From assembly GCA_001508005.1 (NCBI GenBank), contig LGEZ01000005.1, forward strand, positions 10,150 to 74,149: a stretch of DNA of 64,000 bases, given 5' to 3'. This DNA is from Clostridia bacterium 41_269. Lineage in GTDB: Bacteria; Bacillota; DTU086. The position numbers were made by a program, and so were the translations under genes. The notes under the pieces are model-generated. The model had not been told where the DNA came from. It did not search any database and worked only from the letters and a program-made list of their open reading frames with translations. This document shows positions 1 to 64,000 of the stretch, one piece after another (the first letter of the stretch is position 1; the number at the start of each line of letters is the position of its first letter).

Positions 1-836
1 CCGGAGTTTTTTTCCTCAATGACTGCGCCAGCTTCCCGAAGCTTAGCCATAACGGGTTTCAGGTGGTCGATGATGGCGTTTTCCACCAAAATGTCGCCGC
101 CGCATGCCGCCGCTGCCACCATAAAGGTTCCCGCCTCTATTCTGTCGGGAATCACCGTATGCTGTACGGGTTTAAGTTCCTTTACCCCTTCTATTCTTAT
201 TATGTTGGTGCCGGCTCCGGTTATGCGGCTTCCCATGCTGTTTAAAAAGTTGGCAAGATCCACTATTTCAGGTTCTTCTGCGGCATTTTCTATGATGGTA
301 ATTCCTTCAGCCAGGGAAGCAGCCATCATGATGTTTTCTGTGGCTCCTACGCTGGGAAAGTCCAGGTATATTCTTGCGCCCGCAAGCTTTTTAGCCCTTA
401 CGGTAATCCAGCCGTGATCCTTTTTTATGTCTGCTCCCATGGCTGCAAGACCTTTAAGATGAAGGTCAATGGGACGCGCTCCAATGGCACAACCTCCGGG
501 CATGGACATTTTTGCATAGCCCGTTCTTGCCAAAAGGGGACCCATTACGAGAATGGAAGCCCTCATCCTGCGCATAAATTCGTAGGGAGCTTCGGAAGAA
601 GCTACATCGGAAAAATCTATGTGCAAAACGTCTCCTTCCCTGCGGCATATGCCCCCAAGGTTTTTCAGCAACTCACACATGGTCCTTACGTCCGCAAGAT
701 CTGGAATCTCTCTGAGTACGGTTTCTCCCGATGCCAGAATGGAGGCAGCCATGACGGGAAGGACGGAGTTTTTTGCACCGCTTATGCGTACGGACCCTTC
801 CAGGGGAGTTCCCCCTTCGATCATGATTTTTTCCAC
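1..836 (-). CDS. murA: UDP-N-acetylglucosamine 1-carboxyvinyltransferase MurA (partial; C-terminus lies beyond window start)
   Basis: Reverse complement from 836 reads GGAGGA-N7-GTG then VEKIMIEGGTPLEGSVRISGAKNSVLPVMAASILASGETVLREIPDLADVRTMCELLKNLG, a typical MurA N-terminus. It lies downstream of atpC-ywmB as in Bacillus. It is not in the ORF track because it runs off the window edge. Confidence 0.8.
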   Translation of the reverse strand, partial: MEKIMIEGGTPLEGSVRISGAKNSVLPVMAASILASGETVLREIPDLADVRTMCELLKNLGGICRREGDVLHIDFSDVASSEAPYEFMRRMRASILVMGPLLARTGYAKMSMPGGCAIGARPIDLHLKGLAAMGADIKKDHGWITVRAKKLAGARIYLDFPSVGATENIMMAASLAEGITIIENAAEEPEIVDLANFLNSMGSRITGAGTNIIRIEGVKELKPVQHTVIPDRIEAGTFMVAAAACGGDILVENAIIDHLKPVMAKLREAGAVIEEKNS

Positions 837-944
837 AAATGTATCCTCCTTATGTACCGTGAACCCGTCACTATATATGTTTATAAGCTCATTATTCTAG
901 ACTGCTGAAAGTTTTCCTGCAACCATATATTTTCTTTCATAAGC

Positions 945-1727
945 TTAATATTCTCCCACAAGGAGGGGAGAGCCTATATAAATATACGTTTGTCCGTCGC
1001 TGTTATGATATCTTAAAGCCACATTGAGATTAACAAAATTTTTTCCCAGCTTAATTTTTTCCCTAATTCCAGGAGCAAATCCTGTACAGCTTACCAGTTC
1101 GCTGTTTTCCACACCGCCAATTTTTTTTGCTTTTGCTGCAGAAAAAAGATTGTCCACCAATTCCCTTTTAGCCTTTAAAGACAGTTTTCCTGGATAGACG
1201 GCAGTAATATTTGTAAGAACCTGGGGAGTGCTTCCGCCGGGAAAAGAAAGAGCCGTTTTTACTCTGGAAGACCAGTAATGCTTTTCCCCAACATTAATTT
1301 TTCGTGCCAGGCTGACGGTAACGTAGGTTTCTCCGGCTCTGTTGGGCAGTGTGTAGTTGATTAGGGATTGGGCAGCAATGCTTATTAAAGTTCCATCTTC
1401 TGATAGGTGCTGTACCCTTACCTGGCGGAAGTCCCGACTTTCCTCTACTTTAAGTTCGGGGTTTCTTACACCAAGCCTTTCTGCGGTTTTTAAAGCAGTT
1501 CTTTTTAAAGGACTAATTTCCATATAACTTCTGTTTACTTTTGTCCATCCTTGAACCATCAACTCCACAGGTTTTGCTCCTGAATTTTCCACCAATTTGT
1601 AAAGAATTTCTTCAGAACCCAAATTGTACACCATACTCTGGGCAGGCTGCCAGTAAAAGGGAAACAGAGCTGCTAAAATAATCAAAACCATAAGTCCCTG
1701 CTTTGCACTTATTTTCAAGGCACTCAC
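945..1727 (-). CDS. YwmB-like protein (DUF1779 family), signal-anchored
   Basis: 260 aa with an N-terminal hydrophobic segment. It sits in the conserved position between atpC and murA, as ywmB does in Bacillus. Confidence 0.5.
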   Translation of the reverse strand: MSALKISAKQGLMVLIILAALFPFYWQPAQSMVYNLGSEEILYKLVENSGAKPVELMVQGWTKVNRSYMEISPLKRTALKTAERLGVRNPELKVEESRDFRQVRVQHLSEDGTLISIAAQSLINYTLPNRAGETYVTVSLARKINVGEKHYWSSRVKTALSFPGGSTPQVLTNITAVYPGKLSLKAKRELVDNLFSAAKAKKIGGVENSELVSCTGFAPGIREKIKLGKNFVNLNVALRYHNSDGQTYIYIGSPLLVGEY

Positions 1728-1935
1728 TCCAATTACAATTTTTAAAAACTTTTTATTTATATACTTGACAGTTTTTCTTAATGTTAGTCGCTCTAAAAGA
1801 AGTCATTAAAACTAAAGGAAAACATTAAAAATATCTTCCTCTGTAAATATCAACCGTTTCCCCCTTTTCATCTGTGTGTTATACTTGTACAAGAAAGCAA
1901 ATTTAAAAAGCCAATATCCGTGGAGGGGATAAGAG

Positions 1936-2559
1936 ATGTCCGCAAATGAATTTAAAAAGTACAATATAGATTTTGAGGTAGAAGTAAATCTTGATACTGA
2001 AGGTAAAGTAGTTGACGATTCTGATGAGGAGGAAGCTCTAAAAAGAGCTCAGATGGAAGAAGAGGAAAGGAAGAAAAAAGAAGAGAGAAGAAGAAAGAGG
2101 GAAATTCTGCTTACGGGAAAGGATCTGGATGATCTGGGAGAAGAAATTGGAGTTTCCCGCAATAACGGTGAGAGCGACAAGGACTATAGAAACAGAATGG
2201 CAATGAAAGAAGTGGAAGGAAACCTTGAAAAGTGTCTTGAGGCAGCTTTGGCAAAGCGCAGAAAGAACTGGAGCTCTGATGAAGTAAGACTTTATAAAGT
2301 TTTCCAAACTGCAACGGTTGAAATAAGGAAAAAGTTCATTACTGACTATCTCAACAGGGAGGAGTATTCCGAGAAGGTACAGCAGATTGCTGCGAGGTAT
2401 TATGTAAGATTTCCTGAGCCCTGCGTGCTGAGCAATGAGCTGAGGGAATTAATGGTATGGTTCCTTGGAACTGTCGCTCCCTGGGAAAGGGACCCCTGCC
2501 TTGGATGCACCCACTGCCCCCTGGGTAAACACCCTGGAGAAGAGCAGGGGCAGATTTAA
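1936..2559 (+). CDS. hypothetical protein with an acidic/basic low-complexity N-terminal half and a C-terminal CxxCxxC motif
   Basis: 207 aa, the only plus-strand ORF in this region. It is not overlapped by any minus-strand gene. Contains an EEEERKKKEERRRKRE stretch and ends CLGCTHCPLG. Confidence 0.4.
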   Translation: MSANEFKKYNIDFEVEVNLDTEGKVVDDSDEEEALKRAQMEEEERKKKEERRRKREILLTGKDLDDLGEEIGVSRNNGESDKDYRNRMAMKEVEGNLEKCLEAALAKRRKNWSSDEVRLYKVFQTATVEIRKKFITDYLNREEYSEKVQQIAARYYVRFPEPCVLSNELRELMVWFLGTVAPWERDPCLGCTHCPLGKHPGEEQGQI

Positions 2560-2604
2560 ATTTAACGGCCGAGATTCAAGAAAACATAATAATAAAAGTA
2601 AAAA

Positions 2605-2657
2605 GAGGAACGCAGATCTGATGTTGTTCTTCCTTAACCCGCGTTCCTCTTTTTTTG
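2605..2657. terminator. bidirectional rho-independent terminator between convergent atpC and the 1936-2559 ORF
   Basis: GAGGAACGC...GCGTTCCTC stem, followed by TTTTTTTG on plus and preceded by an A-run that gives a U-run on minus. Confidence 0.5.
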
Positions 2658-2679
2658 TATAACCCCCTTGGGCTGGTTT

Positions 2680-3087
2680 TTAAATTTTGCCTGCTGCCTT
2701 CAGCCTTGCCAATGCTCTCTGCAGGGCCAGCTGAGCCCTTACGTAATCAATGTTTTCTTTCCTTTCCCTCAGTCTCTGCAGAGCCCTTTCCTTTGCCGCA
2801 ATGGCTCTATCCACATCAATTTCCTCAGCCAGCTCTGCGGTATCCGCAAGGATAGTTACAACATTGTCTGCTACTTCCATAAAACCTCCGCTGATGGCCA
2901 TTTTCTTTTCCTGTCCCTTTAAGCTGTACCTCACAACCCCTATTCTCAGGCTGGTAATTAAGGGTGCGTGATTGGAGAGAATACCCAGGTATCCTTCGGC
3001 TGCTGGAACGACGATGGAATCCGCCTGAGTTTTTATAACATGGCGTTCTGGAGTAACAACCTCCATTGTAAGAATTTTTTCAGCCAT
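2680..3087 (-). CDS. atpC: F0F1 ATP synthase subunit epsilon
   Basis: 135 aa. Position after atpD. Recognisable epsilon-subunit sequence (VVTPERHV..., C-terminal helical hairpin). Confidence 0.93.
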   Translation of the reverse strand: MAEKILTMEVVTPERHVIKTQADSIVVPAAEGYLGILSNHAPLITSLRIGVVRYSLKGQEKKMAISGGFMEVADNVVTILADTAELAEEIDVDRAIAAKERALQRLRERKENIDYVRAQLALQRALARLKAAGKI

Positions 3088-3102
3088 TTTATCAGCGCTC
3101 CT

Positions 3103-4563
<1,461 letters not shown>

Positions 4564-5439
4564 TTACATATTCTTCAAAGCTTCTGCACCGCCGACAATT
4601 TCTGAGATTTCCTTGGTAATTGCAGCCTGGCGGGCACGGTTGTATGAAAGGATGAGCTTATCGATGATTTCCTGAGCATTATCCGTAGCGTTGCCCATGG
4701 CTGTCATTCTGGCACCGTGCTCACTGGCTTTTGCTTCAAGGAGAGCGTGATAAACCTGAATTTCTATATGCCGCGGGAGAAGCTCTCCCAAAACCTCAGC
4801 AGGAGACGGCTCAAAAATGTATTCCACTTCACTCCAGTGTTCTTCGCCTTCCCCTTCCCCTGCCTCGGTTTCTACAGGAAGAAGCCTTACTATAGTGGGC
4901 TTCTGCTGGATAGGTGAAATAAACTCATTGAACAGCAGGTGCACTTCCCGCAGTGTTCCATCTGTAAACAGTTCCATGAGTTCCTTAGCCAGCTCTCGAG
5001 CCTGAATGTATGTGGGGATGTCCCCTATGTTTATATAATCCCTCAGAAGGGGATAATTTCTGTAGCGGAAGTAGTCCCTACCCTTCCGACCCAGGGCAAT
5101 GATCGCTGCTTCGTCCCTGCAGGAATCAATATGCTGTTGGGCAAGGCGCAGGATGTTGATGTTGTAGCCGCCTGCCAAACCCCTGTCGCCTGTTATAACC
5201 ACAAAGCCTATTTTACCCTTTTCAGGATATGACAGAAGGGGATGCTTAAACTCTCCCACCCCTGCGGTGAGCCTTCCCAGCACTTCCTGCATTTTATTGG
5301 AATAGGGCCTTGAAGAAACTGCTTTCTCCTGGGCACGGCGGAGTTTAGCTGCTGCAACCATCTCCATCGCTTTTGTAATTTTCTGGGTGCTCTTTATGCT
5401 TCGGATCCTCCGCTTTATATCCCTGGTGCTTTGAGCCAA
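4564..5439 (-). CDS. atpG: F0F1 ATP synthase subunit gamma
   Basis: 291 aa. N-terminus MAQSTRDIKRRIRSIKSTQKITKAMEMVAAAKLRRAQ is the gamma signature. Confidence 0.95.
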   Translation of the reverse strand: MAQSTRDIKRRIRSIKSTQKITKAMEMVAAAKLRRAQEKAVSSRPYSNKMQEVLGRLTAGVGEFKHPLLSYPEKGKIGFVVITGDRGLAGGYNINILRLAQQHIDSCRDEAAIIALGRKGRDYFRYRNYPLLRDYINIGDIPTYIQARELAKELMELFTDGTLREVHLLFNEFISPIQQKPTIVRLLPVETEAGEGEGEEHWSEVEYIFEPSPAEVLGELLPRHIEIQVYHALLEAKASEHGARMTAMGNATDNAQEIIDKLILSYNRARQAAITKEISEIVGGAEALKNM

Positions 5440-5473
5440 AATATCTCACCACCTTTAAGGCATAACAGAAGTA

Positions 5474-7553
<2,080 letters not shown>

Positions 7554-7557
<4 letters not shown>

Positions 7558-8039
7558 TGTATTTCCCCCACTTCAGCTAAAAATTCCCGCACAAGCTTTT
7601 CGTGATCCTCTTTGGTTATGCTTTTTTCCAGGACTTTACCTGCAGCCATTACAGCAAGGGTTGCAATCTCATCCCGCACTTCCTTCAAAGCCTGCTCTTT
7701 TTCCCGCCTGATTTCTTCCCGCGCCTTTTCGATTATCCTTGCTGCTTCTTCATGTGCCTGAGATATTATCTTGTTTCTGTTCTCTTCAGCAGCTTTATTG
7801 GCCTGATTTATAATAGCCTGAGCTTCGGATTTGGCATCGGCAATCTTTTTCTTATATTCCTCAAGCATCTCCTCTGCCTGCTTCTTCAATGCTTCAGCAC
7901 TGGAAAGATTGCTTTTTATTTCTTCACTTCTCTTGTCGAGGGTGTTCAAAATAGGATTCCAAAGGAATTTGTATAAAAGGGCCAATAAAACCAGAAAATT
8001 TATAATTGCCCAGATTAATTCGTTGAGATCAATGTGCAT
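7554..8039 (-). CDS. atpF: F0F1 ATP synthase subunit b
   Basis: 161 aa. Single N-terminal TM followed by a long charged helix. Confidence 0.9.
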
Positions 8040-8120
8040 AAACTCCTGCCCCCTCTCTTCCCAGAAAGTACCCTACGGGCGATCTTAAAAGACCGCCCGA
8101 AAGGGTTTTCCGGCTCATGT

Positions 8121-8354
<234 letters not shown>

Positions 8355-8430
8355 TTATACCCCTCCTTTCCCCCCAAATCTCTAGGGTATTACTTATAAA
8401 AACGTTCCCCAGCCTGCGTTAATGGTGCTT

Positions 8431-9099
8431 TTAATGATGTTCCTCTGTTGCTTCATAGAAGTAGATGGATGACAGCAGTGTAAAAACTATTGCCTGGATG
8501 AGTCCGAATAAAACAGACAAAAGCATCACTGGAAGAGGTACGAAATAGGGAATTAATCCTAAAAGCGTTGCTATGACCATTTCTTCGCCGAAGATGTTGC
8601 CGTAAAGACGGAGCGACAGAGAGAGCGGTCTAACAAAGTGCTCAATTATGTTTAAAGGAAGCATAAATACAGGCTGAAGGAACTTTTTTAAATAACCAAT
8701 ACCATGCGCTTTAACGCCGAATATATGGGTTGCAAAGAACACCGTTATGGCCAGACCTGCAGTGACGCTCCAAGTAGATGTGGGAGCCGCAAGCCCGGGA
8801 ACGTGCCCTGCTCCTGGTATTAATCCTGAATAGTTGGAAATCAAAATAAAGAGAAACATAGTCCCTAAAAAAGGAAGAAACATTCTTGCCTTTTCATAAC
8901 CTATGATGCCGCTGAAAAAGTTTAAAAGCATCTCCACAACCATTTCCAGGGCATTCTGAATTCCCTTTGGTATTTTTTCCATATTTCTGGTTGCCAGAAT
9001 GCTGAGGATAGTTAATACCAGCATAATTGCCCACATGGTGGTTACGGTGCTTGTAACTCCCAGCCCGAAGATGTGAAAAAGATAATGGGTTTCATGCAT
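8431..9099 (-). CDS. atpB: F0F1 ATP synthase subunit a
   Basis: 222 aa polytopic membrane protein with the conserved R in ...LSLRLYGNIFGE.... Confidence 0.9.
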   Translation of the reverse strand: MHETHYLFHIFGLGVTSTVTTMWAIMLVLTILSILATRNMEKIPKGIQNALEMVVEMLLNFFSGIIGYEKARMFLPFLGTMFLFILISNYSGLIPGAGHVPGLAAPTSTWSVTAGLAITVFFATHIFGVKAHGIGYLKKFLQPVFMLPLNIIEHFVRPLSLSLRLYGNIFGEEMVIATLLGLIPYFVPLPVMLLSVLFGLIQAIVFTLLSSIYFYEATEEHH

Positions 9100-9108
9100 T
9101 CTCCTTTA

Positions 9109-9393
9109 TCACCCCTTTCTTTTGTAAATATAGCAAATAAGTATAATATTTTTAACCACCGTAAGCCCAAGGGCAGTTCCCATAAGTACAGGTATGTTTT
9201 TATACACCAAAAAGAGAGCGGAAAAATTTATTAAATACCTTAATACGTATGCTCCTGCAAGCCTTCTCTTTGTTTTTTCATTGTTTAAGCTTTTTTTGGG
9301 GAAAGCTGCCTTAATGGAAATGAAATTATTCAAAACGCCCACTGCTGTGCCAAAAAGAAGTCCTTTTAAAAAGGGCATCAACCATGAAGGCAT
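9109..9393 (-). CDS. atpI: ATP synthase protein I (AtpI)
   Basis: 94 aa small membrane protein immediately upstream of atpB. Confidence 0.6.
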   Translation of the reverse strand: MPSWLMPFLKGLLFGTAVGVLNNFISIKAAFPKKSLNNEKTKRRLAGAYVLRYLINFSALFLVYKNIPVLMGTALGLTVVKNIILICYIYKRKG

Positions 9394-9409
9394 AATCTAC
9401 TGCTCCTTT

Positions 9410-9646
9410 TTATTCTCTCCCGTTATCCTCTCCCTCGGTACCGCCTCCTCCACCGCTGTTCAGTTTTGAAAACTCCGTTATTAAATGATGAAAGGACATT
9501 CCTATAGCAAGGAGAATTCCAACAAGGGTCAGCCATGGATTCGTGCCAAGCTTTTCATCTGCCCAGCGCCCCAGGTAATAAAATATGGCAAGGCGTATGG
9601 CCATGGCTATCCCGAAGGATATTCCCACATTTACATGCCTGAGCAT
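9410..9646 (-). CDS. AtpZ/AtpI-family small membrane protein heading the atp operon
   Basis: 78 aa, two TM segments, Gly-rich acidic tail. First gene of the operon. Confidence 0.5.
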   Translation of the reverse strand: MLRHVNVGISFGIAMAIRLAIFYYLGRWADEKLGTNPWLTLVGILLAIGMSFHHLITEFSKLNSGGGGGTEGEDNGRE

Positions 9647-9814
9647 GGTGCGGATTTTTTCATTTTTAATAGGGCATCAGCTCCCAAGGTCTTAAAAAAA
9701 TACTGGTCGCCTAGCGTAATAGGTCGAATTGCGCCAGTATTATTGGAATTTATATTCTCTATGTCACATAATTACCAAAATGAAAAATAATATGCAGAAT
9801 TTGAATCCAAATTT

Positions 9815-9840
9815 TTGGTATACCAAATTTGGTATACCAA
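9815..9840. promoter_or_regulatory. two tandem copies of the perfect 12-bp palindrome TTGGTATACCAA upstream of the atp operon
   Basis: Sequence TTGGTATACCAAatTTGGTATACCAA with a 14-bp period. It lies 170 to 200 nt upstream of the atpZ start, between wecB and atp. Confidence 0.5.
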
Positions 9841-9913
9841 CAAGCCACATTTTATATTCTCCCAGCTGCTTCAAAATCCTTTTAAAAAAAATAAAAATTT
9901 TAAAATTTTATCA

Positions 9914-11107
9914 TTATTTTTTATAAGATCTGCTTCCAAAATCTGCCGAAAACTCAGCCGGAATTTCGCTGCTTAAACCATAGCTGTATTCCAGCCACTT
10001 CCTTATTCTATAAGAAGCCTTCCCATCTCCGTAGGGATTTACAGCATTTGCCATTGCCTGGTATTCCTTCTCATCTAAAAGAAGCCTTCTAGTTTCCCTT
10101 ACAATTCTGCTCCTGCTGAAGCCCACAAGACGCACCGTTCCTGCTTCCACGGCTTCTGGACGCTCTGTTATCTCCCTTAAAACCAGGACAGGTTTTCCAA
10201 GGGCTGGAGCCTCTTCCTGCAAGCCTCCGGAATCCGTAAGCACAAGATAGCAGCGCGCCATTAAATTTACGAAGGGTGCATACTCAAGGGGTTCAATGAG
10301 ATGAACCCTTTCCCTTCCCCCCAAAAGTTTCTTAGCTAGAGCCTGTATGGCAGGATTTTTGTGCACTGGGAAAACCACTTCAACATCTGAAAACATATCT
10401 ACCAATTCAGCCAGAGCTGAAAAAATCTCTTCCATGGGCTTTCCCCAGTTTTCCCTGCGGTGTGCTGTAACCAGGATAATTCTTCTGTTTTTAAAATCTA
10501 AGCGCCCCAGGAGCCCTTCAAATCTATATTCTGGGTTCACAGAAGCAAAAAGGGCATCAATCACTGTGTTTCCCGTCACAAAAATGCTGTCTCTACTAAC
10601 ACCTTCTTTAAGGAGGTTTTCTCTTGCCGCTTCTGTGGGTGCGAAGTGAAAATCTGCCAGCGCCCCGGTGAGCCTGCGGTTCATCTCCTCGGGAAAAGGA
10701 GCGTATTTGTCCCGGGTGCGGAGCCCTGCCTCCACATGCCCCACAGGGGTTTTTTCATAAAAAGCAGCAAGGGCTGAAGCAAAAGTGGTGGTGGTATCGC
10801 CGTGAACCAAAACGAGGTCTGGCCTTTCCTTTACAATAATATTTTCAATACCTTCAAGCACTCTGCCGGTGATTTCAGAAAGGGTCTGCCCGTGCCGCAT
10901 TATATTTAGGTCATAGTGGGGTTTTATCTCAAAAAGATCCAGCACCTGATCAAGCATTTCCCTGTGCTGAGCGGTCACCGCCACTATGGGCAGCATGTTC
11001 GGGCTTTTTTGGAGTTCCTTTACCAGGGGAGCCATCTTTATGGCTTCGGGCCTGGTGCCGAACACAACGAGTATTTTTATTTTTCTCCCGCTAGGCAAGT
11101 TTTTCAC
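9914..11107 (-). CDS. wecB: UDP-N-acetylglucosamine 2-epimerase (non-hydrolysing)
   Basis: 397 aa. N-terminus KIKILVVFGTRPEAIKMAPLV and the HVEAGLRT motif are typical of WecB/MnaA. Confidence 0.9.
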   Translation of the reverse strand: MKNLPSGRKIKILVVFGTRPEAIKMAPLVKELQKSPNMLPIVAVTAQHREMLDQVLDLFEIKPHYDLNIMRHGQTLSEITGRVLEGIENIIVKERPDLVLVHGDTTTTFASALAAFYEKTPVGHVEAGLRTRDKYAPFPEEMNRRLTGALADFHFAPTEAARENLLKEGVSRDSIFVTGNTVIDALFASVNPEYRFEGLLGRLDFKNRRIILVTAHRRENWGKPMEEIFSALAELVDMFSDVEVVFPVHKNPAIQALAKKLLGGRERVHLIEPLEYAPFVNLMARCYLVLTDSGGLQEEAPALGKPVLVLREITERPEAVEAGTVRLVGFSRSRIVRETRRLLLDEKEYQAMANAVNPYGDGKASYRIRKWLEYSYGLSSEIPAEFSADFGSRSYKK

Positions 11108-11153
11108 GCTCCACTTCGTCGGGCTTTTGAATATTTTGAATACTTCCCGTCCG

Positions 11154-11603
11154 CTATTCTTTAAGGTATCCCCTGCGGATAAGCTTCTGACGGTGCTCCT
11201 TTAAAAGAGCCTCCATATCCACGTCCAGCTGATAGGCAAAGGTGGCGCAGGTCTGCATAACATCAAGAAGCTCCCTTGCTATGAAAACCTCGATTTCCCT
11301 CTCGGATATCTCATCTTTTATAATCTTTTCCCTCATTTTGGCATACTTTTCCGCTATTTGTTCAATAGCCCTGATATCAATGGAAGCCTCCGCACCCAGG
11401 GCATCGGAAATCTCCCTACCCATATCCCGGCTCAAAAGCTTTAAAAGAGCTGTTTTCTTGTCTTCCCCCGAAAGCCCCCTTATTTTTCCCACAATTTCGC
11501 TCATTTCCCCAACTTCTTCGGCTATCTTTATCATTGTACCTTCAAGGGTAGGTTTGAGATCAAGGCGGGGGAAAACCCTCTGGAGATCATCCACTAAGCC
11601 CAC
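11154..11603 (-). CDS. all-alpha MazG/HisE-like nucleotide pyrophosphohydrolase domain protein (tentative)
   Basis: 149 aa. EExGE-type motif IAEEVGEMSEIVGK. Weak family assignment. Confidence 0.35.
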   Translation of the reverse strand: MGLVDDLQRVFPRLDLKPTLEGTMIKIAEEVGEMSEIVGKIRGLSGEDKKTALLKLLSRDMGREISDALGAEASIDIRAIEQIAEKYAKMREKIIKDEISEREIEVFIARELLDVMQTCATFAYQLDVDMEALLKEHRQKLIRRGYLKE

Positions 11604-11634
11604 TGCACTTCCTGCCTCCTCTTTTTTGTAAAAT

Positions 11635-12072
11635 CTAAACCGATCCGAATTCCTCTACCAAATCTTCAACAAGCTTTTTAATTTCATCCCTAGTTTTGCG
11701 GAAAACATTGAGAACTTCTTCCCTGCTTCCCACTGCCCCCGCAGGATCTTCAAGAGACCAATGCCTGTGCTCAACACCAGGAGGTATTACGGGGCAGTTA
11801 TCCCTAGCATCGCCGCACAGGGTTACAACAAGACTGCACCTTTTTAAAATTGACACATTAATGGGATCAGAGGTTTGCCCCGAAATATCGATTCCTACTT
11901 CTTTCATTACTTCCACCGCATAGGGATTAAGCCCCTTAGGGTCTGTCCCTCCACTGTAAACTTCAAAAACATCCCCTCCAAGGGCCTTTGCAAAGCCCTC
12001 AGCCATTTGGCTTCTGGCTGAATTTCCAATGCAGATAAAGTATACCACTTTTTTGCCCACCTTCACCAGCAC
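11635..12072 (-). CDS. arsC: arsenate reductase, thioredoxin-coupled LMW-PTP family
   Basis: 145 aa. P-loop CIGNSARSQMAEG and VVTLCGDA closely match B. subtilis ArsC. Confidence 0.8.
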   Translation of the reverse strand: MLVKVGKKVVYFICIGNSARSQMAEGFAKALGGDVFEVYSGGTDPKGLNPYAVEVMKEVGIDISGQTSDPINVSILKRCSLVVTLCGDARDNCPVIPPGVEHRHWSLEDPAGAVGSREEVLNVFRKTRDEIKKLVEDLVEEFGSV

Positions 12073-12244
12073 TCTCCTTAATAAATCTTATAAATAAAAT
12101 CTTATAAACCGGTTTGACTGCAGAAACGCCGCAATAAAATACGCATCAAAATACGCATCGGTTTTTTAATCCTATAATAAATTTTTCATAAATAAATTCA
12201 TTTTCACGCCAAGGAAACCTTTAGGCAAAGAAAATTTTTTAATA

Positions 12245-12278
12245 AAAAAGGAGATTCTTCATCGAATCTCCTCAAACT
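12245..12278 (-). terminator. rho-independent terminator on the minus strand inside the arsC / marR intergenic region
   Basis: Minus-strand RNA GAGGAGAUUCGAUGAAGAAUCUCC followed by UUUUUUAUU. Confidence 0.5.
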
Positions 12279-12741
12279 GCCAATAAAACCGCTTTTACTG
12301 CACTCTGCTTGACGGCTTATCCTAGGCAATCATCCTTTATTAACTCTTCATTTTTCCCCATCCGGCTCACACAGCCTGATTACAGACCGTTTTCCAGCTT
12401 ACATGTCTGCTTTTTCTGCTGAATACCCACAGGTTAAGCATATAAGGGTTAATTCGTTTAAGGACCTCGTCTCAAATAATTGCCTTGAGCGTTTTATCGG
12501 TACTTTCAAGAATAAGAACCAGACAGCGGGAACAGCGAAATGGCTTCGGAAATCAGCAGGCTGGCTTCTCTGAATGGCAGAGAAAGGAAAGGCAGAATAT
12601 AAAAGTCTCAGCCCGGGGGCACACCCAGGCATTATTTTTTATTGCCCCCCTGCATTTAAATTCTATTGAAATCTTTTCTCCAGGGTGCTAACATGTTAAT
12701 AAGTGTTTAATTCGATTCCGAAATTTTTTCCCTGAAAAAGG

Positions 12742-13188
12742 GTGAGGGCTTTGGAGTATCTAACTTTTCTTGGGCTTCTCTGCCGGCTCCACGGAAAGCT
12801 GGCACGGAAGCTTTCTCCCATTTTCAGCGAGAAAGGGCTCTCGGGAACAGAGGCAGTAACCCTCTGGAAAATTGACAGAAAAGGTCCGTGGAAAACAACA
12901 GACCTGGCAGAACATCTCGGCATCCCCACAAGCACCTTCACAGGGATACTGGACCGCCTTGAGGCCAGGGGGTTTATACAGCGGAAGGCCGATCCCGACG
13001 ACAGGAGGAGCATTTTTGTCTACGGAACTCCTCTTCTTAAGGAATTTATGATTTGTTTTACCCAAAAAACGGAAGAGGAGCTGAGAAAAATACTGGCAGA
13101 CCTGCCGGAAAACAATCTCCATCTAATTCTTGAAGCCCTTGTCACTCTGGATCGTTATCTCAGCTCCAAGGAAGGGAAGCAGTCATGA
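12742..13188 (+). CDS. MarR family transcriptional regulator
   Basis: 148 aa. Winged helix with the typical ...LHGKLARKL...TxxDLAEHLGIPTSTFTGILDRLEARGFIQRKADPDDRR pattern. Confidence 0.85.
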   Translation: MRALEYLTFLGLLCRLHGKLARKLSPIFSEKGLSGTEAVTLWKIDRKGPWKTTDLAEHLGIPTSTFTGILDRLEARGFIQRKADPDDRRSIFVYGTPLLKEFMICFTQKTEEELRKILADLPENNLHLILEALVTLDRYLSSKEGKQS

Positions 13189-14762
13189 ACAAAAAAGAAG
13201 CATCAAATGGTAATAGTAAAGAAACTTCTGTCTTCTGGGCGGTTGCCGTCTTGGTGGTGCTCATAGGGCCTTTTATGGCGATTCTGGATTCAAGCATAGT
13301 GAATGTCGCCATCCCAACGATAATGCATGTATTCAACACCAACACCTCAACCGTTGAGTGGGTGGTAACAATCTACATGCTGGCGCTGGGAGTGGTTGTG
13401 CCCCTGAGCAGCTGGCTTGGAAACCGCCTGGGTCTTAAAACCCTTTACATTCTATCCCTTTCCGTTTTTACTCTGGGCTCTATGCTCTGTGCCTTCAGCT
13501 GGAACATAACCTCCCTAATTGTATCAAGAGTAGTCCAGGCCATAGGTGGAGGCATGATTATGCCCACAACCATGTCCATGATTTACAGCCTTGTTCCCAG
13601 GGAAAGATTTGGAAGCGCTATGGGTATCTTCGGCATAGCCCTTATGGTAGCTCCAGCCATCGGACCCACTTTAGGAGGCTATTTGGTGGAATATGTAAAC
13701 TGGCGGTGGATATTTACCATAAACCTTCCCATAGGGATACTGGGCATACTCCTGGCATATCTTATCCTTTCAGAATTTCCAAGGAGCAAAGCGGGAAAAC
13801 TCGATGTCGGCGGGGCCTTAACTGCTGGAACGGGGCTTTTCTGCCTTCTTCTGGCACTGAATAAAGGAAATGACTGGGGCTGGGGTTCGGAAAAAATCGT
13901 CCTGCTGTTATACACAAGCGCCGTATCCCTTGGTCTTTTTGTCTTTCTTGAGCTTACCTGCGAAAACCCCCTGCTGGATCTCAGGGTTTTCCGCTACCCA
14001 ACCTTCACCCTTGCCAATTTAATGCTGGTAATAGTAACAATCTGCTTAAACGCGGGGGTATTCTATGTGCCCCTCTTTCTGCAGAACATAAGGGGACTGG
14101 GAGCTATGAAAACGGGGCTTCTCATGATGCCCGCTGCTCTTGTTTCGGGGCTCATGATGCCCATCGCAGGCAGACTTTTTGACCGCACAGGGCCAAGGGC
14201 AGTATCCATAGCGGGCCTGTTAATCCTTGCCTATACCACATTTCTCTTTCACAGGCTTGACTTAAACACTCCCTTTTCTGTTATCCAGCTGTGGCTGGTA
14301 ATGCGAAGCGTGGGAATGTCCCTGGGCATGATGCCTCCCCAGACCGCTGCCATTTCGTCAGTCCCGCCTCATCTGGTGGGGCAGGCATCGGCGATCAACA
14401 ACATTATTTCCCGGGTATCGGGGTCATTCGGCATAGCCATTCTAACTTCAATTTTAAACAAAAGGCAGAATCTCCACAGTGCAGTTCTGGCGGCAAATAT
14501 TTCCCCTTACAACCCGGCAGTTGAAGCATTTTTCCGCCAGGTGGAAAGCAGGCTTGGAGCAGGAGCAGCTTCAACCGCAGAGGCCAGAAGCCTCGCCCTT
14601 GCTTATCTGCAGGGTGCGGTCTCCAAAATGTCCTTCGTCAAAGCGCTGGATGATATTTTCGTAATTATGACAGTAATTGTTGTTTTCGCCTTAATTCCCG
14701 CACTATTTATCAGAAAGGGCAGCGGGAGTGAAAGGACGCATGGAGTTCCTTCAATAGAATAA
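13185..14762 (+). CDS. MFS transporter, DHA2 (EmrB/QacA) drug:H+ antiporter family, 14 TMS
   Basis: 525 aa. 4-nt overlap with marR. Conserved DHA2 motifs (GxLxDRxGxR-like, GPxLGG). Confidence 0.9.
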   Translation: MNKKEASNGNSKETSVFWAVAVLVVLIGPFMAILDSSIVNVAIPTIMHVFNTNTSTVEWVVTIYMLALGVVVPLSSWLGNRLGLKTLYILSLSVFTLGSMLCAFSWNITSLIVSRVVQAIGGGMIMPTTMSMIYSLVPRERFGSAMGIFGIALMVAPAIGPTLGGYLVEYVNWRWIFTINLPIGILGILLAYLILSEFPRSKAGKLDVGGALTAGTGLFCLLLALNKGNDWGWGSEKIVLLLYTSAVSLGLFVFLELTCENPLLDLRVFRYPTFTLANLMLVIVTICLNAGVFYVPLFLQNIRGLGAMKTGLLMMPAALVSGLMMPIAGRLFDRTGPRAVSIAGLLILAYTTFLFHRLDLNTPFSVIQLWLVMRSVGMSLGMMPPQTAAISSVPPHLVGQASAINNIISRVSGSFGIAILTSILNKRQNLHSAVLAANISPYNPAVEAFFRQVESRLGAGAASTAEARSLALAYLQGAVSKMSFVKALDDIFVIMTVIVVFALIPALFIRKGSGSERTHGVPSIE

Positions 14763-14798
14763 AAAAGGATAAACAGGCTGTCTACAAACCATCGGAAA

Positions 14799-15617
14799 GT
14801 GCTTCTGCTGCCATTTGTGAATTCAGGAGTAAGCAAAGGCAGCAGAGGCAACTTTGTCAACAAACTGGACAAAAAGCCTACAAGGGGTGACATTAACTTG
14901 AATATTGAAAAATTAAAGGAGAACAGACGTAAAGTGGTGGTACTGGTCCTGATAGTATCCGTCCTTGGAGCCGGGGCAATTGCGGGCTACTACTATTACA
15001 ACAGTGTCAATTATATCATCACGGAAGATGCAAGGGTTTCCGCAGACACGGTTACCATAGTTCCAGAAACCACTGGGCGCCTTCTGGAGTGGAACGCAGA
15101 AGAAAGCGACAGGGTGGAATCGGGCCAGCTGCTGGGACGCCTGGATCTGACACCTTCTCTGGCATCCCTTGCTTCAGATCCTGAGTCTCTCCAGAAAGCC
15201 GGAAGCATAATGGCTCAAAAAGCCGAAATAAGGGCACCCATTAGCGGAGAAATCATACAGTCCAAAGCGGTGGTAGGATCACTGGTGGGACCCAGTACAG
15301 CCCTGGCAGTTGTGGCCGATACCGATCATGCATACATATCCGCCAACATCAAGGAAACAAAAATAGGGCGGGTGAAGGTAGGGCAGAAGGTTCAGGTTAA
15401 AATCGATGCCTATCCCAATAAGGTCTTCTACGGCAGAGTTGCCAGTATAGGAAAAGCAACCACTTCAACATTTTCATTATTACCAAGCCAGAATTCCGGA
15501 GAGAACTACATAAAGGTTACTCAGGTAATTCCTGTAAAAATCGTCTTAACCGAGGGGGATAATAAAGGCCTTATGCCGGGTATGAATGCAACGGTAAAAA
15601 TATATTTAAAATCATAA
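14799..15617 (+). CDS. HlyD/EmrA-family membrane fusion protein (short form)
   Basis: 272 aa. N-terminal TM anchor, then beta-barrel/lipoyl motifs. The start may be an internal TTG/GTG. Confidence 0.75.
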   Translation: MLLLPFVNSGVSKGSRGNFVNKLDKKPTRGDINLNIEKLKENRRKVVVLVLIVSVLGAGAIAGYYYYNSVNYIITEDARVSADTVTIVPETTGRLLEWNAEESDRVESGQLLGRLDLTPSLASLASDPESLQKAGSIMAQKAEIRAPISGEIIQSKAVVGSLVGPSTALAVVADTDHAYISANIKETKIGRVKVGQKVQVKIDAYPNKVFYGRVASIGKATTSTFSLLPSQNSGENYIKVTQVIPVKIVLTEGDNKGLMPGMNATVKIYLKS

Positions 15618-15717
15618 ACCGAACAGAGTATGTTATGACTCAAATCAACACTTTTTTAACACTGCACCCTTTACAAATCTCAAGGTTTTTTCACATACAG
15701 AAGGGAGATGAATCAGG

Positions 15718-16962
15718 ATGAAAAGAGATGCAAAAAAGAGCATAGGTCTTCTCCTGTCCCTGCTAATTGTTCTCGGGGCCTCTGCCTGCAGTTTAGGAAA
15801 GGCTGAAGGTTCAGGAGAAATCATTGAAGTAAAAACAGCCGCCGCCGAAAAGGGAAGAGCCCAAAAAACCGTAGAGGTAACAGGTTCCCTTCTACCATCC
15901 AGAACAGTTGATATTGAAAGCAAGCTTACGGGCAGGGTAAGCAGTGTCCTGTGTGATGTGGGAGATAAAGTTCAGGCGGGGCAGCTGCTGCTCCAAGTAG
16001 ACGCAAAGGAACTTAAAGCCCAGTTTGAACAGGCTGCTGCCTCAGTGGAGCAGGCAGAACAGCAGGCAGGCCTCGCAAAGATTAATATTGAAACAGCAAA
16101 ACTTCAGCAGGAAACTGCGAGAATAGCAATGGAAAGGGCAAAACTGGAAAAGGAAAACGCACAGAAAAATTACAACCGCATTAAAACCCTTGCTGAAGCT
16201 GGGGTAGTATCCCAGAGTCAGTTAGAGGAAGCTGAGCTAAAACTTCAGCAGGCCCAAAAACAGTATGAAACAGCAGTTAGACAGTACAGGCTTGCTGAGA
16301 AACAGAAAGCCAGCGCAGAGAAGCAGTATGCCATCGCATCAGGTCCCGGCATTGCCCAGGCAGAAGCAGCAAAAAATGTAATAAAGGCACAGCTGGACAA
16401 CACCAGGATAACCTGTCCCATAACCGGTATCGTAACCAACAGATATATAAATCCCGGGGAGCTTGCCACCACAGGAGCAGCTCTACTTACAGTTGCTGAT
16501 ACTTCCTCACTAAAACTGAAGGGTACGGTAAAAGAAGACGTAATTCCATACCTACATCTGGGGCAGAAGGTCAGGATAGAAACGGACGCCCTTCCAGGTA
16601 GAGTTTATCACGGAAGAATAACTGAAATTGGGCCCCTGGCGGAATCCACAGGTCAGCTCTTTCCCCTTGAAGTTGCCGTTGACAATCCAGGACAGCTGAT
16701 GCCGGGAATGACTGCAAGGGCAGTAATTACCTTTAAAGGACCTGAAGGCATAGTGGTACCCCTTTCAGCTGTCAAAAATGAGAAGGGTAAAAACTATGTT
16801 TTCGTTATTGATGACAGGGACAGGGTTAAAAGAAAGGAAATTAAGCTGGGCTTCAAAGGTGATAAGGAAGCCGTTGTACTGAAGGGAATAAAACCAGGAG
16901 ACAGGGTCGCAGCTTCAAATATTGATCTTTTAAGGGATGGAATGCGAGTAAAGGATGTTTAG
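15718..16962 (+). CDS. efflux membrane fusion protein (periplasmic adaptor), lipoprotein
   Basis: 414 aa. Lipobox LGASAC, a long A/Q/E-rich coiled coil, and C-terminal beta-barrel domains. Confidence 0.85.
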   Translation: MKRDAKKSIGLLLSLLIVLGASACSLGKAEGSGEIIEVKTAAAEKGRAQKTVEVTGSLLPSRTVDIESKLTGRVSSVLCDVGDKVQAGQLLLQVDAKELKAQFEQAAASVEQAEQQAGLAKINIETAKLQQETARIAMERAKLEKENAQKNYNRIKTLAEAGVVSQSQLEEAELKLQQAQKQYETAVRQYRLAEKQKASAEKQYAIASGPGIAQAEAAKNVIKAQLDNTRITCPITGIVTNRYINPGELATTGAALLTVADTSSLKLKGTVKEDVIPYLHLGQKVRIETDALPGRVYHGRITEIGPLAESTGQLFPLEVAVDNPGQLMPGMTARAVITFKGPEGIVVPLSAVKNEKGKNYVFVIDDRDRVKRKEIKLGFKGDKEAVVLKGIKPGDRVAASNIDLLRDGMRVKDV

Positions 16963-17537
16963 CGGGTTCTTTCAGCCTTTCCAGGCAGCGTGTAAAGGAT
17001 CTCAACACTGAATCTTCTTGAGCAGCGCCGAATCATTTTAAATACCCTATCACCAAAGAGATAGTAAAAGATGCCGTTTCCCAGGGCATGGGCAGTATCA
17101 AACCAGAAGCTGGCAGCAAAAACTCCAAGGAGAGTTTTAAGATTTAAAGGTTCAACGAAAGCTGCCCAGTACCAGAGGTCGATGATCCAGCCGAAGAGGT
17201 ATCCCCAGAGAAAGGAAAAAGCAGTCATGCTTTTCCTGCCCATTTCAGGGAAAAGCCTTTTCATCATGCCCGCTGACATCCCGGCAAGCCCCCAGGACAG
17301 CATCTGCCATAGGGTCCACGGTCCCTGCCCGAGAAAAATATTGGAAACAAAAGCAGCAGTAGACCCCACCATAAATCCCGCCCTGCTGCCCAGGGCCCTG
17401 CCGGAAACGATAACCAAAAAGGTGGTGGGCTGAACACCCGGAATAAAGGCAAAAGGAAGGCGTCCTACTGCTGCAGCTGCGGCAAGCACTGCCACAAGAG
17501 CGATTTCTTTAGAAGAAGCAGCACCCTTTTCAAACAT
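16959..17537 (-). CDS. ECF transporter S (substrate-capture) component, candidate cobalamin-specific (CbrT-like)
   Basis: 192 aa, about 6 TM. IPGVQPTTFLVIVSGRALG matches the conserved S-component PxxPITLQT...AG..LG region. It is the last gene of the riboswitch-led operon. Confidence 0.65.
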   Translation of the reverse strand: MFEKGAASSKEIALVAVLAAAAAVGRLPFAFIPGVQPTTFLVIVSGRALGSRAGFMVGSTAAFVSNIFLGQGPWTLWQMLSWGLAGMSAGMMKRLFPEMGRKSMTAFSFLWGYLFGWIIDLWYWAAFVEPLNLKTLLGVFAASFWFDTAHALGNGIFYYLFGDRVFKMIRRCSRRFSVEILYTLPGKAERTR

Positions 17538-17706
17538 CAGGTAAAAAACACCAGGGAAGCTGCCGCAGCAAAAATAAGCATGAGCCCAGGATTCTGGGCT
17601 TTAATATTTATCCGCACCATCAGAAAAACCGTTAAAAAAACCGCTGCTCCTGTAAATATCTTCTTATAAACAGACTCCACGTCTCTACCTCCCTTTTCGT
17701 TCCCCT

Positions 17707-19392
17707 TCATCCGGCACTGGAAATGATGGGACCGAGCACTTCCAGAGCCTCCTCTACCGTTGTGATCCCCTCTGCAAAGCCCCGGCACAGCTTCCCCATC
17801 TGAGTTGAATAAAAAAGGGAGCGGCTGAAAACTTCCCGTGCTTCTCCATCGCACACCTTCTCTCCACCGTGAATGATCACTGCTCTTTGTGCAAACTGGG
17901 AAGCAAACTCCACATCATGGGTGGCCATCATTACCGTAATTCCCTGTTCTTTAAGCTCTACCAGAAAATTTCCCAGCTTCATCTTTAAAAACCAGTCAAG
18001 ACCCCTGGTGGGCTCATCCAGAAGGAGAAGGGAAGGACGGAGAACCAGCACCGAAGCCAGGGCTGCCCTCTGCTGCTCTCCACTGCTCAAATCCCTGGGG
18101 TTGGCTTTTCGGCATGCATCAAGTCCCAGCTTTTTCAGAAGGTAATCCACTATGCCGTCATCCTTTAACCCAAAATTTTTCAGAGTAAAGAGGAGTTCCT
18201 CCTCCACGGTGTCCCTGAAAAGATAATCGCTGGGATTCTGGGAAAGGTATGCCACACCTCCGGGAAAAGAGAAGGTGGGGTTCTGGGCCTTTTTTTCCTG
18301 ACTGCAGTGGAATTCCACTCTTCCCTTACTGGGCGCAGCCAATCTCGCCATGACCCTCAAAAGGGTGGTTTTGCCCGCACCGTTTTCTCCAAGAACAGCC
18401 GCAAATTCCCCCATGTCCAATTTAAGGTCTATTCCCTCCAGAGCCCGCCTGCCGTTGGGGTAAATAAAGGAAACATTTTTTAGCTCCATGAGCCTTCCTT
18501 TCTCGCAGGAGAAATTCTCAGCAAAAGTTTTCCCTTTAATTTCCGCCGGAAGACTTTTTCCGTCAAGCCTTTCCTTAAGCACCCTGCGCCCTTCCTTAAC
18601 AGTAAGGGGCACCGGGGAAATGCCCAGCTCGTAAAAGAATCGGCACACGGGAGGAATTAAAACAAGCCCTTCTTTAGGGCACCTCTTTACCATTTCCTGG
18701 GGAGTACCGCAGAACAAAGCCCTACCTCCATCCATAAAAAGTACCCTGTCCGCCAGATGAAGACACCTTTCCAGCCTCTGCTCAATTAAAATCACCGTAA
18801 TACCCAGTTCCTCGTTTATACGCTTAATAAGGTTCAATATTTCCTCTGCCGAAGGAGGATCCAGCTGGGATGTAGGTTCATCAAAAATGAGGACCCTGGG
18901 CTCCATGGCAAGGACCGACGATATGACCAGCTTCTGCTTGATTCCTCCAGAAAGCTCAGAGGTGGGAACATCCTTCACCGCTGTAAGCCCCATAAAGGCC
19001 ATTACTTCAGCTATGCGGCGCCCCATTACATCCCGGGAAAGCCCAAGATTTTCTAAACCGAAGGATATTTCTGCTTCCACCTCCGTCATCACCAGCTGAT
19101 TTTCTGGGTCCTGGAAGACCATTCCTATTTCTCCCGGGGGCACCCTCCTGCGGTCCCTTATCATATCAATGCCCCGATAAAAAACACTGCCCCCTATTCT
19201 ACCACCATAAAAATCAAGGAGCAGCCCTGCCAAAAGCTTTGCCAGGGTGGACTTTCCGGACCCCGATCCTCCTATTATAAGGAAAAATTCCCCCTCGAAA
19301 ATGGACAGATCAATGTCCTCAAGGGCCGGCACACTTCTTTCCGGATAAAAATAAGTCAAATTTTCGATCTCAAATAATGCCATCTCTCCCAC
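17707..19392 (-). CDS. ECF transporter ATPase, fused EcfA-EcfA' (two ABC domains)
   Basis: 561 aa. Two Walker A motifs (GGSGSGKST and GENGAGKTT), two LSGG signatures and two H-loops. Confidence 0.9.
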   Translation of the reverse strand: MGEMALFEIENLTYFYPERSVPALEDIDLSIFEGEFFLIIGGSGSGKSTLAKLLAGLLLDFYGGRIGGSVFYRGIDMIRDRRRVPPGEIGMVFQDPENQLVMTEVEAEISFGLENLGLSRDVMGRRIAEVMAFMGLTAVKDVPTSELSGGIKQKLVISSVLAMEPRVLIFDEPTSQLDPPSAEEILNLIKRINEELGITVILIEQRLERCLHLADRVLFMDGGRALFCGTPQEMVKRCPKEGLVLIPPVCRFFYELGISPVPLTVKEGRRVLKERLDGKSLPAEIKGKTFAENFSCEKGRLMELKNVSFIYPNGRRALEGIDLKLDMGEFAAVLGENGAGKTTLLRVMARLAAPSKGRVEFHCSQEKKAQNPTFSFPGGVAYLSQNPSDYLFRDTVEEELLFTLKNFGLKDDGIVDYLLKKLGLDACRKANPRDLSSGEQQRAALASVLVLRPSLLLLDEPTRGLDWFLKMKLGNFLVELKEQGITVMMATHDVEFASQFAQRAVIIHGGEKVCDGEAREVFSRSLFYSTQMGKLCRGFAEGITTVEEALEVLGPIISSAG

Positions 19393-20294
19393 CCCCAGCC
19401 CATAAACAAGGGAACAATCAGAAAAAACATGATCCCGAAGAAAAAATAAAGGGTTTCTGGAACAGATACAAGCTCCATAAGCCTGGGATAATATGAAAAG
19501 CTTCCTTTGCCGGTATTTACAGCCAAAACCGAAAGCAGCAGCGCCAAAACAGAACAGCCTCCGGTTAAAATATCCCTGGGCCGCACTCTCTCCCGCCTGT
19601 AAACACTCTTTCTTTTTCCCCTGTATCCCCTGGCTTCCATAGCTTCTGCCAGGGTAAAGGAATCCTCTAGAGAAAAACTCAACAGGGTGTCCAGCACCAA
19701 CATATATTTCTCAGCCCTTTCTTTAAGGCCGCCCTCTCCAACATCCACTCCCCTTATAATCAGGGCTTCCCTTATTCCCTCAAGCCTCCTTATAGTACCG
19801 GGAAGAAGTCTTAAAGCCAGTGAAACCACAAGGACAGATTTAGAGGCAGAAAAAGATACCGCCCGAAGAAGCCGGTCAGGGTGAACCATGACATTAAAAA
19901 GAAAAAAAATTCCAAGAACGGTAAGGAGCCTTATTCCCATGGCAGCTCCAAAGCACAGGGCTTCAAGGGTGAATATTACTCTTTCCCCAAAGGGGAGCCT
20001 GGGGCTCTGCCACAGCACTGTTTCTCCAGAACCTGCTCCCAAAAAATTTACCAGCATTATAAGCAGTGCCATGACAGTCCCCGGTTTAAGGAAGATTTCC
20101 AAATCCTCAAGCCCCCCAGTTAAAGCCGCAGCCAGAACAATCACCAAAGAAAGCCCCAAAAGATACAGGGGATGGCTGAAAATAAGGGCCATAACCAGCA
20201 TGGAAAATAGGTACAAAGCGGCAGCCCCGGGATGCAGACTCTGAAAAAATAAATTCCCTTTTTTAAAATTAAACTGGTATGGGTATCCATTCAT
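19356..20294 (-). CDS. ECF transporter transmembrane T component (CbiQ/EcfT family)
   Basis: 312 aa polytopic protein. Overlaps the ATPase start. Typical EcfT coupling-helix region (ARGYRGKRKS...). Confidence 0.85.
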   Translation of the reverse strand: MNGYPYQFNFKKGNLFFQSLHPGAAALYLFSMLVMALIFSHPLYLLGLSLVIVLAAALTGGLEDLEIFLKPGTVMALLIMLVNFLGAGSGETVLWQSPRLPFGERVIFTLEALCFGAAMGIRLLTVLGIFFLFNVMVHPDRLLRAVSFSASKSVLVVSLALRLLPGTIRRLEGIREALIIRGVDVGEGGLKERAEKYMLVLDTLLSFSLEDSFTLAEAMEARGYRGKRKSVYRRERVRPRDILTGGCSVLALLLSVLAVNTGKGSFSYYPRLMELVSVPETLYFFFGIMFFLIVPLFMGWGWERWHYLRSKI

Positions 20295-20328
20295 AAATCT
20301 CAGCTTCTTTCCTGGTTTTCATAGAACC

Positions 20329-21033
20329 TTAAGGCTTTAAAGAATCCCATGACGGACCCCGAAAGTTACTGCCCGCACTGTACCACCATATAATTTTATC
20401 TCCCCCTTTAACGGACATCTTACCAGCAGAAATGCTGGGAATTCTATCATTCACCTTGTACATCCATCCGCTCATCCCCTCATTTTTCTGCCCTTCCACC
20501 GATGTTACAAAGTCTCCATAGAGGGGGCTTATGGTAAAACTTAATCCTGTAGCTTCCAAGGCACCCAGAGCCGTGATCCCCCACCTGCTGTTTTCATTTA
20601 AGGTTACGAAGGAAGGACCAAAAAGCAGCTCGCCATTTTTTCCTACCACAGCAATCCAGACTTTTGTACCGCCTGATTTTTCTGCATCCTTTAGGTCCCT
20701 TTTTTGCTCTGAAAAATCTTTTTTCTGCTGCCCCTCTTTACTTCCAAAACCCTCTTTGCTTCTGCTCTCGTGCCCCGCAGTGCTTCCGCTGCTTTCCCTT
20801 TTATCCTCAAAAGAGGCTTGGTCTCTTTCTGAAACTTCATTTCCTTGGGCAGTTACTTTTTCTTCTGGCTTTTCTTCATCTACAGAAGCAGGTTTCTGAA
20901 CTTCCTTTAAAGTCAAGGAGTTCTTTAAATCATCAGAAGAAACTCCGTTAAAATGGCTGTATAGGGGAGGGCCCAAAAGGGCCAGCACCAGCACCAAAAA
21001 CGCAGCAAAGTAATGCCACCTTTTTTTGAACAT
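20329..21033 (-). CDS. signal-anchored DUF4430 (transcobalamin beta-domain-like) protein
   Basis: 234 aa. N-terminal hydrophobic anchor, a long E/K/S-rich linker, and a C-terminal block (GWMYKVNDRIPSISAGKMSVKGGDKIIWWYS) nearly identical to a block in the upstream 863-aa protein. Confidence 0.7.
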   Translation of the reverse strand: MFKKRWHYFAAFLVLVLALLGPPLYSHFNGVSSDDLKNSLTLKEVQKPASVDEEKPEEKVTAQGNEVSERDQASFEDKRESSGSTAGHESRSKEGFGSKEGQQKKDFSEQKRDLKDAEKSGGTKVWIAVVGKNGELLFGPSFVTLNENSRWGITALGALEATGLSFTISPLYGDFVTSVEGQKNEGMSGWMYKVNDRIPSISAGKMSVKGGDKIIWWYSAGSNFRGPSWDSLKP

Positions 21034-21061
21034 CCCTCAAACCTGCCTTCCTGCAGTTTTT

Positions 21062-23653
21062 CTACTCCCATCCTTCCATCAGCACTCTGTATATCAGCAC
21101 CGCTGCTTCAGCCCTTTTTATAGCATTCTTCGGCCCAAATGTCCCATCTTCATAGCCCTTTATAAGACCGCGCTCCACTGCAGAAGCAACGGCTGTCCCT
21201 GCCCAGGGAGAAATGCTGGAAGCATCCTTAAATGAAAGAAGACCTTTTTCTTCCGTTTTTTCTCCCAATGCCCTCATCAGCATTACAGCGGCTTCTTCCC
21301 TGCTTATGCGGATGTATGGCCTAAAGGTGCCGTCTTCGTACCCTTTAATTATACCTTTTGCCGCGGACAGCATTACTGCATCATAAAACCAGCGGTCTTT
21401 TCCAACATCTTTAAATTCCCCATGGGGCAGTACTTCTATCTCACATTTTTCTTTAATTTCCAGAGCTCTCAGCAGCATTGCAGCAAATTCTGCCCTTGTG
21501 ACATCTTTACCGGGCTCAAAGTTTCCCCGTCCTGTTCCCTCAATGATACCAGCGCCACCAAGGAGCTCCACTGCATCGGAAGCCCAATTATATGCTTTTT
21601 TATCTCCCACATCACTAAAATACATCCTTTTTTCCTTTACAAATACCGCAGTACTGGATAATTCTTCAACAGCCCCAAAAACTACGCTTTGGGAAGCATC
21701 AAAAACGCAGGGCAGAGCCGTCCAGCTCTTCTTTTCCATGTCATATTGTGCCAGGACAACATCATCAGCCTTTGACAGTGGAGGAAGGAAAACTTTAAGA
21801 TAGAACACCGCTGGTGATCTGAGCTTTATACCTTCGGGTTCCAGGCAGTAAACAGGTGTAATAAGACGAAATCCCTGGGGTTCAGGATATACAGAGTCTT
21901 CTCCCACTTCCCGCACTGAAACTTCAGCTTCTTCAGCAAAGGATTTCCCTGGAACCACAAGAGCCGCCTCAAATCCGTCGGTAACAACCCCTCCCCTTTC
22001 AGGGTCCACTTTCATATTTATTTCAACAACATTCTTATCCAGCTTCCTTTTTAAAGCCAACCTCTCGTCAGCAGCGGGCATTAAATCTTCCCCTACTACG
22101 ACCACTGTTCTCCCTGCCTCTTCAATTTTCCCAAGGGTTTTTACTCTTTTTTTCAAGCCCAGCAAAGTGTACAAATTTTCGAAAGCATTTAACGCATTAT
22201 TTGAAACTTTAAGTGAAGGGGAAAGTTTTTCAACCTGTGCCGCAATTTCTTCAGAAATAACTTCCGTATTGTCGGCTTCCTCAAGCTGAAGCAGGTCCTC
22301 CCAGTCAGGACCCACAGAATCCAAACTGGTGCTGTACCACCAGATTACCTTATCTCCCTCGTCCACCTCGTAGTCCTTTGCCGATACAGAAGGAATATCA
22401 TCGTTTACCTTATACATCCAACCGCTTAAACCCTTGTTTGCCAAGCCACAAATTGAAGTAACAAAACCGTCCCACCTGCTGGACACCTCATAGGGAAGCC
22501 CCGTGGCATCGAGGGCTCCAAGGGCTGTCGCTCCCCAGGGATTGTCGGGATCAATGTCCACATAATCTGGGCCAAAAAAAATTTCGTTGTTTAAGCCCAC
22601 TACACCTACACCGACGGTAATGGCTTTTTGCTGCACTTCACCTCGGGGCTGCTGGGGCCAGTTATTATTCCCCTGGTAATCCGGCAGTAAATCTCCAAGA
22701 ATTAAATACGCATACAATGCCCAAGTGGCGTCCATTGTGTTCCTGACTTCTCCGAAGCTTCCGTCACTGTTTAAAGCATCTTCTATCATATAATCAATAG
22801 CGCTTTTGCCCTCAGAACTTTTCCACGAAGACGGGTCCCTTCCCCAAATTTTCAGGGTAACAATAACCTCAACCGTATCAATTAAAGCGTCATCCCAGGA
22901 AGAAGCCTCAAAGCTCCCGTCAGCGTTCTGTTTTCCCCGCATCCAATCAAGCCCTGCATTAACTGCCTGCTGAACGTCACTGGCGCTTTTTATATTCTCA
23001 GGCAGTGCCTTTAGTATGCGCAGAGCCTGGGCAGTAGCCATAAAATCGGGGTAAAAGGCGCTTCCCCAGCTGGCCCCCCATGAGCCGTAGCTTTCTGCCT
23101 CCTTATCCGTACATTGGCTGCTTAAAACATAACTTTTTACCTGCTCAGCATTCAAAATGCTTAAAAGCCCTGCTTGCGCCAGAGCATCAAGGGCTGCAAA
23201 GTCGCTGTATATATTTCCGTCAAAGCCCCTGTCCTCGCTCCATCTGCTGAAAAGAATACCCTTAAGCTGTGCGGACAGATCTTTGTACCCCCACTTTTCC
23301 GCCGCAAGAATGTGATGGGCTATTTCTTTAGCAGAAACCCCCTCTGGGTTTTTAACAATATCCTGGGCTTTATTTAATATCACCTGCTTTAAGGAAAGTC
23401 CTTCGTAGGTCCACTTCTGAACGGAAACATCCTCCCCAGCCAGGGTAAGCACATAGGCATCATAGGCTGATAACTTACTGCCGCTTACGTAAGCATTAAG
23501 GTTGAACTCCACAGCTTTTGAAATGAGCTGTTCATAGGTAGAAGCCGCCCCTGTACTGAAAGGGAGCCCCATTAAAACTAATAAAATGACAAGGATAAAA
23601 ACAGAAACAGATTTCAGTAAAATGGAGCCTCTAAATCTTTTTATTACCCCCAC
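21062..23653 (-). CDS. SLH-anchored surface protein: alpha/alpha-toroid (terpenoid cyclase/prenyltransferase-like) domain + DUF4430 + three C-terminal SLH repeats. I propose it is a transcobalamin/intrinsic-factor-like B12-capture protein.
   Basis: 863 aa. GTG start after AAAGGGAGG, then a signal peptide. DGSFE/DGSFGE repeat motifs. DUF4430 block GWMYKVNDDIPSVSAKDYEVDEGDKVIWWYS. Three SLH motifs (FSDVGDKKAYNW..., FKDVGKDRWFYDAV..., FKDASSISPWAGTAV...). It is the first gene after the B12 riboswitch. Confidence 0.8.
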   Translation of the reverse strand: MGVIKRFRGSILLKSVSVFILVILLVLMGLPFSTGAASTYEQLISKAVEFNLNAYVSGSKLSAYDAYVLTLAGEDVSVQKWTYEGLSLKQVILNKAQDIVKNPEGVSAKEIAHHILAAEKWGYKDLSAQLKGILFSRWSEDRGFDGNIYSDFAALDALAQAGLLSILNAEQVKSYVLSSQCTDKEAESYGSWGASWGSAFYPDFMATAQALRILKALPENIKSASDVQQAVNAGLDWMRGKQNADGSFEASSWDDALIDTVEVIVTLKIWGRDPSSWKSSEGKSAIDYMIEDALNSDGSFGEVRNTMDATWALYAYLILGDLLPDYQGNNNWPQQPRGEVQQKAITVGVGVVGLNNEIFFGPDYVDIDPDNPWGATALGALDATGLPYEVSSRWDGFVTSICGLANKGLSGWMYKVNDDIPSVSAKDYEVDEGDKVIWWYSTSLDSVGPDWEDLLQLEEADNTEVISEEIAAQVEKLSPSLKVSNNALNAFENLYTLLGLKKRVKTLGKIEEAGRTVVVVGEDLMPAADERLALKRKLDKNVVEINMKVDPERGGVVTDGFEAALVVPGKSFAEEAEVSVREVGEDSVYPEPQGFRLITPVYCLEPEGIKLRSPAVFYLKVFLPPLSKADDVVLAQYDMEKKSWTALPCVFDASQSVVFGAVEELSSTAVFVKEKRMYFSDVGDKKAYNWASDAVELLGGAGIIEGTGRGNFEPGKDVTRAEFAAMLLRALEIKEKCEIEVLPHGEFKDVGKDRWFYDAVMLSAAKGIIKGYEDGTFRPYIRISREEAAVMLMRALGEKTEEKGLLSFKDASSISPWAGTAVASAVERGLIKGYEDGTFGPKNAIKRAEAAVLIYRVLMEGWE

Positions 23654-23859
23654 AGGCAGTTTCCTCCCTTTAAATTTTTACGCCGTAAAAATTTAAAAAG
23701 GCTGCAGCTTCAAACCACCCCCTTTTTGACCATCAGGATGGGGCAGAAAGCCGACAGCCTTTTTTGAGCAGAAAATCCCCCAAACCCGAAAAAACCAATC
23801 CGCTTTTTCGGCATAAAAGCAAAAACCCTGCTCCTAAGCAAGCAGGGGCCAAGGCCTTC

Positions 23860-24040
23860 CCCATCCTGCGTAGGGAGCACCCAGCTCACAGGCAGGAACA
23901 GGTCTCCTGGCTCGGCTTCACCGCAGGCCTGCGCCTTCCCAGGCAAAAGCCCAGTGGCATAATGCAGACTGCTCCACCTTACAGTGGCGCGGACCGCGCC
24001 GGATTCTCACCGGCTTCCCTTGATACCTGCCCGTCTGTGT
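23860..24040 (-). promoter_or_regulatory. cobalamin (B12) riboswitch
   Basis: Minus-strand RNA ...AAGGGAAGCCGGUGAGAAUCCGGCGCGGUCCGCGCCACUGUAAGGUGGAGCAGUCUGCAUUAUGCCACUGGGC... carries the GGUG-AA-UCC core and the B12 box GCCACUG. It is about 200 nt upstream of the 863-aa gene start. Confidence 0.8.
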
Positions 24041-24204
24041 TTTTTTAAATTATAACCGATGGAAAAAAACGGGTCAACAGGGACCAAATGCTGACCCTTT
24101 AGCTTAGCGAGGAAATAATTAACACCCTTTTTAATATGACAGAACCTCCTTCGGCCACATATTATGTGTTTAGTATACAATATGTAATTTAAGGAGGACC
24201 TTTA

Positions 24205-25017
24205 ATGTCAATAACAATTACTGTGTTCCCTGGAAAAGACAAAGCAAATCTTAAGGAAAACTTTAAACCCATCACCTTTATCAGTGGGGAAAGTGTTTCC
24301 ATTGTGGGACCCACAGGAAGCGGCAAAACAGCTTTTATTAACGATATTGAACTCCTTGCCCAAGGGGATACCGTAACGGGCCGTACCGTTATGATCAACG
24401 GGCAGTATCCTTCAGATGAGTACCGGCACAATCCCGCCGTTAAACCCATAGTCATGATCACCCAAAATACCAAATGCTTCACCGATCTTACCGTGGAAGA
24501 GTTCATCCTTACCCATGCCAGGGCTAGAAAAAAGGAAGGGCCCAAAATAGCGGCATTAACAATAGAGATGGCTAACCTCTTTACTGGAGAAAAAATTTCC
24601 GAAAAAATGCGGGTTACATCTCTTTCAGGGGGACAGACAAGGGCCCTTATGATTGCCGACGCCATAACTGTGGGAGCTGCACCCATTATCCTGCTGGATG
24701 AAGTTGAAAATGCAGGCATTTTTAAACATAAGGTGATAGAAGTGATTAAAAATACGGATAAAATTATCATTTTCGTAACCCATGACCCCGTTATTGCCCT
24801 GCTTACGGATAAAAGAATAGTAATGAAAAATGGTGCTGTTAAGAAGGTCATCAACCAAAGCAAAAAAGAACTTTGGGCTGCCAAAGTGCTAATAGATCTT
24901 GACCAAAAAATGGGGATGATCCGCGAAGAACTGCGCCGGGGAAACATTATTTCTGAGGAAATCCTTGGAATTATAGGGCTTGAAGCCGGCGTAGTAACAA
25001 GCGCGGAGGTGGTTTAA
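24205..25017 (+). CDS. stand-alone ABC-type ATPase (no adjacent permease)
   Basis: 270 aa. Walker A GPTGSGKT, signature LSGGQ, Walker B ILLDEVENA, H-loop VTHD. Confidence 0.85.
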   Translation: MSITITVFPGKDKANLKENFKPITFISGESVSIVGPTGSGKTAFINDIELLAQGDTVTGRTVMINGQYPSDEYRHNPAVKPIVMITQNTKCFTDLTVEEFILTHARARKKEGPKIAALTIEMANLFTGEKISEKMRVTSLSGGQTRALMIADAITVGAAPIILLDEVENAGIFKHKVIEVIKNTDKIIIFVTHDPVIALLTDKRIVMKNGAVKKVINQSKKELWAAKVLIDLDQKMGMIREELRRGNIISEEILGIIGLEAGVVTSAEVV

Positions 25018-25724
25018 TGAAACTTTTAATTATTGCAGGTCCTCCCTCCTCTGGAAAAACCGCTTTGGCTAAACAGATCATAAAAAATTTAGGTTATTGC
25101 TTAAAAATTTCCTTCTTAAAGATTGATGTGGTAAAGGCCTTTGAAGATGAAGAACTTAAGAAGGAATTTAATATTGAAACTATGAAGGTGTATTCAGGGG
25201 ATCTGTGTCCCGATCATGCGGAAGTAATGGTTCTGGGAGATGCTGTTTCGTGGGCAGAAAACTTAAAATCGGACCTATTGATAGTTGAAAGCGCAGGGCT
25301 CTGCTTAAGATGTTCTCCTTACCTAAATCAGGGATTGGGAATAGTGGTACTGGACGCCATCTCCGGCATTCATGCCCCTGCAAAAATGGGACCCATGGTG
25401 AGCCTGGCAGATATAGCCGTAGTAACAAAGATCGATCTGGTTAGCCAGGCGGAAAGGGAAGTGTTCAGGCAGAAAATTTTTGAAATTAATCCTGAAATTC
25501 AGATGTTTGAGACAAATGCCCTTTACGGCACTTCCCTGCAGTTCCTCTATCGCAAAATTCTTATGTCGGACCCCATAAATCCTGAAACCCTTAAACTTAA
25601 GGGGGTTCCGCCCATAGGCACCTGCACCATATGTGTGGGGAGAAAGGAAATCGGATGGAAGCACCACTTCGGCATAGTAAAAAAACTTGATCAGTGCAGT
25701 GAATATCTCTACAGGGGGGAGTAA
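25017..25724 (+). CDS. G3E-family P-loop GTPase (HypB/UreG/MeaB-like metallochaperone)
   Basis: 235 aa. Walker A GPPSSGKT. LLIVESAGLCL...VVLDAISG...VVTKIDL parallels HypB ENVGNLVCP...VLSVTEG...VINKIDL. Start codon overlaps the stop of the ABC ATPase. Confidence 0.75.
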   Translation: MKLLIIAGPPSSGKTALAKQIIKNLGYCLKISFLKIDVVKAFEDEELKKEFNIETMKVYSGDLCPDHAEVMVLGDAVSWAENLKSDLLIVESAGLCLRCSPYLNQGLGIVVLDAISGIHAPAKMGPMVSLADIAVVTKIDLVSQAEREVFRQKIFEINPEIQMFETNALYGTSLQFLYRKILMSDPINPETLKLKGVPPIGTCTICVGRKEIGWKHHFGIVKKLDQCSEYLYRGE

Positions 25725-25726
25725 CC

Positions 25727-26386
25727 ATGGGTGAAAAAGGAATAAAATGGCTGCCTCCCGGGAAGAACTGCGGACTATGCGGGTTAAAAACCTGCAGCCT
25801 CTTTGCAGCTCTTGTTGAAGCAGGAATTAAGAACCCCAAGGACTGTCCCTATTACCTTGAAGCAAAAAGTCCCAAAGAAAAAAATCTTCCGGAATATATA
25901 GAACACGAAGCCCTTTTCCCTGAAAGAGATGTATTGGGGAAAGAATTTGATTTTATTCTCCATCCCCTGCCGGGGGAAATTTCTGCACGAAAAATCATAC
26001 TGCCCTTCAGAAGCAATCTGGTGGATACCAGGAAAATAGTTCCAGGAGATATAGTTATGGGAAGGCCCATGGGGGCGGGCTGCCCCATCCCCCATGTTCT
26101 TAAAGTTATAAAAGCTGAACCCCTAACGGGACTTCTCCATACCTGGGTAGTGGGTCCAAAATACTCTCGAGAAGGAAAAGTAAAAATTAAAGATCTTTCC
26201 GCCTACCACATGGTGGGATTTGAAGGAATTGCCCGAAATATAAAAAGGGAACCCACTTTTGGAATGAGACAGAGATTTCTTCCAGGATTCTGCATGATGA
26301 CCTTAAGCCATACGGGAATCATCAACATGATTCTTGTTAAAAAAAGCGGGCTTCACGTACGAATAGAAGATATCAGGATTATGTAG
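25727..26386 (+). CDS. protein with an N-terminal Cys4 putative [4Fe-4S] domain (CFeSP-large-subunit / RnfB N-terminal type) and an uncharacterised C-terminal domain
   Basis: 219 aa. PPGKNCGLCGLKTCSLFA...KDCPYY matches the CX2CX4C...C 'putative Fe-S cluster' domain. Sits 2 nt after the GTPase gene. Confidence 0.65.
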   Translation: MGEKGIKWLPPGKNCGLCGLKTCSLFAALVEAGIKNPKDCPYYLEAKSPKEKNLPEYIEHEALFPERDVLGKEFDFILHPLPGEISARKIILPFRSNLVDTRKIVPGDIVMGRPMGAGCPIPHVLKVIKAEPLTGLLHTWVVGPKYSREGKVKIKDLSAYHMVGFEGIARNIKREPTFGMRQRFLPGFCMMTLSHTGIINMILVKKSGLHVRIEDIRIM

Positions 26387-26861
26387 CATCTGCTTTATTT
26401 CTTCCCTTAAACCATGTAAGTTCTGTATTATCTATGGCATCAATTTCTGAAACATAGGGTTTTATGTCCACTATATAGGAACCGTCAAGGGCATCCAGCC
26501 CGCTCACATAAAGGTTGTTTCCTTCCCTACGGAGCAGTTTGGCAGTACAGAATGCTATGGGGTTGGGACGAGCAGGGGAACGGCATGCAAAAACTCCCCG
26601 GGGCTCTTCACTTCCCGGGGGGTAAGCTATCAGCCTGTCCCTATCCACCAGGTGGCACCAGTAAAGAACAATAAGATGGGAAGCACATTCCACATCCTTC
26701 AGCCCCTCAGCAAATTCAGGAAAAATTTCAAGGACAAATTCAACATCTGCTCGGTGCCTGCCCTGACGGGGAGCATCTTCCTTTCGCTTGTATGGAGAAT
26801 GAATAACTCCAATGGGATAAATTTCCAAACCAAAAACCTCCTTAAAATAGTAAAAACTCAC
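26379..26861 (-). CDS. TsaA/TrmO-family tRNA methyltransferase-like protein (UPF0066)
   Basis: 160 aa. GVIHSPY...RQG...DVECASHLIVLYWCH pattern typical of the YaeB/TrmO fold. Confidence 0.7.
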   Translation of the reverse strand: MSFYYFKEVFGLEIYPIGVIHSPYKRKEDAPRQGRHRADVEFVLEIFPEFAEGLKDVECASHLIVLYWCHLVDRDRLIAYPPGSEEPRGVFACRSPARPNPIAFCTAKLLRREGNNLYVSGLDALDGSYIVDIKPYVSEIDAIDNTELTWFKGRNKADAT

Positions 26862-27250
26862 CTTATTCCAATTACTTCATGAACCTGCCATTTATCATCA
26901 ACCCAAAGCCCTATTACATCAGCATCAAACCCCCATGATTTAACTGTTTCCACAGCAGCATGGAGATGTTTGATATGGATTTCCCTATCCACAGGATTGC
27001 CCGCACAGTCATAGTGGGCTACCACTGCAATAAGTTTTGAGAAATGCTTTGTAATGGAAATTTCGACCCTTTTTCGAATGGAATCTGCGGCAGAACTACT
27101 CCTGTTCTCTGCCAGAATTTTATCTGGACCCGGTTCCGTAATCATATCCACATAATCAACTCCGTACTTTTCCTTCAGAAAATTAATGACAGGAACCTGA
27201 ACCCTTCCGTCCATGCAGTTCACAGCAACAGCAAATTTTGCATCTTTCAT
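26858..27250 (-). CDS. small protein with beta-carbonic-anhydrase-like CxDxR / HxxC motifs (tentative)
   Basis: 130 aa. NCMDGR and HYDCAGN motifs. 4-nt overlap with the trmO-like gene. Confidence 0.35.
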   Translation of the reverse strand: MKDAKFAVAVNCMDGRVQVPVINFLKEKYGVDYVDMITEPGPDKILAENRSSSAADSIRKRVEISITKHFSKLIAVVAHYDCAGNPVDREIHIKHLHAAVETVKSWGFDADVIGLWVDDKWQVHEVIGIR

Positions 27251-27309
27251 TGGAATTCACCTACCCATCAAATTTAAAAACAGCTCACTGCCGTCTCGGC
27301 AGGAGCTTT

Positions 27310-27810
27310 CTAATCCTCTTCAATAAACTTTTTCATTTCAATACCTGCTTCTTCAGCAATCTCAAGGGCAAGTTTATCCTGATACAGCTCTCTGTAAACA
27401 ATTTTTTTTATGCCCACATTTACCAAAAGCTTCATACATAGACTGCAGGGACTGGTATTAACATAAAGGGTGCTTCCCTCTGCTCGGATGCCGAACTTTG
27501 CACACTGGGTTATGAGGTTTGCTTCTGCATGGGCACCTCGGCACAGGTGAAGATCTCTGCCGGATTCTATTTCCCTTTCCTGGCGAATGCATCCCACTTC
27601 TTCGCAGTGCTTCAATCCCGAAGGGCTGCCGTTGTATCCTGTGGCTAAAATTCTGTTGTCTAGAACCAGAACTGCCCCCACCTTCCTCCGCAGGCAGGTA
27701 GACCGAGTTGCCACCATTTCCGTTATAGCCATGAAATATTCATCCCAGCTGGGCCTTTGAGTTTTTGCACGGTCGATTTTTTTCATTAGATAAAACTCAC
27801 CTTCAGACAT
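27310..27810 (-). CDS. comEB: dCMP deaminase (ComEB-like cytidine/deoxycytidylate deaminase)
   Basis: 166 aa. Zinc motifs HAEANLI and SPCSLC. Confidence 0.85.
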   Translation of the reverse strand: MSEGEFYLMKKIDRAKTQRPSWDEYFMAITEMVATRSTCLRRKVGAVLVLDNRILATGYNGSPSGLKHCEEVGCIRQEREIESGRDLHLCRGAHAEANLITQCAKFGIRAEGSTLYVNTSPCSLCMKLLVNVGIKKIVYRELYQDKLALEIAEEAGIEMKKFIEED

Positions 27811-27862
27811 TATCTCTCAAATATACGGATTAAACGCACATTTATCCTTCTTTAATCTAAAT

Positions 27863-29107
27863 CTATTCATAAAGGGGAAATCCATCGCACAGCTCCTTAA
27901 CGATCTTACGGGCTCTGTCGAGTTTTTCCGCAGAAGCATCATAGGATAGGGTAAGATCTATAGCTTCAGCAATGCGCTCCATTTCAGGCTCCTTCATTCC
28001 CCTAGTAGTTACCGCCGGAGTTCCCAGCCTTAATCCGCTTGCTATAAAAGGCTTCTCGGGATCAAAAGGTATGGTATTTTTGTTAGCAGTAATTCCCACT
28101 TCATCCAGCCGTTCTTCAGCTTCTTTCCCGGTGAGCCCTTTATTTCTCAAATCAATGAGCATCAGATGGTTATCCGTTCCTCCAGCAACTAAATTAAAGC
28201 CCCTTTCCTTTAATGCTTCTGCCAGGGCTTTTGCATTGGCCACAATCTGTTTCTGATATTCTTTAAACTGCGGCTCAAGAGCTTCCTTTAAAGCTACTGC
28301 TTTGGCTGCAATCACATGCATCAGGGGACCGCCTTGAATGCCTGGAAAAACTGCCTTGTCCACCGTTTTTGCATACTCCTCTTTACAGAGTATAAGGCCT
28401 CCCCTTGGACCCCGCAGGGTTTTATGCGTAGTGGTTGTTACAAATTCTGCATGGGGAACAGGAGTGGGATGGAGACCTGCAGCCACAAGGCCCGCTATAT
28501 GAGCCATATCAACCATAAGATAAGCTCCCACTTCTTTAGCTATGTCCGCAAAAATGGAAAAATCTATGGTCCTTGGATAAGCGCTTGCTCCAGCAATGAT
28601 AATTTTGGGTCTGTGCTTCTTAGCAATTTCCCTTACCTGATCATAGTCAATCCTCTGGGTCTCCCTATCAACGCCGTAAAAAACCACTTTGAAATAGGAA
28701 CCGGAAAGGCTGACGGGACTTCCATGGGTAAGATGCCCTCCGTGGCTCAGATCCATACCCATGATCACATCCCCGGGCTTCAAAACAGCAAAGTAAACAG
28801 CAGTGTTAGCCTGAGCTCCAGAATGGGGCTGAACATTGGCATGATCTGCCCCAAAAAGCTCCTTTGCCCTTTCTATGGCAAGATTTTCCACAATGTCAAC
28901 ATATTCACAGCCTCCATAATATCTGCGTCCTGGATAACCTTCGGCATACTTATTCGTAAGTACAGATCCCATAGCTTCCAAGACCGCTTCGCTCACAAAA
29001 TTTTCAGAAGCTATGAGCTCAATTTTTGTTCGCTGGCGGTTGAGCTCCAGTTCTATAGCTTCTGCTACCTCAGGATCAATTTCCTTTACTTTTTCAAGAC
29101 TTCTCAT
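27863..29107 (-). CDS. glyA: serine hydroxymethyltransferase
   Basis: 414 aa. Highly conserved SHMT sequence ([14 protein letters not shown]). Confidence 0.97.
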
Positions 29108-29655
29108 TGTACACTCTCCCCTTTAATATATTGACGTTCCACATCCGTTATTTTATCAATCCTGCGCTTATGCCTTCCCCCTTCAAACTCGCTTTCAAGC
29201 CAGACTCTTAATATTTCCAAAGCTAAGCCCGGTCCCACTACCCTTTCTCCAAGGCACAGTATGTTTGCATCATTGTGCTCCCTAGACATCCGCGCAGAAA
29301 AGGTATCACTGCACACAGCAGCTCTTATCCCCGGTACCTTATTAGCCGCAATGGCCACACCGATTCCTGTCCCACAGCATAAGATACCCCTATCCACATC
29401 ACCTGAAGCCACAGCACAGGCTACTTTCAGGGCAAAATCTGGATAATCAACGGAATTGCTATCAAAAGTGCCGTAGTCTTCTACTTCTATATCCCCTCTG
29501 TCCTTTAAATAGTTCTTGATCAATTCCTTAAGGTTATACCCTCCGTGGTCGCTGCCAATTCCAATTCTCAAGGAATTCACCCTCTTAAAACCTTCGTTAT
29601 AAATTACAGCTTGCTTTTTCTTCGACAAAATCAGTTTTTTTCCTTCACGAATCAC
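29104..29655 (-). CDS. rpiB: ribose-5-phosphate isomerase B
   Basis: [10 protein letters not shown] motif. The annotated ORF probably carries an N-terminal over-extension and the true start is likely near 29580. Confidence 0.9.
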
Positions 29656-30362
29656 GTATCGCAGGTATCTCTTTTTTCAGCTAAAAATTTTTCAAGGGCA
29701 TGCTTAATATACTCTTCCATTTCCAGAGAAAGAATCTCATACTCATCTATAGACTGTCCAAAGGGATCAGAAATATCAAGGATATTGGCTCCTCTGCTTA
29801 ATGAATACAGTTTTTCTCTTTCAGGGCGCGTAAACTCCGCATACTCCCGCTCCAGTTCCAGCATTTCCCTTTCTATTGTCCTAAGCCTCATTTCCAGTTC
29901 CCTATACTGCCTTCTAAGTTCTTCCATTTCCCTCCCATATTTTTTAAAAAATTCCTTTTCCTTTTCTTCAAGAATTGCTTTAACTTCTAAATACTCAGGA
30001 GAAGCACATCCAAGCTTGTCCAAAACATATTCCTTTAACGTAAACACCTTTCCCCACGCAGATGGAACCATGGCGAGTATCTGCCTTTTATGCCCTTCGG
30101 TCATGGTTAATACAAGATCTGCCTTCTCAATTAACTCAGGGGTTACCCTTTTTGCCCTGTGTCCCAAAAGGTCAATACCCTTTTTCTTCATTACCTCCAC
30201 TGCCTGTGGAGAAGCAGGACTGCCCTCGAGAGCCGCTGTTCCTGCTGAAATCACCTCAACATTACTTTCCCCAAATTCTTCGGAAAGCAGTTTTTTCGCA
30301 ATGGCTTCTGCCATACTGCTGCGGCAGGTGTTTCCGCTGCATACAAATAAAATGGTGTACAC
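29652..30362 (-). CDS. low-molecular-weight protein phosphatase (YwlE-like arginine/tyrosine phosphatase) with a C-terminal coiled-coil extension
   Basis: 236 aa. P-loop CSGNTCRS. About 90 extra C-terminal residues rich in E/R/L heptads. Confidence 0.8.
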   Translation of the reverse strand: MYTILFVCSGNTCRSSMAEAIAKKLLSEEFGESNVEVISAGTAALEGSPASPQAVEVMKKKGIDLLGHRAKRVTPELIEKADLVLTMTEGHKRQILAMVPSAWGKVFTLKEYVLDKLGCASPEYLEVKAILEEKEKEFFKKYGREMEELRRQYRELEMRLRTIEREMLELEREYAEFTRPEREKLYSLSRGANILDISDPFGQSIDEYEILSLEMEEYIKHALEKFLAEKRDTCDT

Positions 30363-30373
30363 GCCTTCACCCC

Positions 30374-30946
30374 CTATGAGGCAATCATTTTTATGCCTAT
30401 TAAAAAAAGTATCAAAGAACCAGCAAATTCAGCTTTATTACCCAACCATCCCCCAATACGGCTTCCAAAAAGAAAGCCCACAGCTGCCATCAATCCCGCA
30501 GCAGCTCCAAAAGCACCCACAGTCATGGGAAGATTAAAATTAAAGGTACCCAGCCCAAAACCTACTGTCAGGGCATCCAAACTTACACTGCCCGCAAGAG
30601 CAATAAGCCCCCAAAAGCCCCCCATTAATTTAAGCTTAATCCCTTTTTCAGAAGAATTTCCAGTATTTTTGTATATCTTTAAATACTCAACTATTCCCTG
30701 AACACCAATGAATATAAGAACAAGGGCACCCAGTATACCTGCAGCCTGACCCACAGCTTTTCCCAGAACAGTTCCCAGGGAAAGCCCCACTAAAGGCATA
30801 ATTATGTGAAAAAGACATATTACTGCTGATGCCCATAGGGCACTTTTAAGCTTTATACCCGTCACCCCTATTCCCACTGCCATGGAAAAAGCATCAGTCC
30901 CAAGGGCACAGGCTAAAAGCAGAATTGTGGGCAGATTATTCACCAA
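30374..30946 (-). CDS. mntP: manganese efflux pump MntP (DUF204/YwlD family)
   Basis: 190 aa, 6 TM, Gly-rich helices. Holds the ywlD synteny position. Confidence 0.8.
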   Translation of the reverse strand: MVNNLPTILLLACALGTDAFSMAVGIGVTGIKLKSALWASAVICLFHIIMPLVGLSLGTVLGKAVGQAAGILGALVLIFIGVQGIVEYLKIYKNTGNSSEKGIKLKLMGGFWGLIALAGSVSLDALTVGFGLGTFNFNLPMTVGAFGAAAGLMAAVGFLFGSRIGGWLGNKAEFAGSLILFLIGIKMIAS

Positions 30947-30955
30947 AAACCCCCC

Positions 30956-31696
30956 TCAAAAATTTCCCGAAAGAAACAGAATTACAGCAAAGCCTACCAA
31001 AGCTCCTTTTAAAGACATTCCAGTATTATTTCGGACTGCTTCAGGCACAAGCTCAAGAGCTACTATATAGGCCATGGCTCCTCCAGCTAAAGCCAGCATA
31101 AAAGAAATAAAGTTTTCAGACAAATTAACCAGCCAAAATCCCAAAACTGCCCCAATGGGAGTTGCCAGGCTCACAAGGGCAGCAGCAGCGGCTGTGCGCC
31201 TTTTCCCCATTCCACCCATTAAAAGGGGAGCTGCCACAGCCATTCCTTCGGGTATATTGTGAAGCCCTATGGCAAAAGCAATTACCGCTCCTAAACGAAC
31301 CTCTGCAGTATATCCCGCAGCAATGGCTATCCCCTCGGGAAAATCATGCAGTGCTATCCCAATTCCCACAAGGGTACCCAAGCGAAGAAGATGACCCGAT
31401 GCATTAAAGGAGCTGTCCAAAAAATTCATCATTGTACCCATCATGCCGTCCAAAATAAATAAAATTCCAACTCCAGTGATAAAACCCCCTAAAGAAGATA
31501 AAAGAGTCCCGTACTTCAAACTCGACGGTATAAGGTCAAAAAAAACAACTCCGCTCATTATCCCGGCAGCAAGGCCCAGAAAAAAAGCCAGGGATTTTTT
31601 TGTGCAGCTGTTTGTGAACATTACAATAACACTGCCTAAAAAAGTGGAAATTCCCGCAGCAAGACTTAGCAGCAGTATCTCAATCAAAAACCCCAC
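30956..31696 (-). CDS. ZIP-family divalent metal (zinc) transporter
   Basis: 246 aa. HDFPEGIA and HNIPEGMA motifs typical of ZupT. Confidence 0.85.
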   Translation of the reverse strand: MGFLIEILLLSLAAGISTFLGSVIVMFTNSCTKKSLAFFLGLAAGIMSGVVFFDLIPSSLKYGTLLSSLGGFITGVGILFILDGMMGTMMNFLDSSFNASGHLLRLGTLVGIGIALHDFPEGIAIAAGYTAEVRLGAVIAFAIGLHNIPEGMAVAAPLLMGGMGKRRTAAAAALVSLATPIGAVLGFWLVNLSENFISFMLALAGGAMAYIVALELVPEAVRNNTGMSLKGALVGFAVILFLSGNF

Positions 31697-31765
31697 CCCG
31701 CTCCTCTTTTCAACAAAATTTTATTCAGGAAAGGTGAAGGATAGTATCTTTGGACCCATTTCCCA

Positions 31766-32857
31766 TTACAGTTCAATTATGCGGTCCCCTGAAGCCTTTT
31801 TTATTCTGTTCATTACCGCATATCCAATTCCTTCAAAGGGAAATTCTTCCACCAGGATAATGTCCATATCTTTATCATCGCACCAATGAAGGGCATCATA
31901 AAGCTTTCTGGCCACAGTTTTGGGATCCTCTCTGCTTCCTAAAATAATTAAAAGATCAGCTTTGAAATTATTCCGTTGATAATACTGATGCGTTTCCCGG
32001 GAACAAAGTACGGCAACCTTTTTCCCCTCTTTCTGCCAATTAAGGACCAGCTCCCTGATTTTTCCCACAGCCTTTTTAATGCTGCCACGGATTATATATA
32101 GTTCACCCCGGGGAGAATAGTGCCTGTATTTCATTCCCGGAGACCGGGGAATAAATTCATTCCCATTCATATTTTCCCTTTCAGGAGACAACCTCACCTT
32201 TTTTAAAAGTTTTTCCAGCTGTTCCTTGGTAACGCCTCCAGGTCTGAGAATTGTTGGAACATCCGAAGAAAAGTCCAGAACTGTGGATTCTATCCCCACA
32301 GAAGTAGAACCGCCGTCCAAAATACCTCCAATGGCACCATACATATCTTTGAGAACATGCTTGGCAGAGGTAGGGCTGGGTTTTCCTGAAACATTGGCAC
32401 TGGGAGCAGCAATAGGACAGCCTGCCCAGCGAATCAGTTCCAGGGCAACTTTATGCCTGGGCATGCGCACAGCTACAGTATCCAACCCAGCAGTAACCCC
32501 ATAAGGAACTTCCCGGCTTTTCGGCAGAACCAAGGTCAAAGGCCCGGGCCAAAATTGCCTAATGAGCAGAGCTGCCTCAGGAGGAATTTCCTGTACCAAT
32601 TTTTTCAGCTGGCTCAAATGTGCCACATGAACTATCAATGGATTGTCTGCAGGACGTCCTTTAGCAATGAATATTTTCTGGACAGCCTCGGGATTAAAGG
32701 CATCAGCCCCAAGTCCGTAAACCGTTTCTGTGGGAAAGGCTACAGTTTTTCCGCCACGAATAAATGAAGCAGCCTCAATTATTTTATTTTTTTCAGGATG
32801 AAAAGGGTTTACCCTCCAATATCTGGTGCGCATTTTTTCCCCAGCTATAATAATCAC
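31766..32857 (-). CDS. tsaC: L-threonylcarbamoyladenylate synthase (Sua5/YwlC, TsaC with SUA5 C-terminal domain)
   Basis: About 355 aa. YRxN/GxR family motifs, VAFPTETVYGLGADA. The true start is probably at 32833. Confidence 0.9.
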   Translation of the reverse strand: MIIIAGEKMRTRYWRVNPFHPEKNKIIEAASFIRGGKTVAFPTETVYGLGADAFNPEAVQKIFIAKGRPADNPLIVHVAHLSQLKKLVQEIPPEAALLIRQFWPGPLTLVLPKSREVPYGVTAGLDTVAVRMPRHKVALELIRWAGCPIAAPSANVSGKPSPTSAKHVLKDMYGAIGGILDGGSTSVGIESTVLDFSSDVPTILRPGGVTKEQLEKLLKKVRLSPERENMNGNEFIPRSPGMKYRHYSPRGELYIIRGSIKKAVGKIRELVLNWQKEGKKVAVLCSRETHQYYQRNNFKADLLIILGSREDPKTVARKLYDALHWCDDKDMDIILVEEFPFEGIGYAVMNRIKKASGDRIIEL

Positions 32858-33007
32858 CTTCTGCTGACCAAAATCCTAATTTTTTGACCCCATATCCATC
32901 CTTCCCCAGAATAGTATACCACATATTGTTTTTTTACCTTCTAAAAATAAGAAAAGGCTCTTTTTGAGCCCACAGCCCATATCCTATGGAAGCATTGGGG
33001 TATTATT

Positions 33008-34240
33008 TTATGCCGTTTTAGGGTCTGCACCTTTCCTCCCCCCTAATATCAATCTCAAAAGGGGAGGAGTAACAACGGTGGTAACAATCGCCACAACTAC
33101 CATTGAAGTAAAGAGAGCTTCATTAATTAGCCCTTCATCAAGACCGATCTTTGCCACAATGAGTGCAACCTCACCCCGGGCAATCATTCCTGTACCCACC
33201 ACCAAAGAGCTTTTAAGATTCATTCCAGAAATCATTGCTCCTGCTCCACAGCCTATAATTTTTGTCAGCACCGCAAGAAGGGTAACGATAACCGTAAAAA
33301 GCACCATATCTCCTGTCATTCCCCTGACATCAGCAGCAACACCAATGCTTACAAAAAAGAAGGGAATGAAAAAGGAATATCCCACCTGCTCAGCACCTTC
33401 AAAAATGTTCATTCTGTGATCCGTCATGCTTATCATAAGACCGCATAAATAAGCACCCACTATTCCTGCCATTCCCATATATTCAGCAGCCACAGCATAG
33501 GCAAAGGCTGTAATAATTCCCATAGTCAAAATGGGAACGGTAACACCCATTTTGGATGCAAAGTTGAGTATTCTGGGAACGATGGTAAGACCCACTATAA
33601 TACCTAGTACAAAAAACAGCACAACTTTAACAGCTATTGCAGCTAATCCAGATACTCCTGCACCCTGTCCCATTTCAATGCCCAGAACAATACTTAGGGT
33701 GATAAGTCCCAAAATATCATCTATAACCGCTGCCCCTAAAATGGTAAAGCCCTCCCTGCTTTGAAGCCTCCCCAGCTCCCTAAGGGTCTGGACAGAAATG
33801 CTCACGCTGGTTGCCACAAGTATTGTACCCACAAAAAGAGCCCTCGCCCAGTCGTAGCCGAAAACAATGGAAATCCAGTATCCTGCAGCAAGGGGAGCAA
33901 GCACTCCAAGGACAGCAGCCAAAAAGGCACCTTTAGCACTCTTCAAAAACTCTTCTACATCGGTTTCAACCCCTGCAATAAACATGAGCAGGAGAACCCC
34001 AACTTCTGCAAGCTCCTTTAAAAGCTCCGTTTCATGAACCAGTCCCAGCACGCTGGGACCTATGATTATACCAACCAAAAGCTTTCCAAAAACCGAAGGC
34101 TGGCCGAAGCGGATGCTTAAATCCCCAGCAATCTTCACCGCCGCAAGAACTATGATTATAATAATTAAAAATTCGGTCTTCTCTACAGCCGATGGAGAAG
34201 GCTTAAAAAAATCAATAAGTTTTACGCCTGTTGTAAGCAT
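33008..34240 (-). CDS. cation:proton antiporter (CPA family Na+/H+ or K+/H+ exchanger)
   Basis: 410 aa with 11 to 13 TM segments. Typical CPA2 core motifs. Confidence 0.8.
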   Translation of the reverse strand: MLTTGVKLIDFFKPSPSAVEKTEFLIIIIIVLAAVKIAGDLSIRFGQPSVFGKLLVGIIIGPSVLGLVHETELLKELAEVGVLLLMFIAGVETDVEEFLKSAKGAFLAAVLGVLAPLAAGYWISIVFGYDWARALFVGTILVATSVSISVQTLRELGRLQSREGFTILGAAVIDDILGLITLSIVLGIEMGQGAGVSGLAAIAVKVVLFFVLGIIVGLTIVPRILNFASKMGVTVPILTMGIITAFAYAVAAEYMGMAGIVGAYLCGLMISMTDHRMNIFEGAEQVGYSFFIPFFFVSIGVAADVRGMTGDMVLFTVIVTLLAVLTKIIGCGAGAMISGMNLKSSLVVGTGMIARGEVALIVAKIGLDEGLINEALFTSMVVVAIVTTVVTPPLLRLILGGRKGADPKTA

Positions 34241-34330
34241 TAATCCCCCTCCTCTATATGACAGACAATATCTTTATACATTCTATCCTTAACATAAAAA
34301 ACCTCTTTTCAAATTTTTTTGCAGAATACT

Positions 34331-34846
34331 TTAACTAAAAATTAGACCCAGCATTCCAGAAATTATTATCAGAATTATGGGATTAACATCCAGAAACAGC
34401 GCTCCCAGGATGTTACCCAGAATCAAAAAGTAGCCAAGGGGATCGTGTACCGACTGCTTCGTAATTACTATTCCTGCATAAAGAATAAGGGCCACAACCA
34501 CAGGGCGCAGACCCGCAAATAGGTTCTGGGTATGACAGGATGCCTTATGCCCTGCCATCAGTCTTAAAAGAATTAGCATTGCTGCTGCCGAGGGAAGGCT
34601 TACCCCTATCGTCGCTACAGCTGCACCCAAAATACCCCCAATTTTATAGCCCACATAAGTAGCAGCATTTGTAGCTACAGGCCCTGGGGTCATCTGCGCA
34701 AAAGCAAAAAGGTCAATCATTTCCTTTGAAGTAAGCCACCCATGTTTATGTACCAGTTCCCTTAAAAGAATGGGGAACATGGCATTGCCGCCGCCAAAAC
34801 TGAATGCCCCAATAATTATAAAACTTAGAAAAAGCTCAAAAAGCAA
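34331..34846 (-). CDS. chrA: chromate transporter ChrA, short-chain half
   Basis: 171 aa. ChrA-family sequence, paired with the adjacent half as in B. subtilis ywrA/ywrB. Confidence 0.8.
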   Translation of the reverse strand: MLFELFLSFIIIGAFSFGGGNAMFPILLRELVHKHGWLTSKEMIDLFAFAQMTPGPVATNAATYVGYKIGGILGAAVATIGVSLPSAAAMLILLRLMAGHKASCHTQNLFAGLRPVVVALILYAGIVITKQSVHDPLGYFLILGNILGALFLDVNPIILIIISGMLGLIFS

Positions 34847-34902
34847 TTTATCACCAGCCTTTTTATTTAGGCTTAAAAATTAGTTTTTTAACTTACATTC
34901 TT

Positions 34903-35469
34903 TTACTTTTTTCTTTTTTGGATTCCTTGGAAAATAAAGAAACAGGCCCAAAATCCCCCCTGCTGTAATAACCAGGATTGGGTGGGCATCAAATAAAACC
35001 AGAACCAAAATGCTTGCCAAAGCAATGAAAAGGCCTTTTTATCTTTTACAGCTTCCTTACCCAGAGAGTAGGAGGATGCTAGAAGAAGCCCTACCACTGC
35101 AGGTCTTGCCCCTAAAAGAAACTTCTCAATACCCTCAGCATTTCCATGTTTCAAAAGATAAAACGCAAGCAGAAGAATAGCCAAAAAAGAAGGAAAAACT
35201 GTGCCTGCCGTGGCCAGAAGGGCTCCCCAATAGCCCTTAATTCTATAGCCTACGACAGTGGAAGCATTTATGGCTACTCCTCCAGGACCGCACTGGGCTA
35301 AAGCAATAATATTGAGGAATTCCTCCACACTCATCAATTTCCTTTTCTCCACAAATTCTTTCTGCATAAGGGGAATCATCACATATCCCCCGCCGATAGT
35401 GAAAATACCTATCTTTACAAAAAGTAAAAAAAATTCCCAAGAACTTATTCGCTTTTCATCACCGCCCAT
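34903..35469 (-). CDS. chrA: chromate transporter ChrA, short-chain half
   Basis: 188 aa. Second member of the two-gene ChrA pair. Confidence 0.8.
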   Translation of the reverse strand: MGGDEKRISSWEFFLLFVKIGIFTIGGGYVMIPLMQKEFVEKRKLMSVEEFLNIIALAQCGPGGVAINASTVVGYRIKGYWGALLATAGTVFPSFLAILLLAFYLLKHGNAEGIEKFLLGARPAVVGLLLASSYSLGKEAVKDKKAFSLLWQAFWFWFYLMPTQSWLLQQGGFWACFFIFQGIQKRKK

Positions 35470-35489
35470 TTCTTTAGAGCCTCCCGAAT

Positions 35490-36353
35490 TTAAAGCTTTC
35501 TGCGGCAGATCACAACCCTATCCCTGCCTCCGTAATCCTTAAGAACCTTTATTTCATTTTCAAATATTCCAGCATCATAAAAGATCTTCCTTACTTCCCG
35601 AGCCTGATTCCAGCCTATTTCCACAGCAAGAACTCCCCCAGGATGAAGGCATGCCGAACACAGTTCTGCCAGCCTGTAATAGAACTTAAGCCCATCAGGT
35701 CCGCCGTCCAAGGCTTTTATAGGCTCAAAGGAAATCTCCTTTTGAAGCTTTAAGATATCACCTGAAGGAATATAAGGGGGATTGGACACAACGAGATCAA
35801 AAAATTCCTTCGGCTGCCAAAAAAATATATCCCCCTTAATAAAAATTATTCTATCCCTTACACCGTGCTTTTCAGCATTAAGGGAAGCGTTTTCTAAAGC
35901 CTTTTCTGAAACATCCAGTGCCGTAATTCTGCTCTCAGGAAAAATTTTTGCCAGGGTTACTGCAATAATGCCGCTCCCAGTGCCCACATCCAGTATCTTT
36001 TCAAATTTTTTTTCCAAACTCATTACGGCTTCCACAAGAACCTCAGTATCTCCTCGGGGAATAAACACTCCTTCTTCCACATAAAAATTCAAGGACATGA
36101 ATTCCTGCTCATGGGTAATGTACTGCAAAGGATAACCTCTTATGCGCTCAGCAACAAAAAATTTGAATCTCTCCAGCTGCTCTTCCCCAAGAGGGTCCTT
36201 TAGGGAAGCAAGAAGCTTTCCCCTATCCACTTCCAAAACCTTTGAAAACAGGACCTCCGCCTCAAGACGGGAATTTTCCACTCCCTTTTTTTGGAGATAG
36301 GAAGCAGCCCACAGCAGTGCATCCTTAACAGATTTAAACTCCCTGGATGTCAA
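35490..36353 (-). CDS. prmC: release factor glutamine N5-methyltransferase PrmC (HemK)
   Basis: 287 aa. NPPY motif (VSNPPYIP) and SAM motif I (VGTGSG). Immediately downstream of prfA. Confidence 0.92.
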   Translation of the reverse strand: MTSREFKSVKDALLWAASYLQKKGVENSRLEAEVLFSKVLEVDRGKLLASLKDPLGEEQLERFKFFVAERIRGYPLQYITHEQEFMSLNFYVEEGVFIPRGDTEVLVEAVMSLEKKFEKILDVGTGSGIIAVTLAKIFPESRITALDVSEKALENASLNAEKHGVRDRIIFIKGDIFFWQPKEFFDLVVSNPPYIPSGDILKLQKEISFEPIKALDGGPDGLKFYYRLAELCSACLHPGGVLAVEIGWNQAREVRKIFYDAGIFENEIKVLKDYGGRDRVVICRRKL

Positions 36354-36355
36354 GC

Positions 36356-37426
36356 TCAGTGCTCCACCTCTTTCAGCTTTTCAGCCTGATCATTGGTAAT
36401 CAAAGCATCGATTATCTCATCCAGCTCTCCCTCTAAAACGGATTCAAGTTTGTGAAGCGTCAGCCCTATTCTGTGATCCGTCACCCTGCTTTGAGGGAAA
36501 TTATAAGTTCTAATTCTTTCACTTCTATCCCCGGTTCCCACCTGGCTTCTGCGTTCGTTGTCAATTTGATTTCTCTGCTCTTCTTGAAGCTTAGCTAAAA
36601 GCCGTGCCCTTAAAACTTTCATTGCTCTCTCTTTGTTTTTATGCTGGGATTTTTCATCCTGACAGGAAACCACTATACCTGTTGGAATATGGGTTATTCT
36701 TACAGCAGACTGGGTAGTGTTAACAGACTGTCCTCCCGGTCCGCTGGAGCAGAACAGGTCTATGCGGAGATCATCGGGATCAATTTCCACTTCTATTTCT
36801 TCAGCTTCAGGCAGAACCGCAACAGTAACAGTAGAAGTGTGAATTCTTCCTCCAGATTCTGTTACCGGGATCCGCTGAACTCTGTGAACACCGCTTTCAT
36901 ATTTGAGCCTGCTGTATGCACCTTTGCCCTTAACCATGAAGATAATTTCTTTAAAACCACCTACATCGCTGGGATGGGTATTCATAATTTCTATCTTCCA
37001 GTTCTTTTCTTCAGCATAACGGCTGTACATACGGAACAGATCTCCTGCAAAAAGGCTTGCTTCATCTCCCCCTGCCCCTGCTCTGATTTCCATGATCACA
37101 TTCTTCTCATCATTGGGATCCTTTGGCAGAAGGAGTATCTTTAACCTTTCTTCCAGCTCTTCTTTTTTCTGAGTTAGACTATCTATTTCATCCTCAATCA
37201 TTTTTTCGAACTCCGGATCCTGCTCTTCTTCCAAAAGTGTCTTAGCATCCTCCAATTCCTGATCAACTCTTTTATATTCACGATATACGCTGACCACTTC
37301 CTGAAGCTCCGCATGGGCTTTTGCATGCTTTTGAAATTTCTCCGGGTCAGCGATTATTTCTGGATCCGCAAGCATTTTTTCCAATTCTTCATACTTTTGA
37401 ACAATGCTGTCAAGCTTTTCAAACAT
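36356..37426 (-). CDS. prfA: peptide chain release factor 1
   Basis: 356 aa. GGQ motif (SGPGGQSVN) and PxT-family domain. Confidence 0.97.
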
Positions 37427-37490
37427 ACATCTTCACCTCACCTGCCGCATATTTTATAACGGTTGTCGGGTTTAAAAGGTAATAAAAAGC

Positions 37491-38432
37491 TTATTCTGTA
37501 CCTGTAAAAACAAAGGAACTGCATGAACTCTCATGAAGACTGCTGCTCAAATGTATTTTTTTCTCAGTTGGAAGAACTTCGTTCAGCGCACGCAGAGCAA
37601 CTTCCACCTGAAGGTCATCGGGCTCCCTGGTGGTTAATTTCTGCAGCCAGAGACCCGGCAGTATTAACAGATAAACCAATTTATTGTCAGTATGCTTTGA
37701 AGCAAATTTAATTATTTCATAGGCAGCTCCCGCTATGAGGGGTAGAAGAAGAATACGGGACAATATCCTTAAAAATAAACTCTGTTTCCCAAGAAAAGAA
37801 AAGAAAAAAATGGTAAGGATCACCACCATAAGGAGAAAAGCCGTTCCGCAGCGGGGATGAAGGGTGCTGTACTTCTGAATGTTCTCTATGCGCGATAAAT
37901 CTTCCCCCACTTCATAGGCATGAATCACTTTGTGCTCCGCACCATGATACTGAAATACCCTTTTTATATCCTCCATCAGGGAAATGCCCGCTACATAACC
38001 CAAAAACACCACTATTCTAATAAATCCTTCCAGTATATTCTGGGCAATAGGAGAAAGATAGCGGGCACCATAATGCACCGCAGCAACGGGCACAACCACA
38101 AACAGCAGAACAGCAAGCCCCACCGCAACAGCAATGGTAAGCACCATTTCCAAAGTACTGAGCTTTTCTTCTTCCTCCCCATCGTCCATTGCCACATTAG
38201 CTGAAAAGGTAAGGGTTTTTATACCCAGCACCAAAGCTTCAAACAGAGCCACTATACCTCTAAAAATGGGGCGCCCTAGTATCGAAAATCTTTCCCCTAA
38301 AGGAATAAGGGGCTGGCGCTCCACGATTATTTCTCCCTTGGGATCCCTTACAGCAACGGCCATTTCCCTGGGACCCCGCATCATAACCCCTTCAATAACC
38401 GCCTGCCCGCCGTACTGAAAGTTTTTCAGCAT
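37491..38432 (-). CDS. DUF1385 (YqhQ-like) membrane-associated protein
   Basis: 313 aa. FQYGGQAVIEGVMMRG N-terminus typical of DUF1385. Confidence 0.7.
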   Translation of the reverse strand: MLKNFQYGGQAVIEGVMMRGPREMAVAVRDPKGEIIVERQPLIPLGERFSILGRPIFRGIVALFEALVLGIKTLTFSANVAMDDGEEEEKLSTLEMVLTIAVAVGLAVLLFVVVPVAAVHYGARYLSPIAQNILEGFIRIVVFLGYVAGISLMEDIKRVFQYHGAEHKVIHAYEVGEDLSRIENIQKYSTLHPRCGTAFLLMVVILTIFFFSFLGKQSLFLRILSRILLLPLIAGAAYEIIKFASKHTDNKLVYLLILPGLWLQKLTTREPDDLQVEVALRALNEVLPTEKKIHLSSSLHESSCSSFVFTGTE

Positions 38433-38595
38433 AACCTCTACATCTCCCTAATAACAATTTATTACATATCTGTGCAGGAAATTTTAAACTGCCTTAAGAG
38501 CTTAATTCTGCAGAATGCTAAACATTCCGCTATTCTAAATAAAGCTGTAATTTTTATTATACTCCATGACTTTTTAATTGACAATTACAGGGCAG

Positions 38596-38640
38596 AACGA
38601 GAAAAAAGCCACAAAAAAGGTGGAACCCCTACGTTCCACC
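38596..38640 (-). terminator. rho-independent terminator downstream of rpmE
   Basis: Minus RNA GGUGGAACGUAGGGGUUCCACC followed by UUUUUUGUGGCUUUUUU. Confidence 0.6.
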
Positions 38641-38648
38641 CTCGCTTT

Positions 38649-38864
38649 TTAATCTTCAATCCCATATTTGCGCTTAAACCTCTCAATGCGGCCGCCTTTT
38701 TCCACGTACACCTTCTTGGTTCCCACGTAAAAGGGATGACACTGGGAACAAACTTCTACTCTAATCTCTGGCTTCGTGGAACGGGTCTCAAAAGTGTTGC
38801 CGCAAGCGCAAATTACCCTACATTCTTTGTATTCAGGATGAATTCCTTTCTTCATTTTTCTCAC
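38649..38864 (-). CDS. rpmE: 50S ribosomal protein L31
   Basis: 71 aa. MKKGIHPEY..CxC...C zinc-ribbon L31 signature. Confidence 0.95.
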
Positions 38865-38943
38865 CTCTTTCGCAACCCTTTAAATTCCTGAATTAACGAG
38901 AAGTAATTATATCATAATTTCATTAATCATTCAACGGACATAT

Positions 38944-39972
38944 CTAAGGCACTTCTTTAAAAATTAAAGCATTGATTTTTTTCTTTAAAAAATATGTTGC
39001 CGTAGCTGACAGCAGCAGTGAGATCATCAGGGTTCCCCAAAAGGCCATGGGATGCCTTTGAAAAGGCAGTTCCACATTCATTCCGTAAAAACTGGCCACC
39101 ATGGTAGGCAAAGAAAGAACAATGGTAACAGCAGTTAAAAAACGCATGACCACATTTAGATTATTTGAAATAACTGAAGCAAAGGCATCCATCATACCAC
39201 TTAAAATGTTGCTGTGAATTTCTGCCATGTGTATAGCCTGTCTGTTTTCAATTATAACATCTTCAAGGAGATCTGCATCCTCAGGATAAAAATGAAGAAT
39301 TTTCTCCTTTTTCTCTTCTCCTCCATTGCTATCCTCAAGAAACTTTAGAAGCTTTTCTAGAACTATCAAATTTGCATTTAAAGAAGTCGTAAAGTATAAA
39401 AGGCTTTTTTCCAGTTCAAGGAGTTTAATAAGTTCTTTATTTTCTGTGGAGCGCTGCAGCGCCTGTTCAATTTCGGTGGACTTCTTGTCTATCTGCCTCA
39501 GATAATACAGGTAAAGCTGTGCAACTCTGTATAGTATTTGAAGTAAAAATCTCGTTCTTTTAAAGGTAAAAAATACCCTGACTCTGTTTTCCCTGAATTG
39601 CTTCATGATTTCATTGGGTTCAAGGCAAATGGTAATGATTACATTTTCTGTAATAATTATGCCAAGCGGTACGACACCGTAGGTGGGTTTTCCCTTTTTT
39701 GCATGTTCTACGGGTATATTGATAATAAACAAAACCAAACCTTCGTCAAATTCTATATGAGGTCTTTCCCCTTCATCAAGTACATTGAGCAAAAGTTCCA
39801 TCGGTATATTGGTGTATAGGGACACATTATGCAGCTCTGTACTGGTTGGTGCCACCAGATCTATCCAGTTTCCCTTTTCACCCATCAATTCCAAGTTCAC
39901 TTCTTCTAGACTGCAACCTACAGTTCTATAAACTTTGAGCATTTCCAATACCCCCTTTATAATCCGCAACAA
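38944..39972 (-). CDS. corA: magnesium/cobalt transporter CorA
   Basis: YGMNVE (GMN) motif before two C-terminal TM helices. The true start is probably at 39942. Confidence 0.9.
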   Translation of the reverse strand: MLRIIKGVLEMLKVYRTVGCSLEEVNLELMGEKGNWIDLVAPTSTELHNVSLYTNIPMELLLNVLDEGERPHIEFDEGLVLFIINIPVEHAKKGKPTYGVVPLGIIITENVIITICLEPNEIMKQFRENRVRVFFTFKRTRFLLQILYRVAQLYLYYLRQIDKKSTEIEQALQRSTENKELIKLLELEKSLLYFTTSLNANLIVLEKLLKFLEDSNGGEEKKEKILHFYPEDADLLEDVIIENRQAIHMAEIHSNILSGMMDAFASVISNNLNVVMRFLTAVTIVLSLPTMVASFYGMNVELPFQRHPMAFWGTLMISLLLSATATYFLKKKINALIFKEVP

Positions 39973-40426
39973 TTTTTAGTCAACAGGGCCGTATCGGAAA
40001 CGCTCAAATTTCAACCTCATATTGTGCTGACAAGGCTGTTTTTTGTCTACCTTGCAAACTTCTTTTTTAATAATTAATACCAAAATATCACTTCTTTAAA
40101 GTCCACAAGGATAAAATGGGGAGAGCGTCTCCGTAACGGCCAAAAGAAAAATATAATTTTTTTAAACTTCCGCTTTCCTCGTCCACTGCACAGCACCTCC
40201 CCATTTTAAACTATTGATTTTTTCATTTTTTTATAGATTACTATAAATTTTTGAGAAGTAAATACAATTTTTTATCGGTTTTAATGAAAAATATAAACAA
40301 CACATAAACACATAAAATTTTTACTTATTTTAAAGCATAAAATATTAAAACATAAAATAGAGGAATTTTTAAACAAAAAAAAGAATAGTAATAAATCCTC
40401 TTAATTTGAAAAAGGAGGCGTAGAAT

Positions 40427-41254
40427 TTGTCAGGAATATTCTGGTTGTGGATACTTATAGCATTTCTCCTGCCTTTTATAAGACAGCGTCAGATCGAATA
40501 CGCCCGCTTAAAATTAATTAGAGAACTTGAGAAAAAGAGAAATTCAAGGGTTATTACCCTTATTCACCGGCAGGAAGCCGTTTCTTTTTTGGGTATCCCC
40601 ATTTCCCGGTATATAGACATTGAAGATTCTGAGCACGTTTTAAGAGCCATAAGGCTTACTCCCGATGACATGCCCATAGATATAGTCCTCCACACTCCCG
40701 GGGGACTGGTACTCGCGGCAGAACAGATTGCCCATGCGATACGCCGCCACCCTGCCGAAGTTACGGTATTTGTGCCCCACTATGCCATGTCTGGAGGCAC
40801 CCTTATAGCCCTGGCAGTAGACAAAATAGTTTTGGATGAAAACGCAGTAATGGGACCTGTAGATCCCCAGTTGGGAAATTATCCAGCTGCTTCGATTCTT
40901 AAAGTATTGGAGCAGAAGCCCATAAAGGAAATCGATGATGAGACATTGATTATGGCTGATATAGCCAAAAAAGCAATTTCTCAAGTAAAATCCCTGGTTC
41001 TAAACATCCTTAAGGAAAAAATGCCCGAAGAAAAGGCTGAGGAATTGGCATCAAAGCTCACAGAAGGGCATTGGACCCATGATTATCCACTAACCTGCCA
41101 GGAACTTGCCGAAATGGGTATAAATGTTTGCAATGAAATGCCTGAAGAGGTATATTCTTTAATGAGCTTGTATCCCCAAACACCTCAACGCAGACCTTCA
41201 GCAGAATATGTGCCTGTGCCCTATAAAAGTTTTAGACCCCACCAAGAAAAATAG
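40427..41254 (+). CDS. SDH-family (ClpP-fold) membrane serine protease
   Basis: 275 aa. N-terminal TM, LHTPGGLVLAAEQIA and HYAMSGGTLIALA catalytic blocks typical of the family. Confidence 0.8.
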   Translation: MSGIFWLWILIAFLLPFIRQRQIEYARLKLIRELEKKRNSRVITLIHRQEAVSFLGIPISRYIDIEDSEHVLRAIRLTPDDMPIDIVLHTPGGLVLAAEQIAHAIRRHPAEVTVFVPHYAMSGGTLIALAVDKIVLDENAVMGPVDPQLGNYPAASILKVLEQKPIKEIDDETLIMADIAKKAISQVKSLVLNILKEKMPEEKAEELASKLTEGHWTHDYPLTCQELAEMGINVCNEMPEEVYSLMSLYPQTPQRRPSAEYVPVPYKSFRPHQEK

Positions 41255-41270
41255 AATAAGAAAATAATGA

Positions 41271-41290
41271 GCCCGGCTTTTCTGCCGGGC
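41271..41290. terminator. bidirectional terminator between convergent genes
   Basis: GCCCGGC-UUUUCU-GCCGGGC, flanked by U/A-rich runs on both strands. Confidence 0.6.
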
Positions 41291-41292
41291 TT

Positions 41293-42234
41293 CTAATCTA
41301 TATTTTTTAGGAATTTTTGAGGGTCCTCAGGTTCTCCATCTACATGTATCTCCAGGTGCACGTGGGAACCGGTGGTCCTACCTGTACTTCCTACACAGCT
41401 TATGGGCGTATTTATAGTTACATAATCCCCTTCTTTTACCAGGTTTTTGGAATTATGGGCATATAGGCTCTTCATATTATTATCATGTTTTATAATAACT
41501 GTCCTGCCGTAAACACTGCTCAGCCACCCAGAAAAGATAACCCTTCCCTCCATAACAGGATAAACTTTTGTACCTTCTTCTGCTGCAATATCCAAACCGT
41601 GGTGGAACTCACCACTCCTGGGCCCGAATCTAGACGTAATGGGCCCCTCTACAGGCCAATTCAAATCCAGCTCTCTGTATGACAGCACCATACTCCTTGA
41701 AACAGCTTCCACTGTCTTTTCTTCAGGAATTCTTATACGCATTCCCACTTTAAGCCTCTTGGCGTTCTTAATATTATTTGCAGAAGCAAGGCTGCTGGGG
41801 TCCACGCCATAAAGATGGGCAATTTTCCACAAACTATCTCCTTTCTGAACTATGTGAACTTTTCCTTCTTCCACAGGAATTCTCAGTATCTGACCAATTT
41901 GCAGATATTTTCCATCTTTTATTCCATTGACTTCAGCAATCTGCTTCCAGTCTGAACTAAAAATGCGCGAAATTTTCCATAGGCTGTCTCCGGCTTTTAC
42001 CCTATACTCTTCAAACTTCAAACCGTCTGTATTATTATAAGATCCATTCTTTTCATGATGAACAGCGGGTATGGTTTCCAGAATGTCCGAAAAAATAAGC
42101 GCCCCTGCAGGAATATTACTCAATATTAGGGAAAAGCTGACAGCCACAGCTGCTGTAAAAAACAGAAGTTTTCTTTTAATCATATTCCTCACCTCAGCAG
42201 GAAAAAAAAAGCAAATGGCATATTTTGTCTCCAA
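41293..42234 (-). CDS. LysM-LysM-M23 peptidoglycan endopeptidase
   Basis: Two LysM repeats (GDSLWKIS..., GDSLWKIA...) and an M23 domain (HHGLDIA..., HVHLEIH). The true start is likely at 42183. Confidence 0.85.
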   Translation of the reverse strand: METKYAICFFFPAEVRNMIKRKLLFFTAAVAVSFSLILSNIPAGALIFSDILETIPAVHHEKNGSYNNTDGLKFEEYRVKAGDSLWKISRIFSSDWKQIAEVNGIKDGKYLQIGQILRIPVEEGKVHIVQKGDSLWKIAHLYGVDPSSLASANNIKNAKRLKVGMRIRIPEEKTVEAVSRSMVLSYRELDLNWPVEGPITSRFGPRSGEFHHGLDIAAEEGTKVYPVMEGRVIFSGWLSSVYGRTVIIKHDNNMKSLYAHNSKNLVKEGDYVTINTPISCVGSTGRTTGSHVHLEIHVDGEPEDPQKFLKNID

Positions 42235-42348
42235 AAATACGTCAGCATTAATTATGACCCAAAAGGGTAAAAATTATACCTTTCTTCCTGTGAAGTGAGG
42301 AAATTTCTAATTTCCAATTCTTAAGGAAACAAAAGGCGTGCTTTTTGA

Positions 42349-43569
42349 CTAGTCAAAAAGTTGAGGAGGGGCTCGAAGCAGGTCTTTATTGGTTTTTGTC
42401 TTTTTCATAGCATCTATAAGCATTTCTGTAACTTCCACTACCCCAAGGGAATGGGTTACCCTGCGGAAGTTCCAAACCAGCTCAAGCTCCTCTTTGCTTA
42501 AAAGACTTTCCTCCCGTCTCGTACCAGATCTCTTAACATCAATTGCGGGGAAAATCCTCCTCTCAGCCAGTTTGCGATCAAGAATAAGCTCCATGTTTCC
42601 TGTTCCCTTGAATTCTTCAAAAATAACCTCATCCATTCGGCTCCCTGTTTCAATTAAAGCAGTAGCAAGAATGGTAAGGCTTCCTCCTTCTTCAATGTTC
42701 CTTGCTGCTCCAAAAAAGCGCTTCGGTTTATGCAGAGCAGTGGGATCCACACCCCCGGAAAGGGTTCTTCCACTGGGTGGAACAATAAGGTTATGAGCCC
42801 TTGCCAATCTCGTTAAGCTGTCCAAAAGGATAACAACATCTTTTTTATGCTCCACTAACCTTTTTGCCCTTTCCAGCACCATGTCCGCTACTTTGGCATG
42901 ATTTTCAGGGGGTTCATCAAAGGTAGAAGCCACCACTTCTCCCTTCACAGAACGCTGCATGTCCGTTACCTCTTCTGGCCTTTCATCAATTAAAAGAACT
43001 ATAAGTTCAATATCAGGATAATTTTCAGTAATACTGTTGGCTATTTTTTTGAGAAGCACTGTTTTTCCCGCTTTTGGAGGTGCCACAATAAGTCCCCTTT
43101 GTCCTTTCCCCAAAGGTGCAATTAGATCAATAATTCTAGTGGAAATATCAGAATCTTTGGTTTCTAAATTTATCCGCTCATTGGGGAAAATAGGAGTAAG
43201 TGCATCGAAATGAACCCGCTGCGTAAGCTGTTCCGGATCATATCCGTTTACAGATTCAACCCTTAGAAGAGCAAAAAACTTTTCTGAATCCTTTGGAGGC
43301 CTAGCCTGGCCGGCTATAAGGTCTCCGGTTCTCAAATCAAATCTTCTTATCTGAGAGGGAGAAATATAGATATCATCTTCACTGGGAAGGTATCCGAAAG
43401 GACGCAGAAAGCCATACCCATCGGGCAGGATTTCCAATATCCCCTGAGCAAAAATATATCCGTCTTTTTCAGTTTGGGCCTTCATTATCTCAAAGATTAA
43501 TTCCTTCTTTCTGAGGCGAGGATAGCCCTGCAGTTCCAATTCTCTGGCAATCTGATAAAGTTCTACCAT
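42349..43569 (-). CDS. rho: transcription termination factor Rho
   Basis: Walker A GKTVLLK. N-terminus [16 protein letters not shown]...[12 protein letters not shown]. The ORF-track start at 43737 is an over-extension. Confidence 0.95.
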
Positions 43570-43806
43570 TGTTTTGCTTTCCAGATCGCCTATATTTAAA
43601 TTCAAGCTAAGCTGACCTCCTTTAACAAAAAGTAAATTTGACAATAAAGGTGCAGTAAGACTTAATGGAAATAAAAATAATGAAGTAAAAAAGCAGGAAA
43701 GGAGGGAAATAAAAGTTATAAAAAGAGCCGGCTTCAAAGATAAGGATAACCAAAAGAAGGAAAATTTAAAACCTCCACATTAAAAGTTATGCTGATGTTC
43801 CCAAAC

Positions 43807-44464
43807 TTATTTGTTTTTAACTTTTTCCCAATCAGCAAGGAATCTTTTAATCCCTATTTCCGTAAGGGGATGATATACCATCTTCTTCAGAACACCAAAG
43901 GGAACGGTAGCAATATGGGCACCTACTTTGGCTGCTTCACTTACATGCATGGGATGTCTGATGCTTGCAGCAATAATTTTCGTTTCAATATCATGCAGGT
44001 CAAAGATCTCAACGGTATCCGCTACAACGTCCATACCCACTTGACCCACATCATCAATTCTTCCCAGAAAAGGGCTTACAAAAGTTGCCCCTGCCCTTGC
44101 AGCCAACAGAGCTTGATTAGCAGAAAAAATCAACGTCACATTGGTCTTAATATCCTTTTTGCTCAAAACCTTAACAGCTTTAAGCCCTTCTTCAGTCATG
44201 GGTATTTTAATAACCACATTGGGATGAATCCCCGCCAGCTCCTCCGCTTCTTTAACCATTTCTTCAGCCCTTAAGCTGATCACCTCGGCACTTATGGGAC
44301 CGTCAACAATCTCACATATTTCTTTAACCACTTCAAAAAAATTTCTGCCTTCTTTGGCAATTAAAGTTGGATTTGTGGTCACACCAGAAATCACACCCCA
44401 CTGGGCAGCTTCGCGAATTTCATCCACATTTGCAGTATCTAAAAACAGCTTCACTTTTGTTAAC
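43807..44464 (-). CDS. tal: transaldolase / fructose-6-phosphate aldolase family (Tal)
   Basis: GTG start after [23 protein letters not shown]...[13 protein letters not shown] signature. Confidence 0.9.
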
Positions 44465-44521
44465 CTCCCTATTAAATAATCCAATATACCTAAAAATATA
44501 AAAAAAGAGATATGCTTCAGC

Positions 44522-45391
44522 TTAAACAGTACCAGCACAGCCAAGGTAATTTATTTTTTCCTCTACAGCCTCTTTCACTTTTTCCCTGGCCGGACCCAGG
44601 ATTTTCCTTGGGTCAATTTCCTCAGGATGTTTTTGAAGGGCTTCCCTTATTCCCTCAACAAAGGCTTCCCTTAAATCAGTATCTATGTTTACTTTTCGCA
44701 CTCCCAAAGATACAGCCTTTTTAATATCCTCACCGGGCAAACCTGAGGAACCGTGCAGCACAAGAGGAATGCCCACTTTTCTATTAATTTCTGCTAAAAG
44801 CTCAAAATTAATATTGGGTACCCCCTTATATTTACCGTGGACTGTACCCACTGCCACTGCAAGAAAATCAACACCCGTTTTCTCTACAAAAATCGCTGCT
44901 TCATGGGGATCGGTAAAAAACTCTTTTTCATAACCAAGAGTCACATCATCCTCCGCGCCTCCGATTCTTCCCAACTCTCCTTCCACAGAAACCCCCACAG
45001 CCCTAGCAGCTTTAACAACCTCAGCAGTTTTGACCACATTTTCATCGAAAGGAAGCATGGAGCCGTCAAACATAACTGAAGTAAAGCCCAATCTAATGCA
45101 TTTTATCACCTGCTCAAAGCTGGTTCCGTGATCCAGATGAACAGCAATGGGTACCGATGCCATTTCCGCAGCCGTCTTGACCATAGCAGCAATATATTCC
45201 AGACCAGCATATTTTACTGCTCCTTGACTGGCTTGGACTATAACAGGAGCAGCCATTTCTTCCGCTGCACTTACAATAGCCTGAAGAATTTCCATATTGC
45301 TGCAGTTAAATGCTCCAACGGCATAGCCTCCTTTTTCTGCATCCATTAATAAATCCTTGGCATTTGCTAAAGGCATTTCTAGAACCTCCAC
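44522..45391 (-). CDS. fba: class II fructose-bisphosphate aldolase
   Basis: 289 aa. GYAVGAFN and HLDHG motifs. Confidence 0.95.
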
Positions 45392-45463
45392 TGTTGATTT
45401 CTATTCTTATTTTGCCAAGGATTCATAAAAAACTGCATAAATTTTTAAGCTTAAAGTAATTTT

Positions 45464-46132
45464 TTACTTTTTAAACCTCTTTCTTGGTTTTGTTCTTTTA
45501 CCTTCCCGAAATTTGAAACCGATATCGGTAAGCTGAATTTCCGACAGATTATAAATTTTTTCTAAATCCATTTCGTCTTGTGCCATTATTACCCCTGAAC
45601 TGCTACAACAGCCGCATTTAAGTTCCAGCCTATCGGGAAAGATTTCAATTTCTATGTTTAAATTACCGCAGCGGCAGAAGAGCCTACCTTCCTCTGCAAG
45701 GAAATTAAGATGGTCCAGTACGCCATACATAACATCTGGGTTAACAAAATAATCACTAAAACCAAGATTTTCCGCGATTTCTGCAAGGGAATTTTCTCCA
45801 GTTTCCATTGCCTGCTTAATTATTTCTTCATCCCCAATATAAGCTATATCGAGGCCCGTTTCTTCGCAAACTAAGGGTAGAAATTCCGCTTCCCATAGCT
45901 GTTTGCGGTTATAATAAAAGATATGCCTGCCCATGCAGTAGCCGCACTCCAGTTGAAGCCAATATTTTTTACGGTCCTTGGTCCCAATTACTGCTATGTC
46001 AGCACCGCACTCACATTTAAACTTCAACGACTTGGATCCAGAAAAAGAAAAAATAGAAATATCGTAACAGCCAATTTCTCCGCAGTAGGGGCAGCGCAGT
46101 ACCATTTTAGTCAAAGTTGTAACTGTAGACAT
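45464..46132 (-). CDS. Cys-rich zinc-ribbon protein (YwjG-position hypothetical)
   Basis: 222 aa with multiple CxxC pairs (CPYCGE, CECGAD, CGYCMG, CRCGN, CGCCSS). Holds the Bacillus synteny slot between fba and spo0F. Confidence 0.5.
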   Translation of the reverse strand: MSTVTTLTKMVLRCPYCGEIGCYDISIFSFSGSKSLKFKCECGADIAVIGTKDRKKYWLQLECGYCMGRHIFYYNRKQLWEAEFLPLVCEETGLDIAYIGDEEIIKQAMETGENSLAEIAENLGFSDYFVNPDVMYGVLDHLNFLAEEGRLFCRCGNLNIEIEIFPDRLELKCGCCSSSGVIMAQDEMDLEKIYNLSEIQLTDIGFKFREGKRTKPRKRFKK

Positions 46133-46243
46133 ACCCCGTCCTCCCTTCAGAGGTAATTCGTTAAGTTAGGGGAAATTCCTTCTTAATATACTACAGTAAA
46201 AATTAATTTATCACAAACAAGCTCCTGAAACAATAATTTTAAC

Positions 46244-46278
46244 ATCAAAAATAAAAAACCGCTCCCACTATAGGAGCT
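46244..46278 (-). terminator. rho-independent terminator downstream of spo0F
   Basis: Minus RNA GCUCCUAUAGUGGGAGC followed by GGUUUUUUAUUUUU. Confidence 0.55.
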
Positions 46279-46295
46279 TATAAGTGCTTAGGGGC

Positions 46296-46721
46296 TTAAA
46301 CATTGAAAGATCCTGTTCCATCAAAACTGTTTCGGCAAACATTTCGGATCAGCTGTAAAAGGTCATCAATATCAAAAGGTTTGTTGATGTGATATTCCAC
46401 CCCGAGCTTAATAGCTTCATCAACAATTTCCAGTTCGCCGTATGCAGTCATTAGGATGAAGATACCCTTATAACCCCTTCCTTTGAGCTCCTTTACAACA
46501 TCAAGTCCGCTGATTCCGGGCATTTTCATGTCAATTATAATAATATTGGGATCACATTTCTCTTCCACAGAATTCAGTGCTTCCATGCCGTTGGATGCGA
46601 GGCGCACATCAAACCCTTCAGCAGTAAGTAATTCGGAAAGGAGCTGGCGAATACCTTCCTGATCATCAACAACCAAAATGGAAATGCTACTTCGCATCTG
46701 CTCCCCTCTCAAATTTCTCAC
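46296..46721 (-). CDS. spo0F: sporulation initiation phosphotransferase F (single-domain response regulator)
   Basis: ILVVDDQEGIRQLL...IIDMKMPGISGLDV...LMTAYGE closely parallels B. subtilis Spo0F. The true start is probably at 46697. Confidence 0.85.
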   Translation of the reverse strand: MRNLRGEQMRSSISILVVDDQEGIRQLLSELLTAEGFDVRLASNGMEALNSVEEKCDPNIIIIDMKMPGISGLDVVKELKGRGYKGIFILMTAYGELEIVDEAIKLGVEYHINKPFDIDDLLQLIRNVCRNSFDGTGSFNV

Positions 46722-46852
46722 CTCACTTTATAGTAAAATTCTAACATTTATGCGTGTTTTTCTTCGTTCGCTAATGCTATAACATTTTCCTTCCTTTTTT
46801 GGTTTTTTTAAATGTACACAAATATTAATCAAAAAAGAAACGGTAAAAGAAG

Positions 46853-47590
46853 CTATAAAATTGGGAATAAAGTATTAGGAAGGCTGCGCAGAAGAGGAGC
46901 AATGGTAAAAAGAAAGGTTCCCAACAGAAGCAGAACAGCACAAAACACTGCCGCTAAGGGTAATATGCACACCAGAACTGCCCTGCTTAAAGAAAGTTCT
47001 TGAACTTCACTCACAGCAATAACCTGAAGAACTACACTCCAAATACCCCCAAGAAGCTGAAAAAACTGTGCTACATAGCCTTGGAGACCAAAAAAATAGG
47101 CTCCAGCAGCAAAAATCCCGGTTACGGCTAGGGGTATTTCTGCAAATGCAAAAGCAGCAAAAAGACCGATGCCGTTTCCGTTTCCGCCAAAAAACTGAGA
47201 TATTAAATTAATCACTGCTGTATTTAAAAACCAAGCAGCAAAAACAAAAATCATACCTAAAACCAAAAAGCCAAGGGAAAAAGACGGCATCCTTTCCAAA
47301 GGGTGAAACTCTTGGTAAACTCCCCACATGCTGATGATAAAATTAAACAGAAAAATGCATATAAACAGACCCACAGACCAAAACATTGGCTTTTTCATCC
47401 CAATAAACTTAAAAGCCGAACGGGGAGTAAAAATTACCCCATAAATAGTTTCCAAAAAATCCATATTATTTTCCTTCCCTTTGGATGTGAAAACCTCTTC
47501 AACTTCAGGAGACAGCTTTTCCTCGTTCTCCATTTTTGTACTGCCGTTTTCCCCTGGGTTAATTTCATTTCCTTTATCTCTAAAGTTCAT
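46853..47590 (-). CDS. Yip1-domain membrane protein
   Basis: 245 aa. Hydrophilic N-terminal third, then 5 TM helices. Confidence 0.55.
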   Translation of the reverse strand: MNFRDKGNEINPGENGSTKMENEEKLSPEVEEVFTSKGKENNMDFLETIYGVIFTPRSAFKFIGMKKPMFWSVGLFICIFLFNFIISMWGVYQEFHPLERMPSFSLGFLVLGMIFVFAAWFLNTAVINLISQFFGGNGNGIGLFAAFAFAEIPLAVTGIFAAGAYFFGLQGYVAQFFQLLGGIWSVVLQVIAVSEVQELSLSRAVLVCILPLAAVFCAVLLLLGTFLFTIAPLLRSLPNTLFPIL

Positions 47591-47622
47591 TTAAAAAGGC
47601 ACACCCCCGCAATGTAATGCAT

Positions 47623-48576
47623 TTACTGCAGTTCTTCCGGCAGAAGAAGCATAACAGGACCCAAAGTTTTTTGAATCAAAAGCCACTGAAACCGCTCTAC
47701 CCCTAGTTTCCCAGAACTCTGAGAAAACCCTCCAAAAAATGCTTCCAAAAGTCCCGTTTTTCCATAAACTTTAATTACAGGTTCGCCTCTGATACCTGCC
47801 ATTTCCGCTGCTTCTCTAATGGCATCATAATAATTCCCCAGCTCATCAATCAACCCCAGTTTTAAAGCTTGGCTTCCCGTCCATATCCTTCCATTGGCAA
47901 GCTCTGCTGCCTTTTCCTTAGAAATTTTTCTACCTTCCGCCACCGCATCAATAAACTGTTTTAACATTTCATCAACCATTTCCTGAAGCATTTTTCTTTC
48001 TTCAGCACCCAATTCCCTTGTGGGAGAACCCATGTCTTTATAAGGTCCGCTTTTTATCACCTCTGATTCAATGCCCAGTTTTTCATACAAGCGCTCCAGG
48101 TTTTGATAGTCCATTCTTACTCCTATACTTCCTGTAATAGTCCCAGGATTGGCAAATATTTTATGGGCTTTGGCAGCAATCCAATATGCCCCTGAAGTAC
48201 CCGTATCCCCCATGGAAGCAACCACTATCTTACCTTTTTCCTTCAACTTTTCAATTTCCCGTGCAATTTCTTGAGTAGCAGGTACAGTTCCGCCGGGGCT
48301 GTCAATCCTCAGCACCACAGCTTTTACAGTGGGATCCTCAGCTGCTTCCCTTATATGCTTCATTACTGCTTCCGAAGAAGCAATCCCTCCTAAAAAGCTG
48401 TCCACTGCACCTCCTGCTATAATCCCCTCTATATAAATAACACCCAATTTTTCACCGCTGTCTGCTGTTCCAGCACCCCTGCCTTTATCACCAAAAAAAA
48501 TAAAGCTCAATGCCGCAAAAGCGGCTAAAAAAACAAGAATTCCAGCTATTATTTTCTGCCGGGTCACCCATTTCAC
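47623..48576 (-). CDS. sppA: signal peptide peptidase SppA (36K type)
   Basis: 317 aa. N-terminal TM and a ClpP-fold peptidase domain with an S/K dyad region. Confidence 0.88.
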   Translation of the reverse strand: MKWVTRQKIIAGILVFLAAFAALSFIFFGDKGRGAGTADSGEKLGVIYIEGIIAGGAVDSFLGGIASSEAVMKHIREAAEDPTVKAVVLRIDSPGGTVPATQEIAREIEKLKEKGKIVVASMGDTGTSGAYWIAAKAHKIFANPGTITGSIGVRMDYQNLERLYEKLGIESEVIKSGPYKDMGSPTRELGAEERKMLQEMVDEMLKQFIDAVAEGRKISKEKAAELANGRIWTGSQALKLGLIDELGNYYDAIREAAEMAGIRGEPVIKVYGKTGLLEAFFGGFSQSSGKLGVERFQWLLIQKTLGPVMLLLPEELQ

Positions 48577-48585
48577 CCCTTCTAT

Positions 48586-49785
48586 TTAAGAATACTCACC
48601 CTGACGCTGTATACAGCTCCTTTTGCCCCAGGGAACCCTAATACCTATCACTCTTTTTTCTGAAATATATACCCTGGGAAGTCTGCTGCTGGAATTGGTC
48701 CGCCTTATAAAAACAGAAACGATGCTTCCCACATCAGCATTTTCATCAGGCAGCTCCACTGCCGTAAACTGCATACCTATTCTCCCTAAAACCCTAAGGG
48801 GCAAGTCCGCCAATTTTACCAAAGGCATACCTGCCCTTATGCCAAAATATGCGAAAATTTTTTTAATGATCATTTTTAAAAGATCCAAAAAATTTTTAGG
48901 ATTCATTTCCGGCGCCGTTCCAAAACTATCAGCATAACCTACAGGTATTATACCAATACGCACTGCTTTCTTTACTGTAAAATCCCCTCCGTACCCAATC
49001 TTTTCTCCAGGGAAAACTTTTTTTACGTGTATAATCTTTGCTTTTACTTTCCAGGGATCTTTCAGGGGAATTATCTTTTCATATCCAAAGGGGTACTGTC
49101 CATATATTAGAGTGCCCACCCTCACCATATCCATGTGCATATGGGGCATGTCTAAAAGAGCTGCGCTGCTGCAGACATGTTTTATGGGAATAGAATACCC
49201 TTTGTCTTCCAAAGAAGAAACAACCTCCATAAAAGTTTTAAACTGTTTTTCAACAAAGTTTCTGTTTTTTCTAGGGGTGACAGCAAAATGAGTATAAATA
49301 CCCTCCACTTCAATAAAGGGGTTCCCATAAACCCTGCTGACAAACTCCACAGCCTCCTTGGGCTCCATTCCCAAACGGTTCATACCCGTATTAACCTTTA
49401 TATGTACCTTCAAAGAATGCTCAAGATTTTCCTTCAGAAGGGTTTCTGCAGCAGCATAACTCCCAACAGTAGCTGTAAAATTATAATTAATAAAAACATC
49501 CTTCTCTTCAGGCATAAACGGGGTAAAAACAAGTATAGGAGCTTCAACTTCCATTTCTCGAAGCTCCAAACCCTCGTCAATGGTTGTGACCCCAAGCATA
49601 TCAGCTCCAGCTTCCAGAGCAGCTTTTGAAACCTCAACAGCACCAAAGCCGTAGCCATCAGCTTTCACCACAGCCATTAATTTTGTTTCCGGAGACAGGA
49701 GCTTTTTAATCTGTGCCACATTAAATTTAACAGCATCAAGATCTATTTCCACCCATCTGGGACCAATAAAGGATGGTAATGCCAT
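48586..49785 (-). CDS. alr: alanine racemase
   Basis: ATG at 49785 after AAAGGGGAAAAGG. MALPSF...AVVKADGYGFG with the PLP-binding lysine. The ORF-track start at 49902 is an over-extension. Confidence 0.9.
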   Translation of the reverse strand: MALPSFIGPRWVEIDLDAVKFNVAQIKKLLSPETKLMAVVKADGYGFGAVEVSKAALEAGADMLGVTTIDEGLELREMEVEAPILVFTPFMPEEKDVFINYNFTATVGSYAAAETLLKENLEHSLKVHIKVNTGMNRLGMEPKEAVEFVSRVYGNPFIEVEGIYTHFAVTPRKNRNFVEKQFKTFMEVVSSLEDKGYSIPIKHVCSSAALLDMPHMHMDMVRVGTLIYGQYPFGYEKIIPLKDPWKVKAKIIHVKKVFPGEKIGYGGDFTVKKAVRIGIIPVGYADSFGTAPEMNPKNFLDLLKMIIKKIFAYFGIRAGMPLVKLADLPLRVLGRIGMQFTAVELPDENADVGSIVSVFIRRTNSSSRLPRVYISEKRVIGIRVPWGKRSCIQRQGEYS

Positions 49786-49807
49786 ATCCTTTTCCCCTTT
49801 ATACATT

Positions 49808-50908
49808 TTAAGCACCACCGGTGTTTTTAGTTTTTTTGTAAAATCTGATGAGTTTTTTAACAGGCCCTGAATAGAAGGCTTCCATTGCCGTATAGGTTCC
49901 ATAAATCACATGAGAATAGGGCAGATCAAATTCACCAATAAACTCCACATAATCTCCATTGAAGCCTTTCTTAAAACGGTAAAGTCCATAAAGGGGGTTG
50001 TCCGGCGTTAATCTTCCAGGAACTCCCCTGAAATCATATATTCTACAGCCGTTTTCCTTAGCCCACTCAATCATTCTCCACTGCAGCAGATAATTGGGCA
50101 TAACATTGCGGTGTTCATTACTGGAAGCACCATATATGTACCACGTTTTATCTCCAAAAATAAAAGCTATTGTACCGGCAATAACTTTCCCTTTATATTC
50201 TGCCAAAAAAAGCTTTGCCAAATTTTTTTCCACCAAACAGTCCCAGAGGGTTTCAAAATAATCATAGGATCTTATTAAAAAATTATCCCTCTTTGCCGTT
50301 ACGGTCAGTATATCATAAAACACCCGCAGATCTTCCTTGGTGCAGTTTTCCTTTATTTTTACACCCTTTCTCCTGGCCAACCTGATATTATAGCGGGTTT
50401 TGCTGTGCAGATTGGCAAAAAGATCATCTAAACTCGGCGTAATATCAAGGCGGAATACATATCTTGGCTGGATTCCCTCAAAATCACTTTTATCCTGATG
50501 TCTAAAACCCCTGCTCACCAAATAATCCACGATTTCTTTATTTGATGATGGTATATCGGGATCAATTTTGAGCATAAAAGCCCGCCGCCTCTGGGCAAGC
50601 TTTTTTATTTCTGCCAAAAGAAAATCAAACAGCTCTTTATCTTCGTAATCAAGTACAGGGCCCCTGGGAGCATAAAAAATTTTTCTTTTCAGGAAAGGAA
50701 CAGTTCTCTCCAGAATAGAAACGGCAGCTATAATTTTTCCTTCTTTTTCAATCACAAGGCGCAGAGGAACCCATCCAGTCCGAGCCTTTACCTCTCCCCA
50801 TTCAAAAGATTGAAAAATGTGGCCCTTTTTTGAACTGGCAACAAAATTATTAAACTTTTCCCTGTCCCGTTCATCGATAAGATATGCTTTGTATGCCAAG
50901 AAAAACAC
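49808..50908 (-). CDS. FemAB-family peptidoglycan interpeptide-bridge aminoacyltransferase
   Basis: 366 aa. FemAB/GNAT-fold family sequence (GHIFQSFEWGEVK...). Confidence 0.8.
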   Translation of the reverse strand: MFFLAYKAYLIDERDREKFNNFVASSKKGHIFQSFEWGEVKARTGWVPLRLVIEKEGKIIAAVSILERTVPFLKRKIFYAPRGPVLDYEDKELFDFLLAEIKKLAQRRRAFMLKIDPDIPSSNKEIVDYLVSRGFRHQDKSDFEGIQPRYVFRLDITPSLDDLFANLHSKTRYNIRLARRKGVKIKENCTKEDLRVFYDILTVTAKRDNFLIRSYDYFETLWDCLVEKNLAKLFLAEYKGKVIAGTIAFIFGDKTWYIYGASSNEHRNVMPNYLLQWRMIEWAKENGCRIYDFRGVPGRLTPDNPLYGLYRFKKGFNGDYVEFIGEFDLPYSHVIYGTYTAMEAFYSGPVKKLIRFYKKTKNTGGA

Positions 50909-50991
50909 GCCCCTTCGATTTATTTTCTTCTAGAAAACTCTCCATAAATCGTACCTACTATCTATCATTCAATACCTTATTAAACAAGTCC

Positions 50992-52596
50992 TTATATTTT
51001 TCCAATGTTAACGGCGGCTTTTATAAATTCCTTGAAAAGGGGATGAGGTCTTGTTGGACGGGATTTAAATTCAGGATGAAATTGACAGCCTATAAAAAAA
51101 GGATGACCTTCAATTTCCACAATTTCAACCAGTCTCCCATCAGGAGAAAAACCGCTGAATCTCATGCCCTTTGGCTCCAAAAGAGACCGATAATTGTTGT
51201 TGAATTCATAACGGTGACGGTGCCTCTCATAAACTAATTCCTTCCCTTGGTATATTTTATCAGCAAGAGTACCCTTCACAATCCTGCAAGGATATGCTCC
51301 CAAACGCATAGTTCCACCCATATCTTCAATATTTTTCTGTTCAGGAAGCAGATCAATAACGGGATGAGGAGTATTAGTATTAAACTCTGAGCTGTTGGCA
51401 TCATCAAGACCACATACATTTCTAGCAAATTCTACCACTGCAAGCTGCATTCCCAAACAGATACCAAGATAAGGAATTTTATTTTCCCTTGCATAACGAA
51501 TGGCAGCTATCTTCCCCTCTATACCACGCTCTCCAAAGCCTCCGGGCACAAGGATACCGTTAACACCAGCCAGAACATCCTCAGCTTTTCTTTTTTCCAA
51601 ATCACTGGCTGATATCCAGCGGATGTCTACCCCCACATTACAATCCACACCGCCATGGCGAAGAGCTTCTACTATACTGAGATAAGCATCAGGCAGCTCT
51701 ACATATTTGCCCACCAAAGCAATCTCCACGCGGCAGCCAGGACTGCACATCTTATCAACCATTTTTCTCCATTCTTCCATTTGAAGCTCTCCGCACTGCA
51801 GACCAAGCTTTTTAATAGCTATCCTATCCAGTCCTTCATCAGCAAGCATCAGGGGGACCTCATAAATATTATCACAGTCAATGTTTTGTATTACAGCTTC
51901 CCTTTCAATATCACAAAAAAGGGCAACCTTGTCTTCTATTTCTTTGGTAAGGGGACGCTCAGAACGGCAGACTATCACATCGGGCTGTATACCAATGCTT
52001 CTGAGCTCCTTTACACTGTGCTGAGTAGGTTTGGTTTTTGCTTCCCTTGCTGCTTTTAAATAGGGAACCAGTGTAACATGGATATACATTACATTGTCCC
52101 TTCCCACATCGCTTTTAAACTGCCTAATGGCTTCTAAAAAAGGAAGGGACTCAATGTCCCCCACAGTTCCACCAATTTCTGTTATTACAACATCTGTGTT
52201 TTCCTGTCCTAACCGGGTTATTCTCTCTTTTATTTCATTAGTAATATGGGGGATTACCTGAACAGTTCCCCCAAGAAATTCCCCTTTTCTCTCTTTTTTG
52301 ATTACGGACCAGTAAATTTTTCCTGCAGTAACATTGGAATCTTTAGTTAAATTTTCATCTACAAATCTCTCATAATGCCCAAGATCCAGGTCCGTTTCAG
52401 CCCCATCTTCCGTTACAAAAACTTCCCCATGCTGGTAAGGGCTCATGGTACCGGGATCTATGTTTATATAAGGGTCAAACTTCTGCAGAGCTACCCTTAA
52501 TCCCCTGTTCTTCAGCAATCTTCCCAGCGAAGCTGCTGTAATCCCTTTTCCAAGAGAAGATACAACACCACCAGTTATAAAAATATATTTAGCCAT
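50992..52596 (-). CDS. pyrG: CTP synthase
   Basis: 534 aa. N-terminus [19 protein letters not shown] and a glutamine amidotransferase domain with GICLGMQ. Confidence 0.97.
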
Positions 52597-52878
52597 GATG
52601 CACCCTCCGATTCCTGTTCAAAAAATCACACTTTTCTATTCTAACTCTTCTGAAATAGTTGGGTCAAATGGATTTTTTATGATTATTTTTAAATGGACTT
52701 TACTGGCTATGCCTTTTCCCCAAAAATTTGACCTAAAATGTAACCTAAAAACAGTCCAACTATTCCCATCACTCCTGCTAACGTAGGAAAAGCAGGTACC
52801 GGAAGGTTAAAAAGAGAAAAAAGAAAACCAGTAAGGCATCCATAAGAAGAGAAAGGAGTATTTCCTGCATTTTGTTTC

Positions 52879-54561
52879 CTACATCCTTTCTGGGGCTGTA
52901 ACCCCTAAAAGATTCAAAACGTTGCGCAGTACAATTCTGGTGGCATTTACCAGCACCAATCTTGCTGCCTGTTTTCCTTCATCTTCACCAAGAACACGGC
53001 ATTCAGTATAAAAACTGTGGAACATGCCCGCCAGCTCAATGGCATAATGGGGAAGTCGATGGGGCTCCAAAGTTTCTGCACAGGCTTTCACTAAACCAGG
53101 AAATTCAGCAAGTTTTCTTATGAGTTCCAGTTCCACTTCACTGTCCAAAACGGTTAAATCGGTCTTATACGCCCTGGGAATTTCCACTCCCTTTTCAACA
53201 GCCTGACGCAGTATGCTGATTATACGAGCATGGGCATACTGAACATAATAAACAGGGTTTTCACTGGACTCCTTCTTTGCCAGATCAAGATCAAAGTCCA
53301 GATGGCTGTCTGCAGCCCTCATAACAAAGAAAAACCTTGCCGCATCTTTCCCCACTTCGTCAATAAGTTCATCTAGGGTTATGTACTGACCGGTCCTCTT
53401 AGACATCCTCAAAATTTCGCCGTCTTTAAAGAGGCGTACCAGCTGCATAATGATAATATCCAGCTTGTCTTTGTCATAGCCAAGGGCCTCCATTGCACCT
53501 TTCATACGGACAACATGACCGTGATGATCCGCACCCCATATGTTAATAACCCTGTCAAATCCTCTGTCAAATTTATTTTTATGATAGGCAATATCCGCCG
53601 CAAAATAAGTGGGCATTCCATTTTTTCTAACCAAAACTTCATCTTTTTTATCACCAAAAAGGGTGGATTTAAACCATAATGCTCCATCTTTCTCGTATAC
53701 ATATCCCCTTTTTCTGAGCTCCTCTATAACTTCATTAACTGCTCCACTTTCGTGAAGTGTGTGTTCACTGAACCAAACATCAAAGGCCACTCCAAATCTT
53801 TCAAGAGACTCCTTTATGGATTTGAGCTTTTCCTTTAAGGCATATTCTGTAAGAGCTTCTCTTCTAACTTCTGGATCTGCTTCAAGATACTTATCCCCTT
53901 CCAGCTCAATAAAATTTCTCATGGTTTCAATTAAATCTTCTCCGTGGTAGCCATCCTCAGGCACCTCAGCTTCTTTCCCCAAAAGCTGCAGATATCTAGC
54001 CTCCAAGGATTTTGCGAAGTTTTCAATCTGATTACCCGCATCATTTATATAAAATTCTCTGGTAACTTTCCACCCCGCAGCCTCTAAAACATTTGCTATG
54101 GTATCCCCTATGGCAGCTCCCCTAGCATTACCCATATGGAGAAGTCCCGTTGGATTTGCACTGACAAATTCAACCTGCACCTTTTTACCATTTCCCACAT
54201 TAGATCTGCCGTACTTCTTATCACCTCTCTCAACAACCTCCAGGACCTGATAAAGCCATTCACGCATTAAAGTAAAATTAATAAATCCGGGTCCAGCAAT
54301 TTCCACATCCTTTATCCATGTATTGGAAGTATCCAAATGCTTGATAATAATTTCTCCAATTTCCCTTGGTGGCTTTTTAGTTTGAGAAGCAAGGATTATT
54401 GCCAAATTGGAAGCAAAATCCCCATGGCCTTTTTCCTTAGGAACTTCAACTATAAAAAAAGGAAGCTCCTCAAAATTTAAATCCCCCTCATCCTTTGCTT
54501 TGAGCACAGCTTCCTTAAGCCTTTCTTCAATCTCCTTCTGAATGATCCCCACTATATCCAT
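52879..54561 (-). CDS. argS: arginine--tRNA ligase
   Basis: 560 aa. Class I HIGH-like (PTGLLHMGNARG) and KMSKR-like (RMSKR) motifs. Confidence 0.97.
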   Translation of the reverse strand: MDIVGIIQKEIEERLKEAVLKAKDEGDLNFEELPFFIVEVPKEKGHGDFASNLAIILASQTKKPPREIGEIIIKHLDTSNTWIKDVEIAGPGFINFTLMREWLYQVLEVVERGDKKYGRSNVGNGKKVQVEFVSANPTGLLHMGNARGAAIGDTIANVLEAAGWKVTREFYINDAGNQIENFAKSLEARYLQLLGKEAEVPEDGYHGEDLIETMRNFIELEGDKYLEADPEVRREALTEYALKEKLKSIKESLERFGVAFDVWFSEHTLHESGAVNEVIEELRKRGYVYEKDGALWFKSTLFGDKKDEVLVRKNGMPTYFAADIAYHKNKFDRGFDRVINIWGADHHGHVVRMKGAMEALGYDKDKLDIIIMQLVRLFKDGEILRMSKRTGQYITLDELIDEVGKDAARFFFVMRAADSHLDFDLDLAKKESSENPVYYVQYAHARIISILRQAVEKGVEIPRAYKTDLTVLDSEVELELIRKLAEFPGLVKACAETLEPHRLPHYAIELAGMFHSFYTECRVLGEDEGKQAARLVLVNATRIVLRNVLNLLGVTAPERM

Positions 54562-54740
54562 AATCCCAGCCCGGCCTAAAAGCCGGGTTCACCTCCTTTT
54601 CTCTTATATTCTCCCATCTAATAATTTTTTTGATAAAGCTGGCCATATTGGATTTCTACCCTTATTAATTTTATGGCAGTATTTTTACTCCTAATAGGTT
54701 TACTATTTCCACAAATTTGAGAACTTACCTTTCATGATTT

Positions 54741-54776
54741 AATAAAAAAACCCTTCCGCTTAAAGCGGATAGGGTT
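54741..54776 (-). terminator. rho-independent terminator after the anti-sigma gene
   Basis: Minus RNA AACCCUAUCCGCUUUAAGCGGAAGGGUU followed by UUUUUUAUU. Confidence 0.6.
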
Positions 54777-54798
54777 TTTATTAAACGCAGCACTATTC

Positions 54799-56526
54799 TT
54801 AGGGAAGAGAAGCCAGCCAAACACCGCTTTTTCCAGTTCCAGCATCAACCCATTCCATCAATATCCGGCGGGAGTCTTGGGACCATTCAACATAATTTAC
54901 ATAGCCCCGGCGGTCTTCAGGAATTATGGGAAGTACCCTTCCCCTATCTTTGTCGCCGTCTCTATACAGCACATATAATTTCCCACTTTTTCCAGTGAAG
55001 GCAATTTTGGTGCCGTCAGGGGACCAAGAAACAACCTTTCCCCCACCAAATTCAGATATTTTACTCCATTTCCTTCCCCCAACATCTACACACCACAATC
55101 CACTATCACTGGAATTTTTGCTGCCCGCATCCACATTAACAGCCAACCACTGTCCCTTTGGGGACCAAGCTGGAACCATCGCCGCATTTTTAATAAGGGG
55201 TGTTACCTGGTGTATCTCTTCTCCGTTCCTATCTGCTATAAATATTCCGCCTTTCTTCCCTTCTTTATCTCTTAAGGATCTGAAGAAAGCTAGCTGTTTT
55301 CCGCTGGGAGACCATATAGGAAAGCTTTCTTCATTTTCAGTCTTGCCTATAACCCATACTTTACCTGCCGCACTGCTGACCATTATGTCAGTATTTCCAA
55401 AACGCTGAGTAAGAAAAGCCAGGTCTCCTAAAACCGACCAAACTGGGTTATAACCCCATTGGGAACCTTTTTCTGGCATGGCATCTTCATCAAAAGCCGC
55501 CGTAATATTGGTAAGCTGTCCTTGAAGATCGCTGCACCATATTTCCCAGTATTCATTTCTGTCAGTAACAAAAGCCAGCTTTTTCCTATCAGAAGACCAT
55601 GCAGCCCCACCTTTGATTTCAAGGGGAATAAACAGTCCCCTTTTACCCACTATGCTGCTTTTGGACCCTTCACTGTTTGTCTGCCAAACTACATATCCAT
55701 TGCCCCCTGGAGCTCCCCTTTGGGAAAGATAATATATTACATCTTTTCCTGCCCACACAGGGCGTACATTGTTGTAGCTTTCGTTTACTGCCAGTGGAGT
55801 TAAAAATACCGTTTCAGCTTCCAGCACTTCTGCTTTATTCCCTTCTGCTTTTTGATCAGCAAACAAACTTTCACTTATTTCTACAAAACCACCATCTGAG
55901 CTGGATTTTCTGCCTTCCTCTTGAGACCCATTTCCTAAAACTTTACTGAAAAGACTGTCTCCTTCCTCCAGCATATTTCCAATCTCCAGAACTTTATAAT
56001 AGGCAGAAGCAGTCTTAACAAGAATATTTTTCCACAAACTGTTTTCTCCTAAAAAGCCTGCAGTGCCACCAAAGAAACTTACGGCCAGAATTAAAACGAC
56101 AATTACAGCAGCAGCCGTCCATTTAGGGACAGTTTTTAATCTATTGGTAATGCTTTCTAAAAATCTATTTTCTAAAAATCTACTATAAAGCGATTCCCTT
56201 TCCTTACTTCCTGCTGATTCCCTCTGCGGCAGTCCGCTTCCCTCATCAGTTTTATCTTTTTTATCTTTGGCATCAAAGGTTGAGTTTATACACTCCATAA
56301 CCCCATCAGCAAAATCCTCAGGGGGTTCTAAAAAAACCATTGAACTCTTTAAAAGCTTATCCATACTGCGGAACTCATCTAGATACTGGGCACAGTGCGG
56401 ACAGGAGGAAAGATGCCTATACAGTTCCTTCTCGTTTAAGGTATCCAGTTCTCCATCTAAGTAGGAAGATATTTTCCTTCTATACTCGGGACATTTCACG
56501 GACCGGCCCCCCTTCCCCTTTAGCAT
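54799..56526 (-). CDS. anti-sigma factor: N-terminal zf-HC2 zinc-finger domain, single TM, C-terminal TolB-like (PD40) beta-propeller
   Basis: CPEYRRKISSYLDGELD...HLSSCPHCAQY is the zinc-binding anti-sigma motif. Repeated WSPDGK/WSPKGQ/WSPDGTKIAF PD40 units. The start could also be GTG at 56499 after a GGGGAAGGGGGG RBS. Overlaps the sigma gene end. Confidence 0.8.
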   Translation of the reverse strand: MLKGKGGRSVKCPEYRRKISSYLDGELDTLNEKELYRHLSSCPHCAQYLDEFRSMDKLLKSSMVFLEPPEDFADGVMECINSTFDAKDKKDKTDEGSGLPQRESAGSKERESLYSRFLENRFLESITNRLKTVPKWTAAAVIVVLILAVSFFGGTAGFLGENSLWKNILVKTASAYYKVLEIGNMLEEGDSLFSKVLGNGSQEEGRKSSSDGGFVEISESLFADQKAEGNKAEVLEAETVFLTPLAVNESYNNVRPVWAGKDVIYYLSQRGAPGGNGYVVWQTNSEGSKSSIVGKRGLFIPLEIKGGAAWSSDRKKLAFVTDRNEYWEIWCSDLQGQLTNITAAFDEDAMPEKGSQWGYNPVWSVLGDLAFLTQRFGNTDIMVSSAAGKVWVIGKTENEESFPIWSPSGKQLAFFRSLRDKEGKKGGIFIADRNGEEIHQVTPLIKNAAMVPAWSPKGQWLAVNVDAGSKNSSDSGLWCVDVGGRKWSKISEFGGGKVVSWSPDGTKIAFTGKSGKLYVLYRDGDKDRGRVLPIIPEDRRGYVNYVEWSQDSRRILMEWVDAGTGKSGVWLASLP

Positions 56527-57082
56527 GAAGCCTCTTTTGAAGAAGCGCTTTACCCCTGTACAGACGCGTTTCAATAGTAGTAATGGGCAGATCCAGTATT
56601 TCAGCTATTTCTTTATAAGAAAGGTCTTCCATATACCTCAAAATTATGGGAAGCCGGTATTTGTCCGGAAGCTCTGCAACTGCCTGCCGAACAAGCTCCC
56701 GCATTTCCCTTCGTTCATAATATTCTTCAGGGTGAATGTCCTTAGGGACTGACAGCGGAGAAAAATTAATAACTTTATCCAAAGGAAAGGACTGCTGTTG
56801 ATGCTTTTCCCTGCGCATAGCATTACAGCATACATTGCTGGCAACCTTGTACATCCAGGAAAAAAAATTACGTTTGCCATCATATTTTGGCAGCACATTA
56901 TACAGATGTATAAAAATTTCCTGCGCAAGGTCCCTTGCGTCCTCAGGGTTATTGGTAAACCTGTATGTAAGACTGTAAATCTGTTTTTGGTATCTCATCA
57001 CAAGAACGGAAAAAGCATCTTTTTTCCCATTAAGGACTAATTTTACCAACTGCTGGTCGCTCAGGTTTTCCATATTTACCAC
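56480..57082 (-). CDS. ECF (sigma-70 family group IV) RNA polymerase sigma factor
   Basis: 200 aa. Region 2 (DLAQEIFIHLY...FFSWMYKVASN) and region 4 (SYKEIAEILDLPITTIETRLYRGK). Confidence 0.9.
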   Translation of the reverse strand: MVNMENLSDQQLVKLVLNGKKDAFSVLVMRYQKQIYSLTYRFTNNPEDARDLAQEIFIHLYNVLPKYDGKRNFFSWMYKVASNVCCNAMRREKHQQQSFPLDKVINFSPLSVPKDIHPEEYYERREMRELVRQAVAELPDKYRLPIILRYMEDLSYKEIAEILDLPITTIETRLYRGKALLQKRLHAKGEGGPVREMSRV

Positions 57083-57086
57083 TCTT

Positions 57087-57125
57087 TCATTCTAGAGCCT
57101 CTTATCATTCTAGAACCTCTTATCA
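57087..57125. repeat. 18-bp tandem direct repeat (2 copies) immediately upstream of the ECF sigma start
   Basis: Two copies, tcattctagaGcctcttatca and tcattctagaAcctcttatca. On the coding strand each copy carries AAGAGG followed by ATG. Confidence 0.6.
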
Positions 57126-57170
57126 TATACTACACCTAATAAAAGCCAAAACCTTCACATAAATGCAAAA

Positions 57171-57818
57171 TTAAGTCAAAAATGCAGCAACTACTCCCAC
57201 AAGAAATATGCCGTCAAAAACTCCGGCCCCTCCAATACTAAGCACCTGTGCCCCAAGTTCATCAAGGTAATGCAGATTCAATAGGTCTGCTCCAATAAGG
57301 GTACCCAAAACCCCTGAAATGAAGGCCACGGGTGCTGCATTTTCCTTTGCAAGGATAAGGGCAAGGGCAGCTGCTATTAAAGGAGGTATAAAAGCAGGCA
57401 TGCTGATACCCACTCCAGGAACAGGTCTTGCAAGTTTTTTGGAAACAAAAGTAATTACTGCAGTGGCAATTAAGGAAGGGATAAACGGCGCTTTAAAAAA
57501 AAGGAGATATAGGCTAAATAAGGTGGGGATAACTGCCCCTCCTAAATTGACAGCTATAACCTGTTCCCTAACCCTTGGGGGATAATAGTAAAAAAAAGGA
57601 AATCTATAAGGATAGGGATCTTCTATATAAATTCTTTTTCTTGATACGGGAATATTAATAACACTTCCAAAAAGTATAGATGTAAACAGCAGCATTGCAC
57701 CCAAGGGAGAAAGACCCAGTTTGGCAAAGGAAAGGGCTGTGATATTGAAGAACATAATGAAAAACAGCATTGGTAAAAAAAATATGGACAGCAGTAAAGG
57801 TATCAAACAGCCAGGCAT
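57171..57818 (-). CDS. DUF1614 family membrane protein
   Basis: 215 aa polytopic membrane protein. Confidence 0.55.
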   Translation of the reverse strand: MPGCLIPLLLSIFFLPMLFFIMFFNITALSFAKLGLSPLGAMLLFTSILFGSVINIPVSRKRIYIEDPYPYRFPFFYYYPPRVREQVIAVNLGGAVIPTLFSLYLLFFKAPFIPSLIATAVITFVSKKLARPVPGVGISMPAFIPPLIAAALALILAKENAAPVAFISGVLGTLIGADLLNLHYLDELGAQVLSIGGAGVFDGIFLVGVVAAFLT

Positions 57819-57905
57819 ATATCTTCTCCCTTCAAAAGACAGAATTATTCCAAAACCAATGCTTCTTCACCAACGTTTTCATCTGGCACTTTTTAAAAAG
57901 ACCAC

Positions 57906-58607
57906 TTATTTGATCCATAGTGCTGCAACAAAACCCGCTCCATCCTTATTTTGAGCCCTTCCTTCCTGTTCCATAGCTAAAGCTCTATCACGATCAAAGT
58001 TTTTTCGATCCGGAGGAAAATATAGAGCTTTTACAGCCTTTCCTTCTACCTCTGGTAAAAGGGAAAGGAGCTCCTTAGCTGTATAAAATTTAGCATGCCT
58101 AAAAACAGAGTTTTCATCTTCTTCAGCATTTCTTTTGTATTTTTCACTCCACGGACTGTTGGCTCCTATAACACCAACAACCATTCTTCCCCCAGGTTTT
58201 AAAACCCTAAAACCTTCCCTTAACGCCTTTGTAGGTTCCGGGAAAAACTCAAGGGCAGTAACGGAAACAACTAAGTCAAAGGTTTCATCTTCAAAAGGCA
58301 GATTATGGGCGTCTTCTTCTAAAAAATTTATGTCAAGTCCTAATTTTCTGCTTTTTTTAACAGCATAGGAAATCATTTCCTTAGAAATATCCACACCGGT
58401 AACCTCAAGCCCCATTTTTGCCAATTCAATGGAATAATGCCCTGTGCCGCATCCCAAATCAAGAACCTTTTGCCCAGCTTTTGGCTTCAATAGATCAAAA
58501 ACTACTTCTTTTTCAATTTCATGAACAAGGCTGCCCAGCTCCGTCTCATACCAAGCATCATATTCATGAGCGGCAGAATCAAATATAGCCTTGCCCAATA
58601 AAAACAC
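57906..58607 (-). CDS. class I SAM-dependent methyltransferase
   Basis: 233 aa. Motif I VLDLGCGTGHYS, motif post-I, and LKPGGRMVV. Confidence 0.8.
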   Translation of the reverse strand: MFLLGKAIFDSAAHEYDAWYETELGSLVHEIEKEVVFDLLKPKAGQKVLDLGCGTGHYSIELAKMGLEVTGVDISKEMISYAVKKSRKLGLDINFLEEDAHNLPFEDETFDLVVSVTALEFFPEPTKALREGFRVLKPGGRMVVGVIGANSPWSEKYKRNAEEDENSVFRHAKFYTAKELLSLLPEVEGKAVKALYFPPDRKNFDRDRALAMEQEGRAQNKDGAGFVAALWIK

Positions 58608-58625
58608 CTCCTAGAAAACAAAAAC

Positions 58626-59480
58626 TTAATTAGCTTTTGGCAGTGATGTTTCTTTCTTGGGAAGATAAACCCTAAACGTGGTGCCAGATCCTTTTCGGGA
58701 AATAAGTTCTAATTTCCCCCCGAATTTCTCTATAATGCGTTTAACAATGGGCAGGCCCATACCAGAACCCTTCTCCCCTTTTGTACTGAAACCAGGTTCA
58801 AAAATTTTATCAAAAAGCTGAGGAGGGATATGTCCCGGGTTCCATATTTCAAAAATATAAAATTCCTTATCTTCAGAAATTTCAATGCGTACATTATTTA
58901 TTTCTTCGTGTCTTTGTGCCTCAAAAACAGCATTATCAATAAGATTTCCCAAAATACTTATCACTTTATCAGGCGGTAGAGAAAGGTGTTTCAGATCTGT
59001 CTTAATCACTGGCTCAATAACAACATTCTCCGACAAAGCCATTTTCTTGCACAGCAGAGCTGCAACTTCGACACACTTTAGACCTGTTATCCTGTCCACC
59101 GTTTTTAAGTCATTAGATATGTATTCCATGTACTTTTTGAGCGCCCTTTTTTCTCCCCTTTCAACCAGCCCATATAAAACCTGAAGATGGTTTGCAAAAT
59201 CATGCTGTTTGGCTTTAAGGGTGCTAATAAGAAAATTGCTTTCTTCCAGCCTTGCCAAAGCAATTTCAGCATCTTTTTCCTTTCTGGCAAGCCTCAACAG
59301 TTCTTTGACCATAAATAGGCAAAGCCCTGCAGAGAAAACAACAATTAAGATTATTACAGCAGGAAGTACGTTGAAAATAAAATCCAAGGTGTGATTTAAG
59401 TAACTAACAGCAATATATAGGTTTAGAAAAACCTGACAAAGCACTATATTCAAAAATATTATTAATTTTCTATCTTTCAA
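58626..59480 (-). CDS. HPK10 (AgrC/ComD-type) sensor histidine kinase, kinase core plus last two TM helices
   Basis: 284 aa. H-box KQHDFANHLQVL, N-box GNLIDNAVFEA, G-box GSGMGLPIVKRI. Confidence 0.8.
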   Translation of the reverse strand: MKDRKLIIFLNIVLCQVFLNLYIAVSYLNHTLDFIFNVLPAVIILIVVFSAGLCLFMVKELLRLARKEKDAEIALARLEESNFLISTLKAKQHDFANHLQVLYGLVERGEKRALKKYMEYISNDLKTVDRITGLKCVEVAALLCKKMALSENVVIEPVIKTDLKHLSLPPDKVISILGNLIDNAVFEAQRHEEINNVRIEISEDKEFYIFEIWNPGHIPPQLFDKIFEPGFSTKGEKGSGMGLPIVKRIIEKFGGKLELISRKGSGTTFRVYLPKKETSLPKAN

Positions 59481-59505
59481 AGAACTGTCATCCCTTTTTT
59501 ATTAT

Positions 59506-59979
59506 TTATTCTAACTCAAACAACTTGATGTAACTTAATCCAAATATTTTATTGAGAATTAGTAATAAAATAAGGAATGTATCCTCCAAGTAGCCGAACA
59601 ATATATGAAGCCATACGCTGCTAAGAATATGCTCCCATGTTAAATTTATCTGCTGAATAATTAAATTGATAAACCAGTTTCCAATCAAAATTAATGAAAA
59701 TCCCGTCAGCACTGCCCCCACAGAAAATATCCAATTCACTTTACCAATAAACTTCATTAAAAGAATTGATAAGACAACCAAAATTAGAGTATGAGTACCT
59801 AAGGGAATGTTATACATTGCATAAAGTCCCCTCACAAACCAAATACAAAGGCTGTATAGACCTGCCGTACATAGAAGCCTTGGAATGGAAAGTTTTAATT
59901 CAAACATTGCCAGCCCAGTATAAAACAAAAGGACAGCCTCTCCAAAATAAAAAAATAGCAAAACTCGTATATCATCCAT
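59506..59979 (-). CDS. polytopic membrane protein, probable detached N-terminal sensor module of the downstream HPK10 kinase
   Basis: 157 aa, 4 to 5 TM. Ends 26 nt before the kinase start in a different frame. The combined length of about 440 aa equals a full AgrC-type kinase. Confidence 0.5.
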   Translation of the reverse strand: MDDIRVLLFFYFGEAVLLFYTGLAMFELKLSIPRLLCTAGLYSLCIWFVRGLYAMYNIPLGTHTLILVVLSILLMKFIGKVNWIFSVGAVLTGFSLILIGNWFINLIIQQINLTWEHILSSVWLHILFGYLEDTFLILLLILNKIFGLSYIKLFELE

Positions 59980-60140
59980 AATAATTCAACCCTATTTTTT
60001 TATCTGTATTATTTTTTTATCTGTATTTCTAATACTTCCAGTGCTGGCTTAAGTACAAGCAGGCTTGGGAATCGTAAGGCAGTTTATTTTTTGGGGATTT
60101 CGGCAGGAATTTTTTATGCTGAAAGATGAAGCAAACCTTG

Positions 60141-60155
60141 TTTTTTTTTTTTTTT
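60141..60155. repeat. T15 homopolymer tract
   Basis: 15 consecutive T residues in the intergenic region downstream of the DNA methyltransferase gene. Confidence 0.9.
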
Positions 60156-60304
60156 GAAAATGCTATCTTTTACCATAGGACATTAATTCTATGATAACTG
60201 CTAATTTCCTTTCAAATACAAACGAAATACAATAATAAATTTTTATTAGACAGCTTTTTGTTTATCTTACTTGTAACAAACCTTCACTGCTATACTTAGA
60301 ACAG

Positions 60305-61207
60305 TCATGACTTTTCATCAATCTTAAGGGGTATTTCAAAGCGCTTTTTAATCCATTCCACATATTTGGGATTAATTTCTATCATTACAAAATCTCTATT
60401 TAAAGCCCTGGCCACATATCCTGTGGTTCCTATACCAGCAACGGGATCTAAAATTAAACTTCCTTCATTGGTGGAAGTAAGAATTATCCTTTTTAATAAC
60501 TCAACGGGCTTCTGAGTAGAATGAACTTTTTTCCCTTCCTCATCTCTTATTCTTTCCCGCCCGCCGCAGAGGGGTAAAACCCATACATTTGCTCCTACTT
60601 TTCCTATACCAAATTCCTTTGCAAAGTCCCTATTAAATACATATTTCTTGGCGTTCTTTTCCCTTACTGCCCAAATTAAAGTTTCCGTGGCATTGGTAAA
60701 CCTTACCCCCAGCCAATTGGGCATGGGATTTGTTTTTACCCAAATAACGTCATTCAAAATCCAAAACCCCAGATCCTGCACGATCCTGCCTATTCTGAAA
60801 ATACTGTGATAAGTTCCTATGATCCAGATGGTAGCATTGGGCTTCATAACCCTTCTAACTTCAGAAAGAAGGCTGTAGATAAATCTATCGTACTCTTCAA
60901 ATGAAGAAAATTTATCCCAATCTTCATCTACACCCTCCACAACGGTTCCAACCGTCCATCTTCTCAATTCCTTTTTGGGAAGCTGGAGAAAATAAGGGGG
61001 GTCCATAAATACCATATCAAAGATACTTTCTGGCAGCTTTTTTAAAACCCTAAGGGCATCTCCTTGAATAATGGTGTTTAAAACTTCTTCTTTAGTATAA
61101 AATTCCCTTTTATCATCAATAATCACTTTTATGGGTTCATTTTCCTCGGCTTGAGCAAAGCCCCAGGTCTGGGTTTCCCCCTGCTTCTGCTTTTTTTCCA
61201 TATCCAA
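60305..61207 (-). CDS. beta-class N6-adenine DNA methyltransferase, CcrM/M.HinfI family (likely GANTC-specific), orphan
   Basis: 300 aa. Motif IV DPPY (FMDPPYFLQL) precedes motif I (ILDPVAGIGTTG). Collinear with CcrM (KPNATIWIIGTYHSIFRIG, GFWILNDVIWVKTNPMPN, VHSTQKP). No restriction gene adjacent. Confidence 0.88.
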   Translation of the reverse strand: MDMEKKQKQGETQTWGFAQAEENEPIKVIIDDKREFYTKEEVLNTIIQGDALRVLKKLPESIFDMVFMDPPYFLQLPKKELRRWTVGTVVEGVDEDWDKFSSFEEYDRFIYSLLSEVRRVMKPNATIWIIGTYHSIFRIGRIVQDLGFWILNDVIWVKTNPMPNWLGVRFTNATETLIWAVREKNAKKYVFNRDFAKEFGIGKVGANVWVLPLCGGRERIRDEEGKKVHSTQKPVELLKRIILTSTNEGSLILDPVAGIGTTGYVARALNRDFVMIEINPKYVEWIKKRFEIPLKIDEKS

Positions 61208-61285
61208 TCCCCTTCTAAAAACACTTTTCCCATAAAATATAGCAGATAAAGGAGAAAAACAGCAAAAAAGAAAAAGGCAAATGTC

Positions 61286-61765
61286 CTAACGGTGATAGGG
61301 TTCTCTATTAATAATGGTAAAGGATCTGTAAATCTGCTCCAAAAGAATAACCCGAGCCAGCTGATGAGGGAATGTAAGCTTTGACAGAGACAGCTGCCAG
61401 TGGGATCTTAAGAGAACTGAAGAACTTAAGCCCAGTGTACCCCCAACGATAAAAGTCAGGCGACTTGTACCTCCTAAAAAAAGCTGTTGCAGTCTAGATG
61501 CAAGTTTTTCAGAAGATATTTCTTCTCCTGATATATTTAGAGCTATAACATAAGTATCATCTTTAATATGTCTTATTATCCTCTCCCCTTCTGCCTCAAG
61601 GATTTTCTGTTTATCCCCCGGAGAAAGATTTGAAGGGATGGGTTCATCCTTAACTTCAATTACCTTTACCTTTGTAAATTTCTTAAGCCTTTTAAGGTAT
61701 TCATCAGCAGCTTCTTTATAAAATTTTTCTTTAATTTTTCCCACAGCAACAATACATATTTCCAT
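61286..61765 (-). CDS. rlmH: 23S rRNA (pseudouridine1915-N3)-methyltransferase RlmH
   Basis: SPOUT-fold RlmH sequence (ICIVAVGKIKEKFYKEAADEYLKRL). The true start is likely the internal Met at 61765. Confidence 0.9.
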   Translation of the reverse strand: MEICIVAVGKIKEKFYKEAADEYLKRLKKFTKVKVIEVKDEPIPSNLSPGDKQKILEAEGERIIRHIKDDTYVIALNISGEEISSEKLASRLQQLFLGGTSRLTFIVGGTLGLSSSVLLRSHWQLSLSKLTFPHQLARVILLEQIYRSFTIINREPYHR

Positions 61766-61839
61766 AATAAGCGCCTCCAAATAAAGGGGCTCCAACGTTA
61801 AACTCAGCGTTGGAGCCTGTTCTTTTCACCCTTTACTTT

Positions 61840-62991
61840 TTATTCGTTTCGGGGCATTTCTCCAAGGGTAAGGTTAAATTCCCTTCTTTTTCCATCCCTT
61901 ACAATACCAATTTTAACCCTATCCCCAACTTTATGCTTCGAAAGAGCTTCATCCAAATCAGCAAAGGTAGTAATTCTTTTACCATCAAACTCTACAATTA
62001 TGTCTTCAGGCTGTATACCGGCTTTATCCGCAGGACTTCCTGGTACCACACCTCCAACGAAAATTCCTCTAGGAATGTCGTACCATTGAGACATTTCTTC
62101 TGTAATTTCTCTGAAATTATAAATACCTATAAAGGGACGGCTCACATACCCCTTTTCAATTATCTGCTGTATTATGGGCTTGGCAACATTTATAGGAATA
62201 GCAAAGCCCATGCCTTCAACCCCTTCTTGGGCTATTTTGGCACTGTTGATGCCCACCACCTGTCCCTGCATATTAACAAGGGGACCGCCGCTGTTTCCAG
62301 GGTTAATGGCAGCGTCTGTTTGAATTAATTTAAGGGTTATTTCGCCTCCGCTGGAAGTGGGAATTGTTATCTCCCTGTTAAGAGCACTCACAACTCCCTT
62401 GGTAACAGAACGGGCAAATTCCCTACCCAGGGGATTTCCTATGGCTACTACTTCTTCCCCCACCTGAAGTTTAGAGGAGTCACCCAATACAACTTCAGGC
62501 AGCTTCCTGTTGGCATTTATTTTTATTACCGCAAGATCCGTTCTTGCATCCCGCCCCACTATTTGAGCAGAATACTGTTCATCTTCACTTAAACTAACCA
62601 TCAACCTTCTAGCTCCTGCAACAACATGATAGTTTGTAACTATGTACCCCTTTTCCCCATCTAAAATAAATCCTGTACCGCTGCTTTCGACAGGTTCCAT
62701 AAAAAAATTGCTCCCTTTAAAATTAGTAATTCCTACCACCGCAGGACCCACCTTTTGTGCAATAGCTACCACCGGCGATTTTGCCTGTATAGGAACAGTT
62801 ATGGTCCCTTCATCCTGTGAAATATCATTGGACTGCTGATCCTGCGTATAACCAGAACTGTTTTTGGAACCAAAAATTGATGGAGCTACAGCATAGGATA
62901 CAAAGCCTCCTAAAAGCGCACTCAAAAACATAAGAAGAATTATCAAAGCATAGGGTTGACGCCTTCTATAGGGTTCATCAAGATAGCTCAT
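61840..62991 (-). CDS. htrA: HtrA/DegP-family serine protease with N-terminal TM anchor and one PDZ domain
   Basis: 383 aa. Catalytic triad context (TNYHVV, D..LAVIKI, GNSGGPL) and a C-terminal PDZ. Confidence 0.9.
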   Translation of the reverse strand: MSYLDEPYRRRQPYALIILLMFLSALLGGFVSYAVAPSIFGSKNSSGYTQDQQSNDISQDEGTITVPIQAKSPVVAIAQKVGPAVVGITNFKGSNFFMEPVESSGTGFILDGEKGYIVTNYHVVAGARRLMVSLSEDEQYSAQIVGRDARTDLAVIKINANRKLPEVVLGDSSKLQVGEEVVAIGNPLGREFARSVTKGVVSALNREITIPTSSGGEITLKLIQTDAAINPGNSGGPLVNMQGQVVGINSAKIAQEGVEGMGFAIPINVAKPIIQQIIEKGYVSRPFIGIYNFREITEEMSQWYDIPRGIFVGGVVPGSPADKAGIQPEDIIVEFDGKRITTFADLDEALSKHKVGDRVKIGIVRDGKRREFNLTLGEMPRNE

Positions 62992-63032
62992 AAATTACCC
63001 TCCAATACCAAGGAAAATTTTTCAGCTTAAGT

Positions 63033-64000
63033 TTAATCAAATATATACATAGGGTCAAATTTTTTTAAGCGAAGTGCATTAGTCACAACAGATAGGGAGC
63101 TGAAAGCCATAGCTGCAGCAGCTATAATAGGTGAAAGAAATCCGGCTGCTGCAATGGGAATGCCCAAAATGTTATATACAAATGCCCAAAAAAGATTCTG
63201 CTTGATGTTTCTGTATGTGGCACGGCTTAAATTTATGCTTCCCACCACCCCCCTCAAGTCTCCTCCAACCAGGGTTATATCAGAAGTTTCAAGAGCTATA
63301 TCCGTTCCCGTTCCCACAGCTATCCCCACATGTGCAGCTGCAAGTGCTGGCGCATCATTTATTCCGTCCCCAACCATGGCAACCCTGTAACCTTCCTTCT
63401 GAAGCTTTTCAATCACAGCAGCTTTTTCTCCCGGAAGAACTTCGGCAATAATATTTTCTATCCCCACCTCTTTCCCTATGGCTTCTGCAGTTTCCTTATT
63501 GTCTCCAGTAAGCATAAAAACCTTTAACCCCATTTTTTTCAGCGCCGCCACAGCTTCTTTTGAACCTTCTTTAATGGTATCTGCCACTGCAAAAACAGCT
63601 GCTGCTTCTTCTCCTACAGACATTACCACAGCTGTTTTTCCTTCCCTTTCCAATTTAAAATAAAAATCCTTTAAAAGAGACACATCTACCCCCTGCTCTT
63701 CTATATAGCTCAGCTTTCCCACCATAACTCTCTGCCCATCTATGGTGCACCATATCCCCCGACCGGGAATGCTTTTGAAATTATCCACCTCTAAAAGTTC
63801 CAGCTTTTTCTCCTCTGCAGCTTCCACAATGGCTTTGCCAATGGGATGCTCCGAAAGCCTCTCGGCACTGGCTCCGAGAATAAGCACCTTTTCTTCTGAC
63901 ATGGAAGCGTTTTCAGGCAAAACAATATCCGTAAGTCGGGGCTTCCCCTTGGTTATGGTGCCTGTTTTATCCAGAACCACAGCATTTATCTCTCCTGCCT
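63033..64000 (-). CDS. P1B-type heavy-metal (copper-type) translocating P-type ATPase, C-terminal part. The N-terminus lies beyond the window end.
   Basis: DKTGTIT phosphorylation motif, GDGINDAPAL hinge, C-terminal ...VTNALRLKKF. The reading frame is open to position 64000. Confidence 0.9.
   Translation of the reverse strand, partial: AGEINAVVLDKTGTITKGKPRLTDIVLPENASMSEEKVLILGASAERLSEHPIGKAIVEAAEEKKLELLEVDNFKSIPGRGIWCTIDGQRVMVGKLSYIEEQGVDVSLLKDFYFKLEREGKTAVVMSVGEEAAAVFAVADTIKEGSKEAVAALKKMGLKVFMLTGDNKETAEAIGKEVGIENIIAEVLPGEKAAVIEKLQKEGYRVAMVGDGINDAPALAAAHVGIAVGTGTDIALETSDITLVGGDLRGVVGSINLSRATYRNIKQNLFWAFVYNILGIPIAAAGFLSPIIAAAAMAFSSLSVVTNALRLKKFDPMYIFD

Follow-up and report, generated by a model that had tools for sequence, protein, structure and literature searches.

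A candidate B12-repressed operon for a dedicated ECF-type corrinoid importer with a frameshifted CbrT-like S component gene in Clostridia bacterium 41_269

The window analysed here, a stretch of 64,000 nt from Clostridia bacterium 41_269 (contig LGEZ01000005.1, positions 10,150 to 74,149), carries on its minus strand an operon that we read, at a probability of roughly three in four, as repressed by B12 and as encoding a corrinoid importer of the dedicated (group I) ECF type, of the CbrT/CbrUV kind. When intracellular cobalamin is low, transcription would pass through the riboswitch at the head of the operon. Outside the cell, an 863-aa SLH-anchored protein and a 234-aa membrane-tethered DUF4430 protein would then capture corrinoids, the likely substrate, and would presumably hand the ligand over to a CbrT-like S component in the membrane. 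When cobalamin is plentiful, it would bind the aptamer and a downstream hairpin would end transcription. Here a 1-nt deletion divides the S gene into a peptide of 47 aa with two helices and a core of 192 aa, and the split S component may nevertheless function.

Layout of the operon and its riboswitch

The features of the operon, in the direction of transcription, are:

24049..24077 (-), promoter-like site just ahead of the riboswitch, TTGACC and TATAAT with a 17-nt spacer, agreeing with the consensus at 11 of 12 positions
23880..24043 (-), cobalamin riboswitch aptamer RF00174, 106.9 bits, model positions 1-189 of 189
23816..23847 (-), putative terminator-like hairpin (CCCTGCTTGCTTAGGAGCAGGG) with an 8-pair stem and a T-run, likely the expression platform of an OFF switch
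21062..23653 (-), 863-aa surface protein, DUF4430 61.5 bits and SLH 131.8 bits in three stretches
20329..21033 (-), 234-aa membrane-anchored DUF4430 protein, DUF4430 54.5 bits at residues 154-219
19356..20294 (-), EcfT (CbrV-type), 312 aa, Pfam CbiQ 41.8 bits
17707..19392 (-), fused EcfA-EcfA' (CbrU-type), 561 aa, two ABC_tran domains, ECF_ATPase_1 and ECF_ATPase_2
17537..17680 (-), 5' fragment of the S gene, a 47-aa ORF for the two-helix N-terminal extension, collinear with homologues
17543..17548 (-), frameshift site, a T6 run that is T7 in the two nearest relatives by alignment
16959..17537 (-), CbrT-like S component core, a 192-aa ORF with six helices, matching ECF_trnsprt and 6fnp_A

Successive genes are separated by 28, 34, -37 and 26 nt, in that order, and co-transcription is therefore plausible. 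An earlier note on this DNA had described an operon of T, fused A-A' and S genes under cobalamin control. All three genes were found where it placed them, contiguous on the minus strand and spaced by -37 and 26 nt, but the two DUF4430 genes upstream fell outside the span that it gave. The operon unites, in adjacent genes on one strand, a T component with coupling motifs, two ATPase domains and a six-helix S component, which is the make-up of a group I ECF transporter.

The proposed cobalamin control was supported as well. The RF00174 site at the operon head far exceeds the gathering score of 31.5 bits and covers the whole model, and our own model, R1, gives the same site 142 bits. The site directly upstream may act as the promoter, judging by its match to the consensus. 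The hairpin downstream has five G-C pairs in its stem and the tail TTTTTGCTTT. Because this hairpin appeared in the centroid structure alone when the expression platform was folded (z-score -1.46), we only infer that the switch works by attenuation, that is, by termination when cobalamin is bound.

The same set of parts recurs in a survey of 82 related loci, being widespread in Bacillota and present in Actinomycetota, Dehalococcoidia and some archaea. T adjoins S in 78 of these loci and the fused AA' gene is found in 80, while DUF4430 genes occur in 41. A cobalamin riboswitch lies upstream on the same strand in 52. Among the 30 loci scored negative, about 10 had too little upstream sequence to judge. 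Counting against the B12 reading, the roughly 19 that could be evaluated belong mostly to whole clades of the family, namely the B. cereus group, the Lactobacillaceae, and Dehalococcoidia together with an archaeon. A check of these calls with Rfam confirmed five positive sites and three negative loci. In the window itself, a scan of about 20 other genes turned up no B12-dependent or B12-biosynthetic gene, which also counts against the B12 reading.

The S component and its interrupted gene

The 192-aa ORF matches Pfam ECF_trnsprt at 32.6 bits, barely over the cutoff of 30.7. As a single sequence it matched 6fnp_A, the CbrT of L. delbrueckii, with an E value of 7e-12, the next S component following at 0.013. 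The earlier note had called this protein CbrT-like and had suggested a profile comparison of CbrT with other S components. Run against solved structures with a profile of 16 family members, this comparison favours CbrT: 6fnp_A was matched over residues 4-175 of 182 with an E value of 2.5e-19, against 1.8 for the next S component, 4hzu_S, and CbrT was the only significant relative of the profile. By BLASTP the window S component is 31% identical to CbrT, within the range of 25-60% reported for the mutual identity of CbrT homologues (PMC5997447). Such an identity is nevertheless modest, which speaks against the reading, as does the position of CbrT as a long-branch outgroup to the subfamily of the window protein, in which the motifs QP(T/V)(T/S)F, SNxFLG(Q/H)GPWTxWQM, WGY and HAxGN are invariant. 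The pocket motif given for the S component in the earlier note, PxxPxT...AG..LG, was only loosely right.

The six-helix fold was seen in an AF2 model of the homologue P0001 (91% identical; pLDDT 90.6). When this model was searched against the PDB with Foldseek, the leading matches were without exception S components (target-normalised TM-scores 0.5-0.73). RibU, HmpT, PanT, FolT and ThiT ranked above CbrT, which was 42nd with a target-normalised TM-score of 0.49. We therefore rejected fold comparison as a means of assigning the S family. The fold is generic, and the assignment to CbrT rests on sequence rather than on fold; the sequence comparisons support an S component that is specifically CbrT-like. 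The CbrT chain in 6FNP is a 3.4 A structure, apo and toppled.

Upstream of the S gene, a gap of about 170 nt with a small hydrophobic ORF had been described. This stretch proved to be the 5' end of the S gene itself. All 82 related loci have an N-terminal extension in frame with S, always within one ORF. In most of them it is about 45-55 aa long with two hydrophobic helices, in a minority about 20 aa with one helix, and the homologues as a whole are mostly about 210-270 aa. The 47-aa ORF (17680-17537) is preceded by a GGGAGG ribosome-binding site and is collinear with residues 1-47 of the homologues P0001 and P0002; the extension was modelled as helices 2-25 and 31-52. An independent micro-protein gene was considered for this ORF and rejected, given that collinearity and the shared frame in all 82 loci. 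What splits the gene is a run of T6 in place of T7, at column 173 of the alignment with the two nearest relatives, which leaves the 47-aa and 192-aa ORFs overlapping at TGATG. The 192-aa protein with six TM segments of the earlier note thus stands as a six-helix core, but not as a complete gene, since the frameshift has separated the two-helix extension from it. For annotation, the lesson is that the short hydrophobic ORF and the 192-aa S ORF together make up one gene, broken at a T-run.

The frameshift means that the system may be inactive in this genome. The operon would then be a decaying copy in which S is abolished and nothing is transported, whatever the substrate of the family. Besides the T6 run itself, this explanation draws on the Logan assembly of run SRR1977357, where both the T6 run and the 192-aa ORF recur unchanged, which weakens an assembly error as the cause. 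It also draws on the internal ATG, which has no Shine-Dalgarno sequence, and on the conservation of S as a single ORF in all 82 related loci, which argues that the N-terminal extension matters. However, a systematic sequencing error may still lie behind the T6 run, because one set of reads could underlie both assemblies, and all the other genes of the operon are intact. All of the sequence that is homologous to CbrT lies within the 192-aa core; CbrT itself is devoid of such an extension, and some family members carry only the one-helix form of about 20 aa. Moreover, the core starts at an ATG that overlaps the upstream stop codon, a classic arrangement for translational coupling, by which it may still be produced. 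Taken together, we regard an inactive copy as unlikely, although by no means negligible, and favour an importer whose S component may still work in two pieces.

The T component, the fused ATPase and the surface proteins

The T component matches Pfam CbiQ well above the cutoff of 25 bits, and its residues 12-260 align to residues 11-261 of the 265 in L. delbrueckii EcfT. Both coupling motifs of the Ala-Arg-Gly type are present, ALRLLP and AMEARGY, corresponding to ALRFVP and AMESRGY in L. delbrueckii. At its C-terminus the protein carries an extension of about 50 aa. The 561-aa gene had been described as encoding two complete ABC ATPase domains, and two ABC_tran stretches are indeed present. 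Walker A, Q-loop, signature and Walker B motifs are found in both halves, and the one departure is a Gln in place of His in the H-loop of the N-terminal half. The NCBIfam models ECF_ATPase_1 and ECF_ATPase_2 score 368 and 346 bits against cutoffs of 315 and 330, respectively, each matching in two stretches, and the best PDB relatives are EcfA1/EcfA2. An exact look-up of this 561-aa protein in public assemblies found nothing on record.

Some of the names attached to these families might suggest another substrate. The Pfam family matched by T is called CbiQ, some of the NCBIfam matches of the ATPase are named 'cobalt transporter', and control by a cobalamin riboswitch would suit the uptake of cobalt or dimethylbenzimidazole too. 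The operon could on that basis encode a CbiMNQO-like cobalt importer or a CblT-like dimethylbenzimidazole importer with an unrelated S family. We rejected the cobalt reading drawn from these names: there is no CbiM or CbiN gene, and the cobalt-named NCBIfam equivalogs all score below their cutoffs, whereas the generic ECF ATPase models pass. Against either substrate, the S component is homologous to CbrT, and transcobalamin-like binders recognise whole corrinoids. Hardly any weight can be given to cobalt or dimethylbenzimidazole as the substrate.

The predicted binders of this operon are the products of the two genes between the riboswitch and the T gene. The 863-aa protein is made up, in order, of a signal/anchor helix, an alpha/alpha toroid, a DUF4430 beta domain, a middle region and three SLH cell-wall anchors, and its SLH region matches the S-layer protein Sap. 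By sequence (phmmer), neither the 863-aa nor the 234-aa protein matched a carrier in the PDB, the matches being SLH domains or nothing; the kinship with transcobalamin therefore had to be traced through Pfam DUF4430 and a structure model. Modelled with AF2 (pLDDT 91.4), residues 35-455 of the 863-aa protein had haptocorrin, transcobalamin and intrinsic factor as their top 15 PDB matches, with both domains aligned over 431-459 columns and E values of 5e-10 to 8e-7. The overall rmsd of these alignments is about 24 A because the two domains are oriented differently relative to each other in the model. From this model, we predict that the protein is a two-domain binder like transcobalamin, haptocorrin and intrinsic factor. 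The 234-aa protein has a DUF4430 domain resembling the transcobalamin beta domain and a charged low-complexity linker, and it is the counterpart of cbrS. In L. helveticus, cbrT directly follows a DUF4430 gene of 136 aa, which occupies the place given for cbrS (PMC5997447), the order being nrdJ-DUF4430-cbrT-pduO. The window operon has two DUF4430 genes where the CbrT family has its adjacent cbrS-type gene.

Related systems and B12 uptake in Gram-positive bacteria

The best reference point for the operon is ECF-CbrT of L. delbrueckii (6FNP), an experimentally proven Cbl/Cbi transporter (Santos et al. 2018, PMC5997447). The two share a homologous S component with the motifs VQP(T/V)T, SNIFLGxGxWTLxQ and FDxxHAxGN, a DUF4430 partner gene (cbrS), a B12-linked context, and EcfT with two ECF-type ATPase domains. 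ECF-CbrT is, however, a group II system, in which a solitary six-helix CbrT of 182 aa, encoded in an nrdJ-cbrS-cbrT-pduO cluster, uses a shared EcfAA'T module; its close full-length homologues are mostly 170-182 aa, shorter than the relatives of the window S component. The window operon has a module of its own, with fused A-A', the two-helix extension of S and the extra C-terminal residues of T, and it adds a large SLH-anchored two-domain binder.

The dedicated organisation corresponds to CbrTUV, a predicted system in which a cobalamin riboswitch precedes the gene for a CbrT-type S component together with T and ATPase genes dedicated to it, all of which the window has. CbrTUV as a dedicated B12-regulated ECF transporter reportedly goes back to Rodionov et al. 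2009, and we take CbrU to be the ATPase and CbrV the T component. In comparative genomics, CbrTUV serves as a signature of predicted B12 or cobyrinate-diamide uptake. CbrUVT, for example, stands next to BtuBCDF in a published list of B12 transporter signatures (PMC6593275), and the name CbrTUV/CbrUVT has also been used elsewhere (PMC8123684). The window operon almost certainly belongs to this family. The surface proteins were anticipated by Burroughs, Iyer and Aravind in 2007, who described surface proteins of a transcobalamin-like SLBB/alpha-toroid type encoded in one operon with CbiO and CbiQ, and who predicted B12 scavenging (PMC1796856). As in the window, those proteins are secreted or surface-tethered and fuse an alpha/alpha toroid to a transcobalamin-type beta-grasp domain, and a second paralogous SLBB protein is often found in the same operons with the CbiO-like ATPase and CbiQ-like genes. 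Desulfotomaculum and Syntrophomonas are among the organism abbreviations of that study, which appeared before S components and ECF architecture had been recognised and in whose text the words 'riboswitch' and 'SLH' do not occur.

A different substrate has been reported for a similar operon. By description, lsa1836-1840 of L. sakei has the same five-gene content (S, fused AA', T, and transcobalamin-beta-like and transcobalamin-alpha-like proteins); its deletion cut the accumulation of 57Fe-hemin 5- to 8-fold and complementation restored it (bioRxiv 10.1101/864751). The window operon could by analogy import heme, or tetrapyrroles broadly, and the loci from Lactobacillaceae within the S family of the window (L019, L034, L044, L067, L072), which have the T-AA'-S core, do not have the riboswitch. 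In L. sakei the alpha and beta domains are separate proteins, whereas in the window they are fused and SLH-anchored. The heme context of the L. sakei type, with a catalase and a Dyp-type peroxidase nearby and no B12 regulation, differs from that of the window; the L. sakei paper makes no mention of a riboswitch, whereas this operon and 52 related loci have a cobalamin-specific one. A scan of 20 neighbouring genes brought up no heme-related family. In addition, hemin did not inhibit the characterised ECF-CbrT (PMC5997447), and the effect in L. sakei was confined to 5-40 uM hemin (bioRxiv 10.1101/864751). Heme import by the window operon is therefore very improbable in our view, and corrinoid uptake stays the preferred reading.

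A more conjectural idea, which we hold to be doubtful, concerns the extra helices. The two at the N-terminus of S and the one or so at the C-terminus of T may form a dock at which the surface-bound binders deliver corrinoid, making a Gram-positive relay of capture and transfer, and the clades without the riboswitch (B. cereus group, Lactobacillaceae) may have shifted to heme. If the helices do dock the binders in this way, the natural split seen here would show the S extension to be capable of acting in trans, as a small membrane protein in its own right. Comparable relays would be transcobalamin with its receptor, or BtuG with BtuB. The type II ABC importer BtuCD-F likewise couples ATP-driven corrinoid uptake to a high-affinity extracytoplasmic binding protein, but the folds of its membrane and binding proteins are unrelated to those described here, and none of the genes in the part of the window examined is a BtuCD-F homologue.

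Uptake of B12 by Gram-positive bacteria is far less understood than the BtuB/BtuFCD route of Gram-negatives, and to our knowledge characterisation has so far been limited to the group II ECF-CbrT. This type of operon was already predicted between 2007 and 2009, so its occurrence will not surprise a specialist; the window adds another member. It illustrates the dedicated version cleanly, in that a riboswitch, an SLH-anchored binder, a second DUF4430 protein, a T component of its own, a fused AA' and an extended S component are found together. It also makes the conflict in the literature between B12 and heme as the substrate of similarly organised operons sharper and testable.

The riboswitch operon and its divided S gene

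Five tightly spaced minus-strand genes lie downstream of a cobalamin riboswitch and a hairpin, arranged as follows.

Features of the operon (window positions)
24077-24049, minus: promoter-like site with 11/12 consensus positions; the riboswitch lies after it
23880-24043, minus: cobalamin riboswitch RF00174, 106.9 bits, full-length match
23847-23816, minus: terminator-like hairpin and T-run, downstream of the riboswitch
21062-23653, minus: surface protein, 863 aa
20329-21033, minus: DUF4430 protein, 234 aa
19356-20294, minus: EcfT, 312 aa
17707-19392, minus: fused EcfAA' double ATPase, 561 aa
16959-17680, minus: S component, split into 47 aa + 192 aa

Pfam and NCBIfam confirmed the CbiQ/EcfT identity of the 312-aa protein, two ECF-type ATPase domains in the 561-aa protein (over curated cutoffs) and the ECF S component (just over the Pfam cutoff), so that the earlier note had placed these genes correctly. 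Its boundaries for the S gene did not stand, since the 170-nt gap with a small hydrophobic ORF that it described is really the 5' part of that gene. Most homologues of the S ORF have ~210-270 aa, versus 192 aa in the window, and in the two nearest, P0001 (91% identical) and P0002 (76%), the N-terminal start matches the small ORF collinearly and leads without a break into the S core. By DNA alignment the window has T6 (17543-17548) where both of these loci have T7; with one T restored, a single 240-aa ORF opens at GTG 17680, preceded by a GGGAGG ribosome-binding site, with the AA' stop only 26 nt upstream. The N-terminal extension is in frame in 82/82 related loci (~45-55 aa with two hydrophobic helices in most, ~20 aa with one helix in a minority), which leaves the split window gene as the exception. 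The Logan assembly of SRR1977357 has the identical T6 and the identical 192-aa ORF, and this recurrence in a second assembly argues against an assembler glitch, although the two assemblies may share reads.

The ATG of the 192-aa ORF overlaps the upstream stop (TGATG), and since the entire CbrT-homologous region lies inside this ORF, translational coupling might yield a functional core S protein. That the frameshift disables the transporter in this genome seems unlikely.

At their stop codons (16959-16962) the S gene and a convergent 414-aa membrane-fusion (RND/MFP-type) gene share 4 nt, and nothing terminator-like was detected between the two; the S-MFP-MFP-MFS neighbourhood recurs in two related loci (L001 and L084). 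Opposite the riboswitch operon, at 24205-26386 (plus), is a divergent trio encoding a lone ABC ATPase (270 aa), a CobW/HypB/UreG-type GTPase (235 aa) and a PF04060 'FeS' protein (219 aa). This set, which L002 (1732-3907) likewise has in divergent orientation beside its riboswitch operon, may serve as an accessory module related to metals or corrinoids. The remaining window genes are housekeeping (ATP synthase, SHMT, RF1, Sua5, ion transporters); the window genes scanned included no cob/cbi genes.

A CbrT-like S component, its module and its predicted surface binders

Against all PDB sequences, the S ORF matched 6fnp_A, the S component of L. delbrueckii ECF-CbrT, at E 7e-12. A 16-member family profile raised this to E 2.5e-19 (residues 4-175 of 182), versus E 1.8 for the next S component, 4hzu_S, which bears out the CbrT-like assignment of the earlier note. 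The two proteins are 31% identical and have in common the motifs VQP(T/V)T, SNIFLGxGxWTLxQ and FDxxHAxGN. Modelled with high confidence (pLDDT 90.6), a full-length relative shows a six-helix core and two additional helices at the N-terminus, eight in all; the model's top Foldseek matches are all ECF S components, with CbrT ranked 42nd. The fold thus confirms an S component, and the narrower label "CbrT-like" is a sequence-based one.

Window EcfT aligns with L. delbrueckii EcfT (6FNP complex), and the alignment covers both Ala-Arg-Gly coupling motifs. Compared with characterised ECF-CbrT, the window module is dedicated rather than shared, A and A' are fused, the window-type S bears the two-helix N-terminal extension, and a large SLH-anchored two-domain binder is added. 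EcfT is also ~50 residues longer at the C-terminus (residues 261-312; 19356-19510, minus); this extension holds an additional hydrophobic segment, LYFFFGIMFFLIVPLFMGWGW, and tblastn alignments suggest that it is kept across the family. Finally, in the first ATPase half the H-loop His is replaced by Gln at residue ~204 (LIEQRLE), in the window and a subset of relatives, versus EHRLE in others. The C-terminal half retains THD, and the two ATP sites could be asymmetric.

Both upstream genes encode the C-terminal domain of transcobalamin, DUF4430. In the 863-aa protein, residues 35-455 were modelled (pLDDT 91.4), giving an alpha/alpha toroid and, after it, a beta domain. Haptocorrin, transcobalamin and intrinsic factor fill the top 15 places among the model's PDB matches (E 5e-10 to 8e-7), with alignments spanning both domains; prenyltransferase and terpene-cyclase toroids rank behind. 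Three C-terminal SLH repeats would attach the 863-aa protein to the wall of the cell. Between these regions, residues ~455-680 (21620-22290, minus) had no Pfam match; P0121, a homologue, contains PF02368 and has an Ig-like name. In the 234-aa protein, a hydrophobic N-terminal anchor and a charged linker are combined with the beta domain alone.

The DUF4430-CbrT link extends to the characterised CbrT type, whose group II homologues are mostly 170-182 aa. The L. helveticus cluster reads nrdJ, a 136-aa DUF4430 gene, cbrT, pduO, and the DUF4430 gene occupies the cbrS position of the eLife paper (PMC5997447).

Gene content and riboswitches across 82 related loci

A genome scan supplied eighty loci, which span Moorella, Desulfotomaculum, Pelotomaculum, Clostridium, Paenibacillus, Bacillus and relatives, as well as Lactobacillaceae, Actinomycetota, Dehalococcoidia and two archaea; look-ups of P0001 and P0002 added two more.

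Features near the S gene (gene content by tblastn with window proteins)
T component adjoining S: 78/82 loci
Single fused double-ATPase gene: 80/82 loci
DUF4430 gene: 41/82 loci
Toroid (alpha) domain: 13/82 loci
Cobalamin riboswitch upstream, same strand: 52/82 loci

The fused AA', which the earlier note considered unusual, is therefore a constant of the family. The B12 control that it proposed is supported by the riboswitch at the operon head and by its recurrence, counted with a covariance model derived from six riboswitches, the window's own and five that Rfam confirms. About 10 of the 30 negatives had upstream sequence too short to judge, and three negative loci were also negative for cobalamin riboswitches in Rfam. 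In a neighbour-joining tree the window clusters with L001 and L002, L. delbrueckii CbrT is a long-branch outgroup, and riboswitch-bearing loci are scattered over the family. Most of the evaluable negatives are concentrated in three clades, with no cobalamin riboswitch up to 10 kb upstream in the B. cereus group (L062, L068, L069, L073-L075, L081), Lactobacillaceae (L019, L034, L044, L067, L072) or Dehalococcoidia (L007, L011, L014), the last grouping with an archaeon.

Tandem cobalamin aptamers (123 + 139 bits) precede the homologous operon of Desulfotomaculum copahuensis (L004, 2382-2922, plus). Extra cobalamin riboswitches occur downstream of or near other homologous operons (L003, 11394-11617; L029, 16935-17085; L046, 14439-15155; L042, 14097-14247 and 19856-20000), which suggests that these operons are located within B12-regulated gene clusters.

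Predicted corrinoid uptake

The window system is of an operon kind already predicted, with a predicted B12 function. The name CbrUVT was reportedly introduced in a 2009 paper. It is the later comparative-genomics name for a B12 or cobyrinate-diamide ECF transporter signature (PMC6593275, PMC8123684). Burroughs, Iyer and Aravind (2007) described bacterial transcobalamin-like surface proteins of beta-grasp and toroid domains, often with a paralogous second copy, whose genes stand in operons with CbiO-like and CbiQ-like genes, and predicted B12 scavenging; Desulfotomaculum and Syntrophomonas are among their organism abbreviations (PMC1796856).

The main rival substrate is heme: deletion and complementation, at 5-40 uM hemin, tied an L. 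sakei operon of reportedly equal gene content to heme uptake (bioRxiv 10.1101/864751). The cobalamin riboswitch argues against heme for the window locus. L. delbrueckii ECF-CbrT transports cobalamin and cobinamide, and hemin is not inhibitory (PMC5997447). L. sakei, with its similarly organised heme-linked system, is in the Lactobacillaceae, as is one of the riboswitch-less clades.

The B12 importer proposed in the earlier note is supported, and we put the probability of a corrinoid importer by family at roughly three in four. At low B12 the leader would be read through; at high B12 the aptamer would be occupied and the hairpin would terminate transcription, a putative attenuation for which the fold is not decisive. 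The surface binders would capture corrinoids and presumably pass them to the S component, which would topple in the EcfT scaffold, driven by ATP hydrolysis in the fused AA'.

Follow-up and report, generated by a model that had tools for sequence, protein, structure and literature searches.

A membrane-tethered, transcobalamin-beta-like DUF4430 protein as a candidate accessory corrinoid binder of a B12-riboswitch ECF operon

We found that a 234-aa DUF4430 protein encoded in a bacterial genome segment is probably part of a corrinoid import system. The segment analyzed, referred to here as the window, is a stretch of 64,000 nucleotides, and all coordinates are positions within it. Structural modelling and comparison support the protein being an exported, membrane-proximal, stand-alone transcobalamin-beta-like domain carried on a long disordered tether. 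The best explanation overall, to which we assign a probability of about 0.6, is that it binds corrinoids outside the cytoplasm as an accessory to a dedicated importer of the ECF-CbrT type, one repressed through a B12 riboswitch. The less specific statement that it is an accessory binder of a corrinoid system is one we consider quite likely. A specific relay, in which ligand would pass from an S-layer protein to the tethered beta domain and on to the S component of the importer, is proposed tentatively. The earlier note on this DNA had likened the protein to substrate-binding lipoproteins and suggested a possible shuttle. The analysis supported an exported, tethered, transcobalamin-beta-like domain in a B12-riboswitch ECF operon with a CbrT-homologous S component, and did not support a lipoprotein.

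Results

Identification of the gene and its family

The position of the gene had been given exactly in the earlier note, and the reading frame was found to lie on the minus strand, with an ATG at 21033 and the stop codon at 20331-20329. The ORF is a real gene and not a chance one, because the protein is an exact database match to 'Clostridia bacterium 41_269' XD50_0565 and has homologues of the same architecture. An exhaustive homologue search identified 820 cluster representatives at E<=1e-3, and the three-part architecture of hydrophobic segment, linker and folded domain was shared by 55 further homologues of 176-282 aa. Short forms were counted among the 150 best of these 820 representatives, clustered at 50% identity, and made up at least 65 of the 150. 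Within the gene, the plus strand also holds two ORFs (20531..20899 and 20664..20951), which we set aside, as all homology was on the minus strand. The sole Pfam match of the protein was PF14478 (DUF4430) at aa 154-219 (E=1.6e-14, 54.5 bits against a cut-off of 23.8); it matched no Pfam family of substrate-binding proteins (SBPs) and no NCBIfam family.

Table 1 Positions of the DUF4430 gene, its protein regions and the neighbouring operon elements in the window.
Feature	Position	Strand	Evidence or remark
Sigma-70-like promoter, TTGACC-17-TATAAT	24049..24077	minus	11/12 matches; directly upstream of riboswitch
Cobalamin riboswitch aptamer RF00174	23880..24043	minus	106.9 bits, E=9e-26
Intrinsic-terminator-like hairpin	23826..23847	minus	8 pairs, then T-run
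863-aa S-layer protein gene	21062..23653	minus	Pfam, AF2, Foldseek
234-aa membrane-tethered DUF4430 (transcobalamin-beta-like) gene	20329..21033	minus	stop codon included
N-terminal hydrophobic segment, aa 5-27 (RWHYFAAFLVLVLALLGPPLYSH)	20953..21021	minus	AF2 helix 5-20
Disordered S/E/K/D/G-rich linker, aa 28-121 (94 aa)	20671..20952	minus	AF2 pLDDT ~50
Folded beta domain (DUF4430), aa 122-234	20332..20670	minus	pLDDT 92-98
ECF T component, CbiQ family, 312 aa	19356..20294	minus	Pfam; conserved synteny
Fused ECF A-A' ATPase, 561 aa	17707..19392	minus	overlaps T gene by 37 nt
ECF S component, 192 aa	16959..17537	minus	Pfam ECF_trnsprt

The gene lies in a putative B12-controlled operon

The gene is flanked by a series of elements in the order promoter, cobalamin riboswitch, terminator, 863-aa gene, 234-aa gene, ECF-T, fused ATPases and CbrT-like S. 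The terminator-like hairpin is likely the expression platform of the riboswitch. Only 28 nt separate the 863-aa gene from the 234-aa gene and 34 nt the latter from ECF-T, the T and A-A' genes overlap, and no strong internal terminator was found within the operon. The 234-aa gene is predicted to be co-transcribed with the genes for the S-layer protein, ECF T, A-A' and the CbrT-like S component, in an operon that would be under B12-riboswitch control and repressed by B12. A 57-aa ORF at 17710..17537, in the interval from the ATPase gene to that of the S component, was considered as an extra subunit and rejected, as it was not conserved in the equivalent gaps of loci L001-L021.

The S component matched PDB 6FNP chain A (ECF-CbrT) with E=7.3e-12 over residues 11-161 and is, as judged by sequence, a homologue of the cobalamin-specific CbrT. 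The C-terminus of the T component extends for about 80 residues beyond its Pfam CbiQ domain. The 863-aa neighbour contains, in order, a signal/TM helix, an alpha toroid (aa 39-320), a flexible hinge, a beta domain (aa 345-445), a middle region and three SLH repeats. Its AF2 model had a mean pLDDT of 85.8, and its top 14 Foldseek matches were full-length haptocorrin, transcobalamin (TC) or intrinsic factor. The model indicates a full two-domain, alpha plus beta, transcobalamin-like protein.

The C-terminal domain is modelled as a transcobalamin-like beta domain

In the AF2 model, the C-terminal part of the 234-aa protein had a pLDDT of 92-98 over residues 121-230 and of 86 over the final four. 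Foldseek matched this domain to the PDB entries 3u7z, 4kki, 5no0, 5np4, 2pmv and 2bb5 with a probability of 1.00 and an rmsd of 2.4-3.3 A. The TM-scores, normalised to the isolated-domain targets 3u7z, 5no0 and 5np4, were 0.66-0.73, and the best matches were 3u7z, haptocorrin, isolated TC-beta and intrinsic factor. The domain is therefore predicted to have the fold of the transcobalamin/haptocorrin/intrinsic-factor beta domain. The two-lobed SBP fold is absent from the protein, and residues 1-121 contain a TM helix and disordered linker with no alpha toroid. PDB searches with the protein, with a full-length profile and with a beta-domain profile gave no true sequence match; those returned by the full-length profile (ATP synthase subunit b, calnexin and similar) were rejected as compositional, reflecting the TM segment and charged linker. 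Two motifs of the domain, GWMYxVN and D(K/R)(V/I)IWWYS, were invariant in the family, and GWMYxVN and DxxIWWYS are candidates only for corrinoid-contacting residues.

We compared the domain with that of its S-layer neighbour. The two blocks had been described in the earlier note as almost collinear. This is correct, because BLASTP aligned aa 125-232 with aa 347-454 of the 863-aa protein at 57/108 identities (53%) and zero gaps (E=1e-36). The beta domains of short and long paralogues were 51% identical within the same genome and 49% between genomes, and neither a neighbour-joining tree nor a per-column class consensus revealed a residue specific to either class. The comparison therefore offers no handle on the directionality of transfer.

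The N-terminus is a probable uncleaved signal anchor

At the N-terminus, positive charge (KKR) is followed by a hydrophobic helix of about 18 residues and then by G-P-P, not A-x-A. The best 19-residue Kyte-Doolittle window begins at residue 8 (mean 1.85). The 234-aa protein contains no Cys at all and thus lacks a lipobox; its anchor is therefore most probably a signal-anchor helix that stays uncleaved. A lipoprotein reading was rejected on the same ground, and the likeness to substrate-binding lipoproteins drawn in the earlier note fails on this point. The analogy with a tethered binder holds, because the gene at the same position in loci L017 and L020 encodes a DUF4430 lipoprotein (with both a lipobox and a Pfam DUF4430 match) and the short DUF4430 proteins of loci L034 and L054 have lipobox-like N-termini. 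Among the short representatives, the hydrophobic segment was present in 62 of 65 and a lipobox-like motif in just two. A motif around the segment, MKRKLxYL...GPAxY, is conserved in the family, and in the family alignment the majority-residue frequency was 0.54 in the TM segment versus 0.28 in the linker.

These observations bear on whether the protein is instead secreted, with a cleaved signal peptide, as a soluble corrinoid scavenger of the wall zone or the extracellular space with a disordered N-terminal tail. The protein lacks a lipobox, LPXTG or SLH, so cleavage would release it, and many homologues have G-P-A after the hydrophobic core, a possible -3/-1 site. However, the 234-aa protein has G-P-P there, and signal peptidase I disfavours Pro at -1. 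The length of the hydrophobic core and the clearly better conservation of the N-terminal segment than of the linker also argue against cleavage, and the lipoproteins and lipobox-like forms at the four loci above suggest that membrane attachment is a selected feature. We consider secretion improbable.

The linker is long and disordered, and its length is conserved

The region between anchor and beta domain had been described as a highly charged E/K/S linker of roughly 90 residues, and the analysis agrees. Its composition is S14, E14, K13, D8 and G8, with 41% charged residues and a net charge of -5. Over 56 homologues the length of the linker was conserved (median 95, range 39-122) and its sequence was not.

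A long, sequence-unconstrained linker of this kind is what an entropic brush needs. The tethered beta domains could then form a retention or selectivity filter, concentrating corrinoids near the membrane or pre-sorting them there by their lower ligand without ever touching the transporter. According to a study on human TC, the beta domain of this family faces the nucleotide/DMB side of the ligand, and losing the DMB contacts lowers the affinity of TC for cobinamide (PMC5599065). Against a filter, the gene strictly adjoins ECF-T and the TM motif is conserved, both of which hint at a specific link to the transporter, and the filter differs from the accessory-binder explanation in the docking step alone. 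We regard it as very unlikely.

The association with ECF modules and B12 riboswitches is conserved

The genomic-context survey proposed in the earlier note could have gone against its reading of the gene. It found a strong association of DUF4430 genes, close and distant alike, with B12 riboswitches and with the ECF T/A/S genes. Same-strand ECF T, A-A' and S components were present in 19 of 21 close loci. Among related Bacillota loci containing ECF-T, a membrane-tethered DUF4430 gene lay just upstream of ECF-T in all 19; 17 of the encoded proteins were TM-anchored, with a C-terminal beta domain, and two were lipoproteins. Nineteen close loci were scanned for RF00174, which lay upstream, on the same strand, in 14 of them; the remaining five are truncated on the upstream side. 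The arrangement of DUF4430 gene and ECF operon was also observed in Heliomicrobium, where CbiZ flanks the operon, and in 15 distant loci. B12 riboswitches were found in 7 of 14 distant ECF-linked DUF4430 loci. The layout recurs in Eggerthella-labelled genomes, and one Eggerthella-like locus encodes a TM, linker and DUF4430 protein followed by ECF T/A/S under an AdoCbl-II riboswitch. In several lineages, a tethered beta protein accompanied an ECF module where no alpha plus beta S-layer protein was detected. For this reason, we regard the tethered beta protein as the transporter's core accessory binder rather than as a mere go-between.

The ligand could in principle be a tetrapyrrole other than a corrinoid, such as the heme claimed for the homologous lsa1836-1840 operon of Lactobacillus sakei. 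In the report on that operon, deletion and complementation data were taken to show uptake of heme, which could also be docked between the proteins Lsa1839 and Lsa1840 (bioRxiv 10.1101/864751). About 44 loci, mostly Collinsella-labelled, encode a TM, linker and DUF4430 protein with no ECF genes within 8 kb, and none of the four scanned had a B12 riboswitch, which fits a ligand other than a corrinoid. However, the cobalamin riboswitch scores highly in the window and also occurs in the 14 close relatives, and the modelled fold belongs to a family of corrinoid-binding beta domains. Heme is unlikely as the substrate of the window operon because of this riboswitch, the homology of the S component to CbrT and the CbiZ neighbour in Heliomicrobium, and we give the heme reading very little weight.

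The survey also revealed alpha-only genes (460-590 aa; a prenyltransferase-like toroid plus Cu_amine_oxidN1 or SLH). These adjoin the short beta gene in seven loci (L009, L010, L013, L014, L015, L018 and L021) and precede the alpha plus beta gene in three (L001, L008 and L011). Such neighbours would be expected if the tethered beta domain were half of a split transcobalamin, a two-chain binder that closes in trans on an alpha domain around the corrinoid to form a membrane-anchored, high-affinity trap. The partnering alpha domain could be supplied by the 863-aa protein or, elsewhere, by a distinct alpha-only protein. In the human study, separately expressed alpha and beta domains of TC come together only when cobalamin (Cbl) is present (PMC5599065), and L. 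sakei has exactly a beta-only and alpha-only pair (bioRxiv 10.1101/864751). Against this, the window operon has no alpha-only gene and its sole alpha domain already has a beta domain in cis, and many ECF-linked beta-only loci have no detected alpha domain, with the caveat that the alpha HMM may miss distant ones. A split transcobalamin is thus an unlikely account of the window protein, and we retain an accessory binder acting with the ECF importer as the preferred explanation.

Discussion

We propose the following mechanism for the accessory binder. The N-terminal helix would stay in the membrane as a signal anchor, and the spacer would let the beta domain sweep the wall zone between membrane and S-layer. 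There, the lone beta domain may bind the nucleotide (lower) face of the corrinoid, as the isolated human TC beta domain does, taking the ligand from solution or from the S-layer alpha plus beta protein. It would then return the ligand to the membrane, where the ligand's local concentration at the CbrT-like S component would rise or the ligand would be docked onto that component, and the ECF module would import the corrinoid. The accessory is probably not obligatory for import, because uptake by ECF-CbrT of L. delbrueckii is described, in the available excerpts, without such a protein (PMC5997447).

A more specific version is a relay across the wall. The S-layer alpha plus beta protein would capture B12 at the cell surface. 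By trans alpha/beta assembly of the kind shown for split human TC, the tethered beta domain might then displace the cis beta domain of the S-layer protein and carry B12 to the CbrT-like S component. A full alpha plus beta binder should hold the ligand far more tightly than a lone beta domain, so an inward hand-off needs a release mechanism, and none is evident; we regard this version as rather doubtful. If true, it would be the first case of a protein delivering substrate to an ECF transporter. The relay would then be to B12 what the Isd relay is to heme, and would stand as a bacterial forerunner of the transcobalamin/intrinsic-factor system of animals.

To our knowledge, textbooks define ECF transporters by the absence of an extracytoplasmic binding protein. 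The idea of an accessory binder is not new, having been put forward in a SEED annotation and in the hypothesis on Lsa1839/1840, and our literature search found no binding or transport report for any bacterial DUF4430 protein. What is new here is the TM-plus-linker form and the two-tier arrangement of an S-layer alpha plus beta protein and a tethered beta protein. The value of the analysis lies in a defined architecture backed by comparative evidence. The DUF4430 family provides a concrete, conserved candidate for corrinoid capture and passage across the thick wall and S-layer of Gram-positive bacteria, supported by the frequency of short forms among the best representatives (at least 65 of 150), the 19 of 19 syntenic loci and the two kinds of membrane anchor. 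Because its parts are small and soluble, both binding and transfer are directly accessible in vitro. Both halves of the animal B12 carriers are present in bacteria, fused or split, in B12-regulated operons, a finding relevant to how transcobalamin and intrinsic factor arose.

Comparison with known systems

The closest structural relatives are the beta domains of TC, intrinsic factor and haptocorrin (5NO0/5NP4, 2PMV and 4KKI), which share the Pfam family PF14478 and the fold with the 234-aa protein. The isolated human TC beta domain retains Cbl, and alone it binds both Cbl and cobinamide (PMC5599065). The resemblance is one of structure, with 13-18% identity in structural alignments and no sequence-level PDB match. 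The 234-aa protein further differs in being a separate chain without an alpha domain, anchored through the 94-residue disordered linker, and in being bacterial and linked to an ECF importer, whereas the animal carriers work by receptor-mediated endocytosis.

The L. sakei operon lsa1836-1840 is ECF-like and encodes the beta-like Lsa1839 and the alpha-like Lsa1840 (Verplaetse et al., bioRxiv 10.1101/864751). Lsa1839 resembles the 234-aa protein as an exported, stand-alone TC-beta-like protein beside ECF T, fused A-A' and S components, and its authors suggested that substrate is scavenged and then passed to EcfS. The two operons differ in that the substrate reported in L. sakei is heme and the partner is alpha-only, not a fused alpha plus beta SLH protein; the excerpted description mentions no riboswitch and describes no long tether.

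The SEED/RAST role 'Additional lipoprotein component of predicted cobalamin ECF transporter' is carried, for example, by L. rhamnosus K8Q211, apparently the DUF4430 protein LGG_02295, which adjoins rtpR (PMC9963975). This too is a DUF4430 protein, and genome context is the basis for its annotation as an accessory of a CbrT-type cobalamin ECF transporter, the role being a prediction and not an experiment. It is, however, a lipoprotein with a mass of about 14 kDa and lacks a long linker, whereas the 234-aa protein has a TM anchor, a 94-residue spacer and an S-layer alpha plus beta paralogue. The link to the 'CbrS / additional lipoprotein component' is presumed from PMC9963975 and the SEED subsystem.

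The ECF-CbrT complex of L. delbrueckii (6FNP) has a homologous S component, and the same substrate class is expected for the window operon. [quoted passage not shown] CbrT of L. delbrueckii uses a shared (group II) ECF module, whereas the module in the window is dedicated and riboswitch-controlled and is accompanied by two DUF4430 proteins.

More distant parallels are functional. The Isd relay of Gram-positive bacteria uses paralogous small NEAT domains at different envelope depths to pass heme inward to an ABC importer. It is a mechanistic analogy only, as transfer in the present system is a proposal; the 234-aa protein has no NEAT match, and anchoring here is by SLH and TM, compared with sortase in Isd. 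BtuG is a surface B12 binder of Bacteroides. BtuF is the periplasmic or lipoprotein B12-binding protein of BtuCD (PMC5997447). Both are functional analogues in capturing corrinoids outside the cytoplasm ahead of a membrane transporter. Their folds, a class III SBP for BtuF and a beta-propeller for BtuG, are unrelated to that of the 234-aa protein, and the transporters also differ, in that BtuF serves a type II ABC importer and BtuG the TonB-dependent BtuB.

The DUF4430 protein and its operon

The reading frame that the earlier note assigned to a tethered DUF4430 protein exists where it was placed, but it lies on the minus strand. It is a real gene, because an identical protein is on record ('Clostridia bacterium 41_269' XD50_0565) and a homologue search found the same three-part layout in 55 further proteins of 176-282 aa. 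The N-terminus of the 234-aa product, a putative membrane anchor, is basic (MFKKRW) and continues into a hydrophobic stretch, with a helix at residues 5-20 in the AlphaFold2 model; no Cys occurs anywhere in the sequence. The linker (residues 28-121; 94 residues, with 14 S, 14 E, 13 K, 8 D and 8 G) is 41% charged, has a net charge of -5 and was predicted to be disordered (AlphaFold2 pLDDT about 50). The compact domain (residues 121-234) was modelled with a pLDDT of 92-98, or 86 for the last four residues, and matches DUF4430 (PF14478) at aa 154-219 with 54.5 bits (Pfam gathering score 23.8). AlphaFold2, Pfam and composition thus agree with every element of the earlier description: putative anchor, charged linker and DUF4430. 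Near-collinearity of this domain with that of the upstream 863-aa protein, also proposed there, was borne out by pairwise BLASTP (57/108 identities, zero gaps, E=1e-36).

The operon begins with a near-consensus promoter, a cobalamin riboswitch and a terminator hairpin. The minus-strand gene order is then the 863-aa gene, 28 nt, the 234-aa gene, 34 nt, and the gene of an ECF T component (ECF-T) of the CbiQ family. A fused A-A' ATPase gene overlaps the latter by 37 nt, and the gene of a 192-aa S component comes next. The S component matches chain A of PDB 6FNP, the cobalamin transporter ECF-CbrT, over residues 11-161 (E=7.3e-12).

Features of the operon region in the window
Feature	Position	Strand	Remarks
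Near-consensus promoter	24077..24049	minus	first element of operon
Cobalamin riboswitch	24043..23880	minus	106.9 bits
Terminator hairpin with T-run	23847..23826	minus	3' of riboswitch
234-aa DUF4430 gene	20329..21033	minus	ATG at 21033
ECF-T gene	19356..20294	minus	312 aa; Pfam CbiQ match stops at residue 228
57-aa ORF (MKGNEKGG...)	17537..17710	minus	between fused ATPase and S-component genes; two hydrophobic stretches
Three divergent genes	24205..26386	plus	divergent from riboswitch promoter region

The C-terminal extension of ECF-T, roughly 80 residues, contains extra hydrophobic helices and has a conserved end, (S/G/N)WGWxxWxxL(K/R)(S/L)KI; both were also seen in three related loci (L009, L017 and L020). 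It could conceivably be where the tethered protein docks its anchor helix. The stop of the 57-aa ORF overlaps the start codon of the S-component gene. This ORF is probably spurious or lineage-specific, because the corresponding gaps (100-230 nt) in the related loci that were examined contain no ORF like it. The divergent genes encode an ABC-type ATPase (270 aa), a CobW/HypB/UreG-family GTPase (235 aa) and a putative Fe-S cluster domain protein (219 aa).

Relationship to transcobalamin

Sequence searches of the PDB gave no match. [quoted passage not shown] The probability was 1.00 for all, with an rmsd of 2.4-3.3 A over about 103-108 columns; TM-scores normalised to isolated-domain targets were 0.66-0.73. 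We also modelled residues 1-470 of the 863-aa protein (mean pLDDT 85.8). In this model, a leader helix is followed by an alpha toroid of 12 helices (39-320), a hinge of low confidence (325-342) and a beta domain (345-445). Full-length haptocorrin, transcobalamin or intrinsic factor made up its 14 best PDB matches, with about 433-466 columns aligned and a large rmsd that reflects a differing inter-domain angle. Three SLH repeats (Pfam) form its anchor. By the structural matches of both models, the operon encodes one complete SLH-anchored transcobalamin-like protein and a second, stand-alone beta domain.

Conservation in close relatives

We scanned genomes, taking one per species, and analyzed 80 loci (L numbers; coordinates after them are within the locus) by tblastn with the window operon proteins, beta- and alpha-domain HMMs against all ORFs, and Rfam. 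The close set comprised 21 loci, from Moorella, Thermovorax, Desulfovirgula, Desulfotomaculum, Pelotomaculum, Tepidanaerobacteraceae and others. ECF-T, A-A' and a CbrT-like S component were on the same strand in 19 of the 21, and a membrane-tethered DUF4430 gene lay ahead of ECF-T in all 19. The window-type protein (214-272 aa, with an N-terminal hydrophobic segment, linker and C-terminal beta domain) was found in 17 of these. At L017 3697-4893 and L020 2006-3010, the gene directly before ECF-T encodes a DUF4430 lipoprotein (lipobox LGACAC and VPACAQ, respectively). These lipoproteins have a linker, DUF4430 and an extra C-terminal domain of about 200 residues without a Pfam match. The tethered gene adjoins ECF-T in 13 loci, while an alpha-only gene intervenes in 6. 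A large alpha+beta protein, which usually bears SLH, is present in all close loci reaching far enough upstream. Of the 19 loci scanned, 14 have RF00174 upstream on the same strand, the remaining five ending early upstream. Tandem full-length aptamers precede the orthologous operon at L007 3918-4425, L012 3698-4238 and L013 3135-3660, and L013 has a third on the opposite strand.

The complete genome of Heliomicrobium modesticaldum has the order CbiZ, 1172-aa DUF4430+SLH, 243-aa DUF4430, CbiQ, ABC-ABC and ECF S. Its CbiZ gene (PF01955; L081 3528-4352, strain Ice1) immediately precedes the alpha+beta SLH gene. CbiZ acts in corrinoid salvage as an adenosylcobinamide amidohydrolase, and this neighbour would suggest that imported corrinoids are salvaged or remodelled. 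Heme, claimed as the substrate in L. sakei by Verplaetse et al. (bioRxiv 10.1101/864751), is highly improbable here given the cobalamin riboswitch, an S component homologous to CbrT and the CbiZ neighbour in Heliomicrobium.

Alpha-only genes were observed at L009 8641-10059, L010 8935-10317, L013 8671-10068, L014 10330-11733, L015 2454-3842 and L021 2785-4266, and also at L001 2579-4222, L008 3238-4890 and L011 2518-4278. Their products combine a prenyltransferase/squalene-cyclase-like toroid with a Cu_amine_oxidN1 or SLH module. Because these genes sit beside a beta-only gene or before an alpha+beta gene, transcobalamin occurs both fused and split within the same bacterial operon. In a rival reading, the tethered beta domain might close in trans onto an alpha domain. 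This is favored by the beta-like/alpha-like gene pair described for L. sakei and by the many relatives in which an alpha-only gene adjoins the short beta gene. The window has no alpha-only gene, which counts against such closure as the general role, and we consider it unlikely.

Distant loci and the wider family

DUF4430 followed by ECF T/A/S was found in 15 further, more distant loci, labelled Eggerthella, Slackia, Senegalimassilia, Hugonella, Sharpea, Lachnospiraceae, Oscillospiraceae and some Prevotella or Alloprevotella bins. A B12 riboswitch (RF00174 or AdoCbl-II) was upstream in 7 of the 14 distant ECF-linked loci scanned. In the 236-aa protein of the Eggerthella-like L024, encoded directly before ECF-T, a TM segment is followed by about 110 linker residues rich in S/N/G/Q and by DUF4430 at the C-terminus, and the short DUF4430 proteins of L034 and L054 have a lipobox-like N-terminus. 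The L024 operon (4992-9176) runs from an AdoCbl-II riboswitch through a 273-aa secreted protein without a Pfam match, a 462-aa PQQ-like beta-propeller with a C-terminal TM anchor and the TM, linker and DUF4430 protein to ECF T/A-A'/S; L022, L025 and L026 are similar. Bacteroides BtuG has a propeller fold, which the propeller in this B12-regulated uptake operon recalls.

About 44 loci, mostly labelled Collinsella, encode a similar TM, linker and DUF4430 protein after a giant surface protein, with no ECF genes within 8 kb and a riboswitch in 0 of 4 scanned. At L043 9-8237 and about 40 others, the surface protein (1300-2447 aa) has several DUF4430-like repeats and a propeller-like region, and the protein after it (290-310 aa) has an S/D/K-rich linker. 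The L043-type loci either have their transporter genes at another place or serve a different ligand. Overall, the association of DUF4430 with ECF modules and B12 riboswitches, raised in the earlier note, is strong in the query subfamily and in many distant members but does not extend to the Pfam family as a whole. An exhaustive beta-domain search gave 820 cluster representatives (E<=1e-3). The best 150 of these included 65 short (170-300 aa) and 82 long forms, and 62 of the 65 short forms had an N-terminal hydrophobic segment.

Proposed role

Three features of the tethered proteins look selected: membrane attachment, for which most lineages use a TM helix and others a lipid anchor; spacer length (median 95 residues, range 39-122); and an N-terminal motif, MKRKLxYL...GPAxY. 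Spacer sequence is unconstrained, S/E/K in the window protein and A/P/S/G/Q or N/S elsewhere. The majority-residue frequency is highest in the domain (0.71), intermediate in the motif (0.54) and lowest in the linker (0.28). Conservation of the motif beyond that of the linker argues that the anchor helix is retained and may touch a partner in the membrane. Cleavage of a signal peptide, releasing a soluble scavenger, is improbable in view of this conserved N-terminus, the G-P-P sequence in the window protein and the existence of lipoprotein variants.

The beta domains of short and long paralogues are about equally divergent and have all invariant motifs in common (GWMYxVN, DxxIWWYS and WGxTALGALxATG). 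Their comparison revealed no class-specific positions, and a common ligand and mode of binding are presumed for the two. According to PMC5599065, the isolated human transcobalamin beta domain keeps cobalamin, becoming apo only after extensive washing, and also binds cobinamide, while separately expressed alpha and beta halves assemble only with cobalamin present. From these results we infer that the tethered beta domain would bind corrinoid unaided, with lower affinity than a closed alpha+beta binder. It would sample the space between membrane and S-layer, pick up ligand that is free in solution or held by the S-layer protein or, in some genomes, capture it jointly with an alpha-only partner, and then concentrate or dock it at the CbrT-like S component. 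The observed parts of this picture are architecture, fold, regulation and synteny; binding, anchoring topology, transfer and docking are its inferred parts. A passive retention or selectivity brush, differing from this model solely in having no docking step, has a very slim chance of being the right description. The interpretation in the earlier note is supported in part. We favor an accessory corrinoid binder (probability about 0.8); a specific shuttle from S-layer protein to tethered beta to S component is a tentative proposal, somewhat less probable than not.

Comparison with known systems

The domain family and its link to transcobalamin are already known, and UniRef names the homologues 'Transcobalamin-like C-terminal domain-containing protein'. 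In full-text literature searches, which returned no papers beyond those cited here, we did not find descriptions of the form with a TM anchor and long disordered linker, its unvarying place shortly ahead of ECF-T in two phyla, or its regular co-occurrence with a full transcobalamin-like paralogue anchored in the S-layer; apparently no bacterial DUF4430 protein has been tested for corrinoid binding. The tethered protein offers a well-defined, widely conserved and experimentally easy way into B12 acquisition by monoderm bacteria, and bears on whether delivery proteins can serve ECF transporters. The ECF-CbrT complex of L. delbrueckii takes up cobalamin and cobinamide, with no such accessory described in the parts of PMC5997447 consulted. 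A DUF4430 protein next to rtpR (PMC9963975) is apparently the one annotated in SEED as 'Additional lipoprotein component of predicted cobalamin ECF transporter'. Verplaetse et al. explicitly put forward a scheme in which transcobalamin homologues of the beta-like and alpha-like kinds (Lsa1839 and Lsa1840), encoded in an ECF operon, capture the substrate and hand it to EcfS. Given either the SEED annotation or the L. sakei paper, our finding comes as no surprise.

Follow-up and report, generated by a model that had tools for sequence, protein, structure and literature searches.

In the genome (MAG '41_269') of a thermophilic, uncultured member of the Clostridia, a structured 5' leader precedes a gene for an 863-aa SLH protein and the genes of an ECF transporter, raising the question of what this leader senses and what the genes behind it are for. 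The original prediction, made from a 64-kb stretch of DNA (the window), was that a cobalamin riboswitch on the minus strand represses a corrinoid acquisition system. We arrived at a similar picture with several corrections: it is likely, at a probability of roughly 0.85, that the leader acts as a cobalamin (corrinoid) riboswitch of the transcriptional OFF type, in control of a six-ORF corrinoid-scavenging operon. The features on which this reading is built are collected in Table 1.

A Rfam scan of the entire 64-kb window matched a single family, RF00174 (Cobalamin), at 24043-23880 of the minus strand, with 106.9 bits against a gathering score of 31.5 (E 9e-26), values that exclude a chance match. 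The covariance-model alignment is complete (model positions 1-189 of 189), and a permissive local scan of 23600-24250 produced only sub-threshold noise for other RNA families in the leader. At the level of sequence, the leader RNA is thus confirmed as a cobalamin riboswitch; the cmsearch with RF00174 that had been named as a check was passed decisively, and the RNA sequence quoted in the original prediction lies on the minus strand at ~24017-23940. The span then given, 23860-24040, points to the right region and misses the limits, since the aptamer runs from 24043 to 23880 and the complete switch (promoter, aptamer and expression platform) from about 24077 to 23815.

The core motifs GGGAA...GGUG..A.UCC, GCCACUG and the B12 box AGCCAGGAGACCUG are all found in the aptamer, and they are invariant or nearly so across the 25 related aptamers that we compared. 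GCCACUG, which occurs twice (23988-23982 and 23958-23952), had been taken for the B12 box. This is the wrong motif: we take the historical B12 box to be the 3' motif rAGYCMGgAgaCCkGCcd, and GCCACUG to be a conserved aptamer motif instead. The B12 box proper, GAGCCAGGAGACCUG, is located close to the 3' end of the aptamer, consistent with PMC11260477. A coding origin of the leader region was considered as well and rejected, given that the 78-aa and 94-aa ORFs found there resemble sequences in 80 related loci across the aptamer only, and in shifting frames. These ORFs are therefore artefacts, as had been proposed, and the called 78-aa gene above the leader is spurious.

Table 1. Features of the leader and the operon, in window positions
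Feature	Position	Strand	Basis
Sigma-70-type promoter-like site, TTGACC-17 nt-TATAAT	24049..24077	-	consensus match only
Cobalamin riboswitch aptamer (RF00174), including P6 extension	23880..24043	-	covariance model
Aptamer P1 helix	24034-24026 paired with 23896-23888	-	sub-element mapping
Aptamer L5 loop region, GGUCCGCG	23995-23988	-	sub-element mapping
B12 box proper, GAGCCAGGAGACCUG	23913-23899	-	sub-element mapping
P13 hairpin of the expression platform	23848..23885	-	predicted fold
L13 loop, ACGCAGGAU; complementary to L5, candidate kissing-loop partner	23871-23863	-	predicted fold
Intrinsic terminator, CCCUGCUU-GCUUAG-GAGCAGGG then UUUUUGCUUUU	23815..23847 (hairpin 23847-23826 plus U-tract)	-	top-ranked terminator-like site
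Structured rest of the 5' leader, three hairpins	23654..23814	-	folding
Leader hairpin H1	23811-23786	-	folding
Leader hairpin H2, then UUUUUAAAUUUUU	23759-23700	-	folding
Leader hairpin H3	23694-23672	-	folding
RBS, GGGAGG	23668-23663	-	sequence
Secreted, cell-wall-anchored, transcobalamin-like protein (predicted), 863 aa	21062..23653	-	Pfam, AlphaFold2, Foldseek
DUF4430 (transcobalamin beta-like) protein, 234 aa	20329..21033	-	Pfam DUF4430 1.6e-14, residues 154-219
EcfT, transmembrane coupling subunit, 312 aa	19356..20294	-	Pfam CbiQ PF02361, 41.8 bits vs cut-off 25
Fused EcfA-EcfA' ATPase, two ABC domains, 558-561 aa	17707..19392	-	NCBIfam, Pfam
ORF of 57 aa, two transmembrane segments	17537..17710	-	comparison with relatives
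ECF S component, CbrT-like, 192 aa	16959..17537	-	Pfam ECF_trnsprt PF12822, 32.6 bits vs cut-off 30.7

In the direction of transcription, the leader presents a near-consensus promoter, the aptamer, the P13 hairpin and an intrinsic terminator. The promoter-like site agrees with the consensus at 11 of 12 positions, is the best in the 7.9 kb scanned, and is separated from the aptamer by 5 nt. The first gene opens with a GTG at 23653, 226 nt from the 3' end of the aptamer; the switch had correctly been placed upstream of this codon, at an estimated distance of ~200 nt. A hairpin followed by a U-tract comes after the aptamer in 62 of 66 related leaders, and the stretch between the terminator and the first gene is itself structured (z -3.89, with none of 200 shuffles folding equally well).

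We next consider how ligand binding could be conveyed to the terminator. A 22-nt block in P13, GCUCCCUACGCAGGAUGGGGAA (23878-23857), is nearly invariant in an alignment of 12 related leaders, and the L5 motif UCCGCG is complementary, with one bulge, to CGC(A)GGA in L13. With loops defined by hand, the true L5-L13 pairs beat permuted ones in all but 1 of 10,000 permutations, a figure that is no true probability as the sequences are related. An unbiased duplex-energy test of L5 against the whole platform, read with the same reservation about related sequences, was not significant (p ~0.1), since any C-rich L5 finds partners in the G-rich segments of the platform. The terminator's 5' arm (CCCCUGC) can alternatively pair with the 3' strand of L13/P13, GCAGGAUGGGG, forming a putative antiterminator. 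This pairing comes within ~3 kcal/mol of the terminator fold: the lowest-energy fold, in which P13 and the terminator form together, has -30.6 kcal/mol, and the antiterminator fold -27.5 kcal/mol. When the expression platform is folded alone, the terminator is favoured even without ligand, so switching must be kinetic or dependent on aptamer strands. A further pairing, between CCUGUUCCUG at the 3' side of the aptamer and UAGGAGCAGG on the terminator's 3' side, is also possible, and the modelled assignment of the antiterminator to the P13 3' side and the terminator 5' arm is tentative.

The sign of the regulation needed checking, since corrinoid riboswitches are by now known to include an activating one. 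Two published cases define the options: the repressing switch of Priestia megaterium metE, whose layout was proven by compensatory mutagenesis, and the activating switch, a rare type, of A. halodurans cobT, in which P13 overlaps the terminator (Procknow et al., PMC10327014). In structure predictions, the present platform has the repressing layout described in PMC10327014, namely a P13 separate from the terminator and a P13 3' side able to pair with the terminator 5' side. Like metE, it combines a full-length class-I-type aptamer, a candidate L5-L13 kissing-loop partner in P13, a separate terminator that follows, and an antiterminator predicted to form from the P13 3' side and the terminator 5' arm. 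It differs from metE in its additional ~160 nt of structured leader, including a second hairpin and U-tract, that separate the terminator from the start codon; its L5 also reads UCCGCG where the consensus is UCCCG, and the proposed kissing loop requires a bulged A in L13.

Could corrinoid binding instead switch on the operon, for example to permit import or remodelling only when corrinoids are present? We regard such an ON switch as very unlikely. It has a precedent in cobT, and in one fold of the leader's 3' half the P1 3' strand is base-paired to the L13/P13 3' strand with the terminator still intact, which naively would mean termination without ligand. However, the single-sequence thermodynamics are ambiguous between ON and OFF, the lowest-energy fold varying with the sub-sequence chosen, and we accordingly based the sign on the layout, on comparative data and on the mutational model in the literature. 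The activating switch has a P13 and a terminator with bases in common, whereas here the two are adjacent (23885-23848 and 23847-23826), share none and form side by side in the lowest-energy fold; as the repressing model has it, the terminator 5' arm finds its complement in the P13 3' strand, and the terminator-after-P13 layout recurs in the 62 of 66 leaders. Moreover, the cargo is an uptake system, and for such systems repression is the classical logic. We therefore infer an OFF-type transcriptional switch. The original prediction had spoken of direct sequence evidence for repression by B12; the repressing layout stands, with P13 and terminator separate, and the directness does not, repression being a well-supported inference.

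The second hairpin and U-tract adds a twist to this layout. Within H2 lies CCCCAUCCUG (23743-23734), complementary to the L13/P13 3' strand; that is, a perfect 10-nt complement of the P13 3' strand recurs inside the second hairpin and U-tract, 125 nt downstream. As a smaller second possibility, a single P13 3' strand (CAGGAUGGGG) may thus gate two successive terminators in this organism's own sub-clade.

Downstream of the leader lie six close-packed ORFs, the first two gaps measuring 28 and 34 nt and the remaining three junctions being overlaps, so that all six are probably co-transcribed. Five genes had been predicted; the count is six because the S component is split. The 57-aa ORF corresponds to the N-terminal extension of the relatives' S component, separated here by a 1-nt frame shift (the fusion in relatives was seen by manual three-frame translation), with its ATG overlapping the ecfAA' stop and its own stop overlapping the next ATG. 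This organism's copy of the S component might be impaired by the shift. The 192-aa core nevertheless aligns with full-length CbrT (182 aa), itself without the extension, and hence the split product may still work.

Comparison with 80 related loci from distinct species, including Moorella, relatives of Thermosediminibacter and of Desulfotomaculum, Pelotomaculum and Syntrophomonas, placed a cobalamin aptamer no more than 2.5 kb upstream and on the same strand in 65 of them; the remaining loci are mostly truncated or have the aptamer further upstream. The full order toroid-DUF4430, DUF4430, EcfT, EcfAA', CbrT is kept in 62/80, and EcfT is syntenic in 68/80. Divergent plus-strand genes at 24205-26386 (ABC-ATPase-like, CobW-like and FeS protein) were considered as members of the system and rejected, as they adjoin the operon in none of the 80 loci.

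These data also bear on whether riboswitch control extends no further than the first gene or genes, with the ECF genes served by their own promoter(s) or the copy decaying, in which case repression of the operon by B12 would be partial. The split of the S component, found in none of the relatives examined, and weak promoter-like and terminator-like matches within genes fit this scenario. Against it, promoters would hardly fit into the short gaps and the overlaps, the number of internal terminator-like matches does not clearly exceed that expected from shuffling (20 vs 11.8 +/- 4.4), most loci keep the gene order with a riboswitch at the 5' end only, and the S-component core may be functional as it is. 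We consider such partial control unlikely, and control of the whole operon the better reading.

What, then, would the operon do? The 863-aa protein at its head carries, in order, a signal peptide, an alpha/alpha toroid (~36-320), a DUF4430/SLBB beta domain (~345-441), a ~220-aa middle region of unknown fold and three SLH repeats (~660-860). The signal peptide was read from the sequence (KRFR, a hydrophobic stretch and TGA/AS), and Pfam recovered SLH (PF00395, 7.9e-39, three stretches at the C-terminus) and DUF4430 (1.1e-16). Together, the signal peptide and the three tandem SLH repeats predict an SLH-anchored surface protein; the ligand of SLH domains is a pyruvylated wall polymer. No eukaryotic cobalamin-binding family was matched by Pfam in this protein, which yielded only DUF4430, SLH and a sub-threshold SQHop_cyclase_C, and phmmer, run with the capture domain on the PDB sequences, returned only prenyltransferase beta subunits at E ~0.8. 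Such noise made a fold comparison necessary. An AlphaFold2 model of residues 1-461 (pLDDT 89.9) was compared with the PDB using Foldseek, and the top 14 matches were haptocorrin, transcobalamin and intrinsic factor, aligned over 441-458 columns at E 4e-9 to 2e-6. Low TM values of 0.36-0.46 and a global rmsd of ~21 A, at a sequence identity of 13-18%, reflect two domains that are oriented differently in the ligand-free model.

The model thus points to a transcobalamin-type fold, in which an alpha6/alpha6 toroid at the N-terminus is followed by a beta-grasp domain at the C-terminus. The protein is a fold-level relative, belonging to a bacterial SLBB/DUF4430 clade and not to the animal family: it shares just 13-18% identity with transcobalamin, intrinsic factor and haptocorrin (PDB 2BB5, 2PMV, 4KKI) and, unlike these carriers, has the extra middle region and three SLH repeats for cell-wall tethering. 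The proposal that this SLH protein heads the operon as a surface-capture protein is supported by both the SLH match and the transcobalamin-like fold. BtuG and BtuH of Bacteroides, which are riboswitch-controlled, surface-exposed, high-affinity B12 binders feeding a transporter, offer an analogy only, as their fold, their lipoprotein anchoring on the outer membrane and the TonB-dependent BtuB are unrelated to the present system. Burroughs et al. 2007 (PMC1796856) described a bacterial 'transcobalamin-like SLBB' clade, for example in Desulfotomaculum and Moorella, and predicted B12 scavenging for toroid and SLBB proteins in CbiO/CbiQ operons. The present locus matches that description, with a protein predicted to be secreted, CbiQ/CbiO-type genes in the same operon and a second SLBB paralogue. 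In the literature searched, we found no demonstration of B12 binding by any bacterial transcobalamin-like member.

The paralogue is the 234-aa product of the second gene, which begins with a hydrophobic anchor at the N-terminus, continues with a ~95-aa linker rich in E, K and S, and has its DUF4430 domain at the C-terminus. Judging from this composition it is probably membrane-tethered, and nearly all related loci have a paralogous beta-domain gene at the same position.

The remaining genes encode the transporter. The fused EcfAA' (likely ATG at 19383, overlapping the end of ecfT) scores 368.3 bits with TIGR04520 (cut-off 315) and 345.8 bits with TIGR04521 (cut-off 330), in two stretches each, and Pfam ABC_tran likewise matched twice. 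EcfT, two EcfA domains and the S component are contiguous, the arrangement of ECF group I (dedicated module). The closest solved relative of the S component is 6fnp_A (E 7.3e-12 over residues 11-161), followed by 4hzu_S at E 0.013. PDB 6FNP is ECF-CbrT, which transports vitamin B12 in Lactobacillus delbrueckii (Santos et al. 2018, PMC5997447), and CbrT was first predicted by Rodionov et al. 2009, according to the account in Santos et al. (PMC5997447). Its better homology to CbrT than to other S components assigns the S component to the corrinoid-specific CbrT family, with cobalamin and cobinamide, the substrates of CbrT (PMC5997447), as its predicted substrates. The two systems have in common a CbrT-homologous S component, EcfT and two EcfA domains. 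In L. delbrueckii, however, a general ECF module is encoded elsewhere (group II), with no extracellular binding-protein genes near CbrT, while the present operon has a dedicated module (group I), fused ATPases and two co-encoded extracytoplasmic transcobalamin-like proteins; relatives of the operon also differ from L. delbrueckii CbrT in carrying a two-helix extension at the N-terminus of the S component.

A similarly composed operon of Lactobacillus sakei (lsa1836-1840), comprising an ECF module, an S component and separate transcobalamin alpha-like and beta-like proteins, has been linked to heme uptake by genetics and docking (preprint 10.1101/864751). By this precedent, the operon could import another tetrapyrrole such as heme, the riboswitch merely coupling the pathways. 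We find this very unlikely: this kind of operon has a cobalamin aptamer in front of it in 65 of 80 loci, the nearest solved relative of the S component is CbrT, whose B12 transport is not inhibited or competed by hemin (PMC5997447), the top of the match list for the capture protein's fold holds only cobalamin carriers, and the preprint itself does not exclude cobalamin (10.1101/864751). The earlier designation of the downstream genes as a corrinoid acquisition system is supported by the transcobalamin fold with SLH repeats, DUF4430, EcfT/EcfAA' and the CbrT-like S component.

Corrinoid scavenging under a repressing switch would then proceed as follows. Transcription would start just past the TTGACC/TATAAT promoter. 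At ample levels of intracellular adenosylcobalamin or a related corrinoid, the ligand would bind the aptamer, L5 would kiss L13 and lock the P13 hairpin, leaving the terminator hairpin free to form, and RNA polymerase would halt at the U-tract, short of the first gene. Under corrinoid scarcity, P13 would be unlocked and its 3' strand would form the antiterminator with the terminator 5' arm, allowing the operon to be transcribed. At the cell-wall surface, the SLH-anchored transcobalamin-like protein would catch corrinoid between its alpha/alpha toroid and beta domain, the membrane-tethered beta-domain protein would aid its inward passage, and the CbrT-like S component with its dedicated EcfT/EcfAA' module would import it at the expense of ATP. 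The analysis shows the identity of the aptamer, the terminator, the domain folds, the order of the genes and the conserved linkage; the sign of the regulation, co-transcription of the six ORFs, corrinoid binding by the products and the hand-off between them are proposals built on these.

Every component of this scheme has already been described or predicted, the system in 2007-2009 and the transporter type characterised in 2018. What the locus offers is the assembly of six genes with vague names ('S-layer domain protein', 'hypothetical', 'cobalt transport') into a coherent and probably B12-repressed corrinoid salvage system in an oil-reservoir Clostridia MAG. The aptamer in 65/80 loci is the strongest available evidence for a corrinoid role of bacterial transcobalamin-like DUF4430 proteins. 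We found no experimental test of this 2007 prediction in the literature searched. ECF transporters by definition work without extracytoplasmic substrate-binding proteins. It is possible, at somewhat less than an even chance in our estimation, that this widespread Clostridia operon is an exception, in which an S-layer-tethered transcobalamin homologue and a membrane-tethered beta-domain paralogue relay corrinoid to ECF-CbrT, as the prokaryotic equivalent of, and perhaps the ancestor to, the haptocorrin/IF/transcobalamin relay of animals. The operon is also a good experimental target for the study of cobamide competition among Gram-positive anaerobes and of accessory binding proteins for ECF transporters.

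Among all 4227 Rfam families, scanned over the entire 64-kb window, the sole above-threshold match was the cobalamin riboswitch aptamer RF00174 (106.9 bits, gathering score 31.5; E = 9e-26; full-length match to the model, positions 1-189 of 189), and a permissive local Rfam scan yielded no further credible match. The cobalamin riboswitch of the original prediction was thereby decisively borne out; the minus-strand RNA it quoted is found in the window sequence, and the aptamer is an ordinary family member. Its naming of GCCACUG as the B12 box needs correcting: this motif is present (in two copies) and conserved in the aptamer, but the B12 box of tradition is another, 3' motif, here GAGCCAGGAGACCUG at 23913-23899 on the minus strand. 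This agrees with a B12 box located close to the aptamer 3' end (PMC11260477).

The promoter-like site preceding the aptamer, which starts 5 nt further on, scored highest among such sites in the 7.9 kb scanned. Past the aptamer, the first-ranked terminator-like site directly abuts the expression-platform hairpin P13. A hairpin with a U-tract lies shortly 3' of the aptamer in 62 of 66 related leaders, and when 12 related leaders, from several genera, were aligned over the expression platform (alignment A4), a 22-nt block, GCUCCCUACGCAGGAUGGGGAA, was near-invariant between variable flanks.

The sign of regulation could not be assumed, since an activating corrinoid riboswitch is known, that of A. 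halodurans cobT (PMC10327014). According to the same study, the P13 of the activating switch overlaps with the terminator; in the window, however, the two share no bases and are both present in the minimum-energy fold (-30.6 kcal/mol). In an alternative fold (-27.5 kcal/mol), the P13 3'/L13 strand GCAGGAUGGGG pairs with the terminator 5' arm CCCCUGC. The platform thus modelled conforms to the published repressing design (PMC10327014), and the leader layout is read as being of the repressing type. Single-sequence thermodynamics did not decide between ON and OFF, the optimal fold varying with the sub-sequence; we therefore infer an OFF switch, with a probability of about 0.9, from the architecture together with comparative data and the mutational model already published, and consider an ON switch very improbable. 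Repression of the operon by B12 had been presented as directly evidenced; the repressing layout was indeed seen, but those words are too strong for the OFF sign.

The aptamer loop L5 (UCCGCG) is complementary to the P13 loop L13 (CGC-A-GGA) with a single bulged A, and cognate complementarity exceeded permuted complementarity in all but 1 of 10,000 permutations (33 distinct combinations; hand-defined loops, related sequences). A cruder but unbiased duplex-energy test of this pairing was not significant. Since the loops were hand-defined and the sequences related, and given this second test, we consider the L5-L13 kissing loop likely rather than proven.

Downstream of the terminator, the remaining ~160 nt of leader (23654-23814, minus strand) are strongly structured (z = -3.89) and form three hairpins, H1 to H3. 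H2 bears CCCCAUCCUG (23743-23734), a 10-nt stretch perfectly complementary to the invariant L13/P13 3' strand CAGGAUGGGG (23868-23859), and, together with its U-tract, may constitute a second terminator gated by this same strand. The only related loci with a homologue of this hairpin are L004 and L012, where it carries CCCAUCCUG and is accompanied by a U-tract.

As originally proposed, the 78- and 94-aa ORFs over the leader are artefacts: their similarity to related loci is confined to the aptamer, with shifting frames. The 78-aa ORF was nonetheless predicted as a gene by a metagenome gene caller.

The leader is followed by six close-packed minus-strand ORFs, separated by gaps of 28 and 34 nt and then by three overlaps, rather than the five genes predicted, the S component being split. 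An AlphaFold2 model of residues 1-461 of the 863-aa protein, built with 26 homologues, had a mean pLDDT of 89.9, and its best 14 Foldseek PDB matches were all eukaryotic cobalamin carriers (haptocorrin 4KKI; transcobalamin 8IXU/2BB5/2BB6; intrinsic factor 2PMV/3KQ4; E 4e-9 to 1.7e-6), aligned over ~450 columns covering the alpha/alpha toroid and the beta domain; prenyltransferase and terpene-cyclase toroids ranked below them. TM-scores to the carriers were modest (0.36-0.46) and the global rmsd large, as would be expected if the domains are oriented differently to one another in the ligand-free model. A protein 100% identical to the 863-aa one belongs to the MAG 'Clostridia bacterium 41_269'. 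Between DUF4430 and the SLH repeats lies a stretch of ~220 aa (residues ~460-680; 21650-22270, minus strand) that is conserved among homologues and had no Pfam matches; some homologues carry Big_2 Ig-like domains at the corresponding position.

Features of the leader, the operon and related loci (handles denote loci in the collection of capture-protein relatives)
Feature	Position	Strand	Basis
Promoter-like site, near-consensus TTGACC-17 nt-TATAAT	24077-24049	minus	consensus match
Aptamer, RF00174	24043-23880	minus	Rfam
P1 helix of aptamer	24034-24026 with 23896-23888	minus	fold
P13 hairpin, immediately past P1	23885-23848	minus	fold
Loop L13, ACGCAGGAU	23871-23863	minus	fold
Terminator-like hairpin, CCCUGCUU-GCUUAG-GAGCAGGG, then UUUUUGCUUUU	23847-23826 (hairpin)	minus	terminator scan, fold
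Hairpin H1	23811-23786	minus	fold
Hairpin H2, then UUUUUAAAUUUUU (U-tract)	23759-23700	minus	fold
Palindrome H3, beside RBS	23694-23672	minus	fold
863-aa protein: signal-peptide-like N-terminus, DUF4430 (1.1e-16), three SLH repeats (7.9e-39)	23653-21062	minus	Pfam
234-aa protein: N-terminal hydrophobic anchor, long charged linker, DUF4430 (1.6e-14)	21033-20329	minus	Pfam
EcfT, CbiQ family	20294-19356	minus	Pfam
Fused EcfA-EcfA'	19392-17707	minus	scores over the curated cut-off for each of the two ECF ATPase equivalogs
57-aa ORF, two transmembrane segments	17710-17537	minus	
192-aa S component	17537-16959	minus	PF12822 above cut-off
Tandem aptamers	L003 8453-9066; L005, L024, L028, L031, L036, L047, L058, L079, L080		
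Long aptamers	L044 455-712; L056 9227-9492; L061 7787-8053; L036, L037, L020, L022, L058, L079, L081		
Paralogous toroid genes	L036, L037, L042, L056, L061, L063, L065, L073, L074, L076, L077, L082		

The closest solved relative of the 192-aa S component is by far 6FNP chain A (E = 7.3e-12; next S component, E = 0.013), from ECF-CbrT of Lactobacillus delbrueckii, whose ATP-dependent import of cobalamin and cobinamide was demonstrated and was not competed by hemin (PMC5997447). The window transporter is a relative of ECF-CbrT, yet differs from it in that its module is dedicated and encoded within the operon and its ATPases are fused; the S components of its relatives also carry an extension. 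The ten relatives examined have the 57-aa segment in frame with the S component, as a two-helix N-terminal extension; in the window, a 1-nt frame offset at the junction ACCTGATGTTT parts it from the 192-aa core. A single additional G there would restore the Trp codon and fused frame (...FFTW-MFEKG..., cf. ...FFYWGFEQG... in relatives). The split is common to two independent assemblies (L001 and L002), and reflects either a genuine frame shift (or split gene) or a sequencing error common to both. The last operon gene overlaps a convergent gene (15718-16962), encoding an RND/MFP-type periplasmic adaptor within an MFS/MarR cluster, by 4 nt (16959-16962), which leaves insufficient space for a terminator between the two transcription units.

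A one-genome-per-species scan recovered 80 loci encoding relatives of the toroid-DUF4430 module; cultured hosts include Thermovorax, Neomoorella, Desulfotomaculum, Desulfofundulus, Pelotomaculum, Desulfoscipio and Desulfovirgula. Of the 80, 62 retain the gene series toroid-DUF4430 protein, second DUF4430 protein, EcfT, EcfAA', CbrT-like, and six more have at least EcfT and EcfAA'; the rest are mostly short contigs. A covariance model trained on 25 of the aptamers detected 105 across the 80 loci, 65 of which have a same-strand aptamer no more than 2.5 kb upstream of the first toroid gene. As for the other 15, the upstream sequence of six is shorter than 700 nt, eight carry a same-strand aptamer further upstream or before a second toroid gene, and in one alone (L059) the model found none. 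Rfam corroborates these aptamers, the lowest-scoring included. The riboswitch-operon link is thus a conserved property of the family and no accident of the window.

Several variations were observed among these loci. Tandem aptamers precede the transcobalamin-like gene in 10 of the 65 loci (Rfam-confirmed in L003 and L058), and a single one in the window; L003 also has a TPP riboswitch (RF00059, 4733-4831, 76.8 bits) ~4 kb upstream of its tandem pair. Some aptamers reach 250-275 nt because an insertion of ~80 nt past their second GCCACUG enlarges a peripheral extension; they looked broken in the alignment but score 93-132 bits against the 25-aptamer model. Many clusters hold two or three paralogous toroid-DUF4430 genes, in some cases along with another CbrT-like gene, which may reflect several corrinoid specificities. 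In the window, the riboswitch shares a 150-nt promoter region with a divergent plus-strand trio (24205-26386) encoding an ABC-ATPase-like protein with no adjoining permease, a CobW/HypB-like GTPase and a PF04060 Fe-S-motif protein; this trio is probably unrelated to the operon, because it adjoins the operon in none of the 80 loci.

The capture proteins of the window are members of the bacterial transcobalamin-like SLBB clade of Burroughs et al. (2007; PMC1796856), comprising toroid-plus-SLBB proteins with signal peptides, which are often accompanied by a second SLBB paralogue and whose operons include CbiO-like and CbiQ-like genes. Clade hosts include Desulfotomaculum and Moorella, among others, and B12 scavenging was predicted. 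In the literature that could be searched, we came across no experiment on whether any bacterial clade member binds B12; the single experimental paper on a similar operon, from L. sakei, argues for heme uptake (10.1101/864751). For the operon family studied here, conservation of the cobalamin riboswitch is a strong argument that corrinoids are the substrate. The extracellular binders may serve the ECF transporter as a relay. Together with the CbrT-like S component and the transcobalamin-like fold, the conserved riboswitch upholds the view that the downstream genes are a corrinoid acquisition system, and the main value of these findings lies in annotation and in comparative backing for the old prediction of B12 scavenging.

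Follow-up and report, generated by a model that had tools for sequence, protein, structure and literature searches.

A solitary CcrM-like adenine methyltransferase in a sporulating Firmicute raises the question of whether such an enzyme regulates its host epigenetically or is a descendant of a restriction-modification (R-M) system. The gene in question lies in a stretch of 64,000 nucleotides from contig LGEZ01000005.1 of Clostridia bacterium 41_269 (the window). The initial annotation described it as an orphan of the CcrM/M.HinfI family, placed between rlmH and a kinase module, with a suggested role in epigenetic regulation rather than in restriction-modification. The features of the locus are as follows.

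61286 to 61765, minus strand: rlmH, 23S rRNA pseudouridine1915 N3-methyltransferase, 159 aa (NF000985, 215 bits against a cutoff of 172); upstream neighbour of the methyltransferase (MTase) gene, in the same order in a second species (locus L085)
61202 to 61285, minus strand: spacer from the stop of rlmH to the start of the MTase; about 80 nt long in L085 as well
60305 to 61201, minus strand: MTase coding sequence, 298 aa from an ATG, or 300 aa if the alternative TTG at 61207 is the start
60992 to 61003, minus strand: catalytic motif IV, DPPY, residues 69-72 (300-residue numbering), equivalent to D31-Y34 of CcrM; invariant in 34 homologs
60698 to 60730, minus strand: NPMPNWLGVRF, equivalent of loop-45 of CcrM (N124 to N164, F125 to W165, R129 to R169); invariant across the family
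60419 to 60448, minus strand: AdoMet-binding motif I, DPVAGIGTTG, residues 254-263
59980 to 60304, minus strand: AT-rich spacer of 325 nt downstream of the MTase, with no remnant of a restriction endonuclease (REase) or C-terminal domain
59506 to 59979, minus strand: 157-aa membrane protein, part of the kinase module (58626 to 59979)
58626 to 59480, minus strand: SPOB_a/HATPase_c histidine kinase, part of the same module

The open reading frame from 60305 to 61207 was found as first described, with all four of the sequence blocks quoted for it, and the start codon is likelier to be the ATG at 61201, which has a Shine-Dalgarno sequence (GAAGGGG) 7 nt upstream, than the TTG two codons earlier. 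The resulting 298-residue protein is 100% identical to a database protein of the same length from a Peptococcaceae bacterium MAG (P0001). The gene is present in four independent assemblies with an unbroken reading frame in each, and its GC content is like that of its surroundings. Pfam PF01555 (N6_N4_Mtase) matches the protein over model positions 2-221 of 221 (E = 2.7e-54; 184.9 bits, cutoff 26.7), and the best match among solved structures is CcrM (PDB ID: 6pbd; E = 2.4e-78, query residues 44-291). Motif IV lies N-terminal to motif I, which is the order of the beta class that the initial annotation had recognized, and an aspartate at the head of motif IV (D/S-P-P-Y) is established as a sign of N6-adenine methylation; by these motifs we assign the protein as a beta-class N6-adenine DNA methyltransferase. 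Motif I in the form DPVAG(V/I)GTTG is also found in REase-linked, presumably active, homologs. An AlphaFold2 model, built with 34 homologs, consists of one domain (pTM 0.80), and its top structural match is 6pbd_A (TM 0.75, 47% identity). Disorder in the model is limited to residues 1-19 and to loops 79-85, 158-171 and 201-207, the counterparts of the DNA-contact loops 2B, 45 and 6E of CcrM.

The resemblance to CcrM is confined to the catalytic core. The two proteins are 50% identical over residues 6-251 of the 358-residue CcrM (residue numbers are corrected for an 8-residue tag included in the numbering of the 6pbd chain), counterparts of loop-2B (R44) and loop-45 (N124, F125 and R129) are present, and the MTase stops nine residues past the position aligned to CcrM 251. 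In CcrM a linker joins the core (1-254) to a C-terminal segment of 83 residues (275-358); this segment contacts the non-target strand, is needed for DNA binding, activity and strand separation, and is also present in M.HinfI and M.BabI, and its deletion abolishes the activity of CcrM (PMC7672430). The CcrM equivalog model of NCBIfam, NF050803, gives 329.1 bits against a cutoff of 830 and aligns over positions 3-249 of 350 only. A regular-expression search for the C-terminal signature of CcrM (S-I-H ... N-G-[WF] ... [DN]-x-x-R) had no match in six frames of the window, on which we reject a domain hidden in another frame or elsewhere in the window; the frames 3′ of the MTase stop codon are packed with stop codons. 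Close homologs of the MTase are all short (263-367 aa, with a single outlier of 522 aa), so the missing domain appears to be a trait of the whole family of about 300 residues and not a truncation peculiar to the window genome. The collinearity with CcrM and M.HinfI that had been claimed therefore holds over the catalytic core and breaks down at the C-terminal domain, which is absent. As this domain defines the CcrM/M.HinfI family, the assignment to that family fails, and the label is better corrected to a CcrM-like core in an enzyme that, by sequence, falls outside the family as defined.

CcrM and the MTase thus have in common the beta-class order, DPPY, the core fold, the residues for target-strand reading of GANTC, and, for the MTase within about 74 kb, solitary occurrence. 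They differ in that the MTase has neither linker nor C-terminal domain, has Trp in place of F125 and Glu in place of L42, and carries about 30 extra N-terminal residues, partly ordered in the model (residues 21-43). The lack of the domain is probably no bar to activity, since REase-linked homologs without it must protect their hosts and M.HhaII works as well. M.HhaII, a GANTC adenine MTase, functions without the C-terminal segment of CcrM (PMC7672430), which shows that the domain is dispensable for GANTC methylation as such. The likeness to M.HhaII is drawn by description only; M.HhaII differs in belonging to an R-M system, and reportedly neither separates DNA strands nor methylates single-stranded DNA.

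The relatives of the MTase point to where it came from. Clustering of the MTase neighbours in 80 loci from species-representative genomes revealed a conserved protein of 276-290 aa directly 3′ of the MTase on the same strand. This partner is identified by NCBIfam NF045832 as an 'HpyAIV family type II restriction enzyme' (245-261 bits, cutoff 160) and by PADLOC as REase_II (1.7e-79). Precomputed annotations give PF09520 (HinfI) for it, for which our copy of Pfam-A had no match, and the HpyAIV equivalog was used instead. By tblastn, 41 of the 77 loci that do not belong to the window's own lineage carry the nuclease, among them the five closest (L001-L005, with MTases 75-79% identical); it is also present in L172-L174, and the metagenomic MTases P0009 and P0017, 81-82% identical, have the same partner (255-261 bits). 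Wherever it is present, the nuclease gene is downstream on the same strand, either directly adjoining or with one inserted ORF between. In the REase-linked operons the TGA of the MTase overlaps the ATG of the nuclease (ATGA), implying translational coupling. The known system closest to these operons is the HpyAIV-type R-M system of Helicobacter pylori, a HinfI isoschizomer: the closest homologs of the MTase are M subunits beside an HpyAIV-family R subunit, with the same predicted specificity. The window MTase differs in having no R subunit, and, compared by description, the H. pylori MTase belongs to a group with the C-terminal segment, which the family of the window MTase is without (PMC7672430).

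The window holds the MTase without this partner. No nuclease is encoded among the genes of the source contig within 10 kb on either side, a profile of 38 partner nucleases gave no significant match when the window, L081 and L085 were translated in all six frames (best E = 0.74), and a PADLOC scan of the 69 other ORFs of the window returned no REase families, in agreement with the earlier statement that no restriction endonuclease is adjacent. A linked REase of the HpyAIV/HinfI Type II kind is thus absent from the window, from L081 (10 kb either side) and from L085, and no REase is present in about 74 kb around the MTase or at the position that is canonical for the family. The MTase is solitary locally, within about 74 kb of the MAG. 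The window lineage also lacks a C-terminal tail of about 20 aa that most REase-linked homologs have. When the 325-nt spacer was aligned locally, at the nucleotide level, with the tail and REase from six REase-linked loci, its scores equalled the mean of shuffled sequences, giving no sign of a nuclease or tail remnant there. A frame-0 string in the spacer, '...VTSKINKKL...', was considered as a relic of the 'VSERKINQYF' tail of REase-linked homologs and rejected as chance, given the alignment at the shuffle mean and negative tblastn and profile searches. PADLOC matches to mad2/mad3/mad8, AriA, dCTPase and RT-Protease in the window, whose genes are of the kind of ATP synthase, PrmC, ABC ATPases and HtrA, were treated as generic domain matches, not as a defence island.

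A neighbor-joining distance tree of the core region, rooted on CcrM and calculated without support values, places the window lineage (L081 and L085) as sister to the REase-linked L001-L003, within a clade that is mostly REase-linked. Since the lineage nests inside REase-linked MTases, its solitary state would be secondary: either the nuclease was lost, or the M gene was acquired alone from an REase-linked system. The tree contains a parallel nuclease-less case, L006 and L008 beside the REase-linked L004, and earlier-branching groups (Moorella, several Heimdallarchaeota and others) are also without the nuclease. Members of the family are 65-80% identical across Thermodesulfobacteriota, WOR-3, Aquificota and Chthonomonadia, and the same range reaches Clostridia, Thermoplasmatota, Heimdallarchaeota and others; this degree of identity across distant bacterial and archaeal phyla indicates what is probably very active horizontal transfer.

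Within the window lineage the gene has behaved differently. In the second species, represented by L085, the MTase is 82% identical, the order HtrA-RlmH-MTase is that of the window, and the MTase is followed, also as in the window, by a sensor, a methyltransferase, DUF1614, sigma factor, ArgS and PyrG. Between the two species the MTase has dS of 0.84 and dN/dS of 0.11; the flanking genes have dS values of 0.89 (ArgS), 0.83 (PyrG) and 0.86 (RlmH), with 0.83-1.13 for the well-conserved ones, and dN/dS of 0.05-0.15. As dS matches that of the flanking core genes and dN/dS is low, the data fit, on the slender basis of two species, vertical inheritance of the MTase since their split, under purifying selection. 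No MTase adjoins rlmH in any of 80 more distant rlmH loci, metagenome-derived ones included (RlmH at most 53% identical), and the rlmH-MTase arrangement appears to be specific to the window lineage. The date of the insertion is bounded only loosely, because the rlmH loci retrieved are all this distant.

The surroundings of the gene are those named in the initial annotation, with RlmH upstream and the SPOB_a and HATPase_c kinase downstream. Upstream of rlmH on the same strand lie htrA and a copper P-type ATPase gene. On the minus strand, rlmH and the MTase are not separated by any terminator-like site, and this, with the short spacer of about 80 nt in both species, makes co-transcription with rlmH likely. 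On the other side, the 325-nt spacer includes about 60 nt resembling the intergenic region between the MTase and agrB in L085 together with the start of agrB, and a predicted sigma-70-like promoter (60215-60186) ahead of the downstream sensor genes. The kinase module resembles a split AgrC-like sensor; the evidence here gives it no functional tie to the MTase. Past the kinase are a class I SAM methyltransferase, DUF1614 and an ECF sigma/anti-sigma pair.

Taken together, these results lead us to favor, with a probability of roughly 0.75, a solitary MTase derived from a Type II system, predicted to be active on GANTC, which became fixed beside rlmH without a nuclease and has since been inherited vertically. 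The enzyme would use S-adenosylmethionine to methylate adenine at N6 in 5′-GANTC-3′ on both strands, by means of the DPPY pocket and CcrM-like loops and without a C-terminal domain, as its REase-linked relatives would do and as M.HhaII does. The usual form of the family would be the two-gene R-M operon, with the MTase stop overlapping the start of an HpyAIV-family (GANTC) endonuclease, spread horizontally. In an ancestor within the Peptococcaceae the MTase would have become fixed, nuclease-less, between rlmH and an agr-like sensor locus, and would have been kept from then on by purifying selection, probably co-transcribed with rlmH. A well-described class of orphan MTases consists of those left over when an R-M system loses its nuclease and maintained thereafter in the core genome; Seshasayee and colleagues reportedly described this origin in NAR in 2012. 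The window MTase, nested among R-M-linked MTases, with its nuclease lost, in a core-genome context and under purifying selection, differs from the class in nothing essential and is a new example of it, from the Peptococcaceae.

What the enzyme does for its host is a separate matter. Purifying selection shows that the MTase is useful, not what it is useful for. Protection of the chromosome against circulating GANTC R-M systems is a possible benefit, which we put forward tentatively; a solitary methylase can blunt the establishment of an incoming R-M complex and the post-segregational killing by it. Gene regulation or another epigenetic role is a similarly tentative suggestion, if anything a slightly weaker one, and other or mixed roles take up the rest. 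We looked to the distribution of GANTC sites for a distinction between these. GANTC is mildly under-represented in the window (Markov O/E 0.84), and pooled O/E values are 0.73 for genomes with the nuclease, 0.83 for those without and 0.89 for the window's own lineage, with the control palindromes GTNAC, GGNCC and TCNGA similarly depleted. Avoidance of GANTC was accordingly set aside as a weak and unspecific readout of restriction pressure. Intergenic DNA contains 15 GANTC sites, where its length predicts 11.3; the difference is not significant, and intergenic enrichment was set aside as uninformative about regulation. Such site statistics leave protection and regulation unseparated.

It is against this background that a CcrM-type epigenetic regulator has to be judged, one that would act through GANTC methylation in promoters on the transcription of, for instance, genes for sporulation, the cell cycle or quorum sensing. 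We consider this reading rather unlikely. It is in keeping with a solitary MTase that is retained vertically under purifying selection and has rlmH and a housekeeping operon as its setting, with a milder depletion of GANTC between genes (mononucleotide O/E 0.65) than within coding sequence (0.40), and with the position of one GANTC (60069) in the promoter region of the sensor genes next to the MTase. However, the MTase descends from a mobile R-M system and not from the CcrM clade, and it is missing the domain that the mechanism and fidelity of CcrM require. The arrangement is confined to two species of a narrow lineage and to none of the 80 other rlmH loci, as opposed to the class-wide conservation of CcrM, an enzyme of an alphaproteobacterial clade; the intergenic excess of GANTC is not significant, and neither cell-cycle-restricted expression nor a methylation-sensitive regulator finds support. 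A particular form of this reading seems to us more doubtful again: the MTase would have been domesticated into the htrA-rlmH operon and would truly regulate genes epigenetically, perhaps the agr-like sensor or those for sporulation, with the loops of CcrM kept and its C-terminal domain dispensed with. If this were true, an R-M system would have given rise, independently of CcrM, to its counterpart in a Firmicute, and the MTase would offer a natural experiment on the need for the C-terminal domain in separating DNA strands. Of the overall reading with which the initial annotation had characterized the locus, a solitary enzyme (locally) of GANTC type (as a prediction) stands up, and membership of the CcrM/M.HinfI family does not. 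Epigenetic regulation 'rather than' restriction-modification goes beyond the data, as the MTase is R-M-derived, purifying selection is neutral as to role, and promoters show no clear enrichment of GANTC.

The prediction of GANTC as the target draws on the CcrM complex and on the partner nucleases. In CcrM the target strand is read by R44 for G, by the DPPY loop and K193 for the target A, and by W109 and R129 for T; N124 and loop-45 read C, R179 and K187 contact phosphates, and F125 is the wedge residue (PMC13092597). Loop-45 as a whole serves to read the T and C of GANTC (PMC13092597). D31PPY34, R44, W109, N124, R129, R179, K187 and K193 are all conserved in the MTase, in which R82, N164, W165 and R169 align with R44, N124, F125 and R129; the exceptions among the mapped positions are the wedge, F125 to Trp, and L42 to Glu. 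The counterparts of the CcrM contact positions, the substituted wedge included, do not vary among 34 homologs. For M.HpyAIV, m6A formation at GANTC is established by experiment (PMC3936762). Since MTases 75-82% identical to that of the window, operon-coupled to HpyAIV-family nucleases, must protect against a GANTC nuclease, and since the contact residues of CcrM are retained, the window MTase likely methylates GANTC, and the GANTC type assigned to it at the outset holds as a prediction. An active solitary adenine MTase of another specificity, such as the GAWTC subset or a shifted site, is an unlikely alternative. The specificity is predicted only, the changes of F125 and L42 depart from CcrM, and in the window the O/E of GASTC (0.59) is lower than that of GAWTC (0.91), from small numbers. 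Both changes are, however, family-wide and common to the homologs coupled to HpyAIV-family nucleases, to which the window MTase is so closely related, and every base-reading residue of CcrM is kept.

An R-M system that is complete but dispersed, with the MTase as its modification half and the GANTC nuclease elsewhere in the genome, is more improbable still. Unlinked R and M genes occur, and the part of the genome inspected is about 74 kb. In all 41 REase-positive loci, though, the nuclease is next to the MTase, with at most one inserted ORF, and both species of the lineage are without a nuclease at the canonical position and without a remnant. GANTC in the lineage, at the O/E of 0.89, does not deviate significantly (z = -1.3), against z = -9.1 for the 0.73 of REase-carrying genomes, with control palindromes behaving similarly. 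Weakest is the proposal that the MTase is an inactive relic of R-M decay on the way to becoming a pseudogene: the loss of the nuclease and of the tail of about 20 aa would suit it, but purifying selection rules out a decaying relic, with dN/dS over the interspecies distance indistinguishable from that of flanking essential genes, the catalytic, AdoMet-binding and DNA-contact residues intact and matching the invariant columns of the family, and the frame unbroken in all four assemblies.

The favored reading, a solitary MTase of R-M descent retained beside rlmH, adds a dated example of an R-M MTase turned into a stably inherited solitary enzyme, in an uncultured lineage of sporulating Clostridia. 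Retention of such an enzyme is a common evolutionary outcome, and neither the family nor its mobility overturns current understanding. The family of about 300 residues appears to keep all the residues for GANTC reading and strand wedging (the wedge as Trp) without the C-terminal domain, and with purified members the need for that domain in strand separation could be put to a direct test. An M-R operon that is 65-80% identical across such distant phyla would represent an unusually mobile GANTC R-M system, and protection from this system may be what resident solitary methylases are selected for. Copies of the MTase, 59-65% identical and with no nuclease, are found on three viral contigs, and a Clostridium methylome has previously shown m6A at GANTC (PMC12311949). 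The remainder of the window is housekeeping in character: the ATP synthase operon, MurA, RF-1/PrmC, Sua5, SHMT, Rho, aldolases, ArgS and PyrG are encoded there, together with SpoIID, SpoIIID and SpoIIT, which bear out the description of the host as a sporulating Firmicute.

In L085, the corresponding locus of a second species, the interval between the methyltransferase (MTase) gene and the split sensor is occupied by agrB (211 aa, PF04647) and a gene for a 40-aa AgrD-like peptide, and the sensor itself is encoded as a 164-aa membrane protein and a kinase. The position of agrB and the AgrD-like gene is taken in the window by a 325-nt AT-rich spacer alone (59980-60304, (-) strand). Comparison of this spacer with L085 3395-4300 revealed no agrB or agrD coding sequence; about 60 nt of the L085 MTase-agrB intergenic region plus the agrB start is retained in it, with 75% identity. 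The lack of agrB and agrD coding sequence in the spacer means that, at this locus, the window genome encodes an agr-like sensor but no autoinducer genes of its own. Two repeat elements are also present in the spacer:

59994-60027, (-) strand: perfect tandem direct repeat of 17 nt, two copies of AATACAGATAAAAAAAT, directly upstream of the ribosome-binding site of the gene for the 157-aa membrane protein of the split sensor
60141-60155, (-) strand: A15 homopolymer run, further upstream than the 17-nt repeat

Either of these may act on the sensor operon, as a regulatory sequence or as a site prone to slippage.

A subset of the restriction-modification operons of MTase homologs contains additional genes:

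L013, L018, L021, L011, L172 (4971-6026) and L173: ORF of 346-351 aa, between the MTase and HpyAIV-family nuclease genes
L172 (3870-4004) and L173 (287-421): 44-aa HTH_17 protein (E 1.3e-11), directly upstream of the MTase gene

The inserted ORF has a weak match, approximately at the cutoff, to the EVE domain (PF01878, 23.5 bits), a PUA-like domain that binds modified bases; its product may serve as an accessory that reads the modification, or as part of a Type IV-like system. The HTH_17 gene, which overlaps the start of the MTase gene in the variant represented by L172 and L173, looks like a controller or an excisionase-like regulator; it has no counterpart between rlmH and the MTase gene in the window.

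Several genomes carry two copies of the MTase family:

L004 and L006: both in the Chthonomonadia MAG Ch118
P0054 and P0061: both on one 53-kb Calderihabitans maritimus contig
L005 and L022: both in one Thermodesulfobacteriaceae MAG

At least one genome pairs a nuclease-linked copy (L004) with a nuclease-free copy (L006), and these double copies fit repeated acquisition and independent orphanisation of the MTase.

Family members are also found in viral loci:

L167, 4170-5798: two beta-class MTases in tandem, on a 73-kb viral contig

One of these shares 59% identity with the window protein, the second, just upstream, 26%, and no nuclease is encoded on the 73-kb contig; L168 and L169 are solitary copies with 65% identity to the window protein. 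The L167-L169 enzymes appear to be phage-borne members of the window MTase family with an anti-restriction role.

Elsewhere in the window, a single sizeable gene is without annotation in its stretch:

45464-46132, (-) strand: ORF of 222 aa, between fructose-bisphosphate aldolase and a response regulator

This ORF matched no Pfam family at E <= 1e-5. Several window ORFs gave hits (E 1e-18 to 1e-51) to the PADLOC models mad2, mad3, mad8, AriA, dCTPase and RT-Protease_XI; in view of the housekeeping content of the window (methyltransferases including PrmC, ABC ATPases, ATP synthase and HtrA), the hits most likely reflect generic domains. Over window 1-64000 and L085 combined, CANTG is over-represented in the lineage (Markov O/E 1.25, z about 4) and the other NNxNN palindromes are mildly depleted.
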